Source: Abditibacterium sp. (GTDB lineage: Bacteria > Armatimonadota > Abditibacteriia > Abditibacteriales > Abditibacteriaceae). From it: a stretch of DNA of 64,000 nucleotides. How positions within the stretch are numbered: the stretch's first letter is position 1; each line of letters starts with the position of its first letter. A program made the position numbers and the translations under genes. The stretch spans positions 480,001 through 544,000 of the forward strand of contig CBDASK010000003.1 in NCBI GenBank assembly GCA_965199495.1, written 5' to 3'. This document shows positions 1-64,000 of the stretch, one piece after another. The notes beneath the pieces were generated by a model that was given only the letters and a program-made list of their open reading frames with translations, made no database searches and was not told the DNA's origin.

Positions 1-287
1 TTTTCATCGAACTGCACGGTCTGAACGCCGCCTTCGGCGCCCGCTTCAGCGTCGGTTTCGGCGGGCGCGGCTTCGACCGCAACGCTGGCAGTTTCGGGCG
101 GCGCGACTGGCGGCGCCGTGCGGCGACCGAGCAGAAAAGCGACGAGACCCAGCGCCAGCGCGCCAATAACGAGCGGAGCAACCGCGTTTTTGGAGCGCGG
201 CGCGGGTTTTTCGGCGATTGAAATTTCGGAAGTGGAATCCGCCTGGGTTTGCGGATCGAGCGGAGTGGGATTGTGGGTGGAACTCAT
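1..287 (-). CDS. Efflux RND periplasmic adaptor subunit (CzcB/CusB-like), N-terminal part, runs off the window
   Basis: ATG at 287 overlaps the TolC stop (ATGA). It reads MSSTHNPTP...VAPLVIGALALGLVAFLLGRR (one TM anchor) followed by an Ala/Glu-rich linker, and lies directly after an outer-membrane factor. Confidence 0.6.
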   Translation of the reverse strand, partial: MSSTHNPTPLDPQTQADSTSEISIAEKPAPRSKNAVAPLVIGALALGLVAFLLGRRTAPPVAPPETASVAVEAAPAETDAEAGAEGGVQTVQFDE

Positions 288-1855
288 TGATTTTCGCCTC
301 CCAGGGGAGCGCCGGGTAGCGTGTTGGTGGGCGGAGCGCCCGTCGGATCAAGGGGCGCGACGACGTTGGGCGGGATGGTGTTTTGGGGCACGGTGCCGGG
401 CACAGCCACGCCGGGCGGCGCGTTCAAACCGTCGGGATTGTTGAGCGGGTCGAGCGCGCCGGTGTAAGTGGCGCCCAGCGCGCTTTCGAGCGCGGCCTCG
501 CCGCTGCGAACGCCGACCAAGGCTTGCAGATATTCGGTTTGGATTTGGCGGGCGGCGCGTTGCGCTTCCAAAACTTCGAGGTAAGTCGAGGCGCCTTGGG
601 CGTAGCCGAGTTGCGTTTTTCGCAGCAAGTCGAGCGTCTGGGGCACCAGCGATTCACGGTAGCGCGCCACCAGAGCACGATTTTGCTGGAGCGTCACCAG
701 CGCGCTTTCGACCTGCGCGGCGACCTGCGAGCGCAACAGTTCGACCTGCTTTTCCTGCGCCTGCGCTTCAAACTCGGCGGCGCGCTGCTGGTTTTTGATG
801 TTGCCCAGATCGAAGAGCGGCACGGTCAACACGGCGCGTAGCGAGGTCGAAGCGGAATCGAAAACGCCGCCGCGCCGCGCCTGAATTTCGAGTTGCGGGC
901 GCCGCGTGCGCGCAATCGCCGTCACCTGAGCGCGCGCCGCTTCGAGCGAGGCTTGGGCCGACAAAACGTCGGGCCGCTGCAACGCGCCCGGCAACAAAGC
1001 CGCGCGCGAGGCGACCAAATCGGAGCCGATCTGCGACGACGCCGGAACGATTTGACTGGGCGATAAAGGCTGAATCGTCGGCGCCGTTGGTGAAAGCGGC
1101 GGCGCGGCATCGAGCGCAACGGCGGGCACGCCGGTGTTTGGCGCGGCGGACGAAAAGACGCCAAAAGCGCCACTTTCGGGTAGCGCCACGCGTAGGGGAG
1201 CTTCAGGCGCCTGTCCGATGAGTTGATTGAGCAACGCGCGCCGCGACAGACGCGCGGCGCGGGCGCGGTCGAGTTCAATGGCGGCGCGGTCGAATTCGAG
1301 TTGCGCGCGCTGGGTTTGCACCGGCGGCACATCGCCCAATTCGGCGCGGCGCGCGGCGGCATCGCGGAACTGCCCGGCGATGTCGAGTTGGGTTTGGCCC
1401 AGCGACTCGGCTTCCTGGGCGGCGAACAGATCGGCAGCGGCGTTTTTCACGCTCACGATGAGCGAACGCGTCGCCAGATCGCGCTCGGCCTCGGCACGGC
1501 GCACCTGCGCGTCGAAGATACGGCGCCCCGCGCGGCGCTGGCCGAACAGGTCTATCGGCTGCGAGAGAATGATCTCTTCGTCGCGCGAGTTGGCGTTACC
1601 AAAAACGCCGGGCACGATTTGAAGCGTCGGGCCGAGCGAAGCGCGCGCGGACTGGGCGCGGGCGCGCGCCGCCTCATAGTTGGCGGCGGCGATTTGCGGT
1701 TGCGGGTTGAGTTGCAGGGCGCGCGCGATCAGATCGTCAAGCGCAACTGCGGGTTCGGAAGGAATGGAATTGGCGGGAACGGCGGAAGCGACATCTTGCG
1801 CTCCGGCGGGCGCGGCTGCGACTAAAAGCAGCGCGATGAAAATGCGAGGGTTCAA
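284..1855 (-). CDS. TolC/CzcC-family outer membrane efflux protein
   Basis: 523 aa with a signal peptide and two OEP repeats (LSQPIDLFG, LTVPLFDLG, YAQGASTYLEVLEAQR). AGGAG RBS precedes the TTG start. Confidence 0.9.
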   Translation of the reverse strand: MNPRIFIALLLVAAAPAGAQDVASAVPANSIPSEPAVALDDLIARALQLNPQPQIAAANYEAARARAQSARASLGPTLQIVPGVFGNANSRDEEIILSQPIDLFGQRRAGRRIFDAQVRRAEAERDLATRSLIVSVKNAAADLFAAQEAESLGQTQLDIAGQFRDAAARRAELGDVPPVQTQRAQLEFDRAAIELDRARAARLSRRALLNQLIGQAPEAPLRVALPESGAFGVFSSAAPNTGVPAVALDAAPPLSPTAPTIQPLSPSQIVPASSQIGSDLVASRAALLPGALQRPDVLSAQASLEAARAQVTAIARTRRPQLEIQARRGGVFDSASTSLRAVLTVPLFDLGNIKNQQRAAEFEAQAQEKQVELLRSQVAAQVESALVTLQQNRALVARYRESLVPQTLDLLRKTQLGYAQGASTYLEVLEAQRAARQIQTEYLQALVGVRSGEAALESALGATYTGALDPLNNPDGLNAPPGVAVPGTVPQNTIPPNVVAPLDPTGAPPTNTLPGAPLGGENQ

Positions 1856-1883
1856 AAAAGGTTCTCCTGAGTTCGATGGGCGA

Positions 1884-2360
1884 TCAAATCAGGGTAACCG
1901 GCGGCGCGCGGTGCGGCAAAGAGGCGCGCACCAAACGGCCCACGAGCGGCGGCACGCTCACTGGCCCGTCACGCCCAAAGACCGCCGCGCGCTGCCACAG
2001 CGCGACCACAACTGATGCAGCCACAGCCACGACCCGGACCAGAGCGATCCAAAGCAACGCGGGCGCCACCACGAGCGGCGCAAACGCGCAGGGAAGGTTC
2101 ATGTTTTCGTCCACGCTCGCGCAAACGTCGGTGTCGGTGATGCCGGTGATCGAATGCGTAACGACCATCGCAACCGTCGCAATCGCGCGCGTGGCGGCGC
2201 TAAGCGCAGCGCCGGGCATGATGTCCGTCTGGCAATCGGAGCCAGCCAAGCCGCACCAGAACGTGTGAGTCGCCAGCAAAAACACCAGCCACAGCGCCAC
2301 GCCCGACGTTTGGAAAGAAACGGGGCGCGCCGGTTGGTAGGGTTGGCGGGTGCGACTCAT
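1884..2360 (-). CDS. Cys-containing leader-type protein ending in RAPP (DUF2946/CruR-like)
   Basis: Hydrophobic N-terminal segment, four Cys, C-terminus ...LPHRAPPVTLI, ending 28 bp before the TolC start. Confidence 0.55.
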   Translation of the reverse strand: MSRTRQPYQPARPVSFQTSGVALWLVFLLATHTFWCGLAGSDCQTDIMPGAALSAATRAIATVAMVVTHSITGITDTDVCASVDENMNLPCAFAPLVVAPALLWIALVRVVAVAASVVVALWQRAAVFGRDGPVSVPPLVGRLVRASLPHRAPPVTLI

Positions 2361-2671
2361 TAAGCTGCGTCTACGATTACATCGCGTGGACGGATACAGT
2401 CAATCAGTATAATCACAGCGGGAGCGAAGGCCAGTTTTTAAAATCAAATAACAGTCGTTTTGGCGTTTAATTTAGGGAACTCCCCTTGCTGCGGCTCAAG
2501 TTGAGAGCTTTAACTATCGCGTTTTCTGGCGCGCTACCAACCAACGCCGTTGGCAGCAGCCCAACTCATTTATAAAAAGTTTCCACCCAAACTCCGCTTG
2601 CGAGTCCAACTCAGTTTTGGCAAAATATCATCTGTTCACCAAATCCGAGTGGTTTCGTAGGAATTGACGCA

Positions 2672-3646
2672 ATGACAACTTTTCGTTCTCCCCTCCGCCT
2701 GGCGCTGTTAGCTGTAGCGGCTCTTTCTGTTATCGGCGTAATCATCTGGCAAGCGGTCGCGGCTTACGGCGTGCCCGACCCGACGGCGGGCGATCTCAGC
2801 CCGACCGCCGTCGTTTTGAGCAGTGGCGTTCTGGTGTTTCGGGAAGGTCTGGAAGCCATTTTGGTGTTGGCGGCGGTCACGGCGGGCATGACGCGCACTC
2901 GCAGCGGTTACGGGCGCGCGGTGGCTTTTGGCGCGGGCTTGGCATTGGTGGCGACGGCAGTAACTTGGGTTTTGATGGTGGCTTCGCTCGCGGCGATTGA
3001 CGCGCCCGCGCTCGACATTCAGGCGGCGACCGGCTTGCTGGCGATTGTGGTTTTGTTGGTGATTATGAACTGGTTTTTCCACAAAGTCTATTGGACGGGC
3101 TGGATTTCTCATCATAACAAGCGCCGCCGCCGCTTGCTCGAAGACGCCGACCAAACCGGCTCAACCGCGTTTTGGGGTTTGGCTCTGATCGGCTTCACCG
3201 CGATTTACCGCGAGGGTTTTGAAATCGTGCTATTTTTGCAAAATCTGCGCTTGCGCGCCGGAAGCGAAATCGTGTTGACCGGCGCCGCTGTCGGTCTAAT
3301 CCTCACCGCGATGATCGGTGTTTTGACCTTTGTGGCGCACCGCCATTTGCCCTATAAAAAGATGCTGATTCTGACCGGCGCTCTGTTAGTGGGCGTGCTG
3401 ATCGTGATGGTGGGCGAGCAAGTTCAGGAAATGCAGCAAGCCGGTTGGCTGGCGGCAACCGGCTTGCCGTTGGCGTTGCCCGCTTGGTGGGGCACATGGT
3501 TCGCCATCTTTCCCAACGTGCAAGGCTTGTTCGCGCAGGGATTAGCGGCTACGCTTGTTTTCGGCTCGTATTTTTCGGCTCAGTATCTGCGCGTCTGGCG
3601 TCCGATCCGAGAAGCCAAAATCGCGCGCGAAAAAACCTATGCTTAA
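2672..3646 (+). CDS. FTR1/EfeU/PbrT-family iron (or lead) permease
   Basis: Two REGxE motifs (FREGLE, YREGFE) and multiple TM helices. Confidence 0.9.
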   Translation: MTTFRSPLRLALLAVAALSVIGVIIWQAVAAYGVPDPTAGDLSPTAVVLSSGVLVFREGLEAILVLAAVTAGMTRTRSGYGRAVAFGAGLALVATAVTWVLMVASLAAIDAPALDIQAATGLLAIVVLLVIMNWFFHKVYWTGWISHHNKRRRRLLEDADQTGSTAFWGLALIGFTAIYREGFEIVLFLQNLRLRAGSEIVLTGAAVGLILTAMIGVLTFVAHRHLPYKKMLILTGALLVGVLIVMVGEQVQEMQQAGWLAATGLPLALPAWWGTWFAIFPNVQGLFAQGLAATLVFGSYFSAQYLRVWRPIREAKIAREKTYA

Positions 3647-3795
3647 CCTATGGTCTGGTTCCCTAAAGTGGAAATGGTTGCGACTGGCGGCAGTGGCGCT
3701 ACCCGCGTCGCTGTTGCCGTGGAGTTGCAGCGACGAACAACCCAAGCTGATGCCGCCGCTCGTGGCTGCACGTCCGGCGTCTTCAGGACTTAAAG

Positions 3796-4425
3796 ATGAA
3801 CCAACAATCAAAATGGCCCGCCAGCAATCGCGCAGCGTTAATCAAACGCGGGCGCAAACTCGAATACTTCACCATTGGCTACAACTGTCTTGAGGGTTTG
3901 GTTGCGGTCGGCGCGGGTTTGCTGGCGGGTAGCGTGGCGCTGTTGGGTTTCGGCGTGGATTCGTTCATCGAATCTTTGTCGGGCGGCGTTTTGTTGTGGC
4001 GATTGCATGACAGCGCCCAAGGCGAAGCGCGCGAAGCGTTGGCGCTGCGTCTGGTCGGTGTCAGCCTTTTGGTTTTGGCGGCCTACGTCGCCTTTGATGC
4101 CGGTCAATCGCTGTGGAGACGCGAGGAACCGCACGCGAGTTACTGGGGCATCGGGATTACTATTCTGTCGCTGTTCGTAATGCCGGTTTTGGCGCGCGCC
4201 AAACGTCGGGTCGGAGTGGAGTTGGACAGTCGCGCGCTGCAAGCCGATGCGCGACAAACCGATATTTGCGTCTATTTGTCTTATATTTTGCTGGCCGGAC
4301 TGGGACTGAACGCGCTCTTTGGCTGGTGGTGGGCCGATCCGGTCGCGGCTTTGGCGATGGTGCCGATTATCGCCAAAGAAGGTTTCGAGGCATTGCGTGG
4401 TGAAACGTGCGATTGCGGCGAATAA
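3796..4425 (+). CDS. Cation diffusion facilitator-like transporter (TM domain only)
   Basis: 209 aa with GSVALLGFGVDSFIE, SRALQADARQT and GWWWADPVAAL motifs; C-terminal CDC. Confidence 0.8.
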   Translation: MNQQSKWPASNRAALIKRGRKLEYFTIGYNCLEGLVAVGAGLLAGSVALLGFGVDSFIESLSGGVLLWRLHDSAQGEAREALALRLVGVSLLVLAAYVAFDAGQSLWRREEPHASYWGIGITILSLFVMPVLARAKRRVGVELDSRALQADARQTDICVYLSYILLAGLGLNALFGWWWADPVAALAMVPIIAKEGFEALRGETCDCGE

Positions 4426-4446
4426 CAGTTCGGACGAGTTCCTCCG

Positions 4447-4479
4447 CAAAAATGCCCGCGAAATTCGCGGGCATTTTTG
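4447..4479. terminator. Bidirectional intrinsic terminator
   Basis: caaaaatgcccgcgaa-a-ttcgcgggcatttttg perfect inverted repeat between convergent genes. Confidence 0.8.
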
Positions 4480-4484
4480 ACTTC

Positions 4485-4692
4485 TCACGTTGTTTCAATT
4501 GGACAATGCCGCGCGCAAAATTCTCGCTCGATGTGGTTCTTGATCTGATCCCGAATGATGAGCGTGGCCGCTAACTTCTCTTCGCGCGTGCCGCCCAATG
4601 CGGATGGATCGGCAAAGCCCCAATGCAAACGCTCGGTTGGGCCGGGAAAAACCGGACAACGCTCGGCGCTGGTCTCGTCGCAAACCGTTACT
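4485..4692 (-). pseudogene. arsC: 3' remnant of arsenate reductase ArsC
   Basis: TVCDETSAERCPVFPGPTERLHWGFADPS is near-identical in DNA to 7503-7620. The N-terminal CxxxxxRS loop is absent. Confidence 0.8.
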
Positions 4693-4770
4693 ACATTACG
4701 GGCATTTAATCTCGGCGCATAATCGTAGAAATGATTTCGGCGAGGGCGCCCCAAGCCGAACGGCATCCTC

Positions 4771-5379
4771 CTATATCTCGGTCGCCGTGTAGCCGGTGTT
4801 CTCAATTACGGCACGCAGTTTCGGCACGCCGACCCGCGCCGCATCATAGCGCACGACGGCACGTTTGGTTTTGAAATCCACCTCAGCATCATGGACACCG
4901 GGCGTTTTCTTGAGTGCATCGGCGATTTGCAAGCTGCACTCGGCACACGTCATTTTGCCGATAGAAAACACGGCTGTCTTAGTCGCTGTGGATACCGTGA
5001 TAGGCTGAACCGTCGAAGCAGAAGCGGCTTTGACTTCGGCGCGATAGGCGGCAAATTGCGGATAAGCCATCGCGCTAATGGTGAACAAAGTGATGCCCCA
5101 AAGCAAGGCTTTGTTGAAACGCTTGATACTCTCGGTTTTGTCAGTGGCGCAACTGCCGGATTCGCAAGCCTCAGCTTGGGTGGGACGATAAGTGAAGTAA
5201 AAAGCAGTGCCTAAGAGAAGCACGGTCAGCCCGATAAAGTAGGGGCGGTAGGGTGCCAGGGCCGCACTAAAGCCAAGCGTCCCCGCGCTGGCCGCACCCA
5301 AAAGGGCGGGCAAAATGCAGCACGACGAAGCCGCAACAGCGGCAAGGGCAGCACCAATTAAAGTGGGGGTTTGTTTCAT
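4771..5379 (-). CDS. merT: MerT-type mercuric transporter fused to a MerP/HMA domain
   Basis: ASSCCILP in TM1, PYRPYF, a cytoplasmic CESGSC pair and a C-terminal HMA motif GKMTCAEC. Confidence 0.85.
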   Translation of the reverse strand: MKQTPTLIGAALAAVAASSCCILPALLGAASAGTLGFSAALAPYRPYFIGLTVLLLGTAFYFTYRPTQAEACESGSCATDKTESIKRFNKALLWGITLFTISAMAYPQFAAYRAEVKAASASTVQPITVSTATKTAVFSIGKMTCAECSLQIADALKKTPGVHDAEVDFKTKRAVVRYDAARVGVPKLRAVIENTGYTATEI

Positions 5380-5391
5380 CGAAAGTTCTCC

Positions 5392-6846
5392 TTACTCAGC
5401 GCAACAGGAAAGTTTCGCCGGGTCTTTGTAACGCGAGATCGCCGCGATTTTAAGCGCCTCGGCCATTGTCGGGTAAACGTGGAGAAGGTCTATAAAGTCG
5501 TGCAATTTCGCACGGAAGCGGAGCGCCATTGCCGCCTCGTGAATCACTTCGCCCGCGCTGTTTCCCACCATTGAGACGCCTAATACTTCGTCTGTGTCGG
5601 CATCGGCCACCATCTTAATCATGCCTTTGGTGTCTAAAATTGCTCCTGCACGCGGCACTAACGACATGGGAACCGCATTACACCAGCAACGATGTCCGGC
5701 TTCAAGGGCTTCTTCTTCGGTCATGCCAACAACGGCAATTTGAGGATAGGTAAAGATGGTGCGGGGAATGACGCGGTGGTTCACCGGGCGCGGCTCTTCA
5801 CAGCACGCTAAAGCATTGTGCGCGGCTTTCCCCCCGTCCTGGCTTCCGACAGGGGTTGCCATCTGGCTGCCGGTTTCCCGTCCGATAACATCCCCGGCGG
5901 CAAATATATGGGGGACATTGGTTTGTAGAAGTTCGTTCACCTGGATTTGTCCCTGCTTACCAACGGTCACACCCGATTTTTCAAGGGCGATGTGGTCGGT
6001 ATTGGGACGGCGCCCGGTCGTGATCAAAAGCTTTTCAGCGCGGATTTCCTGCGTTTCATCTCCGACTTGCACGGTGGCAACGACTTCGTTTTCATCCCCG
6101 CGAACGGAGCGCATCGTGGCGCGGGTCACAACACGAATGCCTTCCGCTTCAAGCACCAGCTGGATGGCTTGTCCCACTTCTGGCTCGTAGCCGTTCGCTA
6201 AAAGCTGCTCGTTGCGGTCAAGTATCGTCACTTCGGCCCCAAAGCGGGAAAACATCTGCCCCAACTCCAAAGCGATATAGCCGCCGCCTAAAATGAGTAA
6301 AGAGCGGGGGCACTCGGTCAGCTCCATCACTTCGCCGTTGGTGAGTAGATCACTGGTTAGATAGGGCACGTCTTCTAAGCCTTCAATGCTCGGAATCACC
6401 GGGCGGGAGCCGGTAGCGATTAACACTTTATCGCCGGTCAATTGCTTGCCGCCGACCTCAACAGTGTGAGGATCAACGAATTGAACATGGCCTTCTTCAA
6501 TGTGGAACTGCCCGCCTACCAAGCTCTCATATTTTTTATTGCGGTAGCCATGAATCACTTCATCTTTTTGGGCAATGAGTTCGCGGAAATTTAGACCCAG
6601 CTCCACGCCAGTTAAACCAGAGTAGCGGGGAAAACGGGCATCGTGCAGGAGCTTCGCCGCTTCAATGAGATTCTTTGAGGGCAAACAGCCCCGGTTTACA
6701 CAAGTGCCGCCAATGGTGCGCTCTTCGGTCATGACTGATGTTTTGCCAAGCTCCTGGGCGCGCAGTGCTGCGGCAAAAGCGGTCGAGCCTGAGCCGAGAA
6801 TGAGAAGGTCGAAGTGGTTTTCGCTTTGCGTTGTGGTCTGCATCAT
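5392..6846 (-). CDS. merA: Mercuric reductase (no N-terminal NmerA domain)
   Basis: GSGSTAF FAD motif, [13 protein letters not shown] redox pair, HVYPTMAE and C-terminal LSCCAE vicinal Cys. Confidence 0.93.
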
Positions 6847-6848
6847 GG

Positions 6849-7244
6849 TTAGTTCTCCTGGGCTTGATTGATGGTCTCGAAAAGCAGGGGCAGTGTCCCA
6901 TCCAAATGTTCGTCGCGCAGATAGTAGCAGGCAAATTTGCCCTCCTTGCGAATTTTGAGCAAGCCGGAAGCGGTCAGGATTTTAAGATGATGTGACACGG
7001 CAGGCATGGACACGTCCAGCAACTTTGCCAACTCGCACACGCAGAGCGGCTCGATGGTGAGAGCATAAAGAATACGGGCGCGCATCGGGTCAGCCATTGC
7101 TTTGAGCAAAATCCCGGCGCGGTCGAAGGAATCATCGGGCGGCATTTGCTTGGCGACTCGGCGCACGCGGGTTGGGTCGTCGTTGTAGGCATCGCAAGTG
7201 AGGTCTTCAAGATTTCGCGGCTTGCGTTCTAAAGTTGCTGGCAT
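6849..7244 (-). CDS. ArsR/SmtB-family metalloregulator heading the mer genes
   Basis: [16 protein letters not shown] and VSHHLKIL motifs; immediately upstream of merA. Confidence 0.88.
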
Positions 7245-7260
7245 GGTGGTAACACCTGAA

Positions 7261-7282
7261 CGATTCAACGATTGTTTAATCG
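7261..7282. promoter_or_regulatory. Candidate ArsR/SmtB operator of the mer module
   Basis: cgattcaac-gatt-gtttaatcg inverted repeat (1 mismatch), 17 bp upstream of the regulator start. Confidence 0.6.
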
Positions 7283-7417
7283 TCAAAGTTCCCAAGAAAT
7301 CTTTTGCCCGTAAACTTTCTTCGCCTTGCCTCCTGAAACGTATCGCGCAGCGACCTAACGGCCAAGCTTGGTCGTTAGATCAGTGTTGGTCAGGTTGGTG
7401 TGCCTGACCATGCCGTT

Positions 7418-7861
7418 TCAGACAGCTTTGGCGAGACAATTTGAAACGCAGAACTTCTCAATTTCGGCTTCAATCAAGTCTCGCACTTGGCGCGTTTGCT
7501 CCAACTTCTCTTCGCGCGTGCCGCCCAATGCCGACGGATCGGCGAAGCCCCAATGCAAACGCTCGGTTGGGCCAGGAAAAACCGGACAACGCTCGGCGCT
7601 GGTCTCGTCACAAACTGTTATCGCATAGGCGAACTCTTGCCCACTGGCGATTACGTCGGCGACCGCGCGTGGCTGATGCGCCGAGACATCAATCCCGATT
7701 TCGGCCATCGCTTCGACGACCAACGGGTTGAGCGTGCCCGGCTCGATTCCGGCGCTCTGAGCTTGGTATTTGTCGCCACACAAGCGGTTGACGAACGCTT
7801 CGGCCATCACCGAACGCGCCGAATTGTGGATGCAAACGAACAGAATTTTGTTTGAGGTCAT
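7418..7861 (-). CDS. arsC: Arsenate reductase ArsC (LMW-PTPase/thioredoxin type)
   Basis: LFVCIHNSARS P-loop, TVCD...CPVFPG and HWGFADP. Confidence 0.92.
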   Translation of the reverse strand: MTSNKILFVCIHNSARSVMAEAFVNRLCGDKYQAQSAGIEPGTLNPLVVEAMAEIGIDVSAHQPRAVADVIASGQEFAYAITVCDETSAERCPVFPGPTERLHWGFADPSALGGTREEKLEQTRQVRDLIEAEIEKFCVSNCLAKAV

Positions 7862-7885
7862 GGCATTGCTGCGAGCTGGTGCAGA

Positions 7886-8335
7886 TTAGGACGGACAGTT
7901 GACCGCGCAAAACTCCCGCGCGATTTGCTCTTTGATCTGGTTACGGATAACGCGCGTGGCCGCTAACTTTTCATCCCAAGTGCCTTGGAGCGCCGACGGA
8001 TCGGCGAAACCCCAGTGCAGACGTTGGGTGACGCCGGGGAAAATCGGGCAACGCTCGGCATTGGCGCCGTCGCACACCGCAATGACATGGGAAAACAGTT
8101 GCCCGCTCTTTATCACGTCGAATACATGGCGCGGCTGGTAATCCGACACGTCTATGTCGTCTTCGGCCAAAACCGCGATTGCCAGTGGGTTGACCCGCGT
8201 TGTGGCGTCGGTTTCCAAACCCGCGCTCTGCGCCGCGTATTTGTCGCCGCACAATTGATTGAGCATCGCTTCGGCAATTACAGAGCGCGCCGAATTGTGG
8301 ACGCACACGAACAAAACGTTGATTTTGCGTGACAT
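7886..8335 (-). CDS. arsC: Arsenate reductase ArsC, second copy
   Basis: LFVCVHNSARS, AVCD...CPIFPG and HWGFADP. ATG at 8335 follows a GGAGG RBS. Confidence 0.92.
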   Translation of the reverse strand: MSRKINVLFVCVHNSARSVIAEAMLNQLCGDKYAAQSAGLETDATTRVNPLAIAVLAEDDIDVSDYQPRHVFDVIKSGQLFSHVIAVCDGANAERCPIFPGVTQRLHWGFADPSALQGTWDEKLAATRVIRNQIKEQIAREFCAVNCPS

Positions 8336-8358
8336 AATTGAGCCTCCAAAAACGGAAA

Positions 8359-8811
8359 TTAGCAGCAGCCTGACGCGGGCGCGCAACCGCCGCCAGAAGG
8401 CACGATGCACAGCTCTTTGGCCAGACAATCGGTGTGTTTGGTCGTCAAAACGAGTGTGACGGCTTCGTCCGAAACAATCGCTTCCGACACTGGATATTGC
8501 GAGATGATTTTGTCTTCATACTCGATTTCCAAGTCCAAAAAATCGCCCGACAAAATCGCCTCGGATTTTTGGAGAATGTCGGCCATCTTGCCCGCCTCAA
8601 TGCGATGATCCACGTCCGGCCCAATCCACGCTTGCAGTTGACAGGTCTGCACGCTGTGGACTTTGCCGCCGCAGTCGATAAAAGTCTTGCTGACCGCGCC
8701 GACTTCGGTGATGTGAAAGGCTTGCGGGACAGCTTGGCCGTCGGGCAGTTGCAGCAAAAATTGCTTGTCACGGTTGGCTTCTAAAAGAGCCTTGAATTGT
8801 GCGAGTTTCAT
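8359..8811 (-). CDS. DUF6428-like ars-operon protein
   Basis: FHITEVG, FIDCGG, LEIEY, TDCLAKELC and a C-terminal CAPASGCC; lies inside the ars operon. Confidence 0.75.
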   Translation of the reverse strand: MKLAQFKALLEANRDKQFLLQLPDGQAVPQAFHITEVGAVSKTFIDCGGKVHSVQTCQLQAWIGPDVDHRIEAGKMADILQKSEAILSGDFLDLEIEYEDKIISQYPVSEAIVSDEAVTLVLTTKHTDCLAKELCIVPSGGGCAPASGCC

Positions 8812-8825
8812 GTGTGTTTTTCCTT

Positions 8826-9929
8826 TTAGTTGGATGAAGTGGATACGGCAGCAGGAGCCACCGGAAAACCTTTTTGCAGTCGTGCCGCCACGCCGACGAG
8901 GGCGATCATTACCGGCACTTCGATGAGCGGGCCGATCACGGCGGCGAACGCTGCGCCGCTTTGGATGCCAAATACCGAGATGGCAACGGCAATCGCCAGC
9001 TCGAAGTTGTTCGAGGCCGCCGTAAACGCCAGCGTCACGTTTTTGGAGTAGTCGGCGCCGATGCGCTTGCCCATCGCAAACGAAACGAAGAACATCACCA
9101 GGAAATAAACGATGAGCGGCAACGCAATCAAAAGCACGTCGCCAGGGCGCGAGACAATTTTGTCGCCTTGCAGCGCGAACATCACCACAATAGTGAAGAG
9201 CAACGCCGCCAGCGTGAGCGGAGAGATTTTCGGAATGAAATCGGTTTCGTAGCGTTGGCGCCCCACGGTTTTTACACCGACAAAGCGCGTCACCATGCCC
9301 GCCAAGAACGGAATGCCCAAATAAATCGCCACGCTCTTGGCGACCTCGGCCATTGTGATTGAAACAGCCACGCCGTGCAGACCGACCAAAGGCGGCAAAA
9401 CGGAAAGGAAAAAGTAGGCGTAAACGGAAAAGAATAGCACTTGAAAGATCGAGTTAAAGGCGACTAGTCCCGCCGCATATTCGGTGTCGCCTTTCGCCAG
9501 TTGGTTCCACACGATCACCATCGCAATACAGCGCGCCAGCCCGATGAGCATCAGGCCGGTCATGTATTCGGGATAATTGTGCAGAAACAGCACCGCCAAA
9601 CCCCACATCAAAACCGGCCCGATAATCCAGTTCTGGATGAGCGAGAGCATCAAAACGCGGGTGTCGCGGAACACGCGGCCCAACTCTTCATATTTCACTT
9701 TGGCAAGGGGCGGATACATCATAATGATGAGGCCCGCCGCAATCGGTATTGACGTTGTGCCGACCGAAAGGCGCGTGAGGGCTTCGCCGAAGGACGGCAC
9801 CAAGCGCCCCAGAGCCACGCCCAATGCCATCGCCGCGAAAATCCACAGCGTCAAATAGCGGTCGAGAAAAGAGAGCCGCGCCCGCTCAACGGGCGAACAA
9901 GTGGCGGGGTTGGAAGTGGAAACATTCAT
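8826..9929 (-). CDS. acr3: ACR3-family arsenite efflux transporter
   Basis: [38 protein letters not shown] and GPLIEVP. Confidence 0.95.
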
Positions 9930-9947
9930 GGTTTATTCTTCATCGTA

Positions 9948-9966
9948 TATCGCTGTTAGACGATAG
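9948..9966. promoter_or_regulatory. Candidate ArsR operator between arsR and acr3
   Basis: tatcg-N8-cgata palindrome; a similar site lies at 10306-10324. Confidence 0.5.
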
Positions 9967-9983
9967 AACTGTCGAACGAGCGA

Positions 9984-10301
9984 TTAGATTTCGCCCAACA
10001 AAACGCGCAAGCGTTCGAGCGCGGCGGGATTGAGGCAGTAACAGGAGCGCGGGCCGTCAATTTCGATTTGCACCAGTCCGGCTTCTTTGAGCGTTTTGAG
10101 ATGCTGAGAAACCGAGCTTTGCGAGAGCGGCAAAACGTCCACGATCTCGCCGCAGATGCAAACGCCTTTTTCTTTGAGGAAGCGCACAATCGCCACGCGC
10201 GCCGGATGCGCCAGCGCCCCGGCCAAGCGCGCCAATTCCGTGTCGCTCTCCTGCATCGCATTTTGCACGTTGTCGGCGGGACAACACTGAAGCTGTTTCA
10301 T
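9984..10301 (-). CDS. arsR: Arsenic-responsive repressor ArsR
   Basis: ALAHPAR, CICGE and QSSVSQHLKTLK; N-terminal CC; first gene of the ars operon. Confidence 0.9.
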   Translation of the reverse strand: MKQLQCCPADNVQNAMQESDTELARLAGALAHPARVAIVRFLKEKGVCICGEIVDVLPLSQSSVSQHLKTLKEAGLVQIEIDGPRSCYCLNPAALERLRVLLGEI

Positions 10302-10305
10302 CGTT

Positions 10306-10324
10306 CATTGGTAATATACGATAG
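10306..10324. promoter_or_regulatory. Candidate ArsR operator upstream of arsR
   Basis: cattg-N8-cgatag, matching the 9948-9966 site. Confidence 0.5.
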
Positions 10325-10408
10325 ACCTAAAAGCGCGTCAAGGTGTTCGCGGCAAAATTTCAGGAGAAAGATCTGACCGGATGCGGTGAATTCAAGCTCC
10401 ATTCACAA

Positions 10409-10435
10409 AAAAGCCCGCGAAGTTCGCGGGCTTTT
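10409..10435 (-). terminator. Intrinsic terminator
   Basis: aaaagcccgcgaa-g-ttcgcgggctttt; the stem is the same as in the 4447 hairpin. Confidence 0.7.
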
Positions 10436-10552
10436 CTACTTGTCCGATTCCAAGTCTTTGATATATTCTTTCATCTCAGCGAGTTCGCGCTTCTGCGCTT
10501 CGATAATTTCGTCGGCCAACTTGCGGACGCGCGGATAAGGATTCTTATCCAT
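10436..10552 (-). pseudogene. C-terminal remnant of a DUF305/CopM-like protein
   Basis: 38 codons reading MDKNPYPRVRKLADEIIEAQKRELAEMKEYIKDLESDK, resembling the last helix of DUF305. Not in the ORF track. Confidence 0.55.
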
Positions 10553-10625
10553 TTTGTTTTCCAAGTGAATGTTTAAGTGAGCTACGGCTGGCCCGCGCAG
10601 TGCGGCGAGCCAGCCTGATTTGTTT

Positions 10626-11000
10626 CTAACCTTTCACGATGAGCTTGCCGCGCACCATGTTCATGCCGCAGTGAAAAGTGAACTCACCCGCTTTATCGGG
10701 CGTGAATTCGACCGGCACTTCCTCGTTTTGCGGCAGCATTTTGGAAACGCCGAAGTCGCCGAAGATGACTTGCTCGGTGCAACTGTTGCTTTCTTTTCGG
10801 GTGAACAACAGGCGCACCGGTTGGCCCTTTTTAACTTCGATGCGGTCGGGCGAGTAGCCACCTTGCACCGTGACTTTGATTTGCTGCACGCCTCCGGCAA
10901 CGGCGGCTTGCTCCGAGGCGCGCGGGCCGAAAAAGAACCACACCACGAAGAGGCTCAGTAAAATGCCGCCGCTGACAACCCAAATTTCTGCTGTGTCCAT
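10626..11000 (-). CDS. Membrane-anchored cupredoxin-domain protein (CupA-like)
   Basis: N-terminal TM, GGYSPDRI, Cys in NSC, and FHCGMNM; follows copA. Confidence 0.85.
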   Translation of the reverse strand: MDTAEIWVVSGGILLSLFVVWFFFGPRASEQAAVAGGVQQIKVTVQGGYSPDRIEVKKGQPVRLLFTRKESNSCTEQVIFGDFGVSKMLPQNEEVPVEFTPDKAGEFTFHCGMNMVRGKLIVKG

Positions 11001-13372
11001 CAGGAACTCCTTTCGATTTTAAATCCGCGCAATCGCAGCGCGTTGAACACCACCGAAACACTCGACAGCGCCATCGCCAGACTCGCCAGAATCGGCGAGA
11101 GCAGCCAGCCGGTGAACGGATACAAAATGCCCGCCGCGATGGGAATGCCCAGCACGTTGTAAATAAAGGCGAAAAACAGGTTCTGCTTAATGTTTTTCAC
11201 CGTCGCCCGCGACAGCGCGATGGATGCAGCCACGCCGTGTAAGTCGCCTTTGACGAGCGTGATATCGGCGGCTTCCAAAGCCACGTCGGTGCCGGTTCCC
11301 ATCGCAATGCCGACATCGGCTTGGGCCAGCGCGGGCGCGTCGTTGATGCCGTCGCCGACCATCGCCACCTTTTTTCCTTCGGCCTGCAACTCTTTGATTT
11401 TGGCCGCTTTGCCGTCGGGCAGAACCTCGGCGAAAACGCGCTCGATGCCGACCTGTCGCGCGATGGCGTGAGCCGTCTTTTCGTTGTCGCCGGTCAGCAT
11501 GGCGACTTCCAAACCCAAATCGCGCAGCTTTTGGATGGCAGCGCGCGAACCGTCTTTAATCGGATCGGCGATGGCAATAACGCCCGCGAACTTACCGTCG
11601 AGCGCCACGAAAACCGGAGTTTTGCCATCTTCCGCGAGGGCGTCCGAGGTTTGCTCATCGGGCGCCAAACCGCGCTCGCGCATCAGTTTCGCGTTGCCAA
11701 TGAGGACTTGGTGCCCTTCGACTTTCGCCTCAATGCCGTGTCCGGCGACCGCCTCAAACGCTTCGACCGGCACCAACTTCAAGCCCTTGTCTTTGGCATC
11801 GCGCACCATCGCTTCGCCCAGAGGATGCTCGCTGCCGCTTTCGGCTGAGGCCGCTAAACGCAGCAGTTCGCCTTCATCAATGCCATGCGCCACGATGTCG
11901 GTCACACTCGGCTGGCCCTGCGTGATGGTGCCGGTTTTGTCCAAGACAATCGCGCTCAGTTGGTGCGCGGTTTCCAGCGCCTGCCCGCCTTTGATGAGAA
12001 TGCCGTTCTGCGCGCCGCGCCCCGTTCCGACCATAATCGCCGTCGGCGTGGCTAAGCCCAGCGCGCACGGGCAAGCGATCACCAAAATCGAAACGCTGGT
12101 TAAAAGTGCCAGCGTCAGGCGCGAATCCACCGGCGCCACCACGAACCAGATTACGAACGACGCAATCGCCAACAGAATCACGACCGGAACGAAGAAACCG
12201 GCAACGGTATCGGCCAACTTCTGAATCGGCGCTTTGCTGCCCTGCGCCTGTTGCACCAACCGCACGATGCCCTGCAAAACCGTGTCGCTGCCGACCTTGG
12301 TCGCCCGAAAGCGGAAACTGCCGGTCTTGTTGAGTGTCGCGCCGATCACGCTATCGCCCGCCGCTTTTTTCACCGGCAACGGTTCGCCGGTCAGCATGGA
12401 CTCGTCCACACTCGATTCGCCCCCGACGACTTCGCCGTCAACCGGAATTTTCTCGCCGGGCCGCACCGTCACGATGTCTCCGGCGCGCACCTCTGCGATA
12501 GGGATTTCCATTTCCTGCCCGTCGCGCTCGACGCGCGCGGTTTTGGCCTGCAAGCCCATCAAGGCGCGAATCGCGCTGCCGGTTTGGGCGCGCGCTTTGG
12601 CTTCCAACAAGCGCCCCATCAAAATCAGCGTGATTATAATGGCCGCGACTTCATAATAAACGCCGGTCGGCGCGTTGCCGTGCCCACCACTCCCGTGCGC
12701 CGTAACTGCTAAAAGTTCGGGCGCGAAGGTCACCACGATGCTATAAAGATAGGCCACCAAAGTGCCAATCGCCACCAAGGTGTTCATGTCGGCGGAGCGA
12801 TGGCGCGCCGCCGCCCACGCGCCGGTGAAGAACTCGCGGCCCGCCCAAAAAACTGGCGTGGTTAAAGCCAATTCAACATAAGCGCGTCCGGGAAAGTTGA
12901 AGAGCCGCTCCAACGCGGGCAAAAGGTGCCCGCCCATCGCCATGACCGCGACCGGAATCGTCAACACCAGCGCGATGATGAACTTGTTCTTCTGCTCGTT
13001 GAACTCGCGGTCGCGCGCCTCGACTTCGGCGTCGGCCAGCGACTGCACGGGCGCGGCGCCCTCGTTGCTCGGCTGCTGCACGATGGCGTCGTAGCCCACT
13101 TTTTGCACCGCCTCGCGCAGTTTGGCCGGGTCGGTTTGCGCGGGATCGTAAGTCACCGTCGCGCGCGTAGTCGCAAAATTGACGGTCGCGTTTTCCACGC
13201 CCTCGGCTTTATTAAGCGCCTTTTCGATGCGAACCGCGCACGCCGAACAGTGCATTCCCAACAGCGGCAAATCCGCGCTCTGGCTGGAGGTGCCCGCGTC
13301 TTCTAATTCCAACTCCGCGACGGCAGAGGGCGAGGCCGAATCGTGATCTTTATGATGATTTGTGTGATCCAT
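11000..13372 (-). CDS. copA: Copper-translocating P1B-type ATPase
   Basis: [38 protein letters not shown] and MALSS. Start placed at MDHTNHH after a GGAG RBS. Confidence 0.95.
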
Positions 13373-13413
13373 ATCACTCCTTTTCCCGGTTAAGGTTTTT
13401 AGTTCGACACGCC

Positions 13414-13632
13414 TTAAATGGCCGATTTTACACGGAATCCCGCGCCTTCGACGGCAGAAATCAAGCTCGCAATGTTCAGGTTCTCTCCGCGCACTCGCGC
13501 CATTTTTTCCACCAGGTTGATCGAAACGCTGGACACGCCCGCCGTATTCGCCAGCGATTGCGTGATCTGGTTTTCGCAACCGCCACACTTCATACCCTCG
13601 ATCTCTATCACCACGTTTTGTTGATTATCCAT
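13414..13632 (-). CDS. copZ: Copper chaperone (HMA domain)
   Basis: 72 aa with GMKCGGC, directly upstream of copA. Confidence 0.88.
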
Positions 13633-13644
13633 CTCTGCTCCTTT

Positions 13645-13661
13645 ATACCCCCAAAGGGTAT
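13645..13661. promoter_or_regulatory. CsoR operator upstream of copZ
   Basis: ataccc-ccaaa-gggtat: C/G-tract palindrome typical of CsoR boxes. Confidence 0.75.
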
Positions 13662-13710
13662 TGAAAATCAAGACAGAGAATAAACTCTCGCGTTCCCTGC
13701 GGAGCGAGAT

Positions 13711-14157
13711 TTAGCGGGCGAACGGCTGAATTTTAGCGATTTTCGCGCCCAACAGCGGCAGCAGTGCCATCTGCAAAAGCGGCAACATTCCAAGATGGAC
13801 GCCTAAAATTTGAATCTGCGGCATAAGCGGCCCATAACGCCACCAACCGCCCAGCGACGCGAGAGTTTCGATGGCAACCGCAGCGATAAATCCCGCAGCA
13901 ATGAGCAGCCACGTCGGCGGCAAACGGGACTTTCGATTTCCCAAACAGAGCGCGCCTCCCACTAAAATTACGCTTAAAACAGCGTCGGCGACCGTCGCTC
14001 CCAGCATCCACAGCGCGCCCTTCCACACGCTAAATCCGCTCATATCATAAAAGAACAAGCACTGAAAGAATTCCCAGACGCCATGCAAGGTAAAGCTCCA
14101 CCACGCTAAGAGCGCGAGAGGAGCCAAAGTTTGAATATGGTGCGACAATCGGGACAT
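13711..14157 (-). CDS. Hypothetical 4-TM membrane protein
   Basis: 148 aa hydrophobic ORF (HGVWE...Q, E...GWWRY) between csoR and copZ. Confidence 0.65.
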   Translation of the reverse strand: MSRLSHHIQTLAPLALLAWWSFTLHGVWEFFQCLFFYDMSGFSVWKGALWMLGATVADAVLSVILVGGALCLGNRKSRLPPTWLLIAAGFIAAVAIETLASLGGWWRYGPLMPQIQILGVHLGMLPLLQMALLPLLGAKIAKIQPFAR

Positions 14158-14167
14158 TACGACGAAT

Positions 14168-14458
14168 TTACTTGAGAAAACGCTGAAGCGAAACGCGAAC
14201 TTCTTCGATCAATTCCTCTTTACTGAGCGGCTTGGAATCAAGATGCGCGTCCTCGCTCCCGTGTCCCATGACGCAGGTTTCGAGATGGTTGGTCAGCAGT
14301 TCCACGCCCAACGAATCCAACGCGGCGCGAACAGCGGAAATTTGGTTGAGAATGTCGAGACAGTAGCGATCTTCGTCAATCATTTTACTGACGCCGTTGA
14401 TTTGCCCACTGACACGGCTGATGCGCGACTTGATGGCTTTGCGAGAAGTTTCTTTCAT
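14168..14458 (-). CDS. csoR: CsoR/RcnR-family metal-sensing repressor
   Basis: RISRVSGQINGV, YCLDILNQISA and HLETC (Cys-His-Cys ligand set). Confidence 0.9.
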   Translation of the reverse strand: MKETSRKAIKSRISRVSGQINGVSKMIDEDRYCLDILNQISAVRAALDSLGVELLTNHLETCVMGHGSEDAHLDSKPLSKEELIEEVRVSLQRFLK

Positions 14459-14472
14459 GATGCTTACACTGA

Positions 14473-14489
14473 ATACCCCATTAGGGTGT
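14473..14489. promoter_or_regulatory. CsoR operator upstream of csoR
   Basis: ataccccattagggtgt, matching the 13645 box. Confidence 0.65.
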
Positions 14490-14692
14490 GATGTCAAGAC
14501 GATAGAGCAGGGTTCACGTTCAGAAAAACCGGCGAACACTTCCACCGCGTGTTAAGAGTTGTCGGTTCGCACGGGAAATTTGTGATGTCGCTAAAGCGTT
14601 GGTCACATACACTGGCGGAGTATAGAAATTGGAACGGTCACCAGAGAGACTCGTCCGGTTTTGAGCGTTTCGCTGGTAAACGCACTTTTATT

Positions 14693-15184
14693 ATGAGTCA
14701 GTGGCGTCGCCTCCCTTTCGTCTTGATGGCCCTGTTTGCGCTGTGTGCGCTGACGGTGCCTTCGTTGGCGTGGGCGTGCCCCATCACTGGGCGTAGCGGA
14801 GCCGCAACTCAGGTTTGTATCAATGCTCCGGCTTCTGGTCAGTCGAACCAGGCTGCCAACGTGATGGCGTGTTGTGCGCCCACGCATGGAAACGCCGCGA
14901 TGTCAGGCAACGGGTGCCTGGGGACGTGCTGCAAAGCCGTGCCACAGTTGCCAAACGGCGACCCCGCCAAAAATACTGCGCTTTCGCAAGCGCATTGGAA
15001 TATCGCCGGTCTGCTCGATCAATTGTCGCAGACCGCTCATACTGTTTTTATCCTCGCGCCTCCGGTCGCTCCACTCGTTATCGAGCCGCCGCGCGCACTT
15101 TTTCGGGGTGACGCTTCCGTTGCTCCTCTGCTCACCCAATTCGCGTTCTCTCTGTTCGCGGGTCGCGCTCCACCCATCGGTTAA
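14693..15184 (+). CDS. Exported Cys-rich leader-type protein ending in RAPP (DUF2946/CruR/CutF-like)
   Basis: Signal-like N-terminus, MACC and GCLGTCC clusters, C-terminus FAGRAPPIG; first gene of the RND cluster. Confidence 0.65.
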   Translation: MSQWRRLPFVLMALFALCALTVPSLAWACPITGRSGAATQVCINAPASGQSNQAANVMACCAPTHGNAAMSGNGCLGTCCKAVPQLPNGDPAKNTALSQAHWNIAGLLDQLSQTAHTVFILAPPVAPLVIEPPRALFRGDASVAPLLTQFAFSLFAGRAPPIG

Positions 15185-15470
15185 AAGTCGTTTTTAGCTC
15201 GGTTATTTAACGTTGCCTCCGCGCCGCGCACCTCAGGCGGCTCCTTCGGTAAAGACGTTTCCGCTTCGGCTCGCCTCTGCATTTCCCGCACGGGCGACCG
15301 GGCACGCTCAAACGACTTCTCTTTCCCCGTTCTTCTGTTTGTGCCGTCGCCTCGCGCCGCTTAAAGCCGCGATGCGATTCGCACTTGTTATCCGCTTCAA
15401 GCGGATTAAAGGCCGCGCGTAAGTCGCGTTGTGCCATCGGGGTCGCTGACCCAAAATCAAGAGAAACACC

Positions 15471-15782
15471 ATGAAATCCGAAATTCGCAACCGCCTCGCG
15501 GTTCTGGCGCTGGGCGCCGGTCTGCTGCTGGGTGCAACTGCGCCGCAAGCCGCGCACGCCGACACCAAAACTCCCGCCGATGTTAGCGGCACCGTGCTGG
15601 TGCCGCGTCTGGTCAAAGGCGCGCGCGCTGCCGAATTGCTGCGCGTGCCCGCCGGTCAATACAACGCCAACGGCTTTCGTATTGAGGCGCAAAGCCGCAA
15701 CTGCTCCGGCACCGTGTGCCCAAAAACCACCAACTGCTACGATATCAAAGGCGCCCTGGGCGCGCGCTGTATCACCCGCTAA
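15471..15782 (+). CDS. Small secreted protein with four C-terminal Cys
   Basis: Signal peptide ending AHA; CSGTVCPKTTNC...C. Confidence 0.6.
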   Translation: MKSEIRNRLAVLALGAGLLLGATAPQAAHADTKTPADVSGTVLVPRLVKGARAAELLRVPAGQYNANGFRIEAQSRNCSGTVCPKTTNCYDIKGALGARCITR

Positions 15783-15921
15783 AACCAAACGAGAAGTCGT
15801 CACCATTTGCAAGCTCCGCCGAACGCGCAGACGCTTGACAAATTGTGATCACGTCTCAAGTTAATCCTTCTCGCAACGCCTCTATAAATGGGGGCGTTGC
15901 GAGATACCAACCCAAAAAAAC

Positions 15922-16554
15922 ATGAAACACAACATTCACTGGAAAACTGTGGCTGGCCTCGCTCTGGGCGCCAGCTTGACCGGAGGCGTGACCGCGTGGA
16001 GCGCCGTGCCCGACGACAACGCGCATGGCGACGCCGTGCCCTCAAAGATGTCCTGCCCGATGATGGGCGCTGGCATGATGAGCAACGCAATGATGGGCAT
16101 GATGGGCGACAAGCGCACCGCTCAAAGCGGCGCCACGAGAGGCGGTAAGGGCACTGGTCAAAGCAACGCCACGAAGGGCGTGATGCAAAACTGCCAGGAG
16201 ATGATGGGAGGCGGCGGCATGATGTCGTGCCCGATGATGGGCGGCAAAGATGCGGCGACGGAATCGGCTCAGGCAACGCAGGAAAAGGCGCGGCAACGCG
16301 CGGCCATCGCCGTTACCGCCCAAGGCTACACGCCCGCCGTCATCAAAGTGCAGGCCGGAAAGCCGCTGGAACTGACGTTCACACGCACTTCCGACGCGAC
16401 CTGCGCCACCGAGGTTGTGGTGCCCGATTACAAAATCAAAGCGGCTTTGCCGCTCAACAAACCCGTCACGGTGAAGTTCACGCCCAAAAAGAGCGGGGAC
16501 ATCGCGTTCATCTGCGGCATGGGAATGTTTCGCGGCAAGGTCGTCGCTCAGTAG
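15922..16554 (+). CDS. Secreted Met-rich cupredoxin-domain protein
   Basis: Signal peptide, two MSCPMMG repeats, then GYTP...DATC...FICGMGM. Confidence 0.8.
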   Translation: MKHNIHWKTVAGLALGASLTGGVTAWSAVPDDNAHGDAVPSKMSCPMMGAGMMSNAMMGMMGDKRTAQSGATRGGKGTGQSNATKGVMQNCQEMMGGGGMMSCPMMGGKDAATESAQATQEKARQRAAIAVTAQGYTPAVIKVQAGKPLELTFTRTSDATCATEVVVPDYKIKAALPLNKPVTVKFTPKKSGDIAFICGMGMFRGKVVAQ

Positions 16555-16628
16555 GCGACACCAACGCGGGCACCGCGCGGTTTTTACCGGCGGTGCCCGC
16601 ACGCGGAAACCAACTTCAACTTAAGTCA

Positions 16629-17117
16629 ATGACAAATTTCCTGAAACTTCCCCTGCTCGCCGGTGCGCTGGCCTTGACCTGGACGTTGAGCGGTTGCGGC
16701 AACAACGCCGAACCGACCGCCCCAACTTCGCAAACCGAAACCGCGCCGATGAGCGGCAACATGGCCGCGTCAAACGCGGCAGTCCCGGCAGCAGCCACGC
16801 CGGGCACGGCGACGCAGGCCGGGCCGTTCGAGGTCACGCTTGCCCTTGATGCGCCCGAACCCAAAGTCGGTGACGCGCAGTTCAAAGCGACCGTGATGCG
16901 CGACGGCAAGCCGGTGACGGACGCGACGGTGAAGCTCGCGTTGACGATGCCGCAGATGAAAATGGACGGCCCCAACGCGACGCTCGCTCACACGCAGGGC
17001 GGTGTTTACGCGGGCAAAGCCAACCTGAGCATGGGCGGCAGTTATAGCGCCAAAGTCAGCGTGAACGCGAGCGGCGCGAGTGGCGATGCGCTTTACGATT
17101 TCCGCGCGGTTCAGTAA
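16629..17117 (+). CDS. YtkA/FixH-like Ig-fold lipoprotein
   Basis: Lipobox LSGC, DGKPVTDATV, MPQMKM and GVY...LSMGGSY. Confidence 0.75.
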   Translation: MTNFLKLPLLAGALALTWTLSGCGNNAEPTAPTSQTETAPMSGNMAASNAAVPAAATPGTATQAGPFEVTLALDAPEPKVGDAQFKATVMRDGKPVTDATVKLALTMPQMKMDGPNATLAHTQGGVYAGKANLSMGGSYSAKVSVNASGASGDALYDFRAVQ

Positions 17118-17136
17118 GGCGCGGAGACGCCAAACC

Positions 17137-19848
17137 ATGAAACGATTCTTTTTTGTGTTCGCGCTGCTTTTGGGTTGCGCGACCGCGATTTGGGCCGAGC
17201 CAACCAGCCAAATCGGGCCTTATACCGTTGAAGTCACGACCGATCCGGGTGTGGTTCCGGTCGGCAAAGCGCAACTCCAACTCAAAGTCACCGCCAACGG
17301 CCAACCGGTCGAGGGCGCGCAAATTACCACGCTCACCAAAATGCCTTCGATGGACATGGGCGAGCGCGAGCAACCGGCGCGACCGCTGGAAACGCCCGGT
17401 TTGTATCAGGCGCCCGCCGCGTTTTCGATGGGCGGCGCTTACGATCTTAATCTCAAAATCGTCGGGCCGCAGGGCGAAGCGAACGGGAAAATATCGCTCT
17501 CGACCGGGCAAAACACCGCCAGTTCGAGCGGCAACGGCGTTCCGCTCTGGCAGTGGCTCGCCGGTTTAACCGTCATCCTGGCGGCGGCATTCACTTTTTA
17601 TCGGATGCGGCGAACAGGCCAGCACTTCAACGCGCGCGCAGTTTTCAACCGGCAGGTTCTGGGCGGATTGGCGCTGCTCGGCGCGATGTTTATGATCGCG
17701 GTTTACGCGGTCAACCATTTCCGGCGCGCGGGCGCGATGTCGCCCATCGAAGCGCAAGCGATGGAGATGAATATGCCCGCGCCCGAAGGCGCTCTGCCCG
17801 TCGAATTGGCCAGCGTCAAACGTGGCGAAGTGAGTGACACCGTCCGTTACACCGGTCAGGCGGTTGGCTTTTTGGAGCAGGACGTGTATCCGCGCGTGCA
17901 GGGAACCTTAGAAACGATGCCGTTTTATGCGGGCGACAAAGTGAAAAAAGGCCAGATTCTGGCGCGTCTCGACACTTCGCAGATCGCACCGCAAGCCGCC
18001 GAGAAAGAAGCGGCAGTCGGCGTGGCTGCAAGCAACGCGACGGTCGCGCAGTCGGAGGCGCAGGGTGCGCAAAGCGCGGTCGGTCAGGCCCAGGCGCAGT
18101 TGAACGCCAAAACCAGCGCCGTCGCCGAAGCGCGCAGCGACGAGCAGAAAGCGCGCGCGATGTTGAACCAAAAGCGTGGCGCCTTCGCCGAAGCGCAGCA
18201 GATGACGACACGTTCGCGCGCCGCCGTAACTCAGGCGCAGGGCGAACTGCGCGGTGCGCGCGCGCAACTGAGCGAAGCCCAATCCGACGCCGATGCTGCG
18301 CGCGCCGAACAAGCGAGCGCGCAATCGGACGTTTCGAGCGCTGGGGCCCAAATTGTCGAGGCGCGCGCCGCAGTGACGGCAACTCAAGCGGATTTGGATT
18401 ACTGGACGAGCGAAATCGCGCGCATGAAAGTTCTGGTGCGCGAAGGCGCCGTCTCGCGCGAAGAGTTCCAACGCGAACAGGCGCAGTTCGAGAACGCTCA
18501 GGCCAAACTCAAACAAGCGCAAGCGCGCGTGACGCAAGTTCAGGCGACTGTAAATGGCGCCAATGCCAAAGTCAGTCGCGCCACCGCGATGATTCGCAGC
18601 GCAAACGCCAAAGCGCGCGGCGCACAGGCGGCGATTGATGCCAATCAAGCGCGCATCGAAGCCGCCCGTGCCGATCAGGGCGCCGCCAACGCGCGCGTAG
18701 ACCAAGCGCGCGCGGATGTCGAATCGGCGCGCGCCGATATTGGCAGTGCCGACGCGCGCATCGGGCGCGCCCAGGCCGACGTGGCTGCTCAAAACTCGCA
18801 GATCAAACAAACCCAATCGCAAGCCGACGCCGCGCGCGAACGCATCGCGCAAGCTCAGGCTGGAACCAAACAGGCGCAGGCCGCCGCCAACAGCGCGAGC
18901 GCAACGTTGGGTTACGCCGAAATCCGCGCGCAACTCGATGGAGTCGTGACGCAGCGCGTTATCAGTCCTGGCACTTTGGTGACGCCAGGCCAGATGATTT
19001 TGAAAATCGCCCAAATCAATCCGATTCGCCTGCAGGCCAACGTCGCCGAAAGCGATCTGGCGCGCATCGAAGTCGGCTCGCCGGTCGCGGTGACAACCAA
19101 AAACAAGAAGAGCCTCCAAGCACGCGTCAGTTCGGTCGCGCCCGCTGTCGATCCGCAAAGTCGCACCGGATTGGTCGAAGTTATCGTGGACAATCCCGAC
19201 GCCACGTTTTTGCCTGGCCAATATGTGAATATGCAAATCACGACGGGTCAGGTTTTCGGCGCGCTGACGGTGCCCTCGCGCGCCATTCGCTACCGCACGG
19301 CGCCCAGTGGAGGCGCGGTTTCAACGAGCGACGACGCTTATATCTGGGTCGCGCAAGCCGTGACCGGAACCGAGCAAATGACCGCGCAACGCGTACCGGT
19401 CGTGGTGAAAAGCGACAACGGCGCGCAAGCCGCCATCGTCGGCGACGTGAAAGCGGACGCGCAAGTCGTGGTCTCGCCAGCGCAAAATCTGAGCAACGGC
19501 ATGACGATTATGGCGGCGAATATGGCGCCGGACGGCGACAAAATGACGATGGCGTCCGATGCAGCCACATCGTCCGACGAGGTTCAGAAAATCGCGGTCG
19601 CGCTGACCGAAAAGGGTTATCAACCGGCGACTTTGAACCTCAAAGCGAACGTGCCCGCGCAACTGACTTTCACGCGTAAGACCGACGCGACTTGCGGAAC
19701 CGAAGTGCAGTTTCCCGATTTCGACATTCGCAAAAAGCTGCCGCTTAACCAGCCGGTAACGATCAGTTTCACGCCCAAAAAGAGCGGCACTTTAGCGTTT
19801 GGCTGCGGCATGGACATGATGATTCGCGGCAAGTTGGTGGTGAAATGA
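17137..19848 (+). CDS. RND periplasmic adaptor with N-terminal YtkA domain, very long coiled coil and C-terminal cupredoxin domain
   Basis: MPSMDM YtkA, two TM segments, lipoyl halves (GDKVKKGQILARLD, IRAQLDGVV), a long Ala/Gln helical region, and C-terminal DATC...FGCGMDM. Confidence 0.85.
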   Translation: MKRFFFVFALLLGCATAIWAEPTSQIGPYTVEVTTDPGVVPVGKAQLQLKVTANGQPVEGAQITTLTKMPSMDMGEREQPARPLETPGLYQAPAAFSMGGAYDLNLKIVGPQGEANGKISLSTGQNTASSSGNGVPLWQWLAGLTVILAAAFTFYRMRRTGQHFNARAVFNRQVLGGLALLGAMFMIAVYAVNHFRRAGAMSPIEAQAMEMNMPAPEGALPVELASVKRGEVSDTVRYTGQAVGFLEQDVYPRVQGTLETMPFYAGDKVKKGQILARLDTSQIAPQAAEKEAAVGVAASNATVAQSEAQGAQSAVGQAQAQLNAKTSAVAEARSDEQKARAMLNQKRGAFAEAQQMTTRSRAAVTQAQGELRGARAQLSEAQSDADAARAEQASAQSDVSSAGAQIVEARAAVTATQADLDYWTSEIARMKVLVREGAVSREEFQREQAQFENAQAKLKQAQARVTQVQATVNGANAKVSRATAMIRSANAKARGAQAAIDANQARIEAARADQGAANARVDQARADVESARADIGSADARIGRAQADVAAQNSQIKQTQSQADAARERIAQAQAGTKQAQAAANSASATLGYAEIRAQLDGVVTQRVISPGTLVTPGQMILKIAQINPIRLQANVAESDLARIEVGSPVAVTTKNKKSLQARVSSVAPAVDPQSRTGLVEVIVDNPDATFLPGQYVNMQITTGQVFGALTVPSRAIRYRTAPSGGAVSTSDDAYIWVAQAVTGTEQMTAQRVPVVVKSDNGAQAAIVGDVKADAQVVVSPAQNLSNGMTIMAANMAPDGDKMTMASDAATSSDEVQKIAVALTEKGYQPATLNLKANVPAQLTFTRKTDATCGTEVQFPDFDIRKKLPLNQPVTISFTPKKSGTLAFGCGMDMMIRGKLVVK

Positions 19849-22800
19849 GCAGCAATAAAACGCCCAAATTTACCACGCACCGGCCCAACCCGCTGCACAT
19901 GATTCATCGGTGGAGCATCGAGCATCCGCCGATTGTGATCGCGCTTTTCATCGCGATTATGGCAATGGCGTTCATCGCGATTCGCACCATGCCGCGCCGC
20001 TTCGCGCCCTACGTCGAAAGCCCGCTCATTGGCGTCGTCACCATGCAGCCGGGGTTGTCGGCGCAGGAGATGGAACTCTACATTTCCAAGCCCATCGAAG
20101 AGCAACTCATCAACGTCAAGGGGCTGCGATTCATCCGTTCCAACTCGCAAAGCGGCTTCTCGATTGTGACTTTGGAATTCCCCTACGGCACCAATATGCA
20201 GCGCGCTTTGACGGATGTGCAATCGCTGATGAACGTGACGCAATCGAATTTGCCGGTCACGGGCGCCAATCTCAAGCCGTCGTTCGTGGTGCCGATTGAC
20301 CCACTCAATTTGCCGGTCGTTTCGCTCAGTCTGCGCGGCGACGCCAGCAAAGGCTGGGACGAAACGCGCATCCGCGAATTCGCCGACAACACCGTTATCA
20401 ATCGCCTCAAAGCCGTGCCCAACGTCTATTCGGTCGTACCGTTTGGCGGCTATCGTCGGCAGATGCAAGTGACGGTTGACCGCGAGAAATTGGCGTCTTA
20501 CAAGTTGTCGATTATAGACGTGAAAGACGCGATTGATCGTTTCAACGTCTCGCGTCCTGGCGGCACTTTGACCGACGGCCCCAGCGAAGCCATCGTGCGC
20601 GTGGACAGCCGCGTTCAATCGCTGCAGGACATTCTCAACACGCCGATAAAAACCGTTGATGGCAGCGCGATGAGCAACACCAACAGCGCCTCGAACGCCG
20701 CGCCGCGCGTGGTTTATGTGCGCGACGTGGCTGCTGTTGCCGATACGCATTTCGAGCGCCGTAGCGCCTATCATTTCCTGAAAAACGAGCCGGACAAAGA
20801 GGGCGAAATCATTCCCTCGATTGAGGTTTCGGTCATCCAAAATCCTGGCGCGAGTTCGGCTCAGGTCGTGCCCGCCGTGATGGAAGTCGTGCGCCAACTC
20901 GAACGCGAAAATCCTGGCCTCACTTTCGAGGCCGCCTACGATAACGCCGATTTCGTGACGATTCTCTTCGAGAACGTCTGGCACGAATTGGGATTGGCAG
21001 TTTTGCTGACCGGCATCGCGGTTCTGCTGTTTCTGGGCGAATGGCGCGGAACTCTCATCGCCATGATTACGCTGCCGACGAGTCTGGCCTTCGCAGTTTT
21101 GATGATGGTGCCGTTCGGCATGACCTTCAATTCGGGCACTTTGATTGGCCTCTTGCTTTCTATCGGGCGATTGGTGGACGATTCGATTATCGACATTCAC
21201 GCGGTCGAGAGGCATTTGCGCATGGGCAAAGACCCGAAAACCGCCACCATTGACGGCATCGCCGAAGTGCGCGTTGCCGTCATCGCCTCGACCGCGATGA
21301 TCGTGTTGGCGCTTCTGCCGCTACTCTTATCGGGCGGCATCGTCGGCCTGATGTTCGTCGAATTGGTGTGGCCGATTATCTTCGGTTTGGTCGCCTCGAT
21401 GCTGGTTTCGTTTACGCTCACGGCGCTGTTGTGCGCCAAATTGTTGCGCCCCGAAAGCGCGCGTGAAGCCGACCGCAAGGTGCCAGTTTTGAAGTGGCTT
21501 TATCTGATTCTCGACCCGATTCAAAACGGCTTGGATCGCATGGAACGGGGCTACGGACGCGTTATCGCGTGGATGTTGAAGCATCGGTTCGCTAACCTCG
21601 CGCGCGTCGGCGCGACGGTGATTCTGGGCTTTACTTTCTACTATTTCATCGGTAGCGAAATGATGCCACTCGCCGATGTCGGGCAGGCCAACGGTTTCAT
21701 GGAAATGCAGCCGGGGACTTCGTTCGAGCAAACCGAAAAAGCTGTCGGCCAACTTGAAAAAATTATGCTGAAGCATCCCGAATTGGAGAAAGCCAGCATT
21801 GAAATCGGGGCAGAATCAATGTTCGAGAGCTTCACGCCATTTTACACCGGCTACCAGATGCCGCAGGTCAATGGCGCCTCGATGATGCTGACGTTCTCGG
21901 ATAAAGACGCGCGCGACAAAACGATCTGGCAGGTTTTAGACGCGGTTCACGCCGAGGCCGTGGCGACGATTCCGGGTTTGCGGCGCTTGCAAATCAAGGA
22001 AATGGGCAGCGACGTGATGGCGACCGCCGCCGCGCCGATTCACGTTAATATCTACGGGCCGGATTTGAACCAACTCGACCAAATCGCGGGTGAAACGCTG
22101 GCAACCGCCAAGAAAATGCCCGACCTATTTCAGCCGGCGACGACTTCAATCATGGGTTTGCCCGACTACGAAGTGCGCGTTGACCCGCAGCGCGCCGCCG
22201 AAGTCGGGTTGTCGCCCGAAAACATTTCGCAGCAAGCCTATTACGCCTTACGCGGCGGCCTGACTAACGAGTTCTATCGCCAGCCCAATCTGCGCCAGAA
22301 CACGATTTTGGTGCGTTACGCCGCCAAAGCTCGCGCGACTTTTGGCGACTTAGAAAACCTTTATATCGCGGCGGCCAACGGCACGCAGATTCCGCTCAAA
22401 TCGGTGGCGACAATCGAGCGTAGCGTGGCGCCGACTGTTATCGAACACGATATGTTGCAGCGCGTCGTCGGCGTGACCGGTTACTATCGCCCTCATCATC
22501 TGCCTTCGATGGACGTGGTGATGCAATTGGTCGCCAACGCTTACGGCGGCAACGCCAAATTGGGCGCCCAGCCGGTCAATTTTCCGCCTGGCTACGGCAT
22601 GGAAATGCGCGGCGACATGACGCAGATGATGGAGAGTTTCCGCCGCCTGATGAACGGTTTGTGGCTCGCCCTCGCGTTCATGTATCTGGTTCTGGTGATC
22701 CAGTTTCGCGGCTTCTTGCAGCCGCTTCAGATGATCGCCAGTCTGCCGCTCGAACTCGCCGGAGTTTTTATCGCGTTGTGGCTCGCGGGCCAGGCGTTTT

Positions 22801-23318
22801 CGACGGTGTCGCTGCTGGGCATTATCATCCTGACAGGCATGGACATCACGACGGCGGTTTTGCTGATCGATTTGATCATGAAATACCGCGACCGAGGCGT
22901 GCCGCGCGACCAAGCGATTATCGAGGCGTGCCCGCAGCGCTTGCGCCCGATTCTGATGACGGCGGGCATCGCGGTTATCGTCTTGCTACCCATCGCCATC
23001 GCGCCGCGCACCGGCCTCGATGCCTACCAACCGCTCGCGACGGCGGTCGTCGGCGGCCTCATCGTCGGCACGATTTTGAGCCTGTTCGACCTGCCGATTA
23101 TGCACACCTACGTGGACGATTTGACGCGCTGGCTGCACCGCACATTTCTGGGCCGCGAGTGGAGTTGGCCAGTCACGGAAAGCGATGAGAACGCCGAAGT
23201 GTTGGCCACCGATGCCGAAAGCGGTTTCGACGGGCCGCATTTCCCAGGGCCAAACGGCAATGGAAACGGCGTGAATGGATCGAAAGCAACGGTCGGGAGC
23301 GAGCGTGATGCCTTTTGA
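19845..23318 (+). CDS. RND efflux permease (AcrB/CusA superfamily)
   Basis: 1157 aa with GRLVDDSII (TM4), RLRPILMT and PLATAVVGGL; translationally coupled to the adaptor. Confidence 0.93.
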   Translation: MSSNKTPKFTTHRPNPLHMIHRWSIEHPPIVIALFIAIMAMAFIAIRTMPRRFAPYVESPLIGVVTMQPGLSAQEMELYISKPIEEQLINVKGLRFIRSNSQSGFSIVTLEFPYGTNMQRALTDVQSLMNVTQSNLPVTGANLKPSFVVPIDPLNLPVVSLSLRGDASKGWDETRIREFADNTVINRLKAVPNVYSVVPFGGYRRQMQVTVDREKLASYKLSIIDVKDAIDRFNVSRPGGTLTDGPSEAIVRVDSRVQSLQDILNTPIKTVDGSAMSNTNSASNAAPRVVYVRDVAAVADTHFERRSAYHFLKNEPDKEGEIIPSIEVSVIQNPGASSAQVVPAVMEVVRQLERENPGLTFEAAYDNADFVTILFENVWHELGLAVLLTGIAVLLFLGEWRGTLIAMITLPTSLAFAVLMMVPFGMTFNSGTLIGLLLSIGRLVDDSIIDIHAVERHLRMGKDPKTATIDGIAEVRVAVIASTAMIVLALLPLLLSGGIVGLMFVELVWPIIFGLVASMLVSFTLTALLCAKLLRPESAREADRKVPVLKWLYLILDPIQNGLDRMERGYGRVIAWMLKHRFANLARVGATVILGFTFYYFIGSEMMPLADVGQANGFMEMQPGTSFEQTEKAVGQLEKIMLKHPELEKASIEIGAESMFESFTPFYTGYQMPQVNGASMMLTFSDKDARDKTIWQVLDAVHAEAVATIPGLRRLQIKEMGSDVMATAAAPIHVNIYGPDLNQLDQIAGETLATAKKMPDLFQPATTSIMGLPDYEVRVDPQRAAEVGLSPENISQQAYYALRGGLTNEFYRQPNLRQNTILVRYAAKARATFGDLENLYIAAANGTQIPLKSVATIERSVAPTVIEHDMLQRVVGVTGYYRPHHLPSMDVVMQLVANAYGGNAKLGAQPVNFPPGYGMEMRGDMTQMMESFRRLMNGLWLALAFMYLVLVIQFRGFLQPLQMIASLPLELAGVFIALWLAGQAFSTVSLLGIIILTGMDITTAVLLIDLIMKYRDRGVPRDQAIIEACPQRLRPILMTAGIAVIVLLPIAIAPRTGLDAYQPLATAVVGGLIVGTILSLFDLPIMHTYVDDLTRWLHRTFLGREWSWPVTESDENAEVLATDAESGFDGPHFPGPNGNGNGVNGSKATVGSERDAF

Positions 23319-23836
23319 AAACCGCGCCCTCAAACCAGCAGCCACGTCGCCGTTGGCTGCGCATCGGGCCAGGCGTTTTGCTCGCCTTAACCGCTATCGC
23401 GTGGAGCTGGCCAACTCTGTTTCCGCCCGACAAACCGCCGGTCGCCCTACGCACATTAACCGCGACGAAAAACGCGCCGCCTTCGGCGCCCGACCCGACG
23501 TGGCTGCTGTCGAAGCGCAGCGAACTCCAAATGACCGACGCGCAATTCCAGAAGTTAAGCGCGCTTCAACAACGATTTGCGCGCGACACGCGCGAATTGC
23601 AAACCTCAATTGACGCCGCCACGAGCGACTTCGGTGGCGCCATGAACGCCGGTAACGCCGCGACGATGGAACAATTGCAAACGCGCGCGGCACCTTTATC
23701 GGAATTGTCGAGCCAGATGGCGAGCGCGCGCCGCGCCTGGTGGAGCGAGGCGTCGCTGGCGCTTGATGCGGCCCAGCGCAAAAACGCGCAAGCCGCGTGG
23801 AGTCGGCATTTAGCGAGACGCGCCCGAACTCGATAG
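23315..23836 (+). CDS. Membrane-anchored helical periplasmic protein (Spy/CpxP-like)
   Basis: One TM, ELQMTDAQFQKL and LDAAQRK (LTxxQ-like) motifs; overlaps the permease stop. Confidence 0.55.
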   Translation: MKTAPSNQQPRRRWLRIGPGVLLALTAIAWSWPTLFPPDKPPVALRTLTATKNAPPSAPDPTWLLSKRSELQMTDAQFQKLSALQQRFARDTRELQTSIDAATSDFGGAMNAGNAATMEQLQTRAAPLSELSSQMASARRAWWSEASLALDAAQRKNAQAAWSRHLARRARTR

Positions 23837-23888
23837 AAACGGCAAACCAGAAAGCAATGCCGCTCTAAAACTCACGACATTCAAATCC

Positions 23889-25232
23889 ATGAAAAACCTA
23901 CTTCTAACCCTGCTGCTCGCCGCGCCCGCGCTGGCCCAAACGCCCGACGTGTTGCCCAGCGACGCGGTTGTGCCCGCGACGTTACGAGAACGTCCCTCTG
24001 TTGAGGGCGCGCTCACGCTGCAAGAGGCGACGCGGTTCGCCTTAGACAACAGCCCGATCACGCGCGGTGGTGTGGCCGAACTCGACATCGCGCAGGCGCG
24101 CATTCGGTCGGCTCAAGCGGAGCGTAAGTTCAGCGTTTCGGCCACGACGTTCCTCACGGCGGGCAACGAAAATGGCCCGATTTATAACTCGCCCCTGGGC
24201 GTGACGCCGCAGAATCTGTTCACCGTGCCAAGCGGCGGATTCGCCGATCAAAACGTGATGTTCATGTTGCCGCTTTTGACCGGCGGGCGCTTGCAGGCTC
24301 TGACGCGCCAAGCGCAGTTAGCACGCGACGCTTCGGCCTTCGATTTGGAAGGGTTGCGGCTCGATGTGACGCTGGAAACGCACCGCGCCTACCTTGCGGC
24401 GCTGTTGGCGCTCGAAACCCAAAATGTGGCCAGCGCGCGCGAAAAGGCGACGCTGGAAACCCTGGAAAATGACCGCGTGGCGCTACGCGTGGGCCGCGTG
24501 CCCCAACTCTACGTGTTGCGCGACGAGGCCGAGTATGCCGACGCCCAGCAGAGCGCGACCGACAGCGCGCGCGACGTGGAAATCGCCTTAATTTCTCTGC
24601 GCGCGGTCATGGGCGCCGCCGCCGACTCAACGTTTACGCTGCCAGATGCGCTCGCCGCTCCACCCGCGCCCGCGCCTTTAGCCCAAGCGGTGGCGCTCGC
24701 CCTGGCCCAACGCCCCGAAATTCTGGGCGCGCGCAAACGGCTCGAAAGCTCGCGTCAGGGCGAAGTCGCCGCCAAAGGCGCTTCTAAATTGCAGGCGTCG
24801 CTAATGGGAATGGGCGACCTGAGCCGTTCGCGCCGCAGTTCGGCCAGCGGCGTTTCGGTCGGCCTGATTTTGGGCATTCCGCTTTTCGATGGCGGACTGC
24901 GCCGCGCCGACCGCGAAGTGGCCAGCGGTGAGACCGCGCGCGCGCAGGCCGAACTCGAACGCCTGGAAATCACTGTCGAAAGCGAAGTCGCCAGCACGCA
25001 GGTCACGCTTGGGGCCGCACTCAAAAACGTCGGCACCGCCCAAAGCGCGCTCGAAGCGGCCCAGGAATCCTATCGTTTGGCGTTGCTGCGTTACCAGAGC
25101 GGTCGCTCGACTAACGCCGAAGCCCTCGACTCGTTGGCCGCGCTGACCAGAGCGCGCACCAACGTGGCGCGCGCGCTCTATCAAGCGCAAATCGCCGCCG
25201 ACCAACTCGCACGCGCCAGCGGCTCTCTGTAA
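23889..25232 (+). CDS. TolC-family outer membrane efflux protein
   Basis: Signal peptide, LPLLTGG, IPLFDGG and RYQSGRSTNAEALD. Confidence 0.9.
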   Translation: MKNLLLTLLLAAPALAQTPDVLPSDAVVPATLRERPSVEGALTLQEATRFALDNSPITRGGVAELDIAQARIRSAQAERKFSVSATTFLTAGNENGPIYNSPLGVTPQNLFTVPSGGFADQNVMFMLPLLTGGRLQALTRQAQLARDASAFDLEGLRLDVTLETHRAYLAALLALETQNVASAREKATLETLENDRVALRVGRVPQLYVLRDEAEYADAQQSATDSARDVEIALISLRAVMGAAADSTFTLPDALAAPPAPAPLAQAVALALAQRPEILGARKRLESSRQGEVAAKGASKLQASLMGMGDLSRSRRSSASGVSVGLILGIPLFDGGLRRADREVASGETARAQAELERLEITVESEVASTQVTLGAALKNVGTAQSALEAAQESYRLALLRYQSGRSTNAEALDSLAALTRARTNVARALYQAQIAADQLARASGSL

Positions 25233-25274
25233 TCAACGGGCCAAGTCGCACCCGACTCGGCTTCGATACTCAAA

Positions 25275-25655
25275 ATGAGTTCGGCAGCACCGGACACCGC
25301 CGCGCCCGGCACGACTTTTGGTTTGGTCGCCTCGATTCCGGTTTTTACCGGCGGCAGAAAACGTGAGCAGTTGGCGCTCGAAATTGCGCAGAGCGTGCAG
25401 GCCGCCTACCTCAACTTGAACGCCGCCGAGCAGAACGTGACGACGGCGCGTGTCGCTTTGACTTCGGCGCGCGAAGATTACCGCGTCGCACAAATCCGCT
25501 ATCAATCGGGCCGCAGCACAATCGTGGACGCGCTCGACGCCCTCGCTTCGCGCACGCGCGCACAAAGTAATCTGGTGCAAGCGTTGTTCGCCTACAACGT
25601 CGGGCGCGATACTCTGCTGCGCGCGGTCGGCGAATTGGTGCCGCCTGGCGGCTGA
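25275..25655 (+). pseudogene. C-terminal fragment of a second TolC paralogue
   Basis: IPVFTGG...RYQSGRSTIVDALDA; only 126 aa, no signal peptide, with an internal deletion relative to the upstream TolC. Confidence 0.7.
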
Positions 25656-25665
25656 AGATCGAATT

Positions 25666-26535
25666 ATGAACCCACATTCATTTCATCAGAAAACTCTAAC
25701 GGCGCTTAGCGTTCTCATCTGTGGCGCGGGAGGCATAGGCATCGGGCGGGCGTTAGATGGAGCGCAAGAGTTTTTTTCCTTTGCCGGTTTCGATTGCCCA
25801 ATTACCCACAGAGGAGTATTTCCTCAAGATTGGGCGGAGGCTCGATTGATCGAACTCAATCACAATTTTGCTGACATCGAAAAAGCTATTCTTCAAATCG
25901 TTAGCTGGCGATACTTTTTAGATAAGCCCGAACTATTCGAGCCGACACTCAATCGTCTGCAACTCATTTTGGCGCCAGCCGGTTGGACGGTAGAAATGGA
26001 CGGAATCTCGCCTTACTTGCGTCAACTGCCTCCATCGTTCCAGTTGCAAAAAGCGACGGTATTACCGATGCAACCGACGCCGGAGTTTGGTAAGATTTGC
26101 GGCGATGAAACTTGGATCAAAGTTCTGCGCGCCCGCTGGGACGAAGCGGAAAGATGTATCGCCGCCGATGCTCCGGTGATGGCGATTGTCGCGTTGGGCA
26201 GCATTTTGGAAGGCGCGCTCAAAGCGACTGCCGACCGCTTTCCCAGCGCAGCCAATCAAGCCAACAAAGCGCCCAAAGATGCGGCGAGTGGCAAAGCCAA
26301 ACCTTTCCGAGATTGGACGTTTTTCGATTTCATTCAGGTTGCCCAAGAGTTAGGCTGGATTGGCAACGACACAACGCGCCTGGGACAAGCAGTGCGCGAA
26401 TACCGCAATTTGGTTCATCCCGCAGAGCAAGTGAAGGCTGGGGAGTTTCCGACGCAAGGCTCGGCGCGCGCTTGCCGCGAAGCCGTGTTAGCCAGCTTAG
26501 AAAATCTCATTGGTTGGCTCGAAACTCAATCTTGA
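25666..26535 (+). CDS. AbiJ-like/HEPN-domain protein
   Basis: C-terminal LGSILEG...REYRNLVHP (RxxxxH HEPN signature); N-terminus resembles abortive-infection N-terminal domains. Confidence 0.6.
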   Translation: MNPHSFHQKTLTALSVLICGAGGIGIGRALDGAQEFFSFAGFDCPITHRGVFPQDWAEARLIELNHNFADIEKAILQIVSWRYFLDKPELFEPTLNRLQLILAPAGWTVEMDGISPYLRQLPPSFQLQKATVLPMQPTPEFGKICGDETWIKVLRARWDEAERCIAADAPVMAIVALGSILEGALKATADRFPSAANQANKAPKDAASGKAKPFRDWTFFDFIQVAQELGWIGNDTTRLGQAVREYRNLVHPAEQVKAGEFPTQGSARACREAVLASLENLIGWLETQS

Positions 26536-27341
26536 ATCGGACGCGACGCGGTTTGTTTTACGAACTGCCACAACAGAATCAACCCGCAAACGCCGATGAA
26601 TAAGCTCGCCCATTGGCCCGAACTGAGCGGGCCAAAATAGGTTTCGTCGGCGCGGAAGAAATCGGTTGCAAAGCGCGCGAATCCGTAAAACGCCAGAAAT
26701 ATCGCCGATAACCGTCCCTCTCGCGCTTCTCGCCACGCGACGTGGCTGCGTGCCACGTAGAGTAGCAATCCCCACAGCAACAGGTGCGAGACGGCCTCAT
26801 ACAACTGCGACGGATGGCGCGGTAAGCCGTCCACTTGCGGGAAAATCACGCCCCATTTGCCGCTCGTCGGTGCGCCGACTAATTCGCCGTTGATGAAGTT
26901 GGCGATTCTGCCGATACCCAAACCCAACGCCGAAGGAAAGGTCAGCGCGTCGGTGACTTGCCAGAAGCTCAAGCGAAACTTCCACACACCCCACACGACG
27001 GCCAGCAACACGCCCGCCAATCCGCCGAAGAACGCCATGCCGCCGTTCCAGATTTGAAGGGGAAACCAGATGTTCGCGCGCCAGACATCCAGGTTTTGCA
27101 GCACATAACCGATGCGCCCACCCAAAACCACGCCCGCGACTAACGCCATAATCAGCGCGTCCAGCTTGCGGGGATTGAGATTGGCAATGCGCCCATTGAC
27201 CGCCACACGCCGCAGGGTGAGGTAAGCCAGCGCGAAACTCAAAACATAAGCGAAACCATACCAGCGTAAGCCGACGGTTTGGCCGTGCCACCGCAAGCTG
27301 ACGATAAACGGCGATAAGTTGTGGGTGTAAATCCAGGGCAT
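26526..27341 (-). CDS. lgt: Prolipoprotein diacylglyceryl transferase
   Basis: LRWYG, GGRIGY, GGMAFFGG, GRIANFINGELVG and RHPSQLYE. Confidence 0.93.
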   Translation of the reverse strand: MPWIYTHNLSPFIVSLRWHGQTVGLRWYGFAYVLSFALAYLTLRRVAVNGRIANLNPRKLDALIMALVAGVVLGGRIGYVLQNLDVWRANIWFPLQIWNGGMAFFGGLAGVLLAVVWGVWKFRLSFWQVTDALTFPSALGLGIGRIANFINGELVGAPTSGKWGVIFPQVDGLPRHPSQLYEAVSHLLLWGLLLYVARSHVAWREAREGRLSAIFLAFYGFARFATDFFRADETYFGPLSSGQWASLFIGVCGLILLWQFVKQTASRPIQD

Positions 27342-27418
27342 CGGCAGGGCATTAGATTTTAGCGCATCATACCTCCTACCACTATAAAAAGTGCAAAGTA
27401 TCTGCGACCAGCTACAGG

Positions 27419-27685
27419 CTAAAATTCTCCTTCTTTGCGCCGTTTCCAGCGCAGTCGCTGCGATTCGGCGATTTTGGCTTTGGCGGCATCGCTCGTTAGA
27501 ACGCCTTTGCGTCGTCCGGTGCGCTCTCTGGGTGTCCAATTTTGGGCATCAATCCGGTGAATAGCCACGCGGCCCACCAACGTAGTCGCGGCCAGGCGCC
27601 CGTCGTGGACAGCTTTATAAACGGCGTTACGAGAAACACCTTTGACAGTTGCGACCTGATTGACTGTGAGAAACTCGTCTTGCAT
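27419..27685 (-). CDS. Excisionase-like HTH protein with NUMOD3-like basic tail
   Basis: FLTVNQVATVKGVSRNAVYKAVHDGRL; tail KGVLTSDAAKAKIAESQRLRW. Confidence 0.7.
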   Translation of the reverse strand: MQDEFLTVNQVATVKGVSRNAVYKAVHDGRLAATTLVGRVAIHRIDAQNWTPRERTGRRKGVLTSDAAKAKIAESQRLRWKRRKEGEF

Positions 27686-27847
27686 AAATTTTACTTTGCT
27701 TCACTTTAGCAGAAAATCACTTTTTTGGCCTTCCTCAATTCGGAAAATCAAAAGACTGCCGGCATAACACGGAGGTAAACTTTTGGATTCCGAGCGATCA
27801 CAGAATTTTTGCAGGTTGCAATCCAAAGGAATCGGAAGCCAAATACA

Positions 27848-28612
27848 ATGAACAAAGATCAGAATCAGGATTACTCCGTTGTCGAACGCGCACTCGAAGA
27901 ATTGGAATTTTTGAACGCGACGGATGAACAGATTCGACAACTCCAAGAACAGCAAAAGCAGCGCAAAGCCGATATGATCGTGGAACTAAGCCAAAAGTTG
28001 AAGCAAGTTCCTCTGGAACAGGCCAATGTTGTAGCGTCGAACGCATACTGGGCCGACCCAAAACTAGCGGATGCGGTGAGAAAAGCCTATCTTTCTGGAA
28101 CAAATCGTGGATTTGTTCCACTCTCGATGCCCACAGAAATTGCTTGTGAGCGTTGCGGTAACTTGATCACGGCGACGAGTTGGACAAATTATAAAGACAT
28201 CGTGAGTCGTGCCGAACACCGTGAGAAAGAAGCAGCGTATCGTTGGGGCGAACAACTTTGTCTGTCTTGCGCCGAAGCGAAACGCGCTAAAAGAGACGAA
28301 GAAAGCGCAGCTTACTTTGATTGTTGGGAGGAAGAATGCGAAGCCGCCGAACGCGAACGAGAGCAGAGAGAAGCCGAACTCCAACAAATGTCCGGCGATG
28401 AGTATTTTCAAACCGAACACTGGCAACTTCTCGCCCAGGCGGTCGTGAAAAAAGCGGGATACCGTTGCCAATTGTGCAATACAGGCGGAATTCTCAACGT
28501 TCACCTCCACACTCAAGAAGTCCGTGGTCGTGAGTCGCTGGCGGACTTAGTTGTCTTGTGCCAACAATGCTCCGGCTCTTATCAGTTGATCGAGGAAATA
28601 CGAAAATCTTAG
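27848..28612 (+). CDS. Zn-finger/HNH endonuclease-like protein
   Basis: CERC and CLSC pairs; C-terminal YFQTEHW...CQLC...LNVHLH...GRE...LVVLCQQC. Confidence 0.65.
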   Translation: MNKDQNQDYSVVERALEELEFLNATDEQIRQLQEQQKQRKADMIVELSQKLKQVPLEQANVVASNAYWADPKLADAVRKAYLSGTNRGFVPLSMPTEIACERCGNLITATSWTNYKDIVSRAEHREKEAAYRWGEQLCLSCAEAKRAKRDEESAAYFDCWEEECEAAEREREQREAELQQMSGDEYFQTEHWQLLAQAVVKKAGYRCQLCNTGGILNVHLHTQEVRGRESLADLVVLCQQCSGSYQLIEEIRKS

Positions 28613-28726
28613 CTGAGAAAACTGAAGATAATTGGAACAATTTCGACCGCTTGCACATGGAATTAGTCTTTAGGAAAATATCACGGCAGTAAAATTCCAT
28701 TACAATGAGACAGAGCACCTTTCTTT

Positions 28727-31312
28727 ATGCCAAGTTGGAAATCTTCATCGCAGTTCAGAACAGTATTCAACGAGTTACAAGCGTTGGAGGGATATGATTT
28801 CGTCCAAAAAATTCAACCACTGCTTATTCTGGTGCAGTCACAAGTAAATTCTGAAAGTAGTTTCGAGACTAAGACAGTTCCTGTTGAAAAATCAGGTGCC
28901 TTCGTTTTGTTTGGCCAAGCTGATGACTTAATGTTATCCTCGTCTGCTCTGAAGCAGACAGCGAGGAATGTCCCAGGAGACAAAAGCATTCACTCTGAAC
29001 CTTTGTTTCAGTTGGTTCAATGTCACGGTTTCATATCAGGTAACACTCAAGTCGGCGATGCTCAATCCCTTGAATGTCAACGTGCCACAGAAATTTTTTT
29101 GCAAAGCGGACTGCATGTTCAAAACTATGTTTTTGTTTACAATCGGCGAGAAAAGAATTCCACTTTCCGAGAATCAATAGAAAGTATTGGCAACTCGTTA
29201 GTTGAATCAGGTCGAGTCGATACGTTTCAGATTTGGAATTTGACTGATTTACTGGAACGATTGTGCGATGTATTTTTGTCTCGTTTATCAGAATTTGCAC
29301 AAAAATATGCGCCATCAACTTTGGCAGCCGATACGATACACGCTTATGAACCGTTGAAGAGAGTGCCTTTATCTGTATCAACCATATCTGTTGATGCTCA
29401 CTCGTTGCACTCTGACTCAGAAAAATTTGTTCACCAAGGTCTACTTGATCCAGTAGAAGAATTACTCAAAGGCAGAATTACGAATTACTCTGTGCTTCTT
29501 GGTGAGTTTGGTTTTGGTAAAACAACGGCAGCACTTCGTGCAAGCGCGCAACAGGAAACCCCTGTCTTCTTCGTATCAGGCGCCAGCCTAAATCTGAATG
29601 AGGTAAGCTCCAAAAATTTACTGTTACAGTGTGTCAATGAAGATGCATTAGCAGAAGAGTTTATTGACATCGATCAATCGCTTTTAAAACCTCTTTTGAA
29701 AGTTGTCGTCGAAAAATACTTTATCGCAGAGAAATGCCACGCTGTCCTGTTGTTCGATGCCATTGATGAAGCTCCACTACTCAACCGTAAAGGAGGGCTT
29801 CAAACTTTCTTTCAGCTACTGGCTCAAGTTCGGTGCCGCATACTTATGACGGTGCGAAGCGAGTTTTGGGATGTTCATAGAGCAGACTTTGAAATAGCCT
29901 TTGGTTCGGCCTCTGTTTCGGGACGAGGAACCCATAATCTTAAGCATCATAGTCTCATCCGTCTATTGCCGTGGTCGAACGTCGAAATTGCCCGACTTAT
30001 AAAGCGTCACCGAGATTCCTTAGAGGCTGAAGACGAAAAGGCACGTCTTCAAACGTTGCTTGAACTGGTAGAAAAAGGGCAATACGAGCAATTTTACGGC
30101 GATATTCCTCGGCGCCCATTGTTTCTTCAATGTATTTTGCAATCGGTGGAAGCACAAGGGGTTCAGCTAACTGGGCGGGTGCGTCTATTGGACAGATGGT
30201 GCCGCTTAAAAATACTGCGAGATACTCGTAATCCACAACGTTTCAATTCTACAGAAAGAATTCCGCTTTCTGATGACATCACAACTATGGAGGAAACAAT
30301 CAGCCTTGCTCTACTTGTGATGGAAAAAGCAGCACATTTAATGACACAAGAGAAAGATGGTGAAGTCGAGCTTCTTCCATTCTGCGATGCGAGAGAATTA
30401 CGTTCAATTGAACCTCAGTTCGACCGAATTACTAATTCTGGCTTAGTGCTAAACAGTTTGCTTTTACCGGTATCTCCCCGACTGCCAGGGACACCGCTCC
30501 GTCTACGGTTCGCACATCGCGCCTTCCAAGAATTCTTCCTTGCACGATTTCTCCTTAACGAGGGATACTCCCTCAACACGCCACTTCCGACAACAGTGCA
30601 AGAGTGGATGGAAGATTTGCGAACTTTGAATGAAGAAAATTTCGAGTTCTCAACGAATAAAGCCCGAATCGTTAAACCGATGTCTTTAACATCAACATTG
30701 GCAACTCAGAACATGGTTACAATTTTATTTCTTGCTTCCAATCCCGATGATGGTTCTGGAGGAGCATTAAAATTAGATGCAGAGTGCCGCTCAATAGACC
30801 AGCGTTTGCGCGCCAGCAAACATAGGGAAAGATTTGACTTGCGCTCTCAGTGGGCGGTGCGGGTAAATGATTTACAGAATGCACTTCTTGAGTATTCTCC
30901 AACTATCGTGCATTTTAGTGGGCACGGAAATTCGTCCGGTCAAATTATTTTGCAAGACGATACCGAAAGGTCTTTTCCAGTTTCGCAGCAATCGCTCAGT
31001 GAACTTTTCCAAATTCTTTCCCAAGAAGTGCGTTGCGTCGTCCTCAACGCCTGTTACTCTGAAGACCAAGCTCGCGCAATTGCTGATCATATCGACTGCG
31101 TCGTAGGTGTTCCTAACGAAATTGATGACACTGCGGCCATTAGCTTTTCTGCTGCTTTCTACCAAGCTCTCGGATATGGGTGCAGCGTTCAACAGGCTTT
31201 TGAATTGGGATGTAACTCTATTGGCCTTAGCGGACACGATGCCTCCCAAAGTCCTAAATTACTTACCCGTCGCGGCGTAGATGCTTCTAAAGTAGTTTTG
31301 ATTGACAATTGA
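28727..31312 (+). CDS. NACHT/STAND NTPase with C-terminal CHAT (caspase-like) protease
   Basis: Walker A GEFGFGKTT, Walker B LLFDAIDE, RPLFL and FAHRAFQEFF; CHAT motifs ILFLASNP, HFSGHG and VLNACYS. Confidence 0.85.
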   Translation: MPSWKSSSQFRTVFNELQALEGYDFVQKIQPLLILVQSQVNSESSFETKTVPVEKSGAFVLFGQADDLMLSSSALKQTARNVPGDKSIHSEPLFQLVQCHGFISGNTQVGDAQSLECQRATEIFLQSGLHVQNYVFVYNRREKNSTFRESIESIGNSLVESGRVDTFQIWNLTDLLERLCDVFLSRLSEFAQKYAPSTLAADTIHAYEPLKRVPLSVSTISVDAHSLHSDSEKFVHQGLLDPVEELLKGRITNYSVLLGEFGFGKTTAALRASAQQETPVFFVSGASLNLNEVSSKNLLLQCVNEDALAEEFIDIDQSLLKPLLKVVVEKYFIAEKCHAVLLFDAIDEAPLLNRKGGLQTFFQLLAQVRCRILMTVRSEFWDVHRADFEIAFGSASVSGRGTHNLKHHSLIRLLPWSNVEIARLIKRHRDSLEAEDEKARLQTLLELVEKGQYEQFYGDIPRRPLFLQCILQSVEAQGVQLTGRVRLLDRWCRLKILRDTRNPQRFNSTERIPLSDDITTMEETISLALLVMEKAAHLMTQEKDGEVELLPFCDARELRSIEPQFDRITNSGLVLNSLLLPVSPRLPGTPLRLRFAHRAFQEFFLARFLLNEGYSLNTPLPTTVQEWMEDLRTLNEENFEFSTNKARIVKPMSLTSTLATQNMVTILFLASNPDDGSGGALKLDAECRSIDQRLRASKHRERFDLRSQWAVRVNDLQNALLEYSPTIVHFSGHGNSSGQIILQDDTERSFPVSQQSLSELFQILSQEVRCVVLNACYSEDQARAIADHIDCVVGVPNEIDDTAAISFSAAFYQALGYGCSVQQAFELGCNSIGLSGHDASQSPKLLTRRGVDASKVVLIDN

Positions 31313-31334
31313 ACCAATGACATAATAGATGACA

Positions 31335-31365
31335 TCAAAAAAGCCGAGCTAATGCTCGACTTTTG
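31335..31365. terminator. Probable bidirectional terminator
   Basis: aaaagccgagc-taat-gctcgactttt hairpin between convergent genes. Confidence 0.55.
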
Positions 31366-31392
31366 AATTTCGTGCCTTGAATCAACGTCAGC

Positions 31393-32046
31393 TTATCGGT
31401 AGCTTGTTAGTCCCAGACAGTCCAGGTTTTGAGCCACCTCATCATTTTCAATGAGAGAGGGATCACATTGAAACATATCCACCCAATTTTTGAGTTCGGC
31501 TGGATGCCAGTGACTGTTTTTCTCAGTCGGCTCTTCAGCTAACTTATTGACAAGCTGAATGCCATCTTTACAAACGGCCATATACCCCAATTCTATACCG
31601 AAGAGGAGAGCCAGTAACCCTAACAGCATTTGCTTCCAAGTGACCTCAGAATGCAAGTAATATGTTCCGAAATAGAACAGGTCTATACCATGTGCTTTCC
31701 CCCATGCCCTCAAGTGACGAGTTGCTGGACTGGAGACATCCGCAACAGCCCAAACTACAGGTAGGGAGCCATCTAAGCACTCACGAGCTAACTGTAAGCC
31801 TCCTGCGTAGCCGCTTTCTTGAAAAAAGTGTTCTTCCAAGCTGGGAAATCGCACATCCATGAGAACGCCTTGCACAAAGGGTAATTGCGAACGCGCATCC
31901 TGAATCGTCGATGCGTAGCGGAAACGAATGCCTTTGGGCCATGTATCTGAACCAAACGCAAGTTGAGCATCGCTAAGTGGATGCAAAGCGGGGTTTTGAA
32001 TTCGCTCATCACGAGCGACAACTAAAATTTCAAGTGGGAATTTCAT
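31393..32046 (-). CDS. Hypothetical protein with receiver-like fold
   Basis: ILVV, VLMDVRFP, GLQLAREC and LPVVW pattern reminiscent of REC domains. Confidence 0.5.
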   Translation of the reverse strand: MKFPLEILVVARDERIQNPALHPLSDAQLAFGSDTWPKGIRFRYASTIQDARSQLPFVQGVLMDVRFPSLEEHFFQESGYAGGLQLARECLDGSLPVVWAVADVSSPATRHLRAWGKAHGIDLFYFGTYYLHSEVTWKQMLLGLLALLFGIELGYMAVCKDGIQLVNKLAEEPTEKNSHWHPAELKNWVDMFQCDPSLIENDEVAQNLDCLGLTSYR

Positions 32047-32355
32047 GACACACCTCATAAAGTGGAAGTAGCGTTGATGACCAGAAATCGTCACCAACGC
32101 GCTTACACTGAGGCGACATGCCGAGCAGTAACATCCGACTCAAAAGTTACTAATTTTTGATGATACTCTTTTTTGCTAAAAAAGCAAGACTCTGGGATTT
32201 AAATCCAAACTATTTAAGTCAGCGGTAATGATGTAGTGACTTGAGAATACTGCTGTCTGTTCGGTGGACTCAAATTCAATCATACTGCCAAGAGCAAAAA
32301 ACAGAAGGCGAATTGTCTCTCAAATTGCGTTTACAGCAGCTTCTTATTGGTTTTT

Positions 32356-33243
32356 ATGCCGGAGTCAACACGCATCATTTCTATCCCCAACGTGCTGGGC
32401 GCAGATTACTCTTCTATCGAACGATTTTACGACAAGATTATTGCGGCACCCTCAGCGAAACAATACAAAATCGATCTCCATCACGTCTCCTTTATGGTGC
32501 CTTATGGAGTAGTAGCCCTTGTTAATGGCGTCCGTTTGCTCCGCAGCCGCAGCAAAAATGGAGTCGAGTTAATCAATATTCAACCCCAAGTGCATTCGTA
32601 TTTGGAGCGCGTTGACTTCTTCGCCGACGCATTCAATTCTGGCTTTTGTAAATGTGATCCTGAAAATATATGGGGGCGGAGTGGCAATAGTATGACAATT
32701 TTGGAGCTTAAACTCCTTCATGATGAAGAGACTCTTGATACGGTAACCCGACGTGCCAGAACTATATTTACAAGCCATATAGGAAAAACGGCGGGTGCCC
32801 TTGTTGTAATGGTTCTCAGCGAGTTATGCACCAACGTGTTGCTGCACAGCGGTGACTTGTTGGGCACGATTCTTATTCAGAAATGTTCTCTCCCACATGA
32901 TCCTCATTCGATCTGTGTGCGCGTTGCTGTCGGCGATTTAGGATGTGGCATCAAAACAACACTGGAGCGCAAACATTCACACTTGAATAATCCCGCGCGG
33001 GCGATCAAAGCCGCTTTTGATGGTGTTTCCAGCCGTGATTCGGAGAGAAGTGCCCTGGGATTGAGAAGCGTCGCTCAGTTGGCTGCCGAACGCGGTGGAC
33101 ATATTTGGATCAGATCAGAAAATGCAGCTTTGTTGCACAGTTCCTATTCTCCCGAACGGATTTCCAGAGTAAGTTACGTTCCAGGAACTCAAGTTGCGGT
33201 CGAATTCCACGCCCCTGTAGACGACAAGATAGTGATTGGTTGA
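32356..33243 (+). CDS. STAS plus anti-sigma-factor-type GHKL kinase (CapK-like architecture)
   Basis: N-terminal IDLHHVSFM STAS-like segment; N-box ELCTNVLLHS, G1 DLGCGI, G2 ALGL and PGTQV. Confidence 0.75.
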   Translation: MPESTRIISIPNVLGADYSSIERFYDKIIAAPSAKQYKIDLHHVSFMVPYGVVALVNGVRLLRSRSKNGVELINIQPQVHSYLERVDFFADAFNSGFCKCDPENIWGRSGNSMTILELKLLHDEETLDTVTRRARTIFTSHIGKTAGALVVMVLSELCTNVLLHSGDLLGTILIQKCSLPHDPHSICVRVAVGDLGCGIKTTLERKHSHLNNPARAIKAAFDGVSSRDSERSALGLRSVAQLAAERGGHIWIRSENAALLHSSYSPERISRVSYVPGTQVAVEFHAPVDDKIVIG

Positions 33244-33280
33244 CGCGCAGTGGCTCAAATTGTAACCTTCACTATCGGTC

Positions 33281-33299
33281 TTAACTTAACCTAAGTTAA
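33281..33299. promoter_or_regulatory. Palindromic operator candidate
   Basis: Perfect ttaactta-acc-taagttaa, 17 bp upstream of the STAS-wHTH start. Confidence 0.65.
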
Positions 33300-33316
33300 A
33301 TCTACTAAATTTCAAT

Positions 33317-33934
33317 ATGCAACATCGAGTAATGGCAGAGTTAGCGAAGTCTGCGGGACAAGACCCTCACCTTTTGTTAAGGCGACCACGCGGGCAAGCG
33401 ATCTATCCTCACATAAAAGCGGCACTGCGCGGCATTGACAAAGGGGAATTGTTGTTGCTCTCTTTTTCGGAAGATCAGGATTGCGATCCGTCGTTTGTAG
33501 ATGAAACTCTCGTTAAGTTAGCACAGCAGTTGATAAAGGGAGAATTTGGCGAGAGAGGTCTGGCACTCACCGGTCTTAACGAAGGTATCAGCTTAAGTCT
33601 GGCAAGCACTCTGACGTTGCGGCGCGATGACGCGCGCAAAAGTAAAGAAGATTTCAAAATTAATTTCTTCATATTTGACAACGCGCCTTCATCGGGCCAT
33701 TTGCCCGCAGAAGGTTGGAAAATCGCAGGTCAGTTAGAGCAGAGTTTGGAAGAGGTTCTGAATCTATTGTCGCGTAGAGAATCTTTGACCGCCGCTGATT
33801 TGGTCGAGGAACTTGGTTTAGAAATTAGTTCGGCCAGTATGCGCCTGAAGCGTTTACATGAGCGCCACTTGGTGCGGCGGCAGTATCAAACGCTCTCAAC
33901 TGGCAGAGAGTTTGTCTACAGCTTCTGGCTTTAA
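33317..33934 (+). CDS. STAS-like plus winged-HTH transcription factor (CapS-like architecture)
   Basis: LSFSEDQDCDPSFVDE (anti-anti-sigma DxS site); C-terminal LTAADLVEELGLEISSASMRLKRLHERHLVRR. Confidence 0.75.
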   Translation: MQHRVMAELAKSAGQDPHLLLRRPRGQAIYPHIKAALRGIDKGELLLLSFSEDQDCDPSFVDETLVKLAQQLIKGEFGERGLALTGLNEGISLSLASTLTLRRDDARKSKEDFKINFFIFDNAPSSGHLPAEGWKIAGQLEQSLEEVLNLLSRRESLTAADLVEELGLEISSASMRLKRLHERHLVRRQYQTLSTGREFVYSFWL

Positions 33935-33949
33935 ATTCGGCGGAACCAG

Positions 33950-34000
33950 ACTTAACCCAATCCGTGTTAAGTGTAGATTTTAGCATAAACCTAACTAAAA
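33950..34000. promoter_or_regulatory. Operator candidates upstream of the ubiquitin-like operon
   Basis: acttaac-N9-gttaagt inverted repeat, then ttttag-N11-ctaaaa; shares cttaacc and acctaa elements with the 33281 site. Confidence 0.55.
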
Positions 34001-34047
34001 CTCGCGCAGTGAAGTTACGACTGTGACACGCCCCTTCCCAATTAAAA

Positions 34048-34956
34048 ATGAAACACAAAAACGAAAAAATCGAGATTACCGTTGACGGAATCTCCTACAA
34101 AATCAGCGAAGTTGAACCGACCGGTCGAAAGATTTTCGAGACCATAGGAAAAAAGCCTGACACGTATTTGCTCTCTCTCATCGTTGCCGATGCCCCAGAC
34201 CGTTTGCATGACGCGTATGAGACGATTGACCTCAGCAATCCTGCCAATCGGCATTTCAACCTCATCGAAAAAGCGCGCCATTATGCTTTTCGGGTGGACG
34301 AGCAATCGTTGGATACGACTAACCCAAATATCACGGGCCGCGAGTTGCTGAAGATGGTGGGCAAATCTCCGCAAACGCATCAGCTTACGTTTCAGATCAT
34401 CGGCCAGTCGGATGTGTTCGTTGAGGCGGACGAATCCGCCGAATTGGAACGTTCTGGGCGCGAGCAGTTTTTCACGGTGTTGAGGAAACCGCTCACGATT
34501 ACCATTGATGGCGCCTCCTATCAACCTGGCGTCATTGAAATCAGTGGGGACAAACTGCGTCATTTGGTGACGCCGCCAATTTTCGAGACCAAGGATTTGT
34601 GGTTTGACGTGCCAGGCAAAGAAGATTTGCTGGTGAAGTCCGGTGACACCATCGCCCTCAAAGATGGCATGGCTTTTTACAGCGCAGCGCGTGCGGGACT
34701 GACGCTGACGTTCGTGGTCAACGGCGCTTCGACGGAAGTATCGGTCAAGCCCAAGGATATTCTGAGAGATGCCGCGATAGAAGCGTTAAAAGCCACCGGA
34801 AACGATCAGGGGCGCCCCATCGAAGAATGGGATTTGAAGGACAGCGACGGTGTCGTGATCGACATGAGCAGCAAAGTCGAAACGCACGGATTTACGTCCG
34901 CGACGAGGCTCTATCTCAGTCCCAAAATCGGCGCGGGAGGCAGCGATGAATTTTAA
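34048..34956 (+). CDS. bilA: Multi-ubiquitin-like protein (3 Multi_ubiq-like repeats plus DUF2604-like Ubl)
   Basis: Four ~70-85 aa beta-grasp-like units beginning ITVDG, FRVDE, ITIDG and FVVNG; C-terminus LYLSPKIGAGG-SDEF. Confidence 0.8.
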   Translation: MKHKNEKIEITVDGISYKISEVEPTGRKIFETIGKKPDTYLLSLIVADAPDRLHDAYETIDLSNPANRHFNLIEKARHYAFRVDEQSLDTTNPNITGRELLKMVGKSPQTHQLTFQIIGQSDVFVEADESAELERSGREQFFTVLRKPLTITIDGASYQPGVIEISGDKLRHLVTPPIFETKDLWFDVPGKEDLLVKSGDTIALKDGMAFYSAARAGLTLTFVVNGASTEVSVKPKDILRDAAIEALKATGNDQGRPIEEWDLKDSDGVVIDMSSKVETHGFTSATRLYLSPKIGAGGSDEF

Positions 34957-35539
34957 AGATGCAGTTGTTGACCCCGCAGTTTCGCGCGTCAAATTCGAGC
35001 GCGAAGTCGCGTTGTATCGAGAGAACAGCGACGATTACATCGCGCGCGGATGGTGGTTGGTGAAAGCGGAATTTCCACAAGTTTTGGTGATTTTCGGAAA
35101 GCCTGGTATTTCGCCCACTGTGGCGCCTATTGGTGCTTTGATTGACTTCTCCAACTACGACGCATGGCCGCCCTCAGTTCAGTTAGTGAATCCGTTCACA
35201 CAAGTGCCATTCAAAACTAACGAAGTTCCGATTCCTCCATTGATGAAGTTTCACAAGTCAGACAATCCCAACGGCCCTCAGCATGAAAATTTGCTTCAAA
35301 CGCAAGGGCCAGAAGCGATTCCGTTTATCTGCGTTCCTGGCATCCGCGAGTATCACGAGCATCCGGCTCATTCGGGAGATTCGTGGTTTGTTCATCGCAA
35401 AAGAGGCGAAGGCACTCTTTACTTTATCCTTAATTTACTCAACACATACGGCATCGGCGCCATAACAGGCTTCAGCTTCAACTTACAAATCCAAGTGGGA
35501 CTTCAAGGCCCCAATACAGTGGACGAGATACCAAGATGA
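34946..35539 (+). CDS. bilB: E2-like conjugating protein (Metal_CEHH family)
   Basis: SRVKFEREV, DFSNYDAWPPSV and FICVPGIREYHEHPAHSGDSW; overlaps the Ubl stop. Confidence 0.8.
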   Translation: MNFKDAVVDPAVSRVKFEREVALYRENSDDYIARGWWLVKAEFPQVLVIFGKPGISPTVAPIGALIDFSNYDAWPPSVQLVNPFTQVPFKTNEVPIPPLMKFHKSDNPNGPQHENLLQTQGPEAIPFICVPGIREYHEHPAHSGDSWFVHRKRGEGTLYFILNLLNTYGIGAITGFSFNLQIQVGLQGPNTVDEIPR

Positions 35540-36135
35540 CGGGACTACTTCATATTACTCGCGTGATTGTGCCGCACGACAAGGCCGAAGCCGCCCATTT
35601 GCATCTGCGTAAAATTGGGCATCAGGGTTCCGAAGCGGTGGCGCTCTGGGTTGGTGTCGTCCGCGAGAACAATTTTGAAGTGCGCGAAACCATTATTCCC
35701 AAACAGACGCCGCAACGCACGCCAACGGGCATCTTGTTCACCGTTAGCCCTCAAGAATTGCACCGCATCAATGTCTGGCTTCACGAGAACGAGATGCAAA
35801 TTATCGCGCAATTGCACAGCCATCCTCAAGAGGCTTACCACTCCGAACTGGATGATGAATTGCCGTTGGCGACGACGGTGGGCTGTTTATCTCTGGTCAT
35901 TCCAAACTTCGCCCGCGATCCTTTTTCTCTGCGCCGTTGCGCCATTTACCGGCTAATTCCCGATCAAGGCTGGACTCAACTCAGTCCCGCCGAAACCGCA
36001 CGCTTAATTACCGTAAGAGCGGAAAAGCCTGAGCAAATCTCCGATAATCAGCCTTCGTCTCGCTCCAAAACTCCGCCGCCAAAGCAACATAAAACATTAT
36101 GGGACTGGCTCCATTTTTTCAAAAAGCGGCCTTAG
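35536..36135 (+). CDS. bilC: JAB/MPN metalloprotease (deubiquitinase)
   Basis: EAVALW and HSHPQEAYHSELD JAMM motif; SLVIPNFA. Confidence 0.85.
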   Translation: MTGLLHITRVIVPHDKAEAAHLHLRKIGHQGSEAVALWVGVVRENNFEVRETIIPKQTPQRTPTGILFTVSPQELHRINVWLHENEMQIIAQLHSHPQEAYHSELDDELPLATTVGCLSLVIPNFARDPFSLRRCAIYRLIPDQGWTQLSPAETARLITVRAEKPEQISDNQPSSRSKTPPPKQHKTLWDWLHFFKKRP

Positions 36136-37652
36136 CTGGCTCACACCTACTGCGCGATTTCGAGTTCGATGCGTTCTCGCGCCTGCTCCTGGCGCAGACG
36201 GTTCGCGTCGCGTTTGATGCCGAAGCTCTTCGCTCCCGCGAAGGGTTGGTAACTCTTGAACTCACCGTCAATTTGTTGGCGCGCCTCTATCCGCGCTTGG
36301 CACTAACGCCGCTTGAGTCGGTCGAATCAGAGGTTCTTAACCGATTGATGTCGCTGGCGCGTTCGATTAATCCTGCTATTGATTTCACAACGGCAAGCGA
36401 TTCGGCGACTGTTTGTATCGTTATCGGCTCTACTCGGCTTACGGGCGAGGCGCCCACGATTTACGTTGGCTCCGACAACTGGATTACCGCACTCTCGACC
36501 TCATCTCCGGTCGGAAGTGGCGATTCCGACAACCCGTTTGGCGCCGCCGCTGCCGCTTGCTTTGGCGTCGCCAAGGTATTCCGAACGACCTTTGCCGATC
36601 AGTTGGTTGGCGTGACTTGGGAAGAAAATTGGAAGATTTCACTTCTCAATATAGATGACAGAACCGAGCTTTTCAATCCGCCTACAAAAGATGTTGATAT
36701 GGGAGAATGTCATTTGGTGGGAGTAGGTGCGATTGGCAACGCTGCCGTTTGGGCGTTGGCGCGCGCGCCATTCTTGAAGGGAACACTGCACCTAATAGAC
36801 AATGAGGAAGTTGACGATACCAATCCTCAGCGATACGTTCTCACGGGCGTTGCGGATGCGGGAACAAGCAAGGTTGTTCTGGCACAACGCGCTCTAAAAG
36901 GGTCTCAATTAGAGGTTTGTCCGCACGCGCTTTCTTGGGGAGAGTATTTGAAAGAGCGGGACAATTGGCATTTAGACCGCGTGGCTGTTGCGCTGGACAC
37001 ACCGGAAGATCGCCGCCTGGTTCAAACCGCTCTGCCTCGATGGATCGTCAATGCCTGGACGCAGCCTGATGACCTGGGGATTTCGAGGCACGGATTTGCA
37101 AATGGTCAAGCCTGTTTAATGTGCCTGTATATGCCCGAAGGAACGGTGCCCGACGTGGACGATCAGATTGTAAGTTCCCTCAATCTGCCCGATGATATGG
37201 AGACGTTACAGGCGGTGCGGCGTCTTCTGGTGACGGAAGAACCAATTGGCATGGATTGGGTTAGGCGAATTGCTACGGCGAACAAAGTAGAAATCGAACG
37301 ATTGACGGATCTACAGAATTTGCCGATACGGAGCTTTTATCAAAAAACAGTTTGTGGCGGCGTCTTACTTTCGCTTGGCGCGGATGTCGGCACAGCTCCG
37401 CGCAACACCGAAGTGCCAATGGCTTTTCAATCTGCTCTGGCCGGAATTCTTCTGGCAACCGAACTCGTCGCGCACTCCGCCGGACTGAAAAGCGACTTCA
37501 ATCATGTGACCACGAAGCTTAATTTGCTGAGACCGCTGGGATGCGATTTATCTCTTCCCGCACCTCAACATCCTTCGGGCAAATGTATATGTCAGGACGA
37601 GGATTACATCAAAGTATACGAAGACAAATATGGCGAGCGGGAGCAATTCTAA
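36099..37652 (+). CDS. bilD: E1-like activating enzyme (Prok-E2_C-like N-terminus plus ThiF)
   Basis: GVGAIG, DNEEVDDTNPQRY, Zn ligands CLMC and CIC, candidate catalytic Cys in TVCGG. Confidence 0.85.
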   Translation: MGLAPFFQKAALAGSHLLRDFEFDAFSRLLLAQTVRVAFDAEALRSREGLVTLELTVNLLARLYPRLALTPLESVESEVLNRLMSLARSINPAIDFTTASDSATVCIVIGSTRLTGEAPTIYVGSDNWITALSTSSPVGSGDSDNPFGAAAAACFGVAKVFRTTFADQLVGVTWEENWKISLLNIDDRTELFNPPTKDVDMGECHLVGVGAIGNAAVWALARAPFLKGTLHLIDNEEVDDTNPQRYVLTGVADAGTSKVVLAQRALKGSQLEVCPHALSWGEYLKERDNWHLDRVAVALDTPEDRRLVQTALPRWIVNAWTQPDDLGISRHGFANGQACLMCLYMPEGTVPDVDDQIVSSLNLPDDMETLQAVRRLLVTEEPIGMDWVRRIATANKVEIERLTDLQNLPIRSFYQKTVCGGVLLSLGADVGTAPRNTEVPMAFQSALAGILLATELVAHSAGLKSDFNHVTTKLNLLRPLGCDLSLPAPQHPSGKCICQDEDYIKVYEDKYGEREQF

Positions 37653-37653
37653 T

Positions 37654-38181
37654 CTACCCGATGAGGTGAAACAGCAGTAGAAATATAGCCAGCACGCCAA
37701 GTGGCGCCATAAGCACCTCTTCGGCCAATGATCCAGTGGTAAAGCGAAGCCTCTTTGGTAGTAAATAGAACCGATCTGCCTTGGGGTAAAGTAAACGAAT
37801 GCCGCTCTTGGTGGCTGAATCGCCAAGCAAATGACTGGCGTAGCCCAGTAATAAAGCAACGACAGGTGCCCATCCCACCCAAATCATGAGTGGAGCAACA
37901 AACACAGCCATCATGCCTAATCCCCAAAGCGAGTGCAACAATCCACGATGCTGGTTAGTGCTATGGACAACTTGTGCAGGCAAGAGAAATGGCTTAAACG
38001 TAGTGCCAGGAAATTTCAGATGTTTAATTTTCGATTCCGAAGCATCGAGATCAGGCAGAAGAGCACCCAAAGCAGCACAAGCAGCCAAGGTGCCCATGTC
38101 ATATCCGAGAACTTCTGGCGGCAACAATGAGAGCAACCAGAGCGTATTGACTCCGAGCAATGCGTGTGTAGGCCACGTCAT
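37654..38181 (-). CDS. YdjM-family membrane metal-dependent hydrolase
   Basis: MTWPTH, GALLPDLD, HRGLLHS and GYASHLLGD...GI. Confidence 0.88.
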   Translation of the reverse strand: MTWPTHALLGVNTLWLLSLLPPEVLGYDMGTLAACAALGALLPDLDASESKIKHLKFPGTTFKPFLLPAQVVHSTNQHRGLLHSLWGLGMMAVFVAPLMIWVGWAPVVALLLGYASHLLGDSATKSGIRLLYPKADRFYLLPKRLRFTTGSLAEEVLMAPLGVLAIFLLLFHLIG

Positions 38182-39204
38182 ATCACTTCCTTTTCGTTTT
38201 TGAACGGAAATTCTGCTCCGTTTATAGGCCAAAGCTGAATGTTTTTAGTCATGGCGATGAGTTATTTCCAAGTGCTTTACTCTTAAGAACCTGCGACGCG
38301 AACGCTCGCGCTAAGAACTTGAGCTATCTCGCCAACCGCCAATTGAATGCGGTAAATTAATGGTTCGAAATTACGAGGGCGCGGCCAGAATAACCGAACA
38401 AAAACCGAATATTAGTCCAATTTGCTTAATGGGATAAGTCGCGCTCGTCCTGCGTAAGTCTTATTTCTAATCTGAATAGGCGTCAAAGCCCAGTAGTCTG
38501 TGAATGGTAATCGGGCAACTCTGCAGAGTTTTTACGAAAGATTTCAGGGTATCTTTAGTGCCATCTACAGAAGGCACATTAATGCTAATATAATACGTCC
38601 GACATGACAATTGATACGGTTAAAGTTGTAAAAACCGAATCCGTAATGGAGATTAGCCTTCATCTTCTAGTTAATGGTATATTTTAGTATTATTTTCCTA
38701 AGAAGCTGTTAGCACGCTCGACTATTTTGTTGGCTTTGCGCGTGTAGGGGCGCTTTTGGCGATGCTCAATTGCGCTATTATTACATAATTGTTGAAAATC
38801 CAGACTTTTTTGCTGCCGTAGATGCCCGTGGCTTGGAGACAAACGTGAACCTTGCTTATCTCTGGCGGGGTCATTTCTGCTGAATCTAACTCGCGATTTA
38901 CTGGTGAGTATTGGGAGTGTTATCAAACCTCTTGTGGCGTGCTTTGGTAGCGTTTTGCGTGGGCAAAACAATGAATCTCAAGATGTTTTCCTTCGCAAAG
39001 CTCAGCCCTTTCTCTCTCTGGTAAGGGATTAGGGAATTCCAAATCTATGATGTTTTCCCCAATGGCTTCGCCGTTGCGCTCATTCCCGTTGTAAGCAGTG
39101 GGGGCACTCTAAGCGGTTCTTGTAGAAACTTCCTCATATAGCCGGGATTTCTGTCGAAAAGGCGGATATTTTTACAGAACTTTCACTTATTTAAACTTTT
39201 TGGT

Positions 39205-39894
39205 GTGCATTCTACATCCGAAACGGTTGCCCACTCACACTTAACGCCCGCCCAAAGACGGTTGACTATTCGCCTGATTTAAGCGCGTGAGCGAGCCGGA
39301 CTTCCGCGCTCTGGAGTGGCGGAGCGCACGGACTTTTCGCCGCAGGAAATCGAAGACGTTGAGACCGGAAGGCGCTTGCTCTATATGTGGTGCCGCGCGG
39401 TAGACGCTCCGCTTGCCGAGTTCGTTCGAGAGTTCGATGTGACCCCAAGCGCCCAGGAAGCGCAAGAGATGGCCGATTCGCAAAACACCTCATCGGGTGT
39501 TCCTAATGCACTTTGCGCCCTGCCCGAACTGCTGATGGTTGAAAACGCGCGCCAATCCATTAAGCATACCATTGAGGTGCCCTTGGGCATAACAAAGGTG
39601 CGCGCCTTTGTCACCGGCGACCCGACAACGCTTGGATTATCGGTTGCCGCCAGCACGGGGGCAATTGCGCCCGGGGCCGATAAACACGGCGAATGCACGC
39701 TGCTCTACCCGACCGCCGGGTTTATAGTGGTGGCCAGAGCGTTCGAGGGCGCTCTGGTGGCTCAGTCGGCGTTGCAACTGCAACTGGAGCTTGTCCTTGA
39801 CCGCTTTACACCCCAGCTCTCGCACGAAGCGGTCGAGAAAATCATGAGCGCGCATCCTGGTGGAGCTGCGTGGATGGCGGATTGCAACGACTAA
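39205..39894 (+). pseudogene. XRE-HTH-containing gene interrupted by an in-frame TAA
   Basis: GTG at 39205 reads ...RLTIRLI*ARERAGLPRSGVAERTDFSPQEIEDVETGRR; the stop at 39280 falls in helix 1 of an XRE HTH. Confidence 0.5.
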
Positions 39895-40606
39895 GGGTGA
39901 CAAGATGAAGGCGTAGAGCAAAGCCATGTTTCATCAAATCACCTCATAGTTTTTGGTAGAGCCGTAGTGAACGTAAGTCTTTTGGACTTCACCGATCCAG
40001 AACAGTTCTTGCGCAGGCTTTCCCGTTTTTGACAACAAATTCAGTTCTTTGGCCAAGATATAAAATCTGGGGCCGGAAGCATTATCGATTTTGCTAACCA
40101 CCAAAGCGCTGGATAAGAAACCGAAGCGAGTCTGACTACAGGAGGAGATGTAATGCAAGTATTCGCCCATCAATGCCGTGAACTCTCGGCGTTGCTTCCC
40201 TGCTCTCGTGCAGCAAGGAGGCGAGCGGCCACAAACATTCAATCAGAATTGAACGATAAACGCCGGTTTTGCCGCCGCGCCCCTCTTCGGGCGGCGAAAG
40301 CGTAATCCCAGATGATCGAGATATTTTGGCATGAATGGCCCGATTTTTAATCAGATTGAGCGGCCCGTGACTCGCGGTCCAGATAAATACCGGCTAAAAC
40401 ACCAAGATTGTCGATAACATTGAGTTCCTGATACACGAAACCGATGCTCAGCGCAATGGAATCTTTCACATCGGCGATCTTTACCGGCGTTTAGTCCACC
40501 CAAATCTGGCCAAGCAAGAGTTGAAAGGTTTTATTGAATTTGAGATTAAAAGAGAAATTTCTGCCATTCGGGAGAGCGAGGCAGTTCAACGAGTCAGCAA
40601 ACATCT

Positions 40607-41710
40607 CTATGGGCGCGATTTCCAAGGGATGAGCTTGCCGCTTTTATCCAAAATTTTGCCCAGAACGGAAACGTTTTTCAGACCAATGTCCATTGTCGTC
40701 ATATCGCCCATCCATTGTAGCGTGCCCTGCGGGCCGATAATAAGCGAAGACTGGCCCTCGCCCCCAACAATTTCGCTCGCCCGCAGGATGCCACCGATGA
40801 CCGTCACTACTCCCTCGCCGCTCGCTCCGGCACCGATGATTAATTTTCGACATCCTACGGTGCCGCCCAGTATATTCAGTGTGCCCTTGCCGCCACGTCC
40901 GACAATCAAATCTTCCATGAACGTGGCTCGTCCACCACTTGTCGTCCAAGTTCCGGTCGCTTTTTCGCCGTCGCCGATGACGCTCGAATTATCGGCGTTT
41001 CCCACCGCGCGGCGCGCCGCGCCCGCAGCAAAGGTGCCGCCGCTCTGCATAACTTCGCCCGTCACTGCGCCATACTCGCGCCATTGCCCGACGATCATCG
41101 GGCCGGTTTCCAGAGTTCCGCTGTGCAATTCCAGGCTGGCTTGCGCGCCGTCGTTGTTGCCCACGATGAAGGCGCGGCGATTATTGTTGTGCTGCACCAG
41201 ACCGCCGTTGATTTGAAAGTCAGTGCCTTTGCCGGCCAGCGAAACCGTTTCGCTGTTGATGATAAACGACGCTTTATCGGCGACGCTCATCTTCATCGCG
41301 CCGCCATAGGAGCCGAAGTTGATACCGCCGTTGGCCACCAAAACGCCGTTGTCGCGCAACGCCAACTCGCCCTGAGAACCGGCTTGCTGTCCGCCCGAAA
41401 GCCAGTCCCACACCCACAACCGCGCGTCCCGCCCGATGACGACGCGCCCCGCGCCCACGCGGTCGCCCTCACCTGAACCGATGTCGAGATATTTGACCGA
41501 TTCGCCTTGTAAGCGATTGTCCACCAAAGATACTGTGCCGCCGCGCACGACTTTGGCGGCGTCCTCTTTGCCGGGCAACTTGTCACCCCAGTTAGCGGCA
41601 CTGTTCCAGTCACCCGCGCCGCCCGTCCAAAATCGGTCGGCGGCCCGCGCCGCTGAAATTGTCGCAGTTAAAGTCAGGGCTACGATGCCCGCGAAAATCG
41701 AATTTTTCAT
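40607..41710 (-). CDS. Secreted Gly-rich beta-helix-like protein
   Basis: Signal peptide, WTGGAGDWNSAANW, and repeated (I/V)GxxGxGxLxxxGG units. Confidence 0.7.
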   Translation of the reverse strand: MKNSIFAGIVALTLTATISAARAADRFWTGGAGDWNSAANWGDKLPGKEDAAKVVRGGTVSLVDNRLQGESVKYLDIGSGEGDRVGAGRVVIGRDARLWVWDWLSGGQQAGSQGELALRDNGVLVANGGINFGSYGGAMKMSVADKASFIINSETVSLAGKGTDFQINGGLVQHNNNRRAFIVGNNDGAQASLELHSGTLETGPMIVGQWREYGAVTGEVMQSGGTFAAGAARRAVGNADNSSVIGDGEKATGTWTTSGGRATFMEDLIVGRGGKGTLNILGGTVGCRKLIIGAGASGEGVVTVIGGILRASEIVGGEGQSSLIIGPQGTLQWMGDMTTMDIGLKNVSVLGKILDKSGKLIPWKSRP

Positions 41711-43182
41711 CCCCACTCCGCCCCGGCTTGCGCTTTCATTAACTGCGCTCGGTCACCCGTCGTGACCCACCACTGCACCTTTTCTGTGGGCTTGTTCCAC
41801 ACCAACGTTGCCACGCTGCGCGCTGGCAACGTGACGCGCGCAGTTTGGCCGCTCCATTGGAGCGCCAGTGGTTTGGGAGCGACGTTTTCGTTGAGCGCGA
41901 TCAACACGTTCGAGCCATCTGGGTTCTGAAAGGCGACGGTATTCTGGTCGTCCGAAGCGATGCGGCGAGCGCCCACGCGCAGCCATTTGGCGGCATGACC
42001 CAGCGCGTAAAACTCCGAGTTGCCCTCAATATCACCGCTTTGCGCGCTCACCGTCACCACGCCGCGACAGTTGGCGCAGCCGCCGTCGAGCTTGGGGCCG
42101 AAGCCTTCGTCTAAAGCCATATTCCACTTGGCCACGGTTTTAGCCCAATTGCGCGTGGCGCCGATCACCAGATTTTTGGTGCTCCATATCAAATTATCGT
42201 CGAAGTCAGGTGCCCACGCGCCGCTCGAACATTCGGTGAAATAGATGTTTTTGTCTGGAAAGACATCGTGGACTTTCGACTGCGCGCTTACATCGCCGCC
42301 GTAGCAGTGAAACGCCGAGCCGTCCACATACTTGCGAGCCTCGTCGTTTTTCAGGACGTTGATCGCGTAACCAGGAGCGTCCCAGTTGTGATCCCAGGCG
42401 ATGATGCGCGTTTTAATGCCGTCGCGCTCGAACGCTTTGCCGACTTCGATGGCGAGTTTGGCCTCCTGCCAGTCGGGAAGTCCCATCGTCGGATAGCTGG
42501 CGTTTTCGTTCCACGGCTCATTTTGCAAGGTGACAGCACCAATTGGCACGCCTTCCGCCGCGTAAGCTTTGGCGAAACGCGCGAAATACAAACCCGCCGC
42601 TTTATAAACGGCGTCTTCGTCCCGCAGAATGCCACCAAAAAGATGGCGTCCGCGCTTTTTGAGTTTGGGATTGTCGGTCTTGATCGGGTTCTTCATCCAC
42701 GCGGGCAGACTCCACGGCGAAGCCATGATAAAAATAGTGGGATTAATGGTCAGCGACTCTTTCAAAACCGGCAAAATCGTGGCGCGATCTTTATCAATCG
42801 AGAAGTGCTTCATCTCGAAATCCTCTTCGCCCGGCGGCACATCATCGTAGGTATAATCGGACAAACGGAAATCGCTCGAACCCATCGGCTGCCGCAGAAA
42901 ACTCAGGCCCATGCCGCTTTGCGGATCGAAGAGACGCTTGAGATTATCGCGCCGCTGCGAGGGAGTCATACGGCGCATGAATAGTTCGGCGCTCGAATCG
43001 GTGAATGACGCGCCGAACCCATCCATACGCTGAAATTTCTGGCTCGAATCCACGTTAATTATCCAGACCGCGTCCTGCGCGACGGCGCGCTGAGACAGGT
43101 AAAAACCCGCGCCTACCGCGCCACACATCGCCACACAAATGCCGATTGTGGCAATGGGCGCAGTTGCAAATTTGAATTTCAT
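41707..43182 (-). CDS. Glycoside hydrolase family 30
   Basis: GFGASFTDS, GSSDF, ASPWSLPAWMK, LQNEP, WDHNWD and YFTEC. Confidence 0.92.
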   Translation of the reverse strand: MKFKFATAPIATIGICVAMCGAVGAGFYLSQRAVAQDAVWIINVDSSQKFQRMDGFGASFTDSSAELFMRRMTPSQRRDNLKRLFDPQSGMGLSFLRQPMGSSDFRLSDYTYDDVPPGEEDFEMKHFSIDKDRATILPVLKESLTINPTIFIMASPWSLPAWMKNPIKTDNPKLKKRGRHLFGGILRDEDAVYKAAGLYFARFAKAYAAEGVPIGAVTLQNEPWNENASYPTMGLPDWQEAKLAIEVGKAFERDGIKTRIIAWDHNWDAPGYAINVLKNDEARKYVDGSAFHCYGGDVSAQSKVHDVFPDKNIYFTECSSGAWAPDFDDNLIWSTKNLVIGATRNWAKTVAKWNMALDEGFGPKLDGGCANCRGVVTVSAQSGDIEGNSEFYALGHAAKWLRVGARRIASDDQNTVAFQNPDGSNVLIALNENVAPKPLALQWSGQTARVTLPARSVATLVWNKPTEKVQWWVTTGDRAQLMKAQAGAEWG

Positions 43183-43219
43183 GTTGATTGAAAAGCCACC
43201 GTTTTTAATCTAAAATGCT

Positions 43220-44251
43220 TCAGTTCCTCTGCGGCGGCGCTTGCGCGGCTGCGAAAGCATCGAGCGCTGGGAGCGCGCGTCCGGCGCGGTCAAAAAGCGC
43301 GCGCCCTTCCCACGAGGAGGCGTGCCCGGCGATTGCGATCCATTCGGGCGCCCACCAAATCACGCCGCGCCCCAAATCATCAGGCAAGGCGCGCATGATG
43401 CGTATCACGGCTTCCAGATAGCGAAGTTGCCCGGCGGGCGAGGCTTCAAACTCCAGCGATTTGGCGTCGGCACCGTCCCACACGCCGCGTTGCGCCGAGG
43501 CGCCTACTTCAACCAGAACAATCGGTTTGCCGAAGGTTTCCGCCGTTCGCTTCATGTTGTCCTCGAACAGTTCGAGCACGCCGTGAAAAAAGGGATAATA
43601 ACTCTGGCCGATCAGATCGTAGGTTAGCCCGTGCGACTCGACCGCTTCGAAGAACCAACGAGTGGTTTTCCCGTCGGCGCCGCGATCGATGTGAATCATG
43701 ATTTGCGGCGAATACTCGCCCGCACCTTCGCAGACGCCGCGCGTGCCCGCTTCGATAAGCGCCGCCAAATTAGCAAAGTCGCCGTTCTGGTTCTGGGCGC
43801 CATCGGGCCACATCATGCCGTTGGTGATCTCGTTGCCGATCTGCACGATGTCGGGCATCGCGCCCTGGACGCACATCGCTTCGATGGTTTCGCGCGAATA
43901 GCGGCGCACGGTTTCGCATAACGTGGCGCCGTGCAAATTGTCCCACGCTCGCGGTTTAGGCTGATGGCCCGGATCGGCCCAGGTGTCAGAGTAGTGAATA
44001 TCGAGAATCAAAAGCATTCCCGCCGCTTTGATGCGCCGTCCCAACGTGATGGTTTGCGCCAGATCGGAAGTAAAAATATCTTCACCCGACGGATTGCACC
44101 ATAATCGTAGACGCATACAGTTGCAGCCGCGCGCGCCGAAAATCTCCAGCAGATCGCGCTTCTGGTCGCCATCGAAATAACGTTGGCCCAGGCGCTCCAT
44201 GCTCGCTAAAAGCGAGATGTCACCGCCAGTTAAAAAAGGGAGATGAGACAT
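43220..44251 (-). CDS. GH53 endo-beta-1,4-galactanase
   Basis: GGDIS, RLRLW, DIHYSDTWADPG, QIGNE, SYYP and WWAPEW. Confidence 0.92.
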   Translation of the reverse strand: MSHLPFLTGGDISLLASMERLGQRYFDGDQKRDLLEIFGARGCNCMRLRLWCNPSGEDIFTSDLAQTITLGRRIKAAGMLLILDIHYSDTWADPGHQPKPRAWDNLHGATLCETVRRYSRETIEAMCVQGAMPDIVQIGNEITNGMMWPDGAQNQNGDFANLAALIEAGTRGVCEGAGEYSPQIMIHIDRGADGKTTRWFFEAVESHGLTYDLIGQSYYPFFHGVLELFEDNMKRTAETFGKPIVLVEVGASAQRGVWDGADAKSLEFEASPAGQLRYLEAVIRIMRALPDDLGRGVIWWAPEWIAIAGHASSWEGRALFDRAGRALPALDAFAAAQAPPQRN

Positions 44252-44274
44252 AAAATATGAGGGAAGTCTCAATC

Positions 44275-46527
44275 CTATTTCGCGGCGGCGATGCCCACAT
44301 CAATGCCCTGTCCGCCCACCGTTTGGTGAACGTGAATCGCCCAGACATTTGCACCCGGCTTGAGCGCGGCGCGTGCCGCGTCGCTCATCGGCACAGCTCT
44401 ATAATCGCCGTCGTAATTCGGCACCGTCGCCGCCAAAACACCGTTGATGTAGATGTCGGCGTCCTCGTCGTGCTTGACCAGCAAATTCAATTTGGCGGGA
44501 ATCTCGTTGGGCAAAGTGAACTGGCGGCGCATCCAAATATCGCTGGTTTCCCACGGCGTGCGCACACCGTTCATGTTGTTACCAAAGGGCGCGTCGCCGG
44601 TTTTCCAAGCCGCATCGTTGAAATCGGTCCGGAACCAGTCGTCGGCGGGTTTATCGGTCGTGTAGTGCCACGAGAGCGGTTCGTCGTCTGATGTCGGCAC
44701 GAAATCGGGATTGGGATTAGGCGGCAACGGCAAAAATTCGCCTTTGTTGGCGGCAGCCATAATTTTGGGATCGAGCTTTGTTACCGAACGATCATAAGTC
44801 AAAGCACCGTTAATTTCCTGTTCGACATCGGTCAGTTGGGTATAAACAAAGGCGCTGGTGCCGCGATCGGCGTGCAATTTATAGGCGGTTTTCATCAGGT
44901 TTTGAAACCGTTTGGTCGCCAGCCAACTCGAACCCAGAGTCGAGCCGTAGCCCATCACGTTCGCCTCGTTTTTCCAGCGATGCCCTAAATCCGCCGTGAT
45001 ACCGCCGAATTCGCCGTTGACTGCCGCGCGCGTGGCTTCGGGTTCGTTCGACCATGGGCCGGGATAAGCGTGAGTGTCGTGAATATCGCCGACGTTTCTG
45101 TCCACCCAGCCGCTGGCGTTGTTGACCAAACGCGTCGAATCCCACTGCTTTGTCTCGGCGACCACGCGTTCGGTGTCGTGCTGGCCCCAACCTTCGTTGA
45201 ACGTCGTCCACACCACAATCGAAGGAGAGTTATAATGTTCGCGAATGATTTCTTTCCACTCGGTATCGAACTGAGTTTTGGCAGCGTCAGAAAGCGCGCC
45301 GTTTGGGCCACCGAACATCGAGGGCATATCCTGCCAGACCAACATTCCCAATTTGTCCGTCCAATAATACCAGCGATCCGGTTCGACTTTGGCGTGTTTG
45401 CGCAGCAGATTCCAACCCATATTTTTGGCAGCCACGATGTCATACTTCAGTGCATCATCGGTGGGAGCGGTGTAAATTCCGTCGGGCCAGTAGCCCTGAT
45501 CGAGCGCGCCGACCTGAAGATAAGGCTTGTTGTTCAACCCCAAAACTGTGCGGCCCTGCGCGTCTTTGACCATCGAAATTTTGCGCATCGCCGCGTAAGA
45601 ACTTACGCTGTCGGTGCCCATCTGCACCTTCACACCATATAAATGCGGCGTTTCGGGCGACCACAAAACCGAATTACTGATGGGAATCGTCAGTTCGGTA
45701 TTGGCGGTGCCTTTCTTAGTAGCGACGACTTTTGCGCCGTCGGAAACCGTGACTGTAACCGGCGCGTTAAGCGGCGCGGCGCCTTCCGAAATCACAGTGA
45801 CTCGCAGGCTGGACGCATCCACATCGGGCGCGATTTTCAGGCTTTCGATGCGCGCGGCGGGCACCGGTTCAAGCCACACGCTCTGCCAGATGCCAGTCGC
45901 GGCGGTGTAGAAGATGCCGCCTGGATGCAGACGCTGTTTGCCCAACGGCTGCGCATCAGCCACGTCGGCTTTGACCGGATTCACCACGCCGACGATTAAT
46001 TCGTTTTGTCCGGGCTTGAGTTGCGGTGTGATGTCGAACGAAAACGCGTCGTAGCCGCCGGTGTGTGCGCCAATGGATTGACCGTTGAGCATGACGCTCG
46101 CGTCGTAGTTGACGGCGCCGAAGTGCAGCAAAACGCGTTGGCCCTTCCATGCGGCGGGGACGGTAAAGCTGCGTTTATACCACAATTTCTGCGTGGGAAT
46201 CGAAGGTTTGCCCACGCCCGAAAGAGCTGATTCGTAGACAAACGGCACCAGAATCTGATCGCTCATGGCGGCGGGCGCGCTCGCCGTGGCTGCATCGGTC
46301 AATCCGTAACTCCACAAACCGTTGAGGCTTTGCCAGTTGGCGCGCGTCATTTGCGGGCGCGGATATTCGGGCAGCGCGTTTTGGGGCGAAACCTGTTTGG
46401 CCCACTGCGTTGAAAGCGAAACTGGAGCCATTTTCCACGGCGTTTGAGCATGGGCACCAAGGGCAAGAAAGCCGACGCAAAGCGGAACGGCGAGAAATGA
46501 GGTTCGAGTTGAATGCATGATTTTCAT
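44275..46527 (-). CDS. Glycoside hydrolase family 2, secreted
   Basis: EYPRPQ, LNGLW, LHFGAV, LDQGYWPDG, RKHAKVE, FNEGWGQ, GEFGG and YTQLTDVEQEING. Confidence 0.9.
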   Translation of the reverse strand: MKIMHSTRTSFLAVPLCVGFLALGAHAQTPWKMAPVSLSTQWAKQVSPQNALPEYPRPQMTRANWQSLNGLWSYGLTDAATASAPAAMSDQILVPFVYESALSGVGKPSIPTQKLWYKRSFTVPAAWKGQRVLLHFGAVNYDASVMLNGQSIGAHTGGYDAFSFDITPQLKPGQNELIVGVVNPVKADVADAQPLGKQRLHPGGIFYTAATGIWQSVWLEPVPAARIESLKIAPDVDASSLRVTVISEGAAPLNAPVTVTVSDGAKVVATKKGTANTELTIPISNSVLWSPETPHLYGVKVQMGTDSVSSYAAMRKISMVKDAQGRTVLGLNNKPYLQVGALDQGYWPDGIYTAPTDDALKYDIVAAKNMGWNLLRKHAKVEPDRWYYWTDKLGMLVWQDMPSMFGGPNGALSDAAKTQFDTEWKEIIREHYNSPSIVVWTTFNEGWGQHDTERVVAETKQWDSTRLVNNASGWVDRNVGDIHDTHAYPGPWSNEPEATRAAVNGEFGGITADLGHRWKNEANVMGYGSTLGSSWLATKRFQNLMKTAYKLHADRGTSAFVYTQLTDVEQEINGALTYDRSVTKLDPKIMAAANKGEFLPLPPNPNPDFVPTSDDEPLSWHYTTDKPADDWFRTDFNDAAWKTGDAPFGNNMNGVRTPWETSDIWMRRQFTLPNEIPAKLNLLVKHDEDADIYINGVLAATVPNYDGDYRAVPMSDAARAALKPGANVWAIHVHQTVGGQGIDVGIAAAK

Positions 46528-46650
46528 TGGATGTAAAGTGGATTCGGACAAATTTTAGCGGACAAATGGTTTGCTGCGTTAGTGTGTGGACCAAATTGGT
46601 AAGTCAACTGAAGAGTTTGACTGACCAAAAGAACTAAGTTTAACGTAAAA

Positions 46651-46878
46651 CTAAGGGTGCATCATATAGCTGACTTTCTCTTCCAACGTCATCTGTGCGA
46701 GTAGTTCCCACGCCGTGGCCGTCTCGCGGACGTAAACGGCTTGGCCGGGATTGACCGGCGCGGCAAGAGCGCCGTTTGCCGTTAAAGTCGCCGCCCTCAG
46801 TAACAGGGTCAAGCCGCCAGCGCGAACGGCGGTTGCCGTTGGTGTTTTCCAGATCGAGCGTCGAACAATAGATTTCAT
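46651..46878 (-). pseudogene. N-terminal fragment of a GH3-like glycosidase
   Basis: Signal-like start then LLAQMTLEEKVSYM (typical GH3 N-terminus), followed by an immediate stop. Confidence 0.55.
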
Positions 46879-46978
46879 GGGAAATATGAGTGAGATTTCG
46901 TGTCGTGTTTGATTCCGGTCTTTTCGGGATGATTGGGTCAGTTCCATAAATTTCGCGCGTTAAAGTTAGAACGCCGCA

Positions 46979-48373
46979 TTATTGCTTCGCGTAGGAACCC
47001 CAGGTTTGTAGCCACGGCACCGGCTTAAGTTGCGCCCACGTATGAGTTTTCTCCTCGAAAACCGTGCGCCGAAAAAGTGACCCCTGCGAGCCATACCAGT
47101 TGTTGCTGCCGTAAGTCGGCTCCCACCACAGCGTACCCATCATCCAATCGTAGGGCGACATTGCCGCGAAGAATGGCGGCACAATCGCGCCGTTTTTGGC
47201 CGCGGACTCAACCACCAACGCCTGCTTTTTCGGTTGGCCTTTAAACGGCCCACTTTCGTAGCGTCCGAATCTGGGAATGCGCTCGTTGAAGTAAGTCAGA
47301 TCGTCTGTGAATTGCTTCAAGGACGCATCAATGGACGCGGGTGAATCGTCCTTGAATTCGGGCGGATAATAAGAAAAGCCCAGAATATCAACTAAATCAG
47401 ACAGTTTCACATCGCGAACGGCGACGGGCACGGCGGTGTTGAGACCCAACGTATGCCCTTTGTCGTCGTAATTCATGCGGTCGGCGTCGGGTTTATTTTC
47501 AAAGGTGCGTTCCCACGCCGAGCGATTGCGAAAGGGATTGGTCGTGCTGTGAAATGCAAAGCGCGTTTTGGCCGGATCGAAACCCACCTTTTTGATTTCG
47601 TCGCGGGCACTCAAGATTTCGCGCTTGAAGTAACCCGCATATTTGGGAAAGTTCTGGTAATGCCCGCCCGCTGTGTCGTCGTTGGGATTGGTTTTGGTAT
47701 CGCGGATGTGCATCTTACCATCGTCGCCCAGATATTGAAACAACATTCCGCTGTCGGCCTCGTTCTCCACGATAATCACATCCGGCTGCACGCCCGCCTC
47801 AAGATAAGACCGCAGCATTGCGCGTGTCGCGCCATCAATTTTATCGAGCGTTTGCACGTAATTCAAGCCCAACCAACTTTTGGGAATGTATTCGTGCCAG
47901 TTATCAACCGACCCGTCCTGCCCGAACTGCAATGTCAGCAGAATTTTAGCGCCGTCAACGTGAACTCGTTTGGCCAGCGCAAGCCGCGAAGAAGGCCTAT
48001 CGAAGTCCAGAGCGAAATTCTCTTCGCGTCCGTTCAAGTCGCGCCCATCCTTGGCGATGTTATCAGCGATTAAAGGCGCGCCGCTTTCGGGCGTTTCGTG
48101 ATAGCTGGAAAACAGGCGCCACGCGTTGAAACCATTGCGTTGCATCAGCACAATGGGATCGGTTGGTTGCCCCGCGAAATCGAGGTAAACGCGCCCCGGA
48201 ATCGCTTCCAAACGCGGAGCTGTGCTGATACACGCGCCCACATAATCAAACTTACGCGTCGGAGCATCGGGAACGGCAGCGTTTTGCGCGAAGCACGCAC
48301 CAACACTCATCAGCCACGCTGCGGTCGAGACCAAAACCAAAGAGCGAAAATTTGATTTTTGACGGGAGAACAT
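46979..48373 (-). CDS. Divergent GH53-like (clan GH-A) hydrolase
   Basis: GFNAWRLF, IVENE, ILGFSYYP, VVES and WWEP; lacks HYSDxWADP. Confidence 0.6.
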   Translation of the reverse strand: MFSRQKSNFRSLVLVSTAAWLMSVGACFAQNAAVPDAPTRKFDYVGACISTAPRLEAIPGRVYLDFAGQPTDPIVLMQRNGFNAWRLFSSYHETPESGAPLIADNIAKDGRDLNGREENFALDFDRPSSRLALAKRVHVDGAKILLTLQFGQDGSVDNWHEYIPKSWLGLNYVQTLDKIDGATRAMLRSYLEAGVQPDVIIVENEADSGMLFQYLGDDGKMHIRDTKTNPNDDTAGGHYQNFPKYAGYFKREILSARDEIKKVGFDPAKTRFAFHSTTNPFRNRSAWERTFENKPDADRMNYDDKGHTLGLNTAVPVAVRDVKLSDLVDILGFSYYPPEFKDDSPASIDASLKQFTDDLTYFNERIPRFGRYESGPFKGQPKKQALVVESAAKNGAIVPPFFAAMSPYDWMMGTLWWEPTYGSNNWYGSQGSLFRRTVFEEKTHTWAQLKPVPWLQTWGSYAKQ

Positions 48374-48402
48374 GCGATTTTTCCAGTGGCGGCGATACAA
48401 CT

Positions 48403-49191
48403 TTACTGATACTTCGCTTCCAACTGCGCCAGGCCATCAATCAATCCGGTGCTTGGAACGTCACAATTTATATTGTTAAGTCCGTAAGTGCTGGAGCTTG
48501 AACCACACGGATCGGAGCCTTGGAGATTGCGTCCCCACATATTCATCGGAATGGTGGCGCTGACTGTGCGCGAGGGACGAAGCGCTTTGACATGTCCATC
48601 ACAAAATAAGAGGTTCATGGTTCCCAGATGAAGATCGGAGAGGGAATCTTTGATCGAGGGCGCATCCCAGTTAGTGGCCATCGCCGATCTTTGGGCCGGA
48701 TAATTACCATTGTTAATCTCACACACCCAAACTTTTTCCGATGGTTTTTGTATCACGGCGATAGATTTGGGCGCGTTGCCATAGTCATAGCTCGTGTCGG
48801 AAACACTGGCGACTTGCAGATAAGAGACGGGAATCTGCGGCTCTGGTGCTGAAGCACCCGCTTGAGTGTTTTTATTGTTGGAGTTGGAAGGACACGCAAA
48901 CACCTGAGTGCTTTTGGTGTAGGGTTGAATTTTCTGGCCGAAAGAGAGATCGCTGTTACTGTTGCTCACGGCTGGATATTGCTCGTCGTAGTCTTGCACG
49001 TATTGCAAAGCCCCCAAACCAATCTGTTTGAGATTGGACTGACACGAAGCGCGACGAGCGTTTTCGCGGGCGCGGGCGAAGACGGGAAACAGAATCGCCG
49101 CAAGAATGGCGATGATGGCAATCACAACGAGAAGTTCGATCAACGTGAATGCAGCCCTTTCAGTATGGAATGTTTTTTCGTGAAATGACAT
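48403..49191 (-). CDS. DUF1559 prepilin-type N-terminal cleavage/methylation protein with H-X9-DG motif
   Basis: [43 protein letters not shown] and [15 protein letters not shown]. Confidence 0.92.
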
Positions 49192-49390
49192 GAAAGTAAA
49201 TCTCCTCCAAGTTTATCGCTAAAGTAGCGAACTGAATTTATTATACCCAGATTGCGACATTTTCAAACATTTCTGGGAAATTTTTTCGATTTTTAGAATT
49301 CGCCGTCAGCGAAAGCCATCCTTAACTGCGAACCGTAAGCGAGCAGCCACGTTCACGCCATTGAGCTTGGACGTGACAGCTCGCTCGTAC

Positions 49391-51880
49391 TCACAGCGCG
49401 CAGTTGAGGCGATTTGCGTGGTGCGATTGCAAAACTGAGCTTTTGTCCACGCCCGCCGTCAATTCGAGAGCGCCGCTTTTCAATTGCGGGGCGCTGGCGT
49501 GCACGACGATTTTTCCATGCGCGCCTTTTTGGGCGCGCACGATGACCAGCGCCAAACCATTAAACGCGCGGCGAGAGTGCGAGTGAAACGCCGTCAAATC
49601 GGTCGCGTCGCCGTTATCGGTCGCCACGATCTCGCCCGCGCCTTCGACCGAAAAACTCAATTCGTCATGCGAGCGCGGCACTATCAATCCCTGCGCATCG
49701 GCGATTTTTATCGTGATAAACGACAAATCGTCGCCATCGCTTTTAATCGTAGCACGGTCGGCGATCATCTCGATGCGCGTGGCTGCGCCGGTCGTTTTCA
49801 CCGTTTCGCTCGCCCACTTCGCGCCGTTTTTGTAAGCCACGACACGCAATTCACCGGGATCATAAATAACGTTGTCCCAGCGCAAACGATATTCAAATTC
49901 GCCCTTTTTGCGACGGCCCAGACTTTGGCCGTTGAGGAACAGTTCGGCTTCGTCGCCCGACGTGTAAACGTGAACCGGCGTGATTTGCCCGACGCGTTCG
50001 GGCCAGTTCCAGTGCGGCAGAATGTGCGCCATCGGAAAGTCGGGACGCCAGCGCGCCTGATAAAGATAAAAGCGATCTTTGGGGAAACCGGCCAAATCAA
50101 CGATGCCAAAATACGAACTGCGCGCCGGACTTTTGATGCGGCCCAGTTCGGCCAACTGCTTTTCGGCGCGCGCTCGCTCGGCGGGATCGGAATAGTTGAG
50201 CAGATTGGTCGGGTCGTCGTTGTAAGGCGTCGGCTCGCCTAGATAATCGAAGCCCGTCCACACGAACTCGCCCGCCATCGCCGGATTTTGGTCTTGCCCG
50301 GCGAATTCTACATCGGGCGTTTGCGCCCAATCAGGAAAAAACAGATCGTAGGAACTGACCTGAAAATTGGCTTGATTCGCGGCGACTTCGCCCGAAACCG
50401 GAAAGAAATACTCGCCGCGCGACGAAAGCGTCGAAGCGGTTTCGCTGCCGTAAAGCGGAATTTGCGGGTTGGTTTTGCCAAAGCGCGCGTAAAGATGCGG
50501 CTTGTAATTGTAGCCGAAAACATCCATCGTTGTCTCGAAACCGTTGAACGCTGCTTCGGGCAGGTTACTGCCGCTGGTTACGGGCCGTGTCGCGTCGTGT
50601 TTGCGCACGATTTCAGTGAGAAAGCGCGAGATTTGATGGCCGTCTTCGCCCCACTGCTCGCCGACTTCGTTGCCCGAACTCCACGCGATAACGCACGGAT
50701 GATTACGGTCGCGCCGCACCATGGCGGCGATATCTTTTTCGGCCCATTCATCGAAAAGACGCGCGTAACCGTTGGGTTTTTTAGCGTCTTTCCAAGTATC
50801 GGAAAACTCATCGATCACCAGAAAGCCCATTTCGTCGCACAAATCCAACCATTCGGGCGCGGGTGGATTGTGGCTGCACCGGATCGCGTTAACGCCCATC
50901 TTTTGCAAAATTTCCAGTTGCCGCTGTGCCGCGCGCGCGTTCCAGGCCGCGCCCAGAGCACCCAAGTCGTGGTGCAGACAAACACCCCTGAGTGGCACGA
51001 CCTCGCCGTTAAGCAAAAAGCCGCGCTCGGCATTCCACTCGATTTCGCGGATGCCAAAACGTGTTTGGTAACGGTCGAGAGTCTGCTCGCCCAGCTTGAT
51101 CTGCGAAACCAGCGTATAGAGATGCCGCTCCTCAAGCGTCCACTGGCGCGCATTGGCAATGACGAGCGTCGCGTCCACGGTTTGCCCGGCACCCGCCGCC
51201 AGTTCGAGGCGCGTTTGGTTGGTCGCCACGGTATTGAAGTCGGCGTCCAGCACCGTCGAAACCAACGTCACCTCGCGCGCGCCATTGTCCTCGTTGCACA
51301 GCTCAATTTTAGCGCTCACACGCGCGCCGGTGCCCTCGATTTGAGTCGAAATTTGCGTGCCCCAGTGCGCGACGTGAACGCGCTCAGTCGTCAGCAAAAA
51401 GACGTTGCGATAGAGGCCGCCACCTGGATACCAGCGCGACGAATCGGGTGGATTGTCCAACCGAATCGCCAGCACGTTGGGCGCGTCGGGTTGAAGAAAT
51501 GGCATCAAATCGAGTGCCCACGACGTGTAGCCGTAAGGCCAGCCACCGACATAATGCCCGTTGCACCAGACTTTGGAAAAAGACATCGCGCCCTCGATTT
51601 CCAGCGTAAAATTCTTGTTCCGTTCATGCTGGGCGACTACGAACGTTTTGCGATACCAACCCACGCCCGCCCAAGGCAGTTTGCCAGTCTCGCCGGGCAA
51701 ATTGATGTCGAAGTCACCTTCAACTCCCCAGTCATGCGGTAAGTCCAAGGCGCGCCAACTCGTATCGTCGTAATCCACGCGTTGCGGCAAAACGTCACTC
51801 AAATCGCCCCGATAAAAGCGCCAGCCGGCATTAAAAAGAGCGCGCTCACGCGTCACGGATTCGGCAAATTGGAAGAGCAT
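49391..51880 (-). CDS. GH2 beta-galactosidase (DUF4982-containing type)
   Basis: LPHDW, SRWYPGGGLYR, GVCLHHDLG, NAIRCSHNP, GNE, SET and WTGFDYLGEPTP. Confidence 0.92.
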   Translation of the reverse strand: MLFQFAESVTRERALFNAGWRFYRGDLSDVLPQRVDYDDTSWRALDLPHDWGVEGDFDINLPGETGKLPWAGVGWYRKTFVVAQHERNKNFTLEIEGAMSFSKVWCNGHYVGGWPYGYTSWALDLMPFLQPDAPNVLAIRLDNPPDSSRWYPGGGLYRNVFLLTTERVHVAHWGTQISTQIEGTGARVSAKIELCNEDNGAREVTLVSTVLDADFNTVATNQTRLELAAGAGQTVDATLVIANARQWTLEERHLYTLVSQIKLGEQTLDRYQTRFGIREIEWNAERGFLLNGEVVPLRGVCLHHDLGALGAAWNARAAQRQLEILQKMGVNAIRCSHNPPAPEWLDLCDEMGFLVIDEFSDTWKDAKKPNGYARLFDEWAEKDIAAMVRRDRNHPCVIAWSSGNEVGEQWGEDGHQISRFLTEIVRKHDATRPVTSGSNLPEAAFNGFETTMDVFGYNYKPHLYARFGKTNPQIPLYGSETASTLSSRGEYFFPVSGEVAANQANFQVSSYDLFFPDWAQTPDVEFAGQDQNPAMAGEFVWTGFDYLGEPTPYNDDPTNLLNYSDPAERARAEKQLAELGRIKSPARSSYFGIVDLAGFPKDRFYLYQARWRPDFPMAHILPHWNWPERVGQITPVHVYTSGDEAELFLNGQSLGRRKKGEFEYRLRWDNVIYDPGELRVVAYKNGAKWASETVKTTGAATRIEMIADRATIKSDGDDLSFITIKIADAQGLIVPRSHDELSFSVEGAGEIVATDNGDATDLTAFHSHSRRAFNGLALVIVRAQKGAHGKIVVHASAPQLKSGALELTAGVDKSSVLQSHHANRLNCAL

Positions 51881-52128
51881 ATAAAGCAAAGTTATAGCAT
51901 ATAAACCCGATAAAAATTGCGGTTCAACGCCGCAAAGACCGGCAGAATTTTCTAATCACGTCACAAAACGTTTGCTTCGCTCTGCGGATTAGAAATTTAA
52001 GAATGCAACCGTCGAGCAAGCTGAGACTTTATTAAACCTCTTGTATAAGTCTTCATTTCAACGAGCAGTGAGCGCCTTACGTTGTAATATTCCAGTTCAT
52101 CGTGGCTCTTCTGACAAAGCGAAGCTGA

Positions 52129-52312
52129 CTTACATAATTCACTTTACGCGGTTGGGTTATGGTAGGGCACATCTAAGGCGTTTTGAGCGTGAGAAGGGAT
52201 CGAATTCTCTCACGTTTATTTTCGATTGAGGCACTTTCATTTTTCTGGAAGCCCATATCTACGCGCGGACAGATACTACGATAACCCGACCGCGTAAAGT
52301 GAGTTATGTAAG
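52129..52312. mobile_element. MITE-like element or IS remnant with 37-bp terminal inverted repeats
   Basis: 52129-52165 is the reverse complement of 52276-52312 with 3 mismatches; the 110-bp interior is non-coding. Confidence 0.55.
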
Positions 52313-52354
52313 AGGTCTATTTATTTGCGCGGTCTTGCGAAATTTCGCTTCCAA

Positions 52355-53545
52355 TTATTGGTTGGAACGTGGGGTTTGCGCGCTCAACGCGTCGAGCGCC
52401 GGAAGCGCCTCAAACTTATCGTTAAACAGCATTTTAGGGCCGAGATAATGCCCTAGACCTTCAATCGGCACCCATTCGGGCGCCCACCAAATTAGGCCGC
52501 GCCCCAATCCATTGGGCACTTCGCTCATAGTTTGGGTCAGGCTTTGCAGCCACGCCTTCTGACCTGCGGGCGTGGGCGGGAACTCCCACTGCGCGCGTTT
52601 GGCGCTATCGTTTTCGGCAAAGGGATAATTGGTCTCGGCCAAAATGATTGGCTTTTTGTAAGTCTGCGCCAACTCTTCCAAAGACGATTTCAATTGCGCC
52701 ATGCGCGTGTCAGGGCCAGGATAGTAGCTTAAGCCGATCACGTCGAAATCGATTCCGCCGCTTTTTTTGTCCAACTCGCTAAAAAACCATTTCCACAGAT
52801 CGGTATCGGCGTTGACGATGTGAATCATGATGAGCGGCATTTTCGCGCCGACTGCGCCACGCCTGACGCCCGCAACTCCGGCGCGAAACAGCGTCGCGTA
52901 GCGCGCCCAACCGCCCGCTTCGAGCGTTTTGCCGTCGGGCCATAACATTCCGTTGGGCGTTTCATTGCCGATCTGCACCATATCGGGCATCGCGCCATTT
53001 TCTCGAAATTGGGTGACGGCATCGCAACTGTAATCTGCGACTTTGCGCGTCAATTCCTCGAAATCCAACGCTTTCCAGGCCGCCGGTTTGGTTTGATGAC
53101 CTGGATCGGCCCAGGTGTCAGAGTAGTGAATATCGAGCAAAAACAGCAGGCCCGCCGCCTTAACGCGTTTGGCGAGCGCGAGCGTATAAGGCAAATCGTT
53201 GACGTTCATATTTTTACCATCGGGCGCCACCCACAATCGCAAACGCACGATGTTAGCGCCACGCGCCTTCATCATCTCCAGCACGTCTCCCTCTTCCTCA
53301 TTGCGGGAATAACGCCCGCCTAATTCTTCGATACGCGCCAGAAATGAAAGGTCGCCACCTACCACAAAAGGCACTGCTGCGGGTGAAACGCGCCCAAACG
53401 GTGGCGCCTTCTCGTCGGCGCGCGCAGCAACGCTGAGCGTTAGCCAAATGCCAAGCGCCATTAGTGCCCACGCACGCGCGAATTTCGAACTTGATATAAC
53501 GTTAAACTTCGGGTTGAATGGAAGAGTGTTTAAAGTAATTTTCAT
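52355..53545 (-). CDS. GH53 endo-beta-1,4-galactanase, secreted
   Basis: GGDLS, RLRLWV, DIHYSDTWADPG, QIGNE, LAETNYP and WWAPEW. Confidence 0.92.
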   Translation of the reverse strand: MKITLNTLPFNPKFNVISSSKFARAWALMALGIWLTLSVAARADEKAPPFGRVSPAAVPFVVGGDLSFLARIEELGGRYSRNEEEGDVLEMMKARGANIVRLRLWVAPDGKNMNVNDLPYTLALAKRVKAAGLLFLLDIHYSDTWADPGHQTKPAAWKALDFEELTRKVADYSCDAVTQFRENGAMPDMVQIGNETPNGMLWPDGKTLEAGGWARYATLFRAGVAGVRRGAVGAKMPLIMIHIVNADTDLWKWFFSELDKKSGGIDFDVIGLSYYPGPDTRMAQLKSSLEELAQTYKKPIILAETNYPFAENDSAKRAQWEFPPTPAGQKAWLQSLTQTMSEVPNGLGRGLIWWAPEWVPIEGLGHYLGPKMLFNDKFEALPALDALSAQTPRSNQ

Positions 53546-53656
53546 AAGTTTTTCAGTCGCAGTTAGAGAATGTCGGAGCGTCCAGGTTGCGCTGGGGGCG
53601 ATAGTCATTGGGGGCGGGCCGTCGAACTCGCTGGAGTTTTGCGGTAAAATAGAGCT

Positions 53657-54664
53657 ATGGTCAAGCCAAATCGAGCTAAAATGAAGGATGTCGCTGAGCG
53701 CGCGGGCGTGAGCTTGATGGCGGTTTCGCTGGCGCTTCGCGATGACCAGTCGTCCGCGCGCATCGGCGCCGAAACACGCGAGCGCATTTTGCAGATAGCA
53801 CGCGAGTTGTCTTATTCGCCCAGCGCGCGCGCACGCGATTTACGATCGGGCGTGACCAACGTCATCGGGCTTTACGCGGGGCATGGATTTGTCAACGTGC
53901 GCCTCCCGTTTTTTACCGAAATCGTGGCAGGTTTGCAGGCCGGGTGCGAAGAGTTCGGCAAAGATTTACTGATTCACGGCACGTTTCGCAACCGTTCCAA
54001 AGACGCGATTTGGAACGAACTGCGCGATGGCCGCATTGATGGGTTAATCGTCAATATGCCGCACAGCGATCCTTTGGCGCGGCTGTTGGCGCAGTCGCAC
54101 TTGCCGGTCGTGGCTATCGCCGACGCCCTGCCCCAAATTCCTTCGGTTGTGGTAGATGACGCTACCGGCGCGCAACTCATTGCCCGGCATCTGGCAGCAC
54201 GTGGCTACAGTAGTTGTCTCTATGTGGACAGCGGAGTTCATGCGATTTCCGCGTTACGGCGGCGCCACGCGTTCATCGAGAGTGCACTGCAACTGGGGCT
54301 TTCCACTGAAGAAGTTCCGCTGCAATCGGGCGCGCCAGCAGGCTTGGAGTTGCTGGAGAACTGGCGCGCGCGTCCCGTCAGCAGTCGTCCACGCGCCATC
54401 GTGTGCTGGAACGATGGTTTCGCCTACGACTTACTGGCCCAGTGTCGGACGCTTCAAATCGAGGTGCCGGGCGAAGTCGCCATCGTCGGATTTGATGGGT
54501 GCCCCACGCCTTACCAGGAGTTTTGGGCGCTCTCGACGGTGAGCGCGCCGTGGGCAAAAGCCGCACAAAACGCTGTCGAATTGCTCAATAATTTGATCGC
54601 GGGCCAAGAAATTCCTCAAGAAACGGTTCTTCCCGTCGAGATGATCGAAGGACAGACTTCATGA
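53657..54664 (+). CDS. LacI-family transcriptional regulator
   Basis: MKDVAERAGVSLMAVSLAL HTH, YSPS, AIVCWND and IVGFDG. Confidence 0.93.
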   Translation: MVKPNRAKMKDVAERAGVSLMAVSLALRDDQSSARIGAETRERILQIARELSYSPSARARDLRSGVTNVIGLYAGHGFVNVRLPFFTEIVAGLQAGCEEFGKDLLIHGTFRNRSKDAIWNELRDGRIDGLIVNMPHSDPLARLLAQSHLPVVAIADALPQIPSVVVDDATGAQLIARHLAARGYSSCLYVDSGVHAISALRRRHAFIESALQLGLSTEEVPLQSGAPAGLELLENWRARPVSSRPRAIVCWNDGFAYDLLAQCRTLQIEVPGEVAIVGFDGCPTPYQEFWALSTVSAPWAKAAQNAVELLNNLIAGQEIPQETVLPVEMIEGQTS

Positions 54665-54887
54665 TTTTGGTGCAGGCCAAAATCGGATAGATAGCACATT
54701 TGGGGAGTGGCGCGCGGAAACACGGAAAACGAATATGTCGCTTTCTCACACCTAAACATCACTAATTATGATTAAACGTCAACTCCGGTTTTGACTTTCC
54801 ACTTGATGAGCAGACATCCTATCATCGGCACTTCTGACAACCCAATACTTGCGCTCTATTATTTTCGCTTATTTTACTTTTTGGTGT

Positions 54888-55444
54888 ATGAACACCAACA
54901 TTTCACCCGATAACTTTTCGCGCGAACCCAACTCATCCAACACCGACACCAATGACTCAGCTAATATTTCTCGTTGCTCGCAGTGGGACGAAGACGAGAT
55001 ATTCGACGGTCGTCCTAAACCTACTACCATCCACGTTCTCGTCGTCTCGCCCGGCGAAGCGCCCTATTCGCACGAACTCGACAACACCCTCGAAGCCATG
55101 CAAGAATTCATCGGTGGCACCTTAACTTCGTTCGACACTGGCGTGTTCGATACGGTCGGTATCGCCCACGACGAGGGCCTCTTGCTCCGTCTGCCGCTCA
55201 ACCGCTTAATTCCCACGACCGGCGCCGCATCTTTGGCACCTTCTTCGTGGCGGGCAACGGCATCAACCTACACTCGCTCAACCCGGAGCAGATGGCCGTA
55301 GCCGCCAAAGTTTTCCAACATTCGTTGCGGCTCCAGCAACTCGCCCAACTGCTGCAACGCAAACGCGCTAATTTCGACAACGCGGACGATTATTGCGTCT
55401 TCACAGGAGTTTCTGTTCGATGTTTCACAGATGGTGTAATCTGA
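54888..55444 (+). pseudogene. DUF3846-like gene, frameshifted
   Basis: VLVVSPGEAP...NTLEAMQEFIGG...DEGLLLRLPLNR continues in another frame as IFGTFFVAG...SLNPEQ after about 55220. Confidence 0.6.
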
Positions 55445-55734
55445 AATGGTGAAAGCCTCTCTTTACGTTCGGCCAACTCACAGCAAAACTGGGTGGTAGG
55501 TCATCAAGATGAAATGTGGTTTTCTCGTTACGCCACACCTCATCTTCACGCTTGGACTGCGGCTAAAGCCATGCCTTTAGAACTCAAAACGCCTCCTCGA
55601 ACTCAAACTCCAGACCAAACCTCGGCCAAAGCACTGACTTGCTATGTTCTTTTACGCGAAAATAACGGAGGGATGCTCTTACGTTTTGTGGCTACCCTCG
55701 TCGAAGCCGAATTGCGCGTGCCGCAACTAACGTC

Positions 55735-57135
55735 ATGAGAAAAATTCTTTCGCTCTTAGCGCTGCTTTGTGTTTTCATCGCGCGCGCCCACGCCGACGAG
55801 CCGGAGGACGGGAAACTTTGGGTTCACGATCCCTCGCGTGCCCTCGAATGCGACGGCAAATTTTACCTTTATACCACCGGCGAGTTCATTCCTTCACGCG
55901 TTTTGAGCGATTTGATTCGTTGGGAAAAAGGCCCGAACGTTTTAGAAAAAGTGCCCGATTGGATGAAAAAATTGGTTCCTAAAGCCGACGGCAAATTCGT
56001 GTGGGCGCCCGACGTGATCAAGAGCAAGGACGAATACTGGCTCTTCTATTCTTATTCAACTTTCGGCAGTCAGACCTCGGCGATTGGTCTGCTTTCCAAT
56101 TCAACTTTAGACCCGTCCAAGCCCGATTATAAATGGGAGGACAAAGGTTTAGTGCTCGCCACCAACGGCACGCAAAAGGCCAACGCTATCGATCCGGCGC
56201 CAGTTTTCGACGGCCAGAAATTGTGGCTGAGTTACGGTTCGTGGGACAAAGGCGGCATTCACCTGGTGCAACTCGACGCTCAAACCGGCAAGCCGCTGGG
56301 CGCGCCGTTTTCGATTGCCAGCGGCCAACCGACCGGCCCGGAGGCGCCTTATCTTACTTTTCACGACGGCTATTTTTATTTGTTCGAGAACGAAGGTTTG
56401 TGCTGCAAAGGTTTGAACAGTACTTACCGCGTAATGATGGGCCGCGCCCGCGACGTGGCTGGGCCTTACCTCGACAAAAATGGGAAGGAATTAGACAAAG
56501 GCGGCGGCAGCGTGTTTCTGGAAACCGAGGGAGAAATCGTCGGGCTGGGGCATATCGGCATCGTTGTGCGCGCTGGTCTGGAGCGCGTGACCTTTCATTA
56601 TTACGGCGGCCAAACCAATGGCGTGCCGACTCTGGGCACGCGCGATTTGGTGTGCGACGCGCAGGGCTGGCCCGTAGCCACGCCGCCTTTGGCCGGCGGG
56701 CGTTACGTCCTTATCAACCGCGAGAGCGGTCTGGCGTTGGGCGTTCACAACCGCAGTTTGAACGCGGGTGCGCCACTCGATCAGTTCGCGTTTAATGGCG
56801 ACACCCTACAAAGCTGGAACGTCGTGCCGCTGGGCGATGGGTTCTATGGAATCGCGTCGCTGGGCAGCGGTCAATGGCTCGATCTGTTCGAGTGCAGTTC
56901 GACGAACGGCGCCAAGATCAGCCAATTTCCTTGGCAGAACAACGATTGCCAACGCTGGCGCATCGAAGCCGTCGATCCGGACGTTTATCGGTTGATTTGC
57001 AAAGGTGGCGGCACTGCCTTGACTTTGCCGGGCGGCGACAAAACGTCTCGCGCGCTCATGCAAGCGCAGAAATGGACGGGTGCGCGCGCCAGCAGTGGAT
57101 TTTCCGAGCATTGCCTTAGCGTTGCACTGGTTTGA
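55735..57135 (+). CDS. GH43 arabinanase-like enzyme with C-terminal ricin-B (CBM13) domain
   Basis: HDPS, WAPDV, NAIDP, YGSW and EAPY; QxW ricin repeats (QSWN, QRWR). Confidence 0.9.
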   Translation: MRKILSLLALLCVFIARAHADEPEDGKLWVHDPSRALECDGKFYLYTTGEFIPSRVLSDLIRWEKGPNVLEKVPDWMKKLVPKADGKFVWAPDVIKSKDEYWLFYSYSTFGSQTSAIGLLSNSTLDPSKPDYKWEDKGLVLATNGTQKANAIDPAPVFDGQKLWLSYGSWDKGGIHLVQLDAQTGKPLGAPFSIASGQPTGPEAPYLTFHDGYFYLFENEGLCCKGLNSTYRVMMGRARDVAGPYLDKNGKELDKGGGSVFLETEGEIVGLGHIGIVVRAGLERVTFHYYGGQTNGVPTLGTRDLVCDAQGWPVATPPLAGGRYVLINRESGLALGVHNRSLNAGAPLDQFAFNGDTLQSWNVVPLGDGFYGIASLGSGQWLDLFECSSTNGAKISQFPWQNNDCQRWRIEAVDPDVYRLICKGGGTALTLPGGDKTSRALMQAQKWTGARASSGFSEHCLSVALV

Positions 57136-57151
57136 AGGGAAACTTATAATC

Positions 57152-57209
57152 ACTCAAGTGGCCCTCGCCCTGTATGAAGTGGCGGGTAGGCTTTTAGGGC
57201 CACCTGAGT
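57152..57209. other. Intergenic stem-loop
   Basis: actcaagtggccct ... agggccacctgagt, a 14-bp inverted repeat with 1 mismatch. Confidence 0.4.
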
Positions 57210-57229
57210 AGTTACGCAAATTCTTTTTT

Positions 57230-59269
57230 ATGTCACTCTCTTCCGTCTCCGCGCCGACATCCGCACCCACCGCCGAAAATACCACACACCAACGCGGCGT
57301 CACACCGCGCGTTGTCGTTTTGTCGTTGCTCATTGCCGTGTTTTTGGCCTACGTCATTCCGGTTATTGACTACAAGTTCTTCAACACCTTTCTGGGCGCG
57401 ACTCACTTGCCTCCAGGCGCTGTCGGCGCGTTAATCTTGTTGATTTTGGTCGTCAATCCATTGCTACGATTGTTGTCGAAACGATTAACTCTGTCGCGCA
57501 ACGAAGTATTGACGGTTTACCTGACTTGTCTATTTTCAACTTTGACGGTTGGTATCGGCGGCAACAACTATTTTGTATCGTTTATTATCGGCTCGTTCTA
57601 TTACTCAACGCGCGAGAATCGTTGGTTCGATGCGCTCAAAGGTTTGCCTTCGTGGTTCACTCCGGCGTTGGGGCCGCAGGGCAGTTACAATCGAGTTTTG
57701 GTGGAGAATTGGTATACCGGCATCGGCGCCAACCAAGCCGTTCCGTGGGCGGCGTGGCTGGTGCCACTATGCGCGTGGGGTTTGTTTTTCGCGGCGGCGT
57801 TTTGGATGATGGCTTGTCTGAGCGTGATGCTACGCGCGCAGTGGGGCGACCACGAAGTTCTGTCGTTTCCGCTTTTGCGCTTGCCGCTCGAAATGACGCG
57901 CGACATGGACGAGACGCGCCAAGTGCCGCCGTTTTTCCGCGACGCGTTGATGTGGAGCGGCTTCGCCATCGTCGTTTTTATTCAGGGCATGAACGGGCTA
58001 AACCTCTACTTTCCAGACGTGCCCGCGTTTCCGCTGAGCATCAACACGGCGCCGCTTCTAACCGAAGCTCCGTGGAATCAGGTGCCGTGGCTGCCGCTGC
58101 AAATCTTCCCGATTGCCGTCGGCATTTCCTATCTGCTGACCGCCGAAATCGCGTTCTCATTGTGGGCGTTTTTCCTGCTCTTCAAGATGCAATATATCTT
58201 GGCCTACACGCTGGGATGGGCGCCCAATTCGCTGCCTAACGTGCCGCAGTCGGGCACCAAAGTTTTCATCGGCTATCAGGAAGTTGGCGCGTATCTGGCC
58301 TATGCGGTTCTGATTTTTTGGAGCGCGCGGCGTCATTTCGCCCATATCTGGCGCCGCGCGACGGGTCGCGAACGCGCCGGAGAAGTCGAACGCTCGGAAG
58401 CTCTGCCCTACCCGGTCGCGTTATGGGGCTTTGTGATCGGCTTTGCCGTTATGGTCGTCTGGGGCATGGCGGCGGGCATGAGTCTGACGCTTTCGCTATT
58501 GTTGTGGATTTCTTATGTCGTGATTGCCGTCGTTTTATCGCGTGTGGTGGCCGAGGGCGGACTGTTGTTTGTGCATCACACCTGGATGCCGCTGGGCAGT
58601 CTGGCGGGATTGTTCGGTCAGGGCGCCGGAACGCTGCTATCGCCCGCCGCCGGAGCCGCGCCCGCCGCGTTCATCGAAGTGGCGACAATTCAGGATTTCC
58701 GCGCCAGTCTGATGCCGTCTTTCGTGCAGTCGTTCAAGTTGGCGCACGACCGAGGCATCGCCGCGCGTCCGCTACTCTGGTTGATAGGCGCGGTGATCCT
58801 GGTCGGCATGGTCGTCGGTTTTGTGATGAACGTGCAGATGGGTTATCGCGGCGGCGGTTTGGGTTTGCAGGGTTGGCTCCAATTTTCCGGCCCGCGCATG
58901 GCGGCCAGCAGCGCTTATGGCATGAACACCACCACCGTCAATCCCGACGCAACGGCGTGGATTTTTACCGTCGTGGGCATCGCCGTTATCGCCATGACAG
59001 TGCTGTTGCGCGCGCGTTTCGCGTGGTTTCCGTTTCACCCACTGGGTTATCTGATGGCGACGAGCTATCCGGCCCACGCGTTCTGGTTCTCGATCTTCCT
59101 GGGCTGGCTCGCCAAAACGCTGATCGGACGCTACGGCGGCACCGACAGCGCGCGCCGCGCGCTACCGTTTTTCTTGGGCCTGGCGCTGGGCGATGTCTGT
59201 ATGATGCTGTTTTGGATCGGCGTGGACGGTTATTTTGGCCGCACCGGACACCAATTGATGCCGGGCTAA
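57230..59269 (+). CDS. DUF6785/DUF6784-like polytopic membrane protein (putative transporter)
   Basis: 679 aa with many TM segments; LRAQW..HEVLSFPL, WFPFHPLGY and RYGG......PFFLGL. Confidence 0.75.
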   Translation: MSLSSVSAPTSAPTAENTTHQRGVTPRVVVLSLLIAVFLAYVIPVIDYKFFNTFLGATHLPPGAVGALILLILVVNPLLRLLSKRLTLSRNEVLTVYLTCLFSTLTVGIGGNNYFVSFIIGSFYYSTRENRWFDALKGLPSWFTPALGPQGSYNRVLVENWYTGIGANQAVPWAAWLVPLCAWGLFFAAAFWMMACLSVMLRAQWGDHEVLSFPLLRLPLEMTRDMDETRQVPPFFRDALMWSGFAIVVFIQGMNGLNLYFPDVPAFPLSINTAPLLTEAPWNQVPWLPLQIFPIAVGISYLLTAEIAFSLWAFFLLFKMQYILAYTLGWAPNSLPNVPQSGTKVFIGYQEVGAYLAYAVLIFWSARRHFAHIWRRATGRERAGEVERSEALPYPVALWGFVIGFAVMVVWGMAAGMSLTLSLLLWISYVVIAVVLSRVVAEGGLLFVHHTWMPLGSLAGLFGQGAGTLLSPAAGAAPAAFIEVATIQDFRASLMPSFVQSFKLAHDRGIAARPLLWLIGAVILVGMVVGFVMNVQMGYRGGGLGLQGWLQFSGPRMAASSAYGMNTTTVNPDATAWIFTVVGIAVIAMTVLLRARFAWFPFHPLGYLMATSYPAHAFWFSIFLGWLAKTLIGRYGGTDSARRALPFFLGLALGDVCMMLFWIGVDGYFGRTGHQLMPG

Positions 59270-59271
59270 GT

Positions 59272-60277
59272 TCAGCCAGTCGGAGTCTCGCCCAACGCAG
59301 CCACGCCGGGCAGAGCATTGCCCTTTTCGCCGAAGGGTGACTGCCAGTTGAGCGTATCTGGCTCCCACAACAAAACGCCGCGCCCCAAATTGTGGGGCAC
59401 TTCGCGCACCGTTTGAATCAACGCTCGATAGAACTGCACCTGACCGTCGGGCGAAAACGGAAATTCGGGCGCGCCCGGCACATCGGGCAACACTTCGCCC
59501 GCGTGCGGATAGTTGGTTTCCACGACGAATATCGGTTTGTGATAGGTTTGCGCCAGATGTTCCATCGTCGCTACCAAATGCGACAGGTGCCACGCGTCGT
59601 AGCCTTTCTTTTGTCCCAGGGTTCGCCCGGATAATAGCTTAAACCGATGATGTCGAAATCGGATGGTTGCTCCAACTCGGCGTTGGTCTGTTGCACGCGC
59701 CCGAAAAACCAGCGGACGAATTCGGTGTCTTGCCCATCGGGAATGTGCAGCATGATTTGCGGCGGCGATTCGGGCGAACCCTCGCGCGCACCACGAGCGC
59801 CCGCCGCCATCAGACGTAACGCGCGCTCGAATCCGCCTTTGATATTTTCCCAAAAACCGCCGCCCGCTTGCGGGCCGGAGTCGTGCAAACCGCTGCCAAA
59901 GAGCAAACCGTTTTAACTTCGTTGCCGATTTGCACCATGTCGGGCGCGGCTTTGTTTTCGACCAGATGCGCTACGACTTCGCGGCTGTAAGAACGCACTT
60001 GCTGTTCTAATTCGGGAAACGGCAAATCGCGCCAGACCGCCGGTTTGCGTTGCTGGCCCGGATCGGCCCACGAATCGGAATAGTGCAAATCGAGCAGAAA
60101 TCGAAAGCTCGCCGCTTTGATGCGCTTGCCCAATTGGGCGACGTGGCTGATGTCCGAGACCTGATATTGCGGCTTATTTTCGGGATTAACCCACAAACGC
60201 ACGCGAATGGTGTTCCAACCATTGCGCTTAGCGATGGCCAAAAGATCAACTGGCCCCGCAGCATCGGAGTAAAGAAT
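59272..60277 (-). pseudogene. GH53 galactanase pseudogene (two frameshifts, 5' end lost at IS200)
   Basis: RVRLWV, HYSDSWADPG and QIGNE in one frame; GLSYYP in a second; VVETNYP and WEP in a third. Confidence 0.85.
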
Positions 60278-60860
60278 CCCCGCAGCAAGCTACGGGGTAT
60301 TTTAAGGGAGTGTAACTTTTCGGGCTAAATGAGAGTTATTCTCGACTCACCTTCTGCTTGTGCAACTGCTGATACTGATACTGTCCCTGTTCCTTAACGT
60401 AGTTGCGCACGGCTTCTTCGCTCTGATTGGCTCCAACAGTGGCCACAAAGTAGCCGTCTGACCAGAACTCACCACCCCACAACTTCTTTTTGACCTGAGG
60501 ACACAGAGAGAAAACTTGGCGCGCGCTTACGCTCTTGAGCAAACTGACAATCTTCATCGGACTGTAAGTGGGAACGCTTTGAATCAGAAAGTGGACGTGG
60601 TCACCATCCACGCCAATCTCGATGAACTCAACCTCGTAGCGTAAGGCAAATCTCTAAGCACACTTCACGCAACGCCTCTTCGACGCTGGCATCAAATACC
60701 ACACGACGATACTTGGCCACGCACACCATGTGGTAGAGCAATGTGGTAGAGCAAAATACTGACATTATGGCTCTTGTGGATCAAACGACTCATCCTTCCA
60801 GTTCAACATAAGGCTCCTCACGCAGCCTTTCTCGCCGCAAGCGGCGGGGCATTAAACCCA
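60278..60860 (-). mobile_element. IS200/IS605-family element (tnpA only), defective
   Basis: Subterminal hairpins ccccgcagcaagctacgggg (60278-60297) and cgccgcaagcggcg (~60833-60846) flank a Y1 transposase. Confidence 0.8.
60336..60793 (-). pseudogene. tnpA: Y1 HuH transposase, frameshifted
   Basis: HKSHNVS..LYH, DHVHFL, LWGGEFWSDGYF and YVKEQ; broken by a 13-bp tandem duplication (60728-60753) and a 1-bp insertion near 60649. Confidence 0.85.
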
Positions 60861-60947
60861 AACTGAAGTAAAACGTCCAACTCGACTTTGGCTTTGGGGA
60901 CTGGCTTCGTGTTCTTGGCGGTGGACATAATTTTTCGAGCCAATGGT

Positions 60948-61499
60948 TTAGCGGTTTTGAAGTTCTCCCGCCATTTTGAGTAGGGTGCCGTAAAAACGTG
61001 TCGTCGTGGTGCTCGCTTTTACGCCGAAAGTGCGCTTCAAAAACGCGGCGACATCGGGCGGTTTGCCGTTGGTCAGGCGATAAACAACGAACGTTTCGCC
61101 CGGCCTCGTTTGGAGAATTTCGAGGGCGCCAGTGGGCGAGCGAATTGGTAGCGGTTGTTCGCATGACAAAGGCTGCGCCGAAAATACGACAAGTAGCCGC
61201 GTGTCAGGTGTGACTTCGATTGCTTCAAATGGATTGGGCACGAGAACTCCATTCAACTGAGCCGGAGTTCGCAGGAATACGGGCACCTGGTAACCCAACT
61301 TCGCCATCAGGTGCGCTTCGATTCGAGACGCGAGCGCGACGGGATCCACTTCGCTCGTGTCGAAGAAGATGTTGCCGCTCTGGATGAACGAGCGGATATT
61401 GGCAAATCCCAACTCACCGAACAGAGCGCGCAGTTGCTCCATCTTGACGCGGTGGCCGCCAACGTTGATGCCGCGTAGAAGAGCGATGAAAGTCGTCAT
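60948..61499 (-). CDS. DUF1697-domain protein
   Basis: MTTFIALLRGINVGGH, SFIQSGNI and TTR. Confidence 0.88.
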   Translation of the reverse strand: MTTFIALLRGINVGGHRVKMEQLRALFGELGFANIRSFIQSGNIFFDTSEVDPVALASRIEAHLMAKLGYQVPVFLRTPAQLNGVLVPNPFEAIEVTPDTRLLVVFSAQPLSCEQPLPIRSPTGALEILQTRPGETFVVYRLTNGKPPDVAAFLKRTFGVKASTTTTRFYGTLLKMAGELQNR

Positions 61500-61587
61500 A
61501 TCAGTTGTCCCTGAAACGCAAGCATTGCGGCGTTGAATGGGTCGGGCCTTTGGAGCGGTGCGAAATGACTGACACCCTCTAAAACGG

Positions 61588-62064
61588 TTAATTCCGCGTT
61601 GGTTCGGCGCGAACAACGAGGCGTTTGCGAAAGACGTAACTCGTCTTTTCGTAATTCAGATGGTCTTCGTAAAAACGATGAGCCTCGGTTCGTTGCAAAC
61701 CAGAAGAGAGGGCGATTATCTCACAACCTTCACGACGCGCAAATTCCTCAATGAATTCCAGCAGGCGGCGACCGTAGCCCTGGGAGCGAGCGTCGCTCAC
61801 CGTGATTAAATCATAAACCCAAACGTGGCGTCCATAAGAGAGATTGGTGAGAACCCCGATACCAGCGAGAGAAACGATGCGGCCCCCAGCGCGCAAAGCA
61901 AAAAGGCGGTAGCCTTCTGGGGCCATGCTTTGAAGCAAGTCGAGATATTGCTGCTCCTTCAAATGGGTTCGCAGCTCGTGCATCACCGGGAATGCTTCTC
62001 GCCAATCTTCCTGAGATTGAAGTTCTTGAATCTGAAGTTCTTGGATCATTAGTTTTTTCTTCAT
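61588..62064 (-). CDS. GNAT-family N-acetyltransferase
   Basis: VYDLIT...RSQGYGRRLL and AHRFYE. Confidence 0.88.
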   Translation of the reverse strand: MKKKLMIQELQIQELQSQEDWREAFPVMHELRTHLKEQQYLDLLQSMAPEGYRLFALRAGGRIVSLAGIGVLTNLSYGRHVWVYDLITVSDARSQGYGRRLLEFIEEFARREGCEIIALSSGLQRTEAHRFYEDHLNYEKTSYVFRKRLVVRAEPTRN

Positions 62065-62253
62065 TGCAAAACTCTCCCGTTTTTAGGCGTGACTTGCGAA
62101 TGGTCAGACGCGCAGGTGCGAGCGAAAAATGAGAAGATTCATTGGTATCAATCCGGAGTCGCACGTTTTCGCGCGCGGCGATTTGCGCCAGCTTGCGCGC
62201 GCTCGCTCTTGTCAGGGTTTCGTCCATGTCGGGGCCCGGCATCGGGCAGCAGA

Positions 62254-62754
62254 TCACTGCCCTCCAAAACGCGCTTCGAAAGTCTGTCGCCACTGCGCCA
62301 CTTGCTGGGCATGATAAGTGTCGTGTAACGGAATCAGCACCAGCAGACATTCCAGCGTCAGCCGTCCGGCTCGTTCGTGCGAGCAGCAGCGTTGTCCATC
62401 CTGAGGCGCCAGCGCGCGGGCGAATTCAACGATTTGCCGCCGTCGCTCGCCAAACAAACGCCACTGCTCCTGCGGGTGAGTGCGCGCGTAATCATGATCG
62501 AAGACAAGCTGCTCTTCGTCGATGTCGGGCAGCAACGGTTCGTGTTCATCGCGCGTTCGTTGCAGACGCTCCAGAAAGATGGCGTCCCAGTCCGCGAGGT
62601 GCGCCATAACTTCTCGGATGGAAAAACGCGCAGCATCAGGCCGAAAGTCGGCTTCCTCTTCGCTTAAATCGCGCAGCAATCGCTCGAAAATCTCCGGCGC
62701 GGCTTCCAGCGCGTTTATTAAATACGTGTTGAGACCGGGGTGTTCAATCAGCAT
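62254..62754 (-). CDS. DinB-family protein
   Basis: FSIREVMAHL and HDTYHAQQ. Confidence 0.85.
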   Translation of the reverse strand: MLIEHPGLNTYLINALEAAPEIFERLLRDLSEEEADFRPDAARFSIREVMAHLADWDAIFLERLQRTRDEHEPLLPDIDEEQLVFDHDYARTHPQEQWRLFGERRRQIVEFARALAPQDGQRCCSHERAGRLTLECLLVLIPLHDTYHAQQVAQWRQTFEARFGGQ

Positions 62755-62845
62755 CAGTTTTCTCCTTAGTCCAATTCCGCTTGTTCTATCAAAGTCGTGA
62801 TCTACCCACGAGGGTGCGGTTAGTCACTTGCGTAGTCGCAATGGA

Positions 62846-63385
62846 TCAGGCGGGCGAGGTCGGACGATAAATCAGCGCGACGGCGCCAGAATCGAAGGTT
62901 CGCGTTTCGATGAGTTGCAAAGTCGCGGGCGTGCTGCTGTGAAAAAGGCGCTTGCCCGCGCCCAGCACGACCGGAAAAATCATCAGGCGGAACTCGTCGA
63001 TTAGGTTGTGCGGCAAAAGCGCAGCGATCAAATCGGCGCTGCCGTAAATCAGAATATCGCCGCCGTCCTGCGCCTTGATGCGCGCGACTTCGGCGGCGAT
63101 GTCGCCCCGGATGATCTGCGCGTTCCAGGTCGCCTCGCTCAGGGTGTTGGAAGCCACGAACTTGGGTAGAGCATTCATGCGCGGCGCCCACCTTTCATCG
63201 GTTGATGTGGGCCAATACTCCGCGAACTCCTCGTAAGTCACGCGTCCCAACAGCAGCGCATCGGCGCTTTGCAGCTCGTCGCGTTTGAAACGCCCGCCCG
63301 CTTCGTCCCGATAGGGCATCATCCACGACGGCTCTTCCATCACGCCGTCCAACGATAAAAATGTGCTGACAATTAATTTTCTCAT
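62846..63385 (-). CDS. Dihydrofolate reductase/RibD C-terminal family protein
   Basis: SLDGV, LLGRVTYE, GSADL and LIDEFRL.IFPVVLGAGKRLF. Confidence 0.9.
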   Translation of the reverse strand: MRKLIVSTFLSLDGVMEEPSWMMPYRDEAGGRFKRDELQSADALLLGRVTYEEFAEYWPTSTDERWAPRMNALPKFVASNTLSEATWNAQIIRGDIAAEVARIKAQDGGDILIYGSADLIAALLPHNLIDEFRLMIFPVVLGAGKRLFHSSTPATLQLIETRTFDSGAVALIYRPTSPA

Positions 63386-63428
63386 TTTGATTCCCCTGAG
63401 CGTAAATTATGGAACGAACGCTCTTTTA

Positions 63429-63917
63429 TCACAACATCGCGGCGATATCCGTCACGCCGCAATCCAAACCGGCCTGCTCTATCAAAGCCGTGATCTGTCC
63501 GCGATGGTGCGTCTGATGATTGAAAAAATGCTGCACCGCGATCCACAAAGGCAATTGACGTGGCTGCGGATTCGACACCGAAATAAAGCGCAGCATTGAA
63601 TGCAGTTTTTCGGCAGTCAAAGTCTCTACGAAAGCATCAATCGCGTCGTCGGTGAGCGCGCGTTCGGCTTGCAAATCGTTCCAGTCGGCGCAGATTTCGT
63701 AGTCGAGCGTATTGTAAGGCAAAGACGAGGACTCGAAACGCGCCAGCCACAAGCGGTCGCACAGCAGAAGATGGTTCCACAAACCGTGAATCGAGCCGAA
63801 AGGCGCGCGACGTGGCTGCTTGCGCTCTTTATCAGAAAGTTGCGAACAGGTCGCCATCAGTTTCTCGTTCATCCAGCGGTTGTATTGCGCCATGCGGCGC
63901 AGCATTTCGATTTTCAT
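63429..63917 (-). CDS. DinB-family protein
   Basis: YNRWMN, FGSIHGLWNHLL and HFFNHQTHHRGQI. Confidence 0.9.
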   Translation of the reverse strand: MKIEMLRRMAQYNRWMNEKLMATCSQLSDKERKQPRRAPFGSIHGLWNHLLLCDRLWLARFESSSLPYNTLDYEICADWNDLQAERALTDDAIDAFVETLTAEKLHSMLRFISVSNPQPRQLPLWIAVQHFFNHQTHHRGQITALIEQAGLDCGVTDIAAML

Positions 63918-64000
63918 TGATTTTCTCCAAGGTTTTGAAGCCGGTTTTAGAGTTGCTTTTTCGCCAGACTCCCCAGTGTTTGCACGGCGCGCTCGATTTC

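Follow-up and report, generated by a model that had tools for sequence, protein, structure and literature searches.

A type II Bil operon preceded by a divergent CapK/CapS-type kinase and repressor pair in Abditibacterium sp.

We examined a 64-kb stretch of DNA from Abditibacterium sp. (the window). An ORF check recovered six co-oriented ORFs on the plus strand between positions 32356 and 37652, and the six genes described in an earlier note on this DNA were all found where that note had placed them (Table 1). The first two encode a kinase (K) and a repressor-like protein (S), and the other four are designated bilA to bilD. The spacers between K and S and between S and bilA were 73 nt and 113 nt long, and the Bil genes overlapped by 11, 4, and 37 nt. 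A 250-nt noncoding gap lay 5' of the K ORF. The GC content of the cassette was low (0.42 to 0.53) compared with that of the flanks (about 0.55 to 0.65), and BilD had no match in the 40 relatives searched. No sigma factor gene adjoined K and S, and no PIN gene was found within the cassette.

Table 1. Genes and candidate regulatory features of the cassette, in window coordinates.
Feature	Positions	Strand	Basis
capK-like serine kinase (K), STAS-like N-terminal domain and GHKL kinase domain	32356..33243	+	Pfam, hhalign
Candidate capS promoter, -35 TTGACG (33240-33245), 17-nt spacer, -10 TAACCT (33263-33268)	33240..33268	+	inference from sequence
Operator candidate 1, CTTAAC-N9-GTTAA	33280..33299	.	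sequence; arms kept in L028
capS-like repressor (S), 205 aa, STAS-like domain and C-terminal MarR-type wHTH	33317..33934	+	Pfam, PDB, hhalign
Operator candidate 2, ACTTAAC-N9-GTTAAGT, capS-bilA spacer	33950..33972	.	sequence; L028
bilA, multi-domain ubiquitin-like protein, 302 aa, ends GG-SDEF	34048..34956	+	Pfam, PDB
bilB, CEHH-type E2, 197 aa, catalytic C129	34946..35539	+	Pfam, PDB
bilC, JAB/JAMM deubiquitinase-type peptidase, 199 aa	35536..36135	+	Pfam, PADLOC
bilD, multidomain E1, 517 aa, catalytic C419	36099..37652	+	PDB, PADLOC

BilA matched Multi_ubiq (5e-19) and DUF2604 (2e-15) in Pfam and the BilA structures 8u38 (4e-19) and 8tyx/8tyz (1.7e-8) in the PDB. It ends in GAGG-SDEF, with the last two glycines at residues 297-298; type II ubiquitin-like proteins (Ubl) are described as carrying a conserved C-terminal Gly and, behind it, a stretch of at most nine residues, which the deubiquitinase (DUB) removes (10.1101/2023.09.26.559546), and BilA appears to be of this kind. 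BilB matched Metal_CEHH (E, 4e-47) and the E2 of a solved complex (8tyz_C, BilB; 5.4e-41), and its C129, E135, H137, and H142 lie opposite C138, E144, H146, and H151 of the Ensifer aridi protein. This CEHH protein is the E2 of the operon, as had been assumed before. BilC matched Prok-JAB (4.4e-6), and its motif H94-S-H96-x6-S103-x2-D106 is intact. BilD aligned with the solved E. aridi E1 (8tyz_A) over residues 1-513 (5.2e-149), with C419 opposite C417 and the zinc-binding Cys residues 339/342/496/498 opposite 340/343/491/493. A PADLOC run, proposed in the earlier note as a check, recognized both BilC (3.7e-17) and BilD (3.6e-19). Pfam reported Prok-E2_C and ThiF domains in BilD; according to the solved structure, the region at the N terminus labeled Prok-E2_C is the E1's inactive adenylation domain (10.1101/2023.09.26.559546). 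BilD has the architecture of the multidomain E1: an inactive and an active adenylation domain, and a CYS insertion that carries the catalytic Cys.

The gene order Ubl, CEHH/E2, JAB DUB, multidomain E1 is the defining trait of type II Bil (10.1101/2023.09.26.559546). Judged by their sequences, genes 3 to 6 are a complete type II BilABCD (CEHH/6C) operon. The previous description of Ubl, E2-like, JAB, and E1-like genes with intact catalytic motifs was borne out by the alignment of all catalytic and zinc residues, and the Bil system claimed there can be specified as type II from PDB matches, Pfam, and gene order. The operon resembles the type II BilABCD/CEHH/6C operon of E. aridi (structures 8tyz/8tz0; Chambers et al. 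2023 preprint, 10.1101/2023.09.26.559546) in gene order, in its E1 (aligned over the full length and about 60% identical by eye), in the four CEHH residues of the E2, in its JAB peptidase, in the Gly and short tail of the Ubl, and in lying within an island with other defense-type genes. It differs in that BilA is a multi-domain protein, whereas E. aridi BilA is a single beta-grasp domain, although multi-domain BilA is described for other type II operons (10.1101/2023.09.26.559546). It also differs in its regulator, which is of the CapK/CapS type; of the 162 operons in the same preprint, 25 were reported to have CapH/CapP.

CapK and CapS, whose names derive from "controller of associated/adjacent pathways," have been characterized together with structures 9z71-9z73 (Chambers, Rani, Min, Villa, Corbett, EMBO J 2026, PMC13373217). 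As in that system, a STAS-containing GHKL Ser kinase is encoded directly 5' of a STAS-wHTH repressor and before an immune operon. K is 295 aa long from the ATG at 32356 and 298 aa from an in-frame TTG at 32347. It matched HATPase_c (E, 2.4e-6) and, weakly and below the Pfam cutoff, STAS_2 (E, 1.2e-3), and its homologs P0090 and P0148 matched STAS/STAS_2 at 1.9e-7 and 1.5e-5. An hhalign comparison of K with a 361-aa Vibrio CapK-type protein, the product of the gene directly upstream of the Vibrio gigantis plasmid CapS, gave a probability of 96% (E, 3.6e-9) over 252 columns that cover both the STAS and the GHKL parts, placing a STAS domain before the kinase domain as in CapK. N163 of the N-box and D197, G199, and G201 of the DxGxG box (numbered from the TTG, in the 298-aa form) were invariant or nearly so among 30 homologs. 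N163, invariant in all 30, lies opposite the SELvGN box of Vibrio CapK and corresponds to the active-site Asn of CapK, which is N218 in Enterobacter roggenkampii (PMC13373217).

K also departs from CapK in several respects. Identity to the canonical Vibrio protein was about 24 to 25%, as it was for S, and tblastn with K did not reach canonical CapK. An N-terminal HTH belongs to the definition of CapK, although its deletion was without effect, the ΔHTH protein behaving like the wild type (PMC13373217); this HTH is absent from K and from all 30 aligned homologs. The K ORF begins 13 residues before the conserved first strand of the family, and the Vibrio protein carries about 55 additional N-terminal residues. 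W68 of CapK is implicated in sensing single-stranded DNA (ssDNA) (PMC13373217); it has no clear counterpart in K, where the alignments conflict over the first ∼37 residues and the aromatic pair F27-Y28 lies nearby. K is best regarded as a remote homolog of CapK.

S matched MarR_2 (E, 3.2e-6), with the wHTH at residues 146-189, and its best PDB matches were two crystal structures of CapS, 9z72 and 9z71 (phmmer, 3.6e-5 and 1.8e-3). With a 10-sequence profile, these matches improved to 9.7e-10 and 3.6e-7, with both domains colinear, so that S has the STAS plus C-terminal wHTH architecture of CapS. An hhalign comparison with the Vibrio gigantis plasmid CapS gave a probability of 97.4% (E, 1.5e-11) and placed S59 opposite S58. 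The earlier note had singled out the Ser in the motif DCDPSF as the residue that the kinase would phosphorylate; this candidate phospho-acceptor, S59 in D57-P58-S59-F60, aligns with Ser54/Ser58 of CapS, the phosphorylated and absolutely conserved Ser on STAS helix 2, and D57, S59, and F60 were invariant in all 20 aligned family members. CapS contacts DNA through N145, K151, G169, and G170 (PMC13373217), and the offset of 2 in the PDB numbering was derived from the naming of N145, K151, and G169-170 in that paper. Two of the four are kept in S (K151 as K178 and G170 as G196) and two differ (N145 is S172 and G169 is T195); distant members of the clade have an Asn one position before the N145 equivalent. 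S, like K, is best described as a remote homolog, in its case of CapS. The likeness to CapK/CapS pointed out in the earlier note corresponds to a published system to which the pair is homologous by profiles.

VapKSC toxin-antitoxin systems likewise have a kinase with STAS and GHKL domains and no HTH (PMC13373217). Their antitoxin VapS is STAS-only, and their toxin VapC has a PIN domain. They differ from the pair described here in that S has a wHTH and not a short antitoxin tail, and in that the cargo here appears to be a transcriptionally controlled operon. With a wHTH in S and no VapC/PIN gene in the cassette, we did not assign the locus to this group.

All 60 homologs of K from a word search were ∼280 to 310 aa long, as were almost all of the 150 best matches of an exhaustive search; K belongs to a large clade of kinases of roughly 290 aa. 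The genome relatives of this clade were in Chloroflexota and Nostocales, names that are absent from Dataset EV2 of PMC13373217. The gene-neighborhood survey that had been suggested for the pair showed an S homolog adjoining the K homolog in 19 of 24 genome loci and recognizable immune-type cargo after 12 of these 19 pairs (4 CBASS-type, 2 pPIWI-RE, and 6 E2/E1/JAB operons); in most distant relatives, the cargo directly follows S. In a related cassette from a metagenome (L028), the pair stays together with the Bil genes. Between the window and L028, K was the least conserved of the six cassette proteins (69.5% identity, against 75 to 86% for the other five), and its first ∼40 residues were the most variable, with 40 to 60% identity to the three closest homologs compared with 80 to 90% around the N-box. 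Homologs of K are labeled in the sources "anti-sigma regulatory factor (Ser/Thr protein kinase)." In 3 of the 24 loci (L012, L013, and L024), pentose-phosphate genes adjoin and there is no S. The genome also has a second K paralog, which lacks an S partner and lies at a site without recognizable immune genes.

Published ChIP peaks lie between capK and capS and also downstream of capS, with an operator half-site TTAA at spacings of 1 and 10 bp (PMC13373217). Candidate operators with TTAA palindromes occupy the same two places here, flanking capS; both are wide, with TTAA cores 11 bp apart, unlike the published pair of one narrow and one wide site. The core palindrome of operator candidate 1 is TTAACTTA-acc-TAAGTTAA, containing TTAAcTTAA. 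Allowing at most one mismatch, CTTAAC-N9-GTTAA matched four times in the 64-kb window, representing two sites read on both strands, and the window has no others of this kind; the chance expectation was 0.50 (standard deviation, 0.80), and none of 100 shuffles reached four. In L028, the arms of operator 1 are kept and the central 3 nt are changed, while operator 2 keeps its arms and left flank and has a partly variable spacer. By contrast, the stretch 5' of K could not be aligned with its L028 counterpart. Among 29 distant K-S loci, 28 have at the start of S the palindrome TTCA[CT]-N9-[AG]TGAA, which has the same geometry, and 29 of its 32 plus-strand matches in 412 kb of loci fall at an S start. 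Operator candidate 1 occupies the same position as TTCAC-N9-GTGAA in the distant loci, a candidate operator that would be the short-kinase clade's own.

The -35 hexamer of the candidate capS promoter overlaps the capK stop codon. The promoter block is kept in L028, and distant relatives have TTGACA...TATAAT-like hexamers at the equivalent position with respect to the K stop codon and the operator. The assigned hexamers agree with the consensus at only 8 of 12 positions, and a consensus scan for sigma-70-like promoters found none above threshold in either spacer. A putative -10 before bilA is not kept in L028, and the Bil genes may therefore depend on read-through transcription that begins at the capS promoter. 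No terminator-like site was found between S and bilA.

A prediction of the K-S complex with ATP scored 0.87, compared with 0.00 for the best of three controls. Of 157 solved complexes, 116 reached this mark, as did 2 of 215 mismatched pairs; these counts apply only roughly here because our own alignments were used and a ligand was included. Runs agreed in at least 92% of contacts, with partner pLDDT of at least 87. The predicted contacts join S 55-59 to K 154-162 and 226-245, which are the N-box and lid of the kinase. This predicted interface is of the type formed by SpoIIAB/SpoIIAA and RsbW/RsbV, in which a GHKL kinase phosphorylates a STAS protein on a Ser where helix 2 begins. Structures of SpoIIAB-SpoIIAA complexes have been solved, and the result may therefore mirror likeness to them and not binding by this particular copy.

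We consider it probable (roughly 0.85) that the locus was acquired horizontally as a cassette in which a type II BilABCD operon is placed under a CapK/CapS-type phospho-switch. In the resting cell, dimeric S would sit on the two TTAAC/GTTAA palindromes, one just 3' of its own promoter and the other before bilA, and would keep expression of S and the Bil genes low. A signal would then switch on the STAS-GHKL kinase K; for published CapK, the activating signal is ssDNA made during DNA repair (PMC13373217). K would take monomeric S and phosphorylate Ser59, a residue in STAS helix 2 of S. Phosphorylation would split the S dimer, free the DNA, and allow transcription of S and BilABCD. BilC would remove the SDEF tail of BilA and expose Gly298, and BilD would adenylate BilA, load it onto Cys419, and pass it to Cys129 of BilB for transfer to target lysines. 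In the type I system that has been studied, the conjugation target is a phage tail protein. From homology with the published system, we infer each of these biochemical steps and also what the signal would be.

The same architecture might respond to an input other than repair ssDNA, such as some phage component or a different cue of stress, a variant that we regard as unlikely. It would fit the lack of a clear counterpart in K to the ssDNA-stacking Trp of CapK, where the N-terminal alignment is unstable, and also the missing HTH domain, the low conservation of K relative to the rest of the cassette, and the variability of its first ∼40 residues. However, the behavior of ΔHTH CapK takes weight from the missing domain, F27-Y28 lies near the aligned Trp position, and VapK, which also lacks an HTH and has Phe for Trp, is still a predicted ssDNA binder (PMC13373217); positive evidence for another ligand was not obtained.

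A quite improbable alternative is that K and S control only themselves, with Bil expressed constitutively from its own promoter and the adjacency reflecting cotransfer. The 113-nt S-bilA spacer could accommodate this, whereas most distant relatives have cargo right after S, and neither a promoter nor a terminator could be called there with confidence. But the same spacer holds the second candidate operator, which is kept in L028, a terminator-like site before bilA was not found, and the published site downstream of capS controls cargo (PMC13373217). We give very little credence to the idea that K and S are an ordinary anti-sigma/anti-anti-sigma pair of the RsbW/RsbV or SpoIIAB/SpoIIAA type, unrelated to Bil. 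The shared fold family (STAS and GHKL Ser kinase), the database labels, the second paralog, and the three pentose-phosphate loci are in keeping with it; against it, the presumed substrate is a wHTH-bearing, DNA-binding repressor whose best structural relatives are the CapS structures, no sigma factor gene adjoins, K has a STAS domain of its own, and the pair travels with Bil in L028 and precedes diverse immune operons elsewhere.

The reading of the locus as a Bil operon under a kinase/repressor switch, as put forward in the earlier note, is supported in each of its elements within the reach of sequence analysis. Among the 443 capKS loci already published, five precede Bil, listed as "Ub-6C/Bil" (PMC13373217, Dataset EV2), so the mechanism proposed in that note is essentially published already. 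The locus is a known kind of system with a shortened, very divergent switch.

Six plus-strand open reading frames span positions 32347 to 37652, in agreement with the six co-oriented genes of the earlier note. A capK-like gene for a kinase with STAS and GHKL domains (K) is separated by 73 nt from a capS-like STAS-wHTH repressor gene (S), a 113-nt spacer follows S, and the four Bil genes overlap by 11, 4, and 37 nt. At the level of sequence, searches against solved structures settle the identity of these four genes. BilD aligned along its entire length with the Ensifer aridi E1 (BilD; 8tyz_A, E value 5.2e-149), and BilB aligned with the E2 (BilB; 8tyz_C, 5.4e-41). For BilA, E values ranged from 4e-19 to 1.7e-8 against a number of BilA and multi-ubiquitin structures. 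PADLOC recognized BilC (3.7e-17) and BilD (3.6e-19); none of its models matched K, BilA, or BilB, and it gave only weak wHTH matches for S (E value of 0.002 or worse).

The type II BilABCD operon was defined, and its key residues named, in a preprint (10.1101/2023.09.26.559546), and all of those named for E. aridi in the available text of the preprint were matched in our alignments. The E2 CEHH motif (C138/E144/H146/H151 in E. aridi) corresponds to C129/E135/H137/H142 in BilB, the E1 catalytic cysteine C417 to C419 in BilD, and the E1 zinc cysteines 340/343/491/493 to 339/342/496/498. The Ubl C terminus, a Gly and then up to nine residues in E. aridi, is GG-SDEF in BilA, and BilC carries the motif H94-S-H96-x6-S103-x2-D106. 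The fourth gene had been called E2-like, which is right because the E2 is the CEHH protein and the N-terminal stretch of BilD (Pfam Prok-E2_C) is, in the available text of the same preprint, an inactive adenylation domain.

Features of the cassette and its surroundings, with amino acid identity to the counterpart in L028, a metagenome locus with a similar cassette
Feature	Position in the window	Strand	Description	Identity to L028 (%)
267-aa protein	27809-28612	+	No Pfam family; C-terminal HNH-like Cys cluster	
861-aa protein	28727-31312	+	Mid-part P-loop GEFGFGKTT; C-terminal CHAT protease domain	
234-aa protein	31393-32097	-	Divergent from K; no Pfam family, no match at all	
Upstream palindrome	32140-32160		AT-rich; TCAAAAGTTAcTAATTTTTGA	
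Upstream palindrome	32193-32204		AT-rich; GGATTTAAATCC	
K	32347/32356-33243	+	295 aa (ATG start) or 298 aa (TTG start); Pfam HATPase_c and weak STAS_2	69.5
Fastest-evolving part of K	32356-32480	+	First ~40 residues	
Operator 1 (candidate)	33280-33299		K-S spacer; CTTAACTTAACCTAAGTTAA	
S	33317-33934	+	205 aa; Pfam MarR-type wHTH	86
Operator 2 (candidate)	33950-33972		S-bilA spacer; ACTTAAC-ccaatccgt-GTTAAGT	
BilA	34048-34956	+	302 aa; Pfam Multi_ubiq and DUF2604	80
BilB	34946-35539	+	197 aa; Pfam Metal_CEHH	75
BilC	35536-36135	+	199 aa; Pfam Prok-JAB	86
BilD	36099-37652	+	517 aa; Pfam Prok-E2_C and ThiF	80
YdjM	37654-38232	-	YdjM-family membrane hydrolase; convergent on bilD, 1-nt gap	77.5

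The CapK/CapS pair that the earlier note named is a published system (EMBO J 2026, PMC13373217). As described in the available text of that paper, the kinase CapK has the architecture HTH-STAS-GHKL and the repressor CapS the architecture STAS-wHTH; ssDNA activates the kinase, which then phosphorylates Ser54 of CapS, the CapS dimer dissolves, and capS and the downstream operon are de-repressed. The best PDB matches of S were two CapS crystal structures, at 3.6e-5 and 1.8e-3 with the single sequence and at 9.7e-10 and 3.6e-7 with a 10-member profile. The PDB numbering of CapS is that of the available text plus 2, an offset derived from three residues named there, N145, K151, and G169-170. Given this offset, S59 (D57-P58-S59-F60) is the counterpart of CapS Ser54/Ser58, and the Ser of DCDPSF that had been proposed as the phospho-site thus appears by alignment to be the equivalent of the published one.

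Our comparison with canonical CapK rests on a Vibrio gigantis plasmid locus, recovered by a tblastn search of plasmids with S (E ≤ 10), in which the gene order is type I R-M, 361-aa "ATP-binding protein," 183-aa HTH protein, YdjM-like, HNH-SAVED, and CD-NTase. We took this pair as canonical because, over the stretches that align, the 183-aa CapS agrees with 9z72 except at one residue (Ser, against Ala in the crystallized construct), and because type I R-M lies upstream and a CD-NTase/SAVED operon downstream. Profile comparison linked the K family to the 361-aa protein (probability, 96%; E value, 3.6e-9; 252 columns, K 38-289 against 79-358) and the S family to the 183-aa protein (97.4%; 1.5e-11), with S59 facing S58. 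The suspected resemblance to CapK/CapS is thus one of remote homology for both proteins, at an identity to the canonical Vibrio pair of only about 24 to 25%. A tblastn search of plasmids with K found a Nostoc linckia plasmid alone and did not reach the Vibrio 361-aa protein; BLAST thus fails to link K with canonical CapK. A PDB sequence search with K gave nothing meaningful (top match, a capsid protein at an E value of 0.33). The available text of PMC13373217 names four DNA-contact residues of CapS, and S differs at two of these. For annotation, the capK-like kinase, the capS-like repressor, and bilABCD can be named with confidence.

A complex of K with S residues 1 to 128 and ATP was predicted with a score of 0.87, whereas the highest-scoring of three controls had 0.00. 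Of 157 solved complexes, 116 reached this mark, as did 2 of 215 mismatched pairs, counts that hold just roughly here because our own alignments were used and a ligand was included. Contact agreement among runs was at least 92%, and partner pLDDT was at least 87. The predicted interface places S 55-59 against K 154-162 (the N-box helix) and 226-245. Because SpoIIAB-SpoIIAA complexes are already among the solved structures, this result shows the likeness of the modeled pair to the SpoIIAB-SpoIIAA interface and not the binding of this copy.

According to the available text of PMC13373217, CapS binds TTAA half-sites whose spacing is 1 bp at the site between capK and capS and 10 bp at the site downstream of capS. 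In the window, candidate operators lie in both corresponding spacers, but their TTAA cores are 11 bp apart at both sites. Operator 1 is the palindrome TTAACTTA-acc-TAAGTTAA, within which the "narrow" published form, TTAAcTTAA, is also present. When one mismatch is allowed, CTTAAC-N9-GTTAA occurs at two sites only in 64 kb, both flanking capS (4 matches over both strands versus 0.50 expected; none of 100 shuffles reached 4). The promoter scan called no site in the three relevant spacers, and hand-assigned -35/-10 hexamers matched at 8 of 12 positions, below the level at which the scan calls a site.

Scanning metagenomes with the S alignment recovered 12 loci, of which L028 has the whole cassette. 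There, the arms of both palindromes are conserved and their spacers changed; conservation extends to the TTGAC(G/A) and TTGTAACCTTCACTA blocks upstream of operator 1. Since the candidate -10 before bilA is not kept in L028, Bil transcription may rely on the capS promoter by read-through. Between the window and L028, there is no alignment of the DNA upstream of K, and the two AT-rich palindromes in the 250-nt gap upstream of K, which are not kept there, were rejected as part of the system.

Of 29 loci that are more distant, 28 have TTCA[CT]-N9-[AG]TGAA, a palindrome with this geometry, where S starts, the exception being L037 (25 inside the searched interval and 3 just within ORF starts called too early). 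Across 412 kb of loci, 29 of the 32 plus-strand matches to this pattern are at an S gene start. The distant loci have a TTGACA...TATAAT-like promoter starting at the K stop codon, with the palindrome about 10 to 12 nt after the -10, and the window shares this layout. The window and L028 differ from the others by one base per half-site (TTAAC-N9-GTTAA versus TTCAC-N9-GTGAA) and by two residues of the recognition helix before a conserved RLKRL (SSASM versus N[ST]A[SN]N). This paired change is a ready test case for repressor DNA choice, and the operator of the clade can be read straight from genomes.

K lacks the N-terminal HTH of CapK. Its ORF starts 13 residues ahead of the first conserved strand, with 250 nt of noncoding DNA upstream, whereas the Vibrio CapK-type protein has about 55 additional N-terminal residues that read as a wHTH. 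None of 30 aligned K homologues has an HTH domain. A word-based search with K returned 60 homologues, nearly all 280 to 300 aa long, and an exhaustive profile search returned 4373 cluster representatives at E ≤ 1e-3, a count that may take in VapK-like and housekeeping kinases, and 181 at E ≤ 1e-30. Because these 60 and the top 150 of the profile search (280 to 310 aa) are nearly all equally short, the absence of the HTH is, as judged from these lengths, a family trait and not a truncation. Two proteins with long N-terminal extensions, P0093 and P0146, were considered as HTH-bearing intermediates and rejected, as Pfam finds no HTH in them and their starts look overcalled. In the available text of PMC13373217, deletion of the CapK HTH was without effect, and VapK is an HTH-less CapK relative in a different, three-gene toxin-antitoxin setting. 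The window's own genome also holds a second, distant STAS-GHKL kinase paralogue (G000:C3:3409967-3410755; L027 6836-7786; E value of 5.8e-27 to the family profile), which is flanked by genes for a TPR protein and a metallo-beta-lactamase-fold protein and is a few kilobases away from uvrB; its locus contains no CapS-like neighbor and no recognizable immune genes.

No counterpart of the ssDNA-sensing Trp of CapK could be placed in the K alignment. K is the least conserved and fastest-evolving protein of the cassette, most of all in its first ~40 residues (40 to 60% identity to the three closest homologues versus 80 to 90% around the N-box), and there is therefore room for a different input signal. 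It is conceivable but unlikely that K and its STAS-wHTH partner belong to a separate, very large HTH-less CapK/CapS branch (~290-aa kinase) that has its own operator, TTCAC-N9-GTGAA, and in which the K N terminus reads a signal other than ssDNA from repair, such as a phage product. If this were true, the branch would be an infection sensor and not a DNA damage sensor.

We scanned a species-genome collection with the K alignment and obtained 24 loci, mainly from Chloroflexota and Nostocales and in one case from a Rhizobium MAG. In 19 of them, K is followed by an S homologue. In these 19, the genes after S are of CBASS type in 4 (L002, L003, L006, L021), pPIWI-RE in 2 (L004, L019), E2/E1/JAB operons in 6 (L001, L014, L015, L017, L018, L020), large proteins with no family or only ResIII in 6 (L005, L008-L011, L016), and a SWIM/DUF5691 pair in 1 (L023). 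The neighborhood survey that the earlier note had proposed for the regulator pair thus gave recognizable immune-type cargo in 12 of the 19. The large-protein loci encode two very large proteins after K-S (about 1160 to 1280 aa and 760 to 780 aa), a recurrent cargo of the switch with no Pfam family or weak ResIII only. Bil was carried by none of the 24 loci. Among the five loci without S, three Chloroflexota kinases (L012, L013, L024) adjoin the pentose-phosphate genes for 6-phosphogluconolactonase and glucose-6-phosphate dehydrogenase and are preceded by a 272- to 279-aa ORF, so that in this sub-branch the kinase seems to serve a housekeeping purpose; L007 adjoins DUF4178 genes, and L022 is a 1.9-kb contig.

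G+C is 0.42 to 0.53 in the region that holds the cassette (about 28 to 39 kb), compared with about 0.55 to 0.65 in the flanks. Scans of the window for tRNAs and for Rfam families at the gathering threshold found none, and BilD was not found in any of the 40 relatives searched (12 of the same genus; genome completeness, 63 to 100%). The low-GC island also holds, immediately upstream of the cassette, the 861-aa gene, a candidate STAND/CHAT-type immune gene (Pfam CHAT, 9e-8; PADLOC SAVED_CHAT, 3.5e-13, and chat, 7.8e-13) that is not present in L028. The genes for the 267-aa and 234-aa proteins belong to the island as well, and the 267-aa protein has a weak PADLOC match to ZorE (E value, 3.6e-4). 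The YdjM gene is kept beside the cassette in L028 (12344-12874), and in the canonical Vibrio locus the annotated cargo after CapS begins with a short YdjM-like gene (L040 7784-8152); its presence at both may be coincidence. We rejected YdjM as part of the system, since a tblastn search that used YdjM from the window (E ≤ 1e-3) matched L028 only among the other loci compared.

Taken as a whole, the sequence evidence supports the earlier reading of a kinase/STAS-wHTH phospho-switch wired to a Bil operon; we infer all of the biochemistry of the cassette. The mechanism and the capKS-Bil pairing are already in print in the available text of PMC13373217, and nothing here alters the published mechanism. 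That paper's catalogue comprises 443 BLAST-defined loci, 5 of which precede "Ub-6C/Bil" operons in Dataset EV2 as available; the cassette is a sixth example, from a lineage outside that list. What is new is modest, a short, HTH-less, remote CapK/CapS branch with a readable operator code, of which the cassette is one example. None of the name stems Calothrix, Nostoc, Anabaena, Chloroflex, Anaerolin, and Caldilin occurs in Dataset EV2 as available, and thus the short-kinase clade seems not to have been captured there. The result for the regulator family is the more useful one: the 443-locus set, as available, lacks the group names of the clade's genome relatives, and in Chloroflexota and Nostocales this clade precedes CBASS, pPIWI-RE, E2/E1/JAB, and unknown large-protein operons.

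Follow-up and report, generated by a model that had tools for sequence, protein, structure and literature searches.

A four-domain ubiquitin-like protein in a Type II Bil operon, with three N-terminal domains resembling a Bub-type tag

The window (the whole 64-kb stretch of DNA analyzed here) contains two regulator-like genes followed by a four-gene operon that opens with a four-domain ubiquitin-like protein (Ubl), referred to here as Ubl4 (Table 1). The order Ubl, CEHH/E2, JAB, multidomain E1 is the one by which Type II Bil operons are defined (Chambers et al., bioRxiv 10.1101/2023.09.26.559546), and it is present both in the window and at a second locus, L002. The E2, JAB and E1 match structures from Ensifer aridi and retain the catalytic residues. 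The JAB has the Glu, His-x-His and Asp of a Type II BilC, BilD combines an inactive and an active adenylation domain with a catalytic cysteine and the zinc cysteines, and the terminal domain of Ubl4 carries the conserved glycine (G298) followed by four residues, within the range of 0-9 for a Type II BilA. As judged from sequence, Ubl4 fills the BilA position in an intact Type II Bil operon, for which conjugation and JAB processing are predicted. PADLOC returned no match for BilA or BilB. A Bub operon, with a Prok-E2_E-type E2, a cysteine-free E1 and the DUF6527 protein BubE, was ruled out, as the E2 and E1 are of the cysteine-bearing Bil type; no DUF6527 was found by Pfam among the 11 window ORFs scanned.

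Table 1. Positions of the Bil operon, its regulators and candidate operators in the window
Feature	Position	Strand	Evidence or remark
TTAA-N11-TTAA upstream of capK	32199..32217	.	not found in L002
CapK-like STAS-GHKL kinase	32347..33243	+	Pfam HATPase_c and weak STAS; 69% identical in L002
TTAA-N11-TTAA with nested TTAA-N1-TTAA, capK/capS gap	33281..33299	.	wide site also in L002
CapS-like STAS-wHTH repressor, candidate phospho-Ser59	33317..33934	+	Pfam wHTH; PDB 9z72/9z71 E 4e-5, 2e-3; D-x-S-F aligned
TTAA-N11-TTAA palindrome, candidate CapS operator upstream of bilA	33952..33970	.	same place in L002
BilA, four-domain ubiquitin-like protein (Ubl4), 302 aa	34048..34956	+	ORF, Pfam, AlphaFold2, VIA-align
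Ubl4 domain 1, Multi_ubiq, aa 6-75	34063..34272	+	repeat test, AlphaFold2; aligns to domain 1 of solved Ubl3 proteins
Ubl4 domain 2, Multi_ubiq, aa 77-145	34276..34482	+	Pfam; Ca2+-ligand equivalents D122, E139 kept
Ubl4 domain 3, Multi_ubiq, aa 147-213	34486..34686	+	homologous to Bub-type Ubl terminal domain ending PxxINPG; tail absent
Ubl4 domain 4, DUF2604 Type II BilA conjugating domain, aa 216-298	34693..34941	+	ends at predicted reactive Gly298
SDEF pro-tail, predicted to be removed by BilC	34942..34953	+	overlaps E2 start from 34946; varies among Ubl4 homologues
BilB, E2 (Metal_CEHH), catalytic Cys129	34946..35539	+	Pfam E 4e-47; 8tyz_C E 5e-41
BilC, JAB/JAMM peptidase, E33, H94, H96, D106	35536..36135	+	PADLOC BilC E 4e-17; 8tyx_B E 9e-47
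BilD, multidomain E1 (Prok-E2_C and ThiF), catalytic Cys419, zinc-site cysteines present	36099..37652	+	8tyz_A E 5e-149 over 1-513; PADLOC BilD

Upstream of bilA, and unnoticed in the original prediction, a STAS-GHKL kinase gene lies directly before a STAS-wHTH gene that encodes the conserved serine. This is the arrangement of CapK+CapS, a DNA-damage switch that precedes 231 Bub operons versus 5 Bil operons (PMC13373217). The STAS part of the CapS-like protein is recognized solely by a weak alignment to 9z72/9z71, and Pfam detected no HTH family at the N-terminus of the kinase. The wide operator of the characterized CapS consists of TTAA half-sites with a 10 bp spacer (PMC13373217). TTAA-N11-TTAA occurs three times in the 64-kb window, each time in an intergenic stretch next to capK, capS or bilA, a count that was reached in 4 of 100 shuffles, and two of the three sites recur at the same places in L002. 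The difference in spacer length and the lack of a detected N-terminal HTH in the kinase count against the CapS-switch reading. L002 has the same six genes as the window and the same gene downstream, which encodes a YdjM-family membrane protein convergent with bilD (window 37654-38232, minus strand; L002:9589-10113, minus strand). Regulators move freely between systems, as L003 has IrrE/HTH genes in place of CapK+CapS. The GC content of the Bil region, at 44-52%, is below that of most of the window, and of 41 related genomes only that of the window was found to contain DUF2604, a pattern typical of a sporadic cassette. The same low-GC region also encodes an 861-aa protein (28727-31312, plus strand) whose C-terminal part is a CHAT domain (Pfam E 9e-8; PADLOC SAVED_CHAT/chat E ~1e-13) and which also contains a P-loop-like motif (GEFGFGKT); it is possibly a second defence gene. 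A 267-aa ORF (27809-28612, plus strand) has several Cys-x2-Cys pairs and an HNH-like end, with no Pfam match at E 0.1.

Ubl4 ends in ...SPKIGAGGSDEF (translation of ORF 34048-34956). The original prediction described a hybrid in which three similar beta-grasp repeats are fused to a different, DUF2604-like domain, and proposed an HMM scan and an AlphaFold domain count as checks. Both bear it out. Pfam matched Multi_ubiq (E 5e-19) as well as DUF2604 (E 2e-15, residues 218-298), and AlphaFold2, run on a 51-row alignment, gave four strand-strand-helix-strand units with a mean pLDDT of 90.3. Pfam counts two Multi_ubiq stretches in Ubl4, three in P0002-P0005 and P0013, and two in P0162; the generic Multi_ubiq HMM misses divergent third domains, and architectures labelled Multi-Multi are therefore undercounts. 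In global alignments, domains 1-3 resemble one another (d1/d2 z 8.2, d1/d3 z 5.1, d2/d3 z 5.0; each score reached by none of 1000 shuffles). Domain 4 scored z -0.3, 0.1 and 1.5 against domains 1, 2 and 3 by the same test with 1000 shuffles, indicating that it belongs to a different family. By VIA-align, residues 216-298 superpose on E. aridi BilA (8tyx_A) with Z 15.1 and rmsd 1.6 over 82 aligned residues, and residues 6-217 align to the E. coli Bub Ubl3 (9cd2_B) with Z 11.9 over 206 residues and an rmsd of 11.4, indicating that the domain orientations differ. The pTM of 0.52 likewise makes the relative orientation of the units uncertain, and pLDDT falls below 50 in the tail (296-302). The count of four beta-grasp-like domains from two families is thus confirmed.

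The C-terminus was originally described as a masked di-Gly motif that must be trimmed by the JAB protease. The GAGG-SDEF sequence is present; "di-Gly", however, overstates the motif. G298 aligns with the reactive G97 of E. aridi BilA, which ends GVAG-A, and among the 57 DUF2604-terminal proteins examined the commonest ending is GAGG (21 of 57), with the last glycine alone invariant. Trimming is expected by homology, given that E. aridi BilC cuts after Gly97 (Chambers et al.) and that the window's BilC is closely related to it, with E33, H94/H96 and D106 kept. However, the masking tail itself is common: 35 of the 57 proteins carry a tail, 19 end at the glycine and 3 are fused or long. Type II BilA proteins have up to 9 residues after the conserved glycine (Chambers et al.) and 12 Type I BilA have tails of 2-9 aa (Hor et al., bioRxiv 10.1101/2023.09.04.556158), so that the masked glycine is an ordinary, already published trait. 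The tails of Ubl4 homologues are SDEF, CDEF, SNES, CNGR or, in P0013, absent. The ATG of the E2 gene at 34946 overlaps the last 11 nt of bilA (Asp300 to the stop), the codons for Gly298 and Ser299 lying before the overlap; this is ordinary translational coupling, and many BilA-BilB pairs recovered with a DUF2604 alignment are outright fusions. Glycine motifs are also found inside some Ubl proteins: the Bub-type Ubl-Ubl-E2 fusions P0145 and P0111 have one for each Ubl unit (QTEG/QTDG; DNTEG twice) and are, by sequence, candidates for true polyubiquitin-like precursors.

Four domains exceed the published range and are rare. The range of one to three given in the original prediction agrees with the literature: Gong et al. 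(bioRxiv 10.1101/2024.11.21.623966), with 134 Ubls of Type II Bil and 542 of Bub, found 1-3 domains, "four" and "five" are absent from Table S1 of that study, and Iyer et al. 2006 likewise give one to three domains. A search of the openly accessible literature for four-beta-grasp ubiquitin-like proteins found nothing relevant. The Multi-Multi-Multi-DUF2604 architecture is represented by 7 clusters at 90% identity comprising 14 sequences from several sources, indicating that the fusion is not an assembly error. A survey of homologues for domain number, which the original prediction had called for, shows that four-domain forms are not common. Among the best 150 of 1084 representatives (50% identity), 56 contain DUF2604, consisting of 42 single-domain proteins, 6 Multi-Multi-DUF2604, 4 double DUF2604, 2 Multi-DUF2604 and 2 four-domain proteins; since the query favours four-domain matches, the true four-domain share is lower than 2/56. 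On the Bub side four domains are also reached, by P0074, a possibly truncated protein of 337 aa that has four Multi_ubiq stretches and no DUF2604, breaks off just into an E2-like region and may have more domains. Within the phylum, Multi_ubiq was found in 12 of 301 genomes, and among 11 translated Multi_ubiq loci none other than the window's own has four domains. Two runs of a search of genome contigs for related loci gave 37 and 34 pattern matches, none of them confirmed, and a search of metagenome contigs gave 3 loci from 453 matches. A deeper search with a DUF2604 alignment returned 48 proteins, most of them either fusions of DUF2604 to an E2 or DUF2604 pairs, with no new four- or five-domain form; as it scored only 8000 candidates and missed known Ubl4s such as P0004 and P0005, it carries little weight. 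Tandem DUF2604-DUF2604 BilA is a recurring class (P0018, P0026, P0106, P0113, P0164-P0169, P0185), although just one two-domain Type II BilA is listed by Gong et al.

The original prediction had also not seen where domains 1-3 may come from. Outside the Ubl4 set, their closest relatives are the three-domain proteins P0014, P0163 and P0016 (35-46% identity overall), which end in FYTAPxTINPG and a short tail. Domains 1-3 have the three colinear Multi_ubiq domains of a Bub-type Ubl3 and are colinear with the whole of P0014 and P0163 at 45-46%. The best matches to domain 3 outside the Ubl4 set are terminal domains that run into P-x-x-I/V-N-P-G, its identity to the last domain being 56% for P0014 and 49% for P0163. 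Ubl4 parallels these INPG-ending proteins up to FYS and then runs into DUF2604, PxxINPG being replaced by the linker to domain 4, such that no reactive glycine follows domain 3. Genomic context is available for two of the seven Ubl4 clusters (the window and L002) and for two loci with INPG-type Ubl3 (L003 and L004). P0163 lies in L003 before Prok-E2_E, JAB-ThiF and DUF6527 genes, that is, in a Bub-type operon; P0015 and P0038 are fused to Prok-E2_E, and L004 shows a Ubl3 and a partial E2-like ORF and nothing more. The operon of L003 (5926-8822) has separate Ubl3 and E2 genes, a fused JAB-E1 and DUF6527 on the opposite strand, and adjoins IrrE-like and HTH genes.

In a tree of 82 d1-d2 cores, drawn from proteins of at least 200 aa after removal of 7 near-identical cluster members, all 7 Ubl4 rows group together (SH-aLRT 92) inside a 12-row clade (SH-aLRT 98) with P0014, P0163, P0015, P0019 and P0021, and this clade contains no Bil Ubl3. 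The d4 tree places six Ubl4 in a weak group (81) apart from P0013, a hint of a second, separate Ubl4 fusion. The alignments are short (145 and 85 columns) and the trees are midpoint-rooted quick searches; donor and direction are therefore not proven by them, the direction being read from the lost INPG tail. Taken together, by sequence Ubl4 has the appearance of a Bub Ubl3 in which a fused BilA domain has taken the place of the original conjugating tail, and the far more frequent association of CapK+CapS with Bub than with Bil operons weakly fits a Bub-derived 5' end. Elsewhere in the d1-d2 tree, P0020 and P0032 have sister cores (SH-aLRT 99) with a DUF2604 terminal domain in one and a different terminal domain in the other, a recent-looking handle swap.

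Given these features, the account that we regard as probable is that Ubl4 acts as BilA in a Type II Bil pathway and is conjugated whole as a ~32 kDa four-domain tag in which domains 1-3 are Bub-derived cargo. By homology, DNA damage or ssDNA may activate the CapK-like kinase, which would phosphorylate the CapS-like repressor and free the TTAA operators, a step that we hold with moderate confidence. The next steps have strong homology behind them: BilC would remove SDEF after Gly298, and BilD would adenylate Gly298 and pass the tag through Cys419 to Cys129 of BilB and on to target lysines. Only domain 4 would engage the enzymes. Sequence and trees place domains 1-3 with Bub-type Ubl3, from which they would have been captured, the PxxINPG end being lost on in-frame fusion to the BilA domain; they would add bulk and possibly self-association, such that the tagged protein would be blocked or sequestered. 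The absence of a conserved internal glycine motif suggests that Ubl4 would be attached whole, as one tag, and the label "poly-Ubl" in the original prediction is misleading, as none of the internal domains ends in such a motif. The target would most likely be a phage structural protein, by extension from Type I Bil, and this is the weakest step. Obstruction of virion proteins, as proposed in the original prediction, has been demonstrated in a Type I Bil alone (Hor et al.), Gong et al. state that the targets and defence of Type II Bil are unknown, and no phage protection is reported for Type II Bil in the available text of Chambers et al.

Another role for the same chemistry, possible but less likely, is sequestration in Ca2+-controlled filaments as a response to stress, in which domains 1-2 would polymerize, domain 3 would be a spacer distancing domain 4 from the filament, and phage structural proteins would not be the target. 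The Ubl3 of Bil and of Bub form Ca2+ filaments through domains 1-2 (Gong et al.), CapK+CapS answer DNA damage, and no phage protection by Bub operons has been demonstrated (PMC13373217). Ubl4 keeps the ligand equivalents E139 (56/56 rows), D122 (52/56) and E58. Changes at other ligand positions count against this role. Of the intra-dimer ligands D85 and E147/E148, the second is kept as E139 and the D85 equivalent, at site 1, is Ala76 (Glu in 3 of 7 Ubl4 clusters), a change common to most of the surrounding subclade, Asp being present in 21/56 rows overall. Of the inter-dimer ligands D30 and D130/D131, the second is kept as D122 and the site-3 D30 is Glu21 (Asn in several relatives); the site-2 E62 is Arg52. 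The solved filament-forming proteins lie outside the Ubl4 subclade by their D85-equivalent residue, and Citrobacter Ubl3 became monomeric once its intra-dimer sites were removed (Gong et al.). Complex prediction for two copies of residues 4-214 with Ca2+ gave a median of 0.41 (runs 0.45, 0.41, 0.34) against a mark of 0.42, with controls at 0.30, 0.01 and 0.00, and weighs neither for nor against filament formation.

A broader form of the preferred account, which we advance only tentatively, is that bacterial Ubls combine a cargo with a handle. The terminal domain would do no more than select the chemistry (thioester in Bil, oxyester in Bub), and the Multi_ubiq array at the N-terminus would be an exchangeable effector, swapped many times between the pathways. 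Ubl4 would then be the frozen capture of a whole Bub tag, dead conjugating domain included, with domain 3 retained because it now recognizes or cross-links the target.

It is unlikely that domains 1-3 serve instead as an adaptor or decoy that binds Bub-pathway proteins, the target or a phage anti-ubiquitin protein, and so selects targets without an E3. Although no longer conjugable, domain 3 is the best conserved cargo domain, with W185-D187-V188-G190-D193 and M208-F210-Y211 invariant in 11/11 rows. These residues may nevertheless be structural and the rows were chosen for similarity, and no second Multi_ubiq locus was found in the genome, hence no resident Bub Ubl gene. Less probable still is an origin without a Bub donor, in which a Type II Bil Ubl3 (Multi-Multi-DUF2604) gained its fourth domain through an internal duplication or an insertion. 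The mutual similarity of domains 1-3 is as such an origin would have it, and the Methylobacterium brachiatum Bil Ubl3 aligns to domains 1-2 and 4, leaving domain 3 as a clean insertion. However, domain 3 is ~50-56% identical to INPG-ending terminal domains and matches its own domains 1 and 2 at 15-17 of ~73 residues, and the colinearity with whole P0014 and P0163 described above also speaks against it. AU tests on a 26-row subset reject the grouping of Ubl4 with 6 Bil Ubl3 (p 6e-8) and with the nearest Bil Ubl3, P0020 (p 1e-6), leaving this origin largely refuted; they also reject the Bil Ubl3 d1-d2 cores as a clade of their own (p 1e-6), indicating that cargo modules moved between handles repeatedly. 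Finally, despite its tandem repeats, the adjacent peptidase and the precedent of a glycine motif after each unit in P0145 and P0111, Ubl4 is most improbable as a polyubiquitin-like precursor cut by the JAB into separate Ubl units, since its linkers (IEKARHY, VLRKPLT and YSAARAGL) lack a conserved glycine, G217 is absent in P0004, P0005, P0013 and P0162, and the linkers are well ordered in the AlphaFold2 model.

Pathway, regulator and masked glycine are all known from earlier work, and the most interesting feature is the grafting of a Bub module onto Bil. Ubl4 raises the largest reported number of domains in a bacterial Ubl from three to four and provides sequence evidence for the exchange of tag modules between two chemically different bacterial ubiquitination pathways. 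As a natural chimera with a separable handle (domain 4) and cargo (domains 1-3), and with a key Ca2+ ligand absent in its subfamily, it makes the role of the extra Ubl domains testable.

Among known systems, the Type II Bil of E. aridi TW10 (Chambers et al.; PDB 8TYX/8TYZ; formerly CEHH/6C) has the same gene order and four protein families, the same catalytic cysteines in E1 and E2, the same JAB residues and a DUF2604 terminal domain with a tail-masked glycine. However, its BilA has one domain as opposed to four, and the regulator is CapK+CapS-like here. The Ubl3 of the M. brachiatum Type II Bil (PDB 8U38/9D5B; Gong et al.) shares a Multi_ubiq-Multi_ubiq core and DUF2604, indicating that the two-family hybrid was already known, and its Ca2+ ligands E148 and D131 correspond to E139 and D122; Ubl4 differs in having a third Multi_ubiq domain, domains 1-2 of another lineage and Ala in place of the D85 ligand. 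The BubA Ubl3 of Bub (6E/DUF6527) systems in E. coli ZDHYS365 (9CD2) and Citrobacter (9D59) (Ye et al., PMC11601596) has three tandem Multi_ubiq domains colinear with domains 1-3, whereas domain 3 of Ubl4 lacks the conjugating glycine tail and the operon has cysteine-type Bil enzymes without Prok-E2_E or DUF6527. With CapK+CapS (PMC13373217) the locus shares a STAS-GHKL kinase followed by a STAS-wHTH protein upstream of an immune operon and TTAA half-sites, the wide-site spacer being 11 rather than 10 bp and the kinase lacking a detected N-terminal HTH. The Type I Bil of Collimonas sp. OK412 (Hor et al.), the source of the virion-obstruction model, is alike in operon logic, but has other sequence families, a two-domain Ubl and a demonstrated target.
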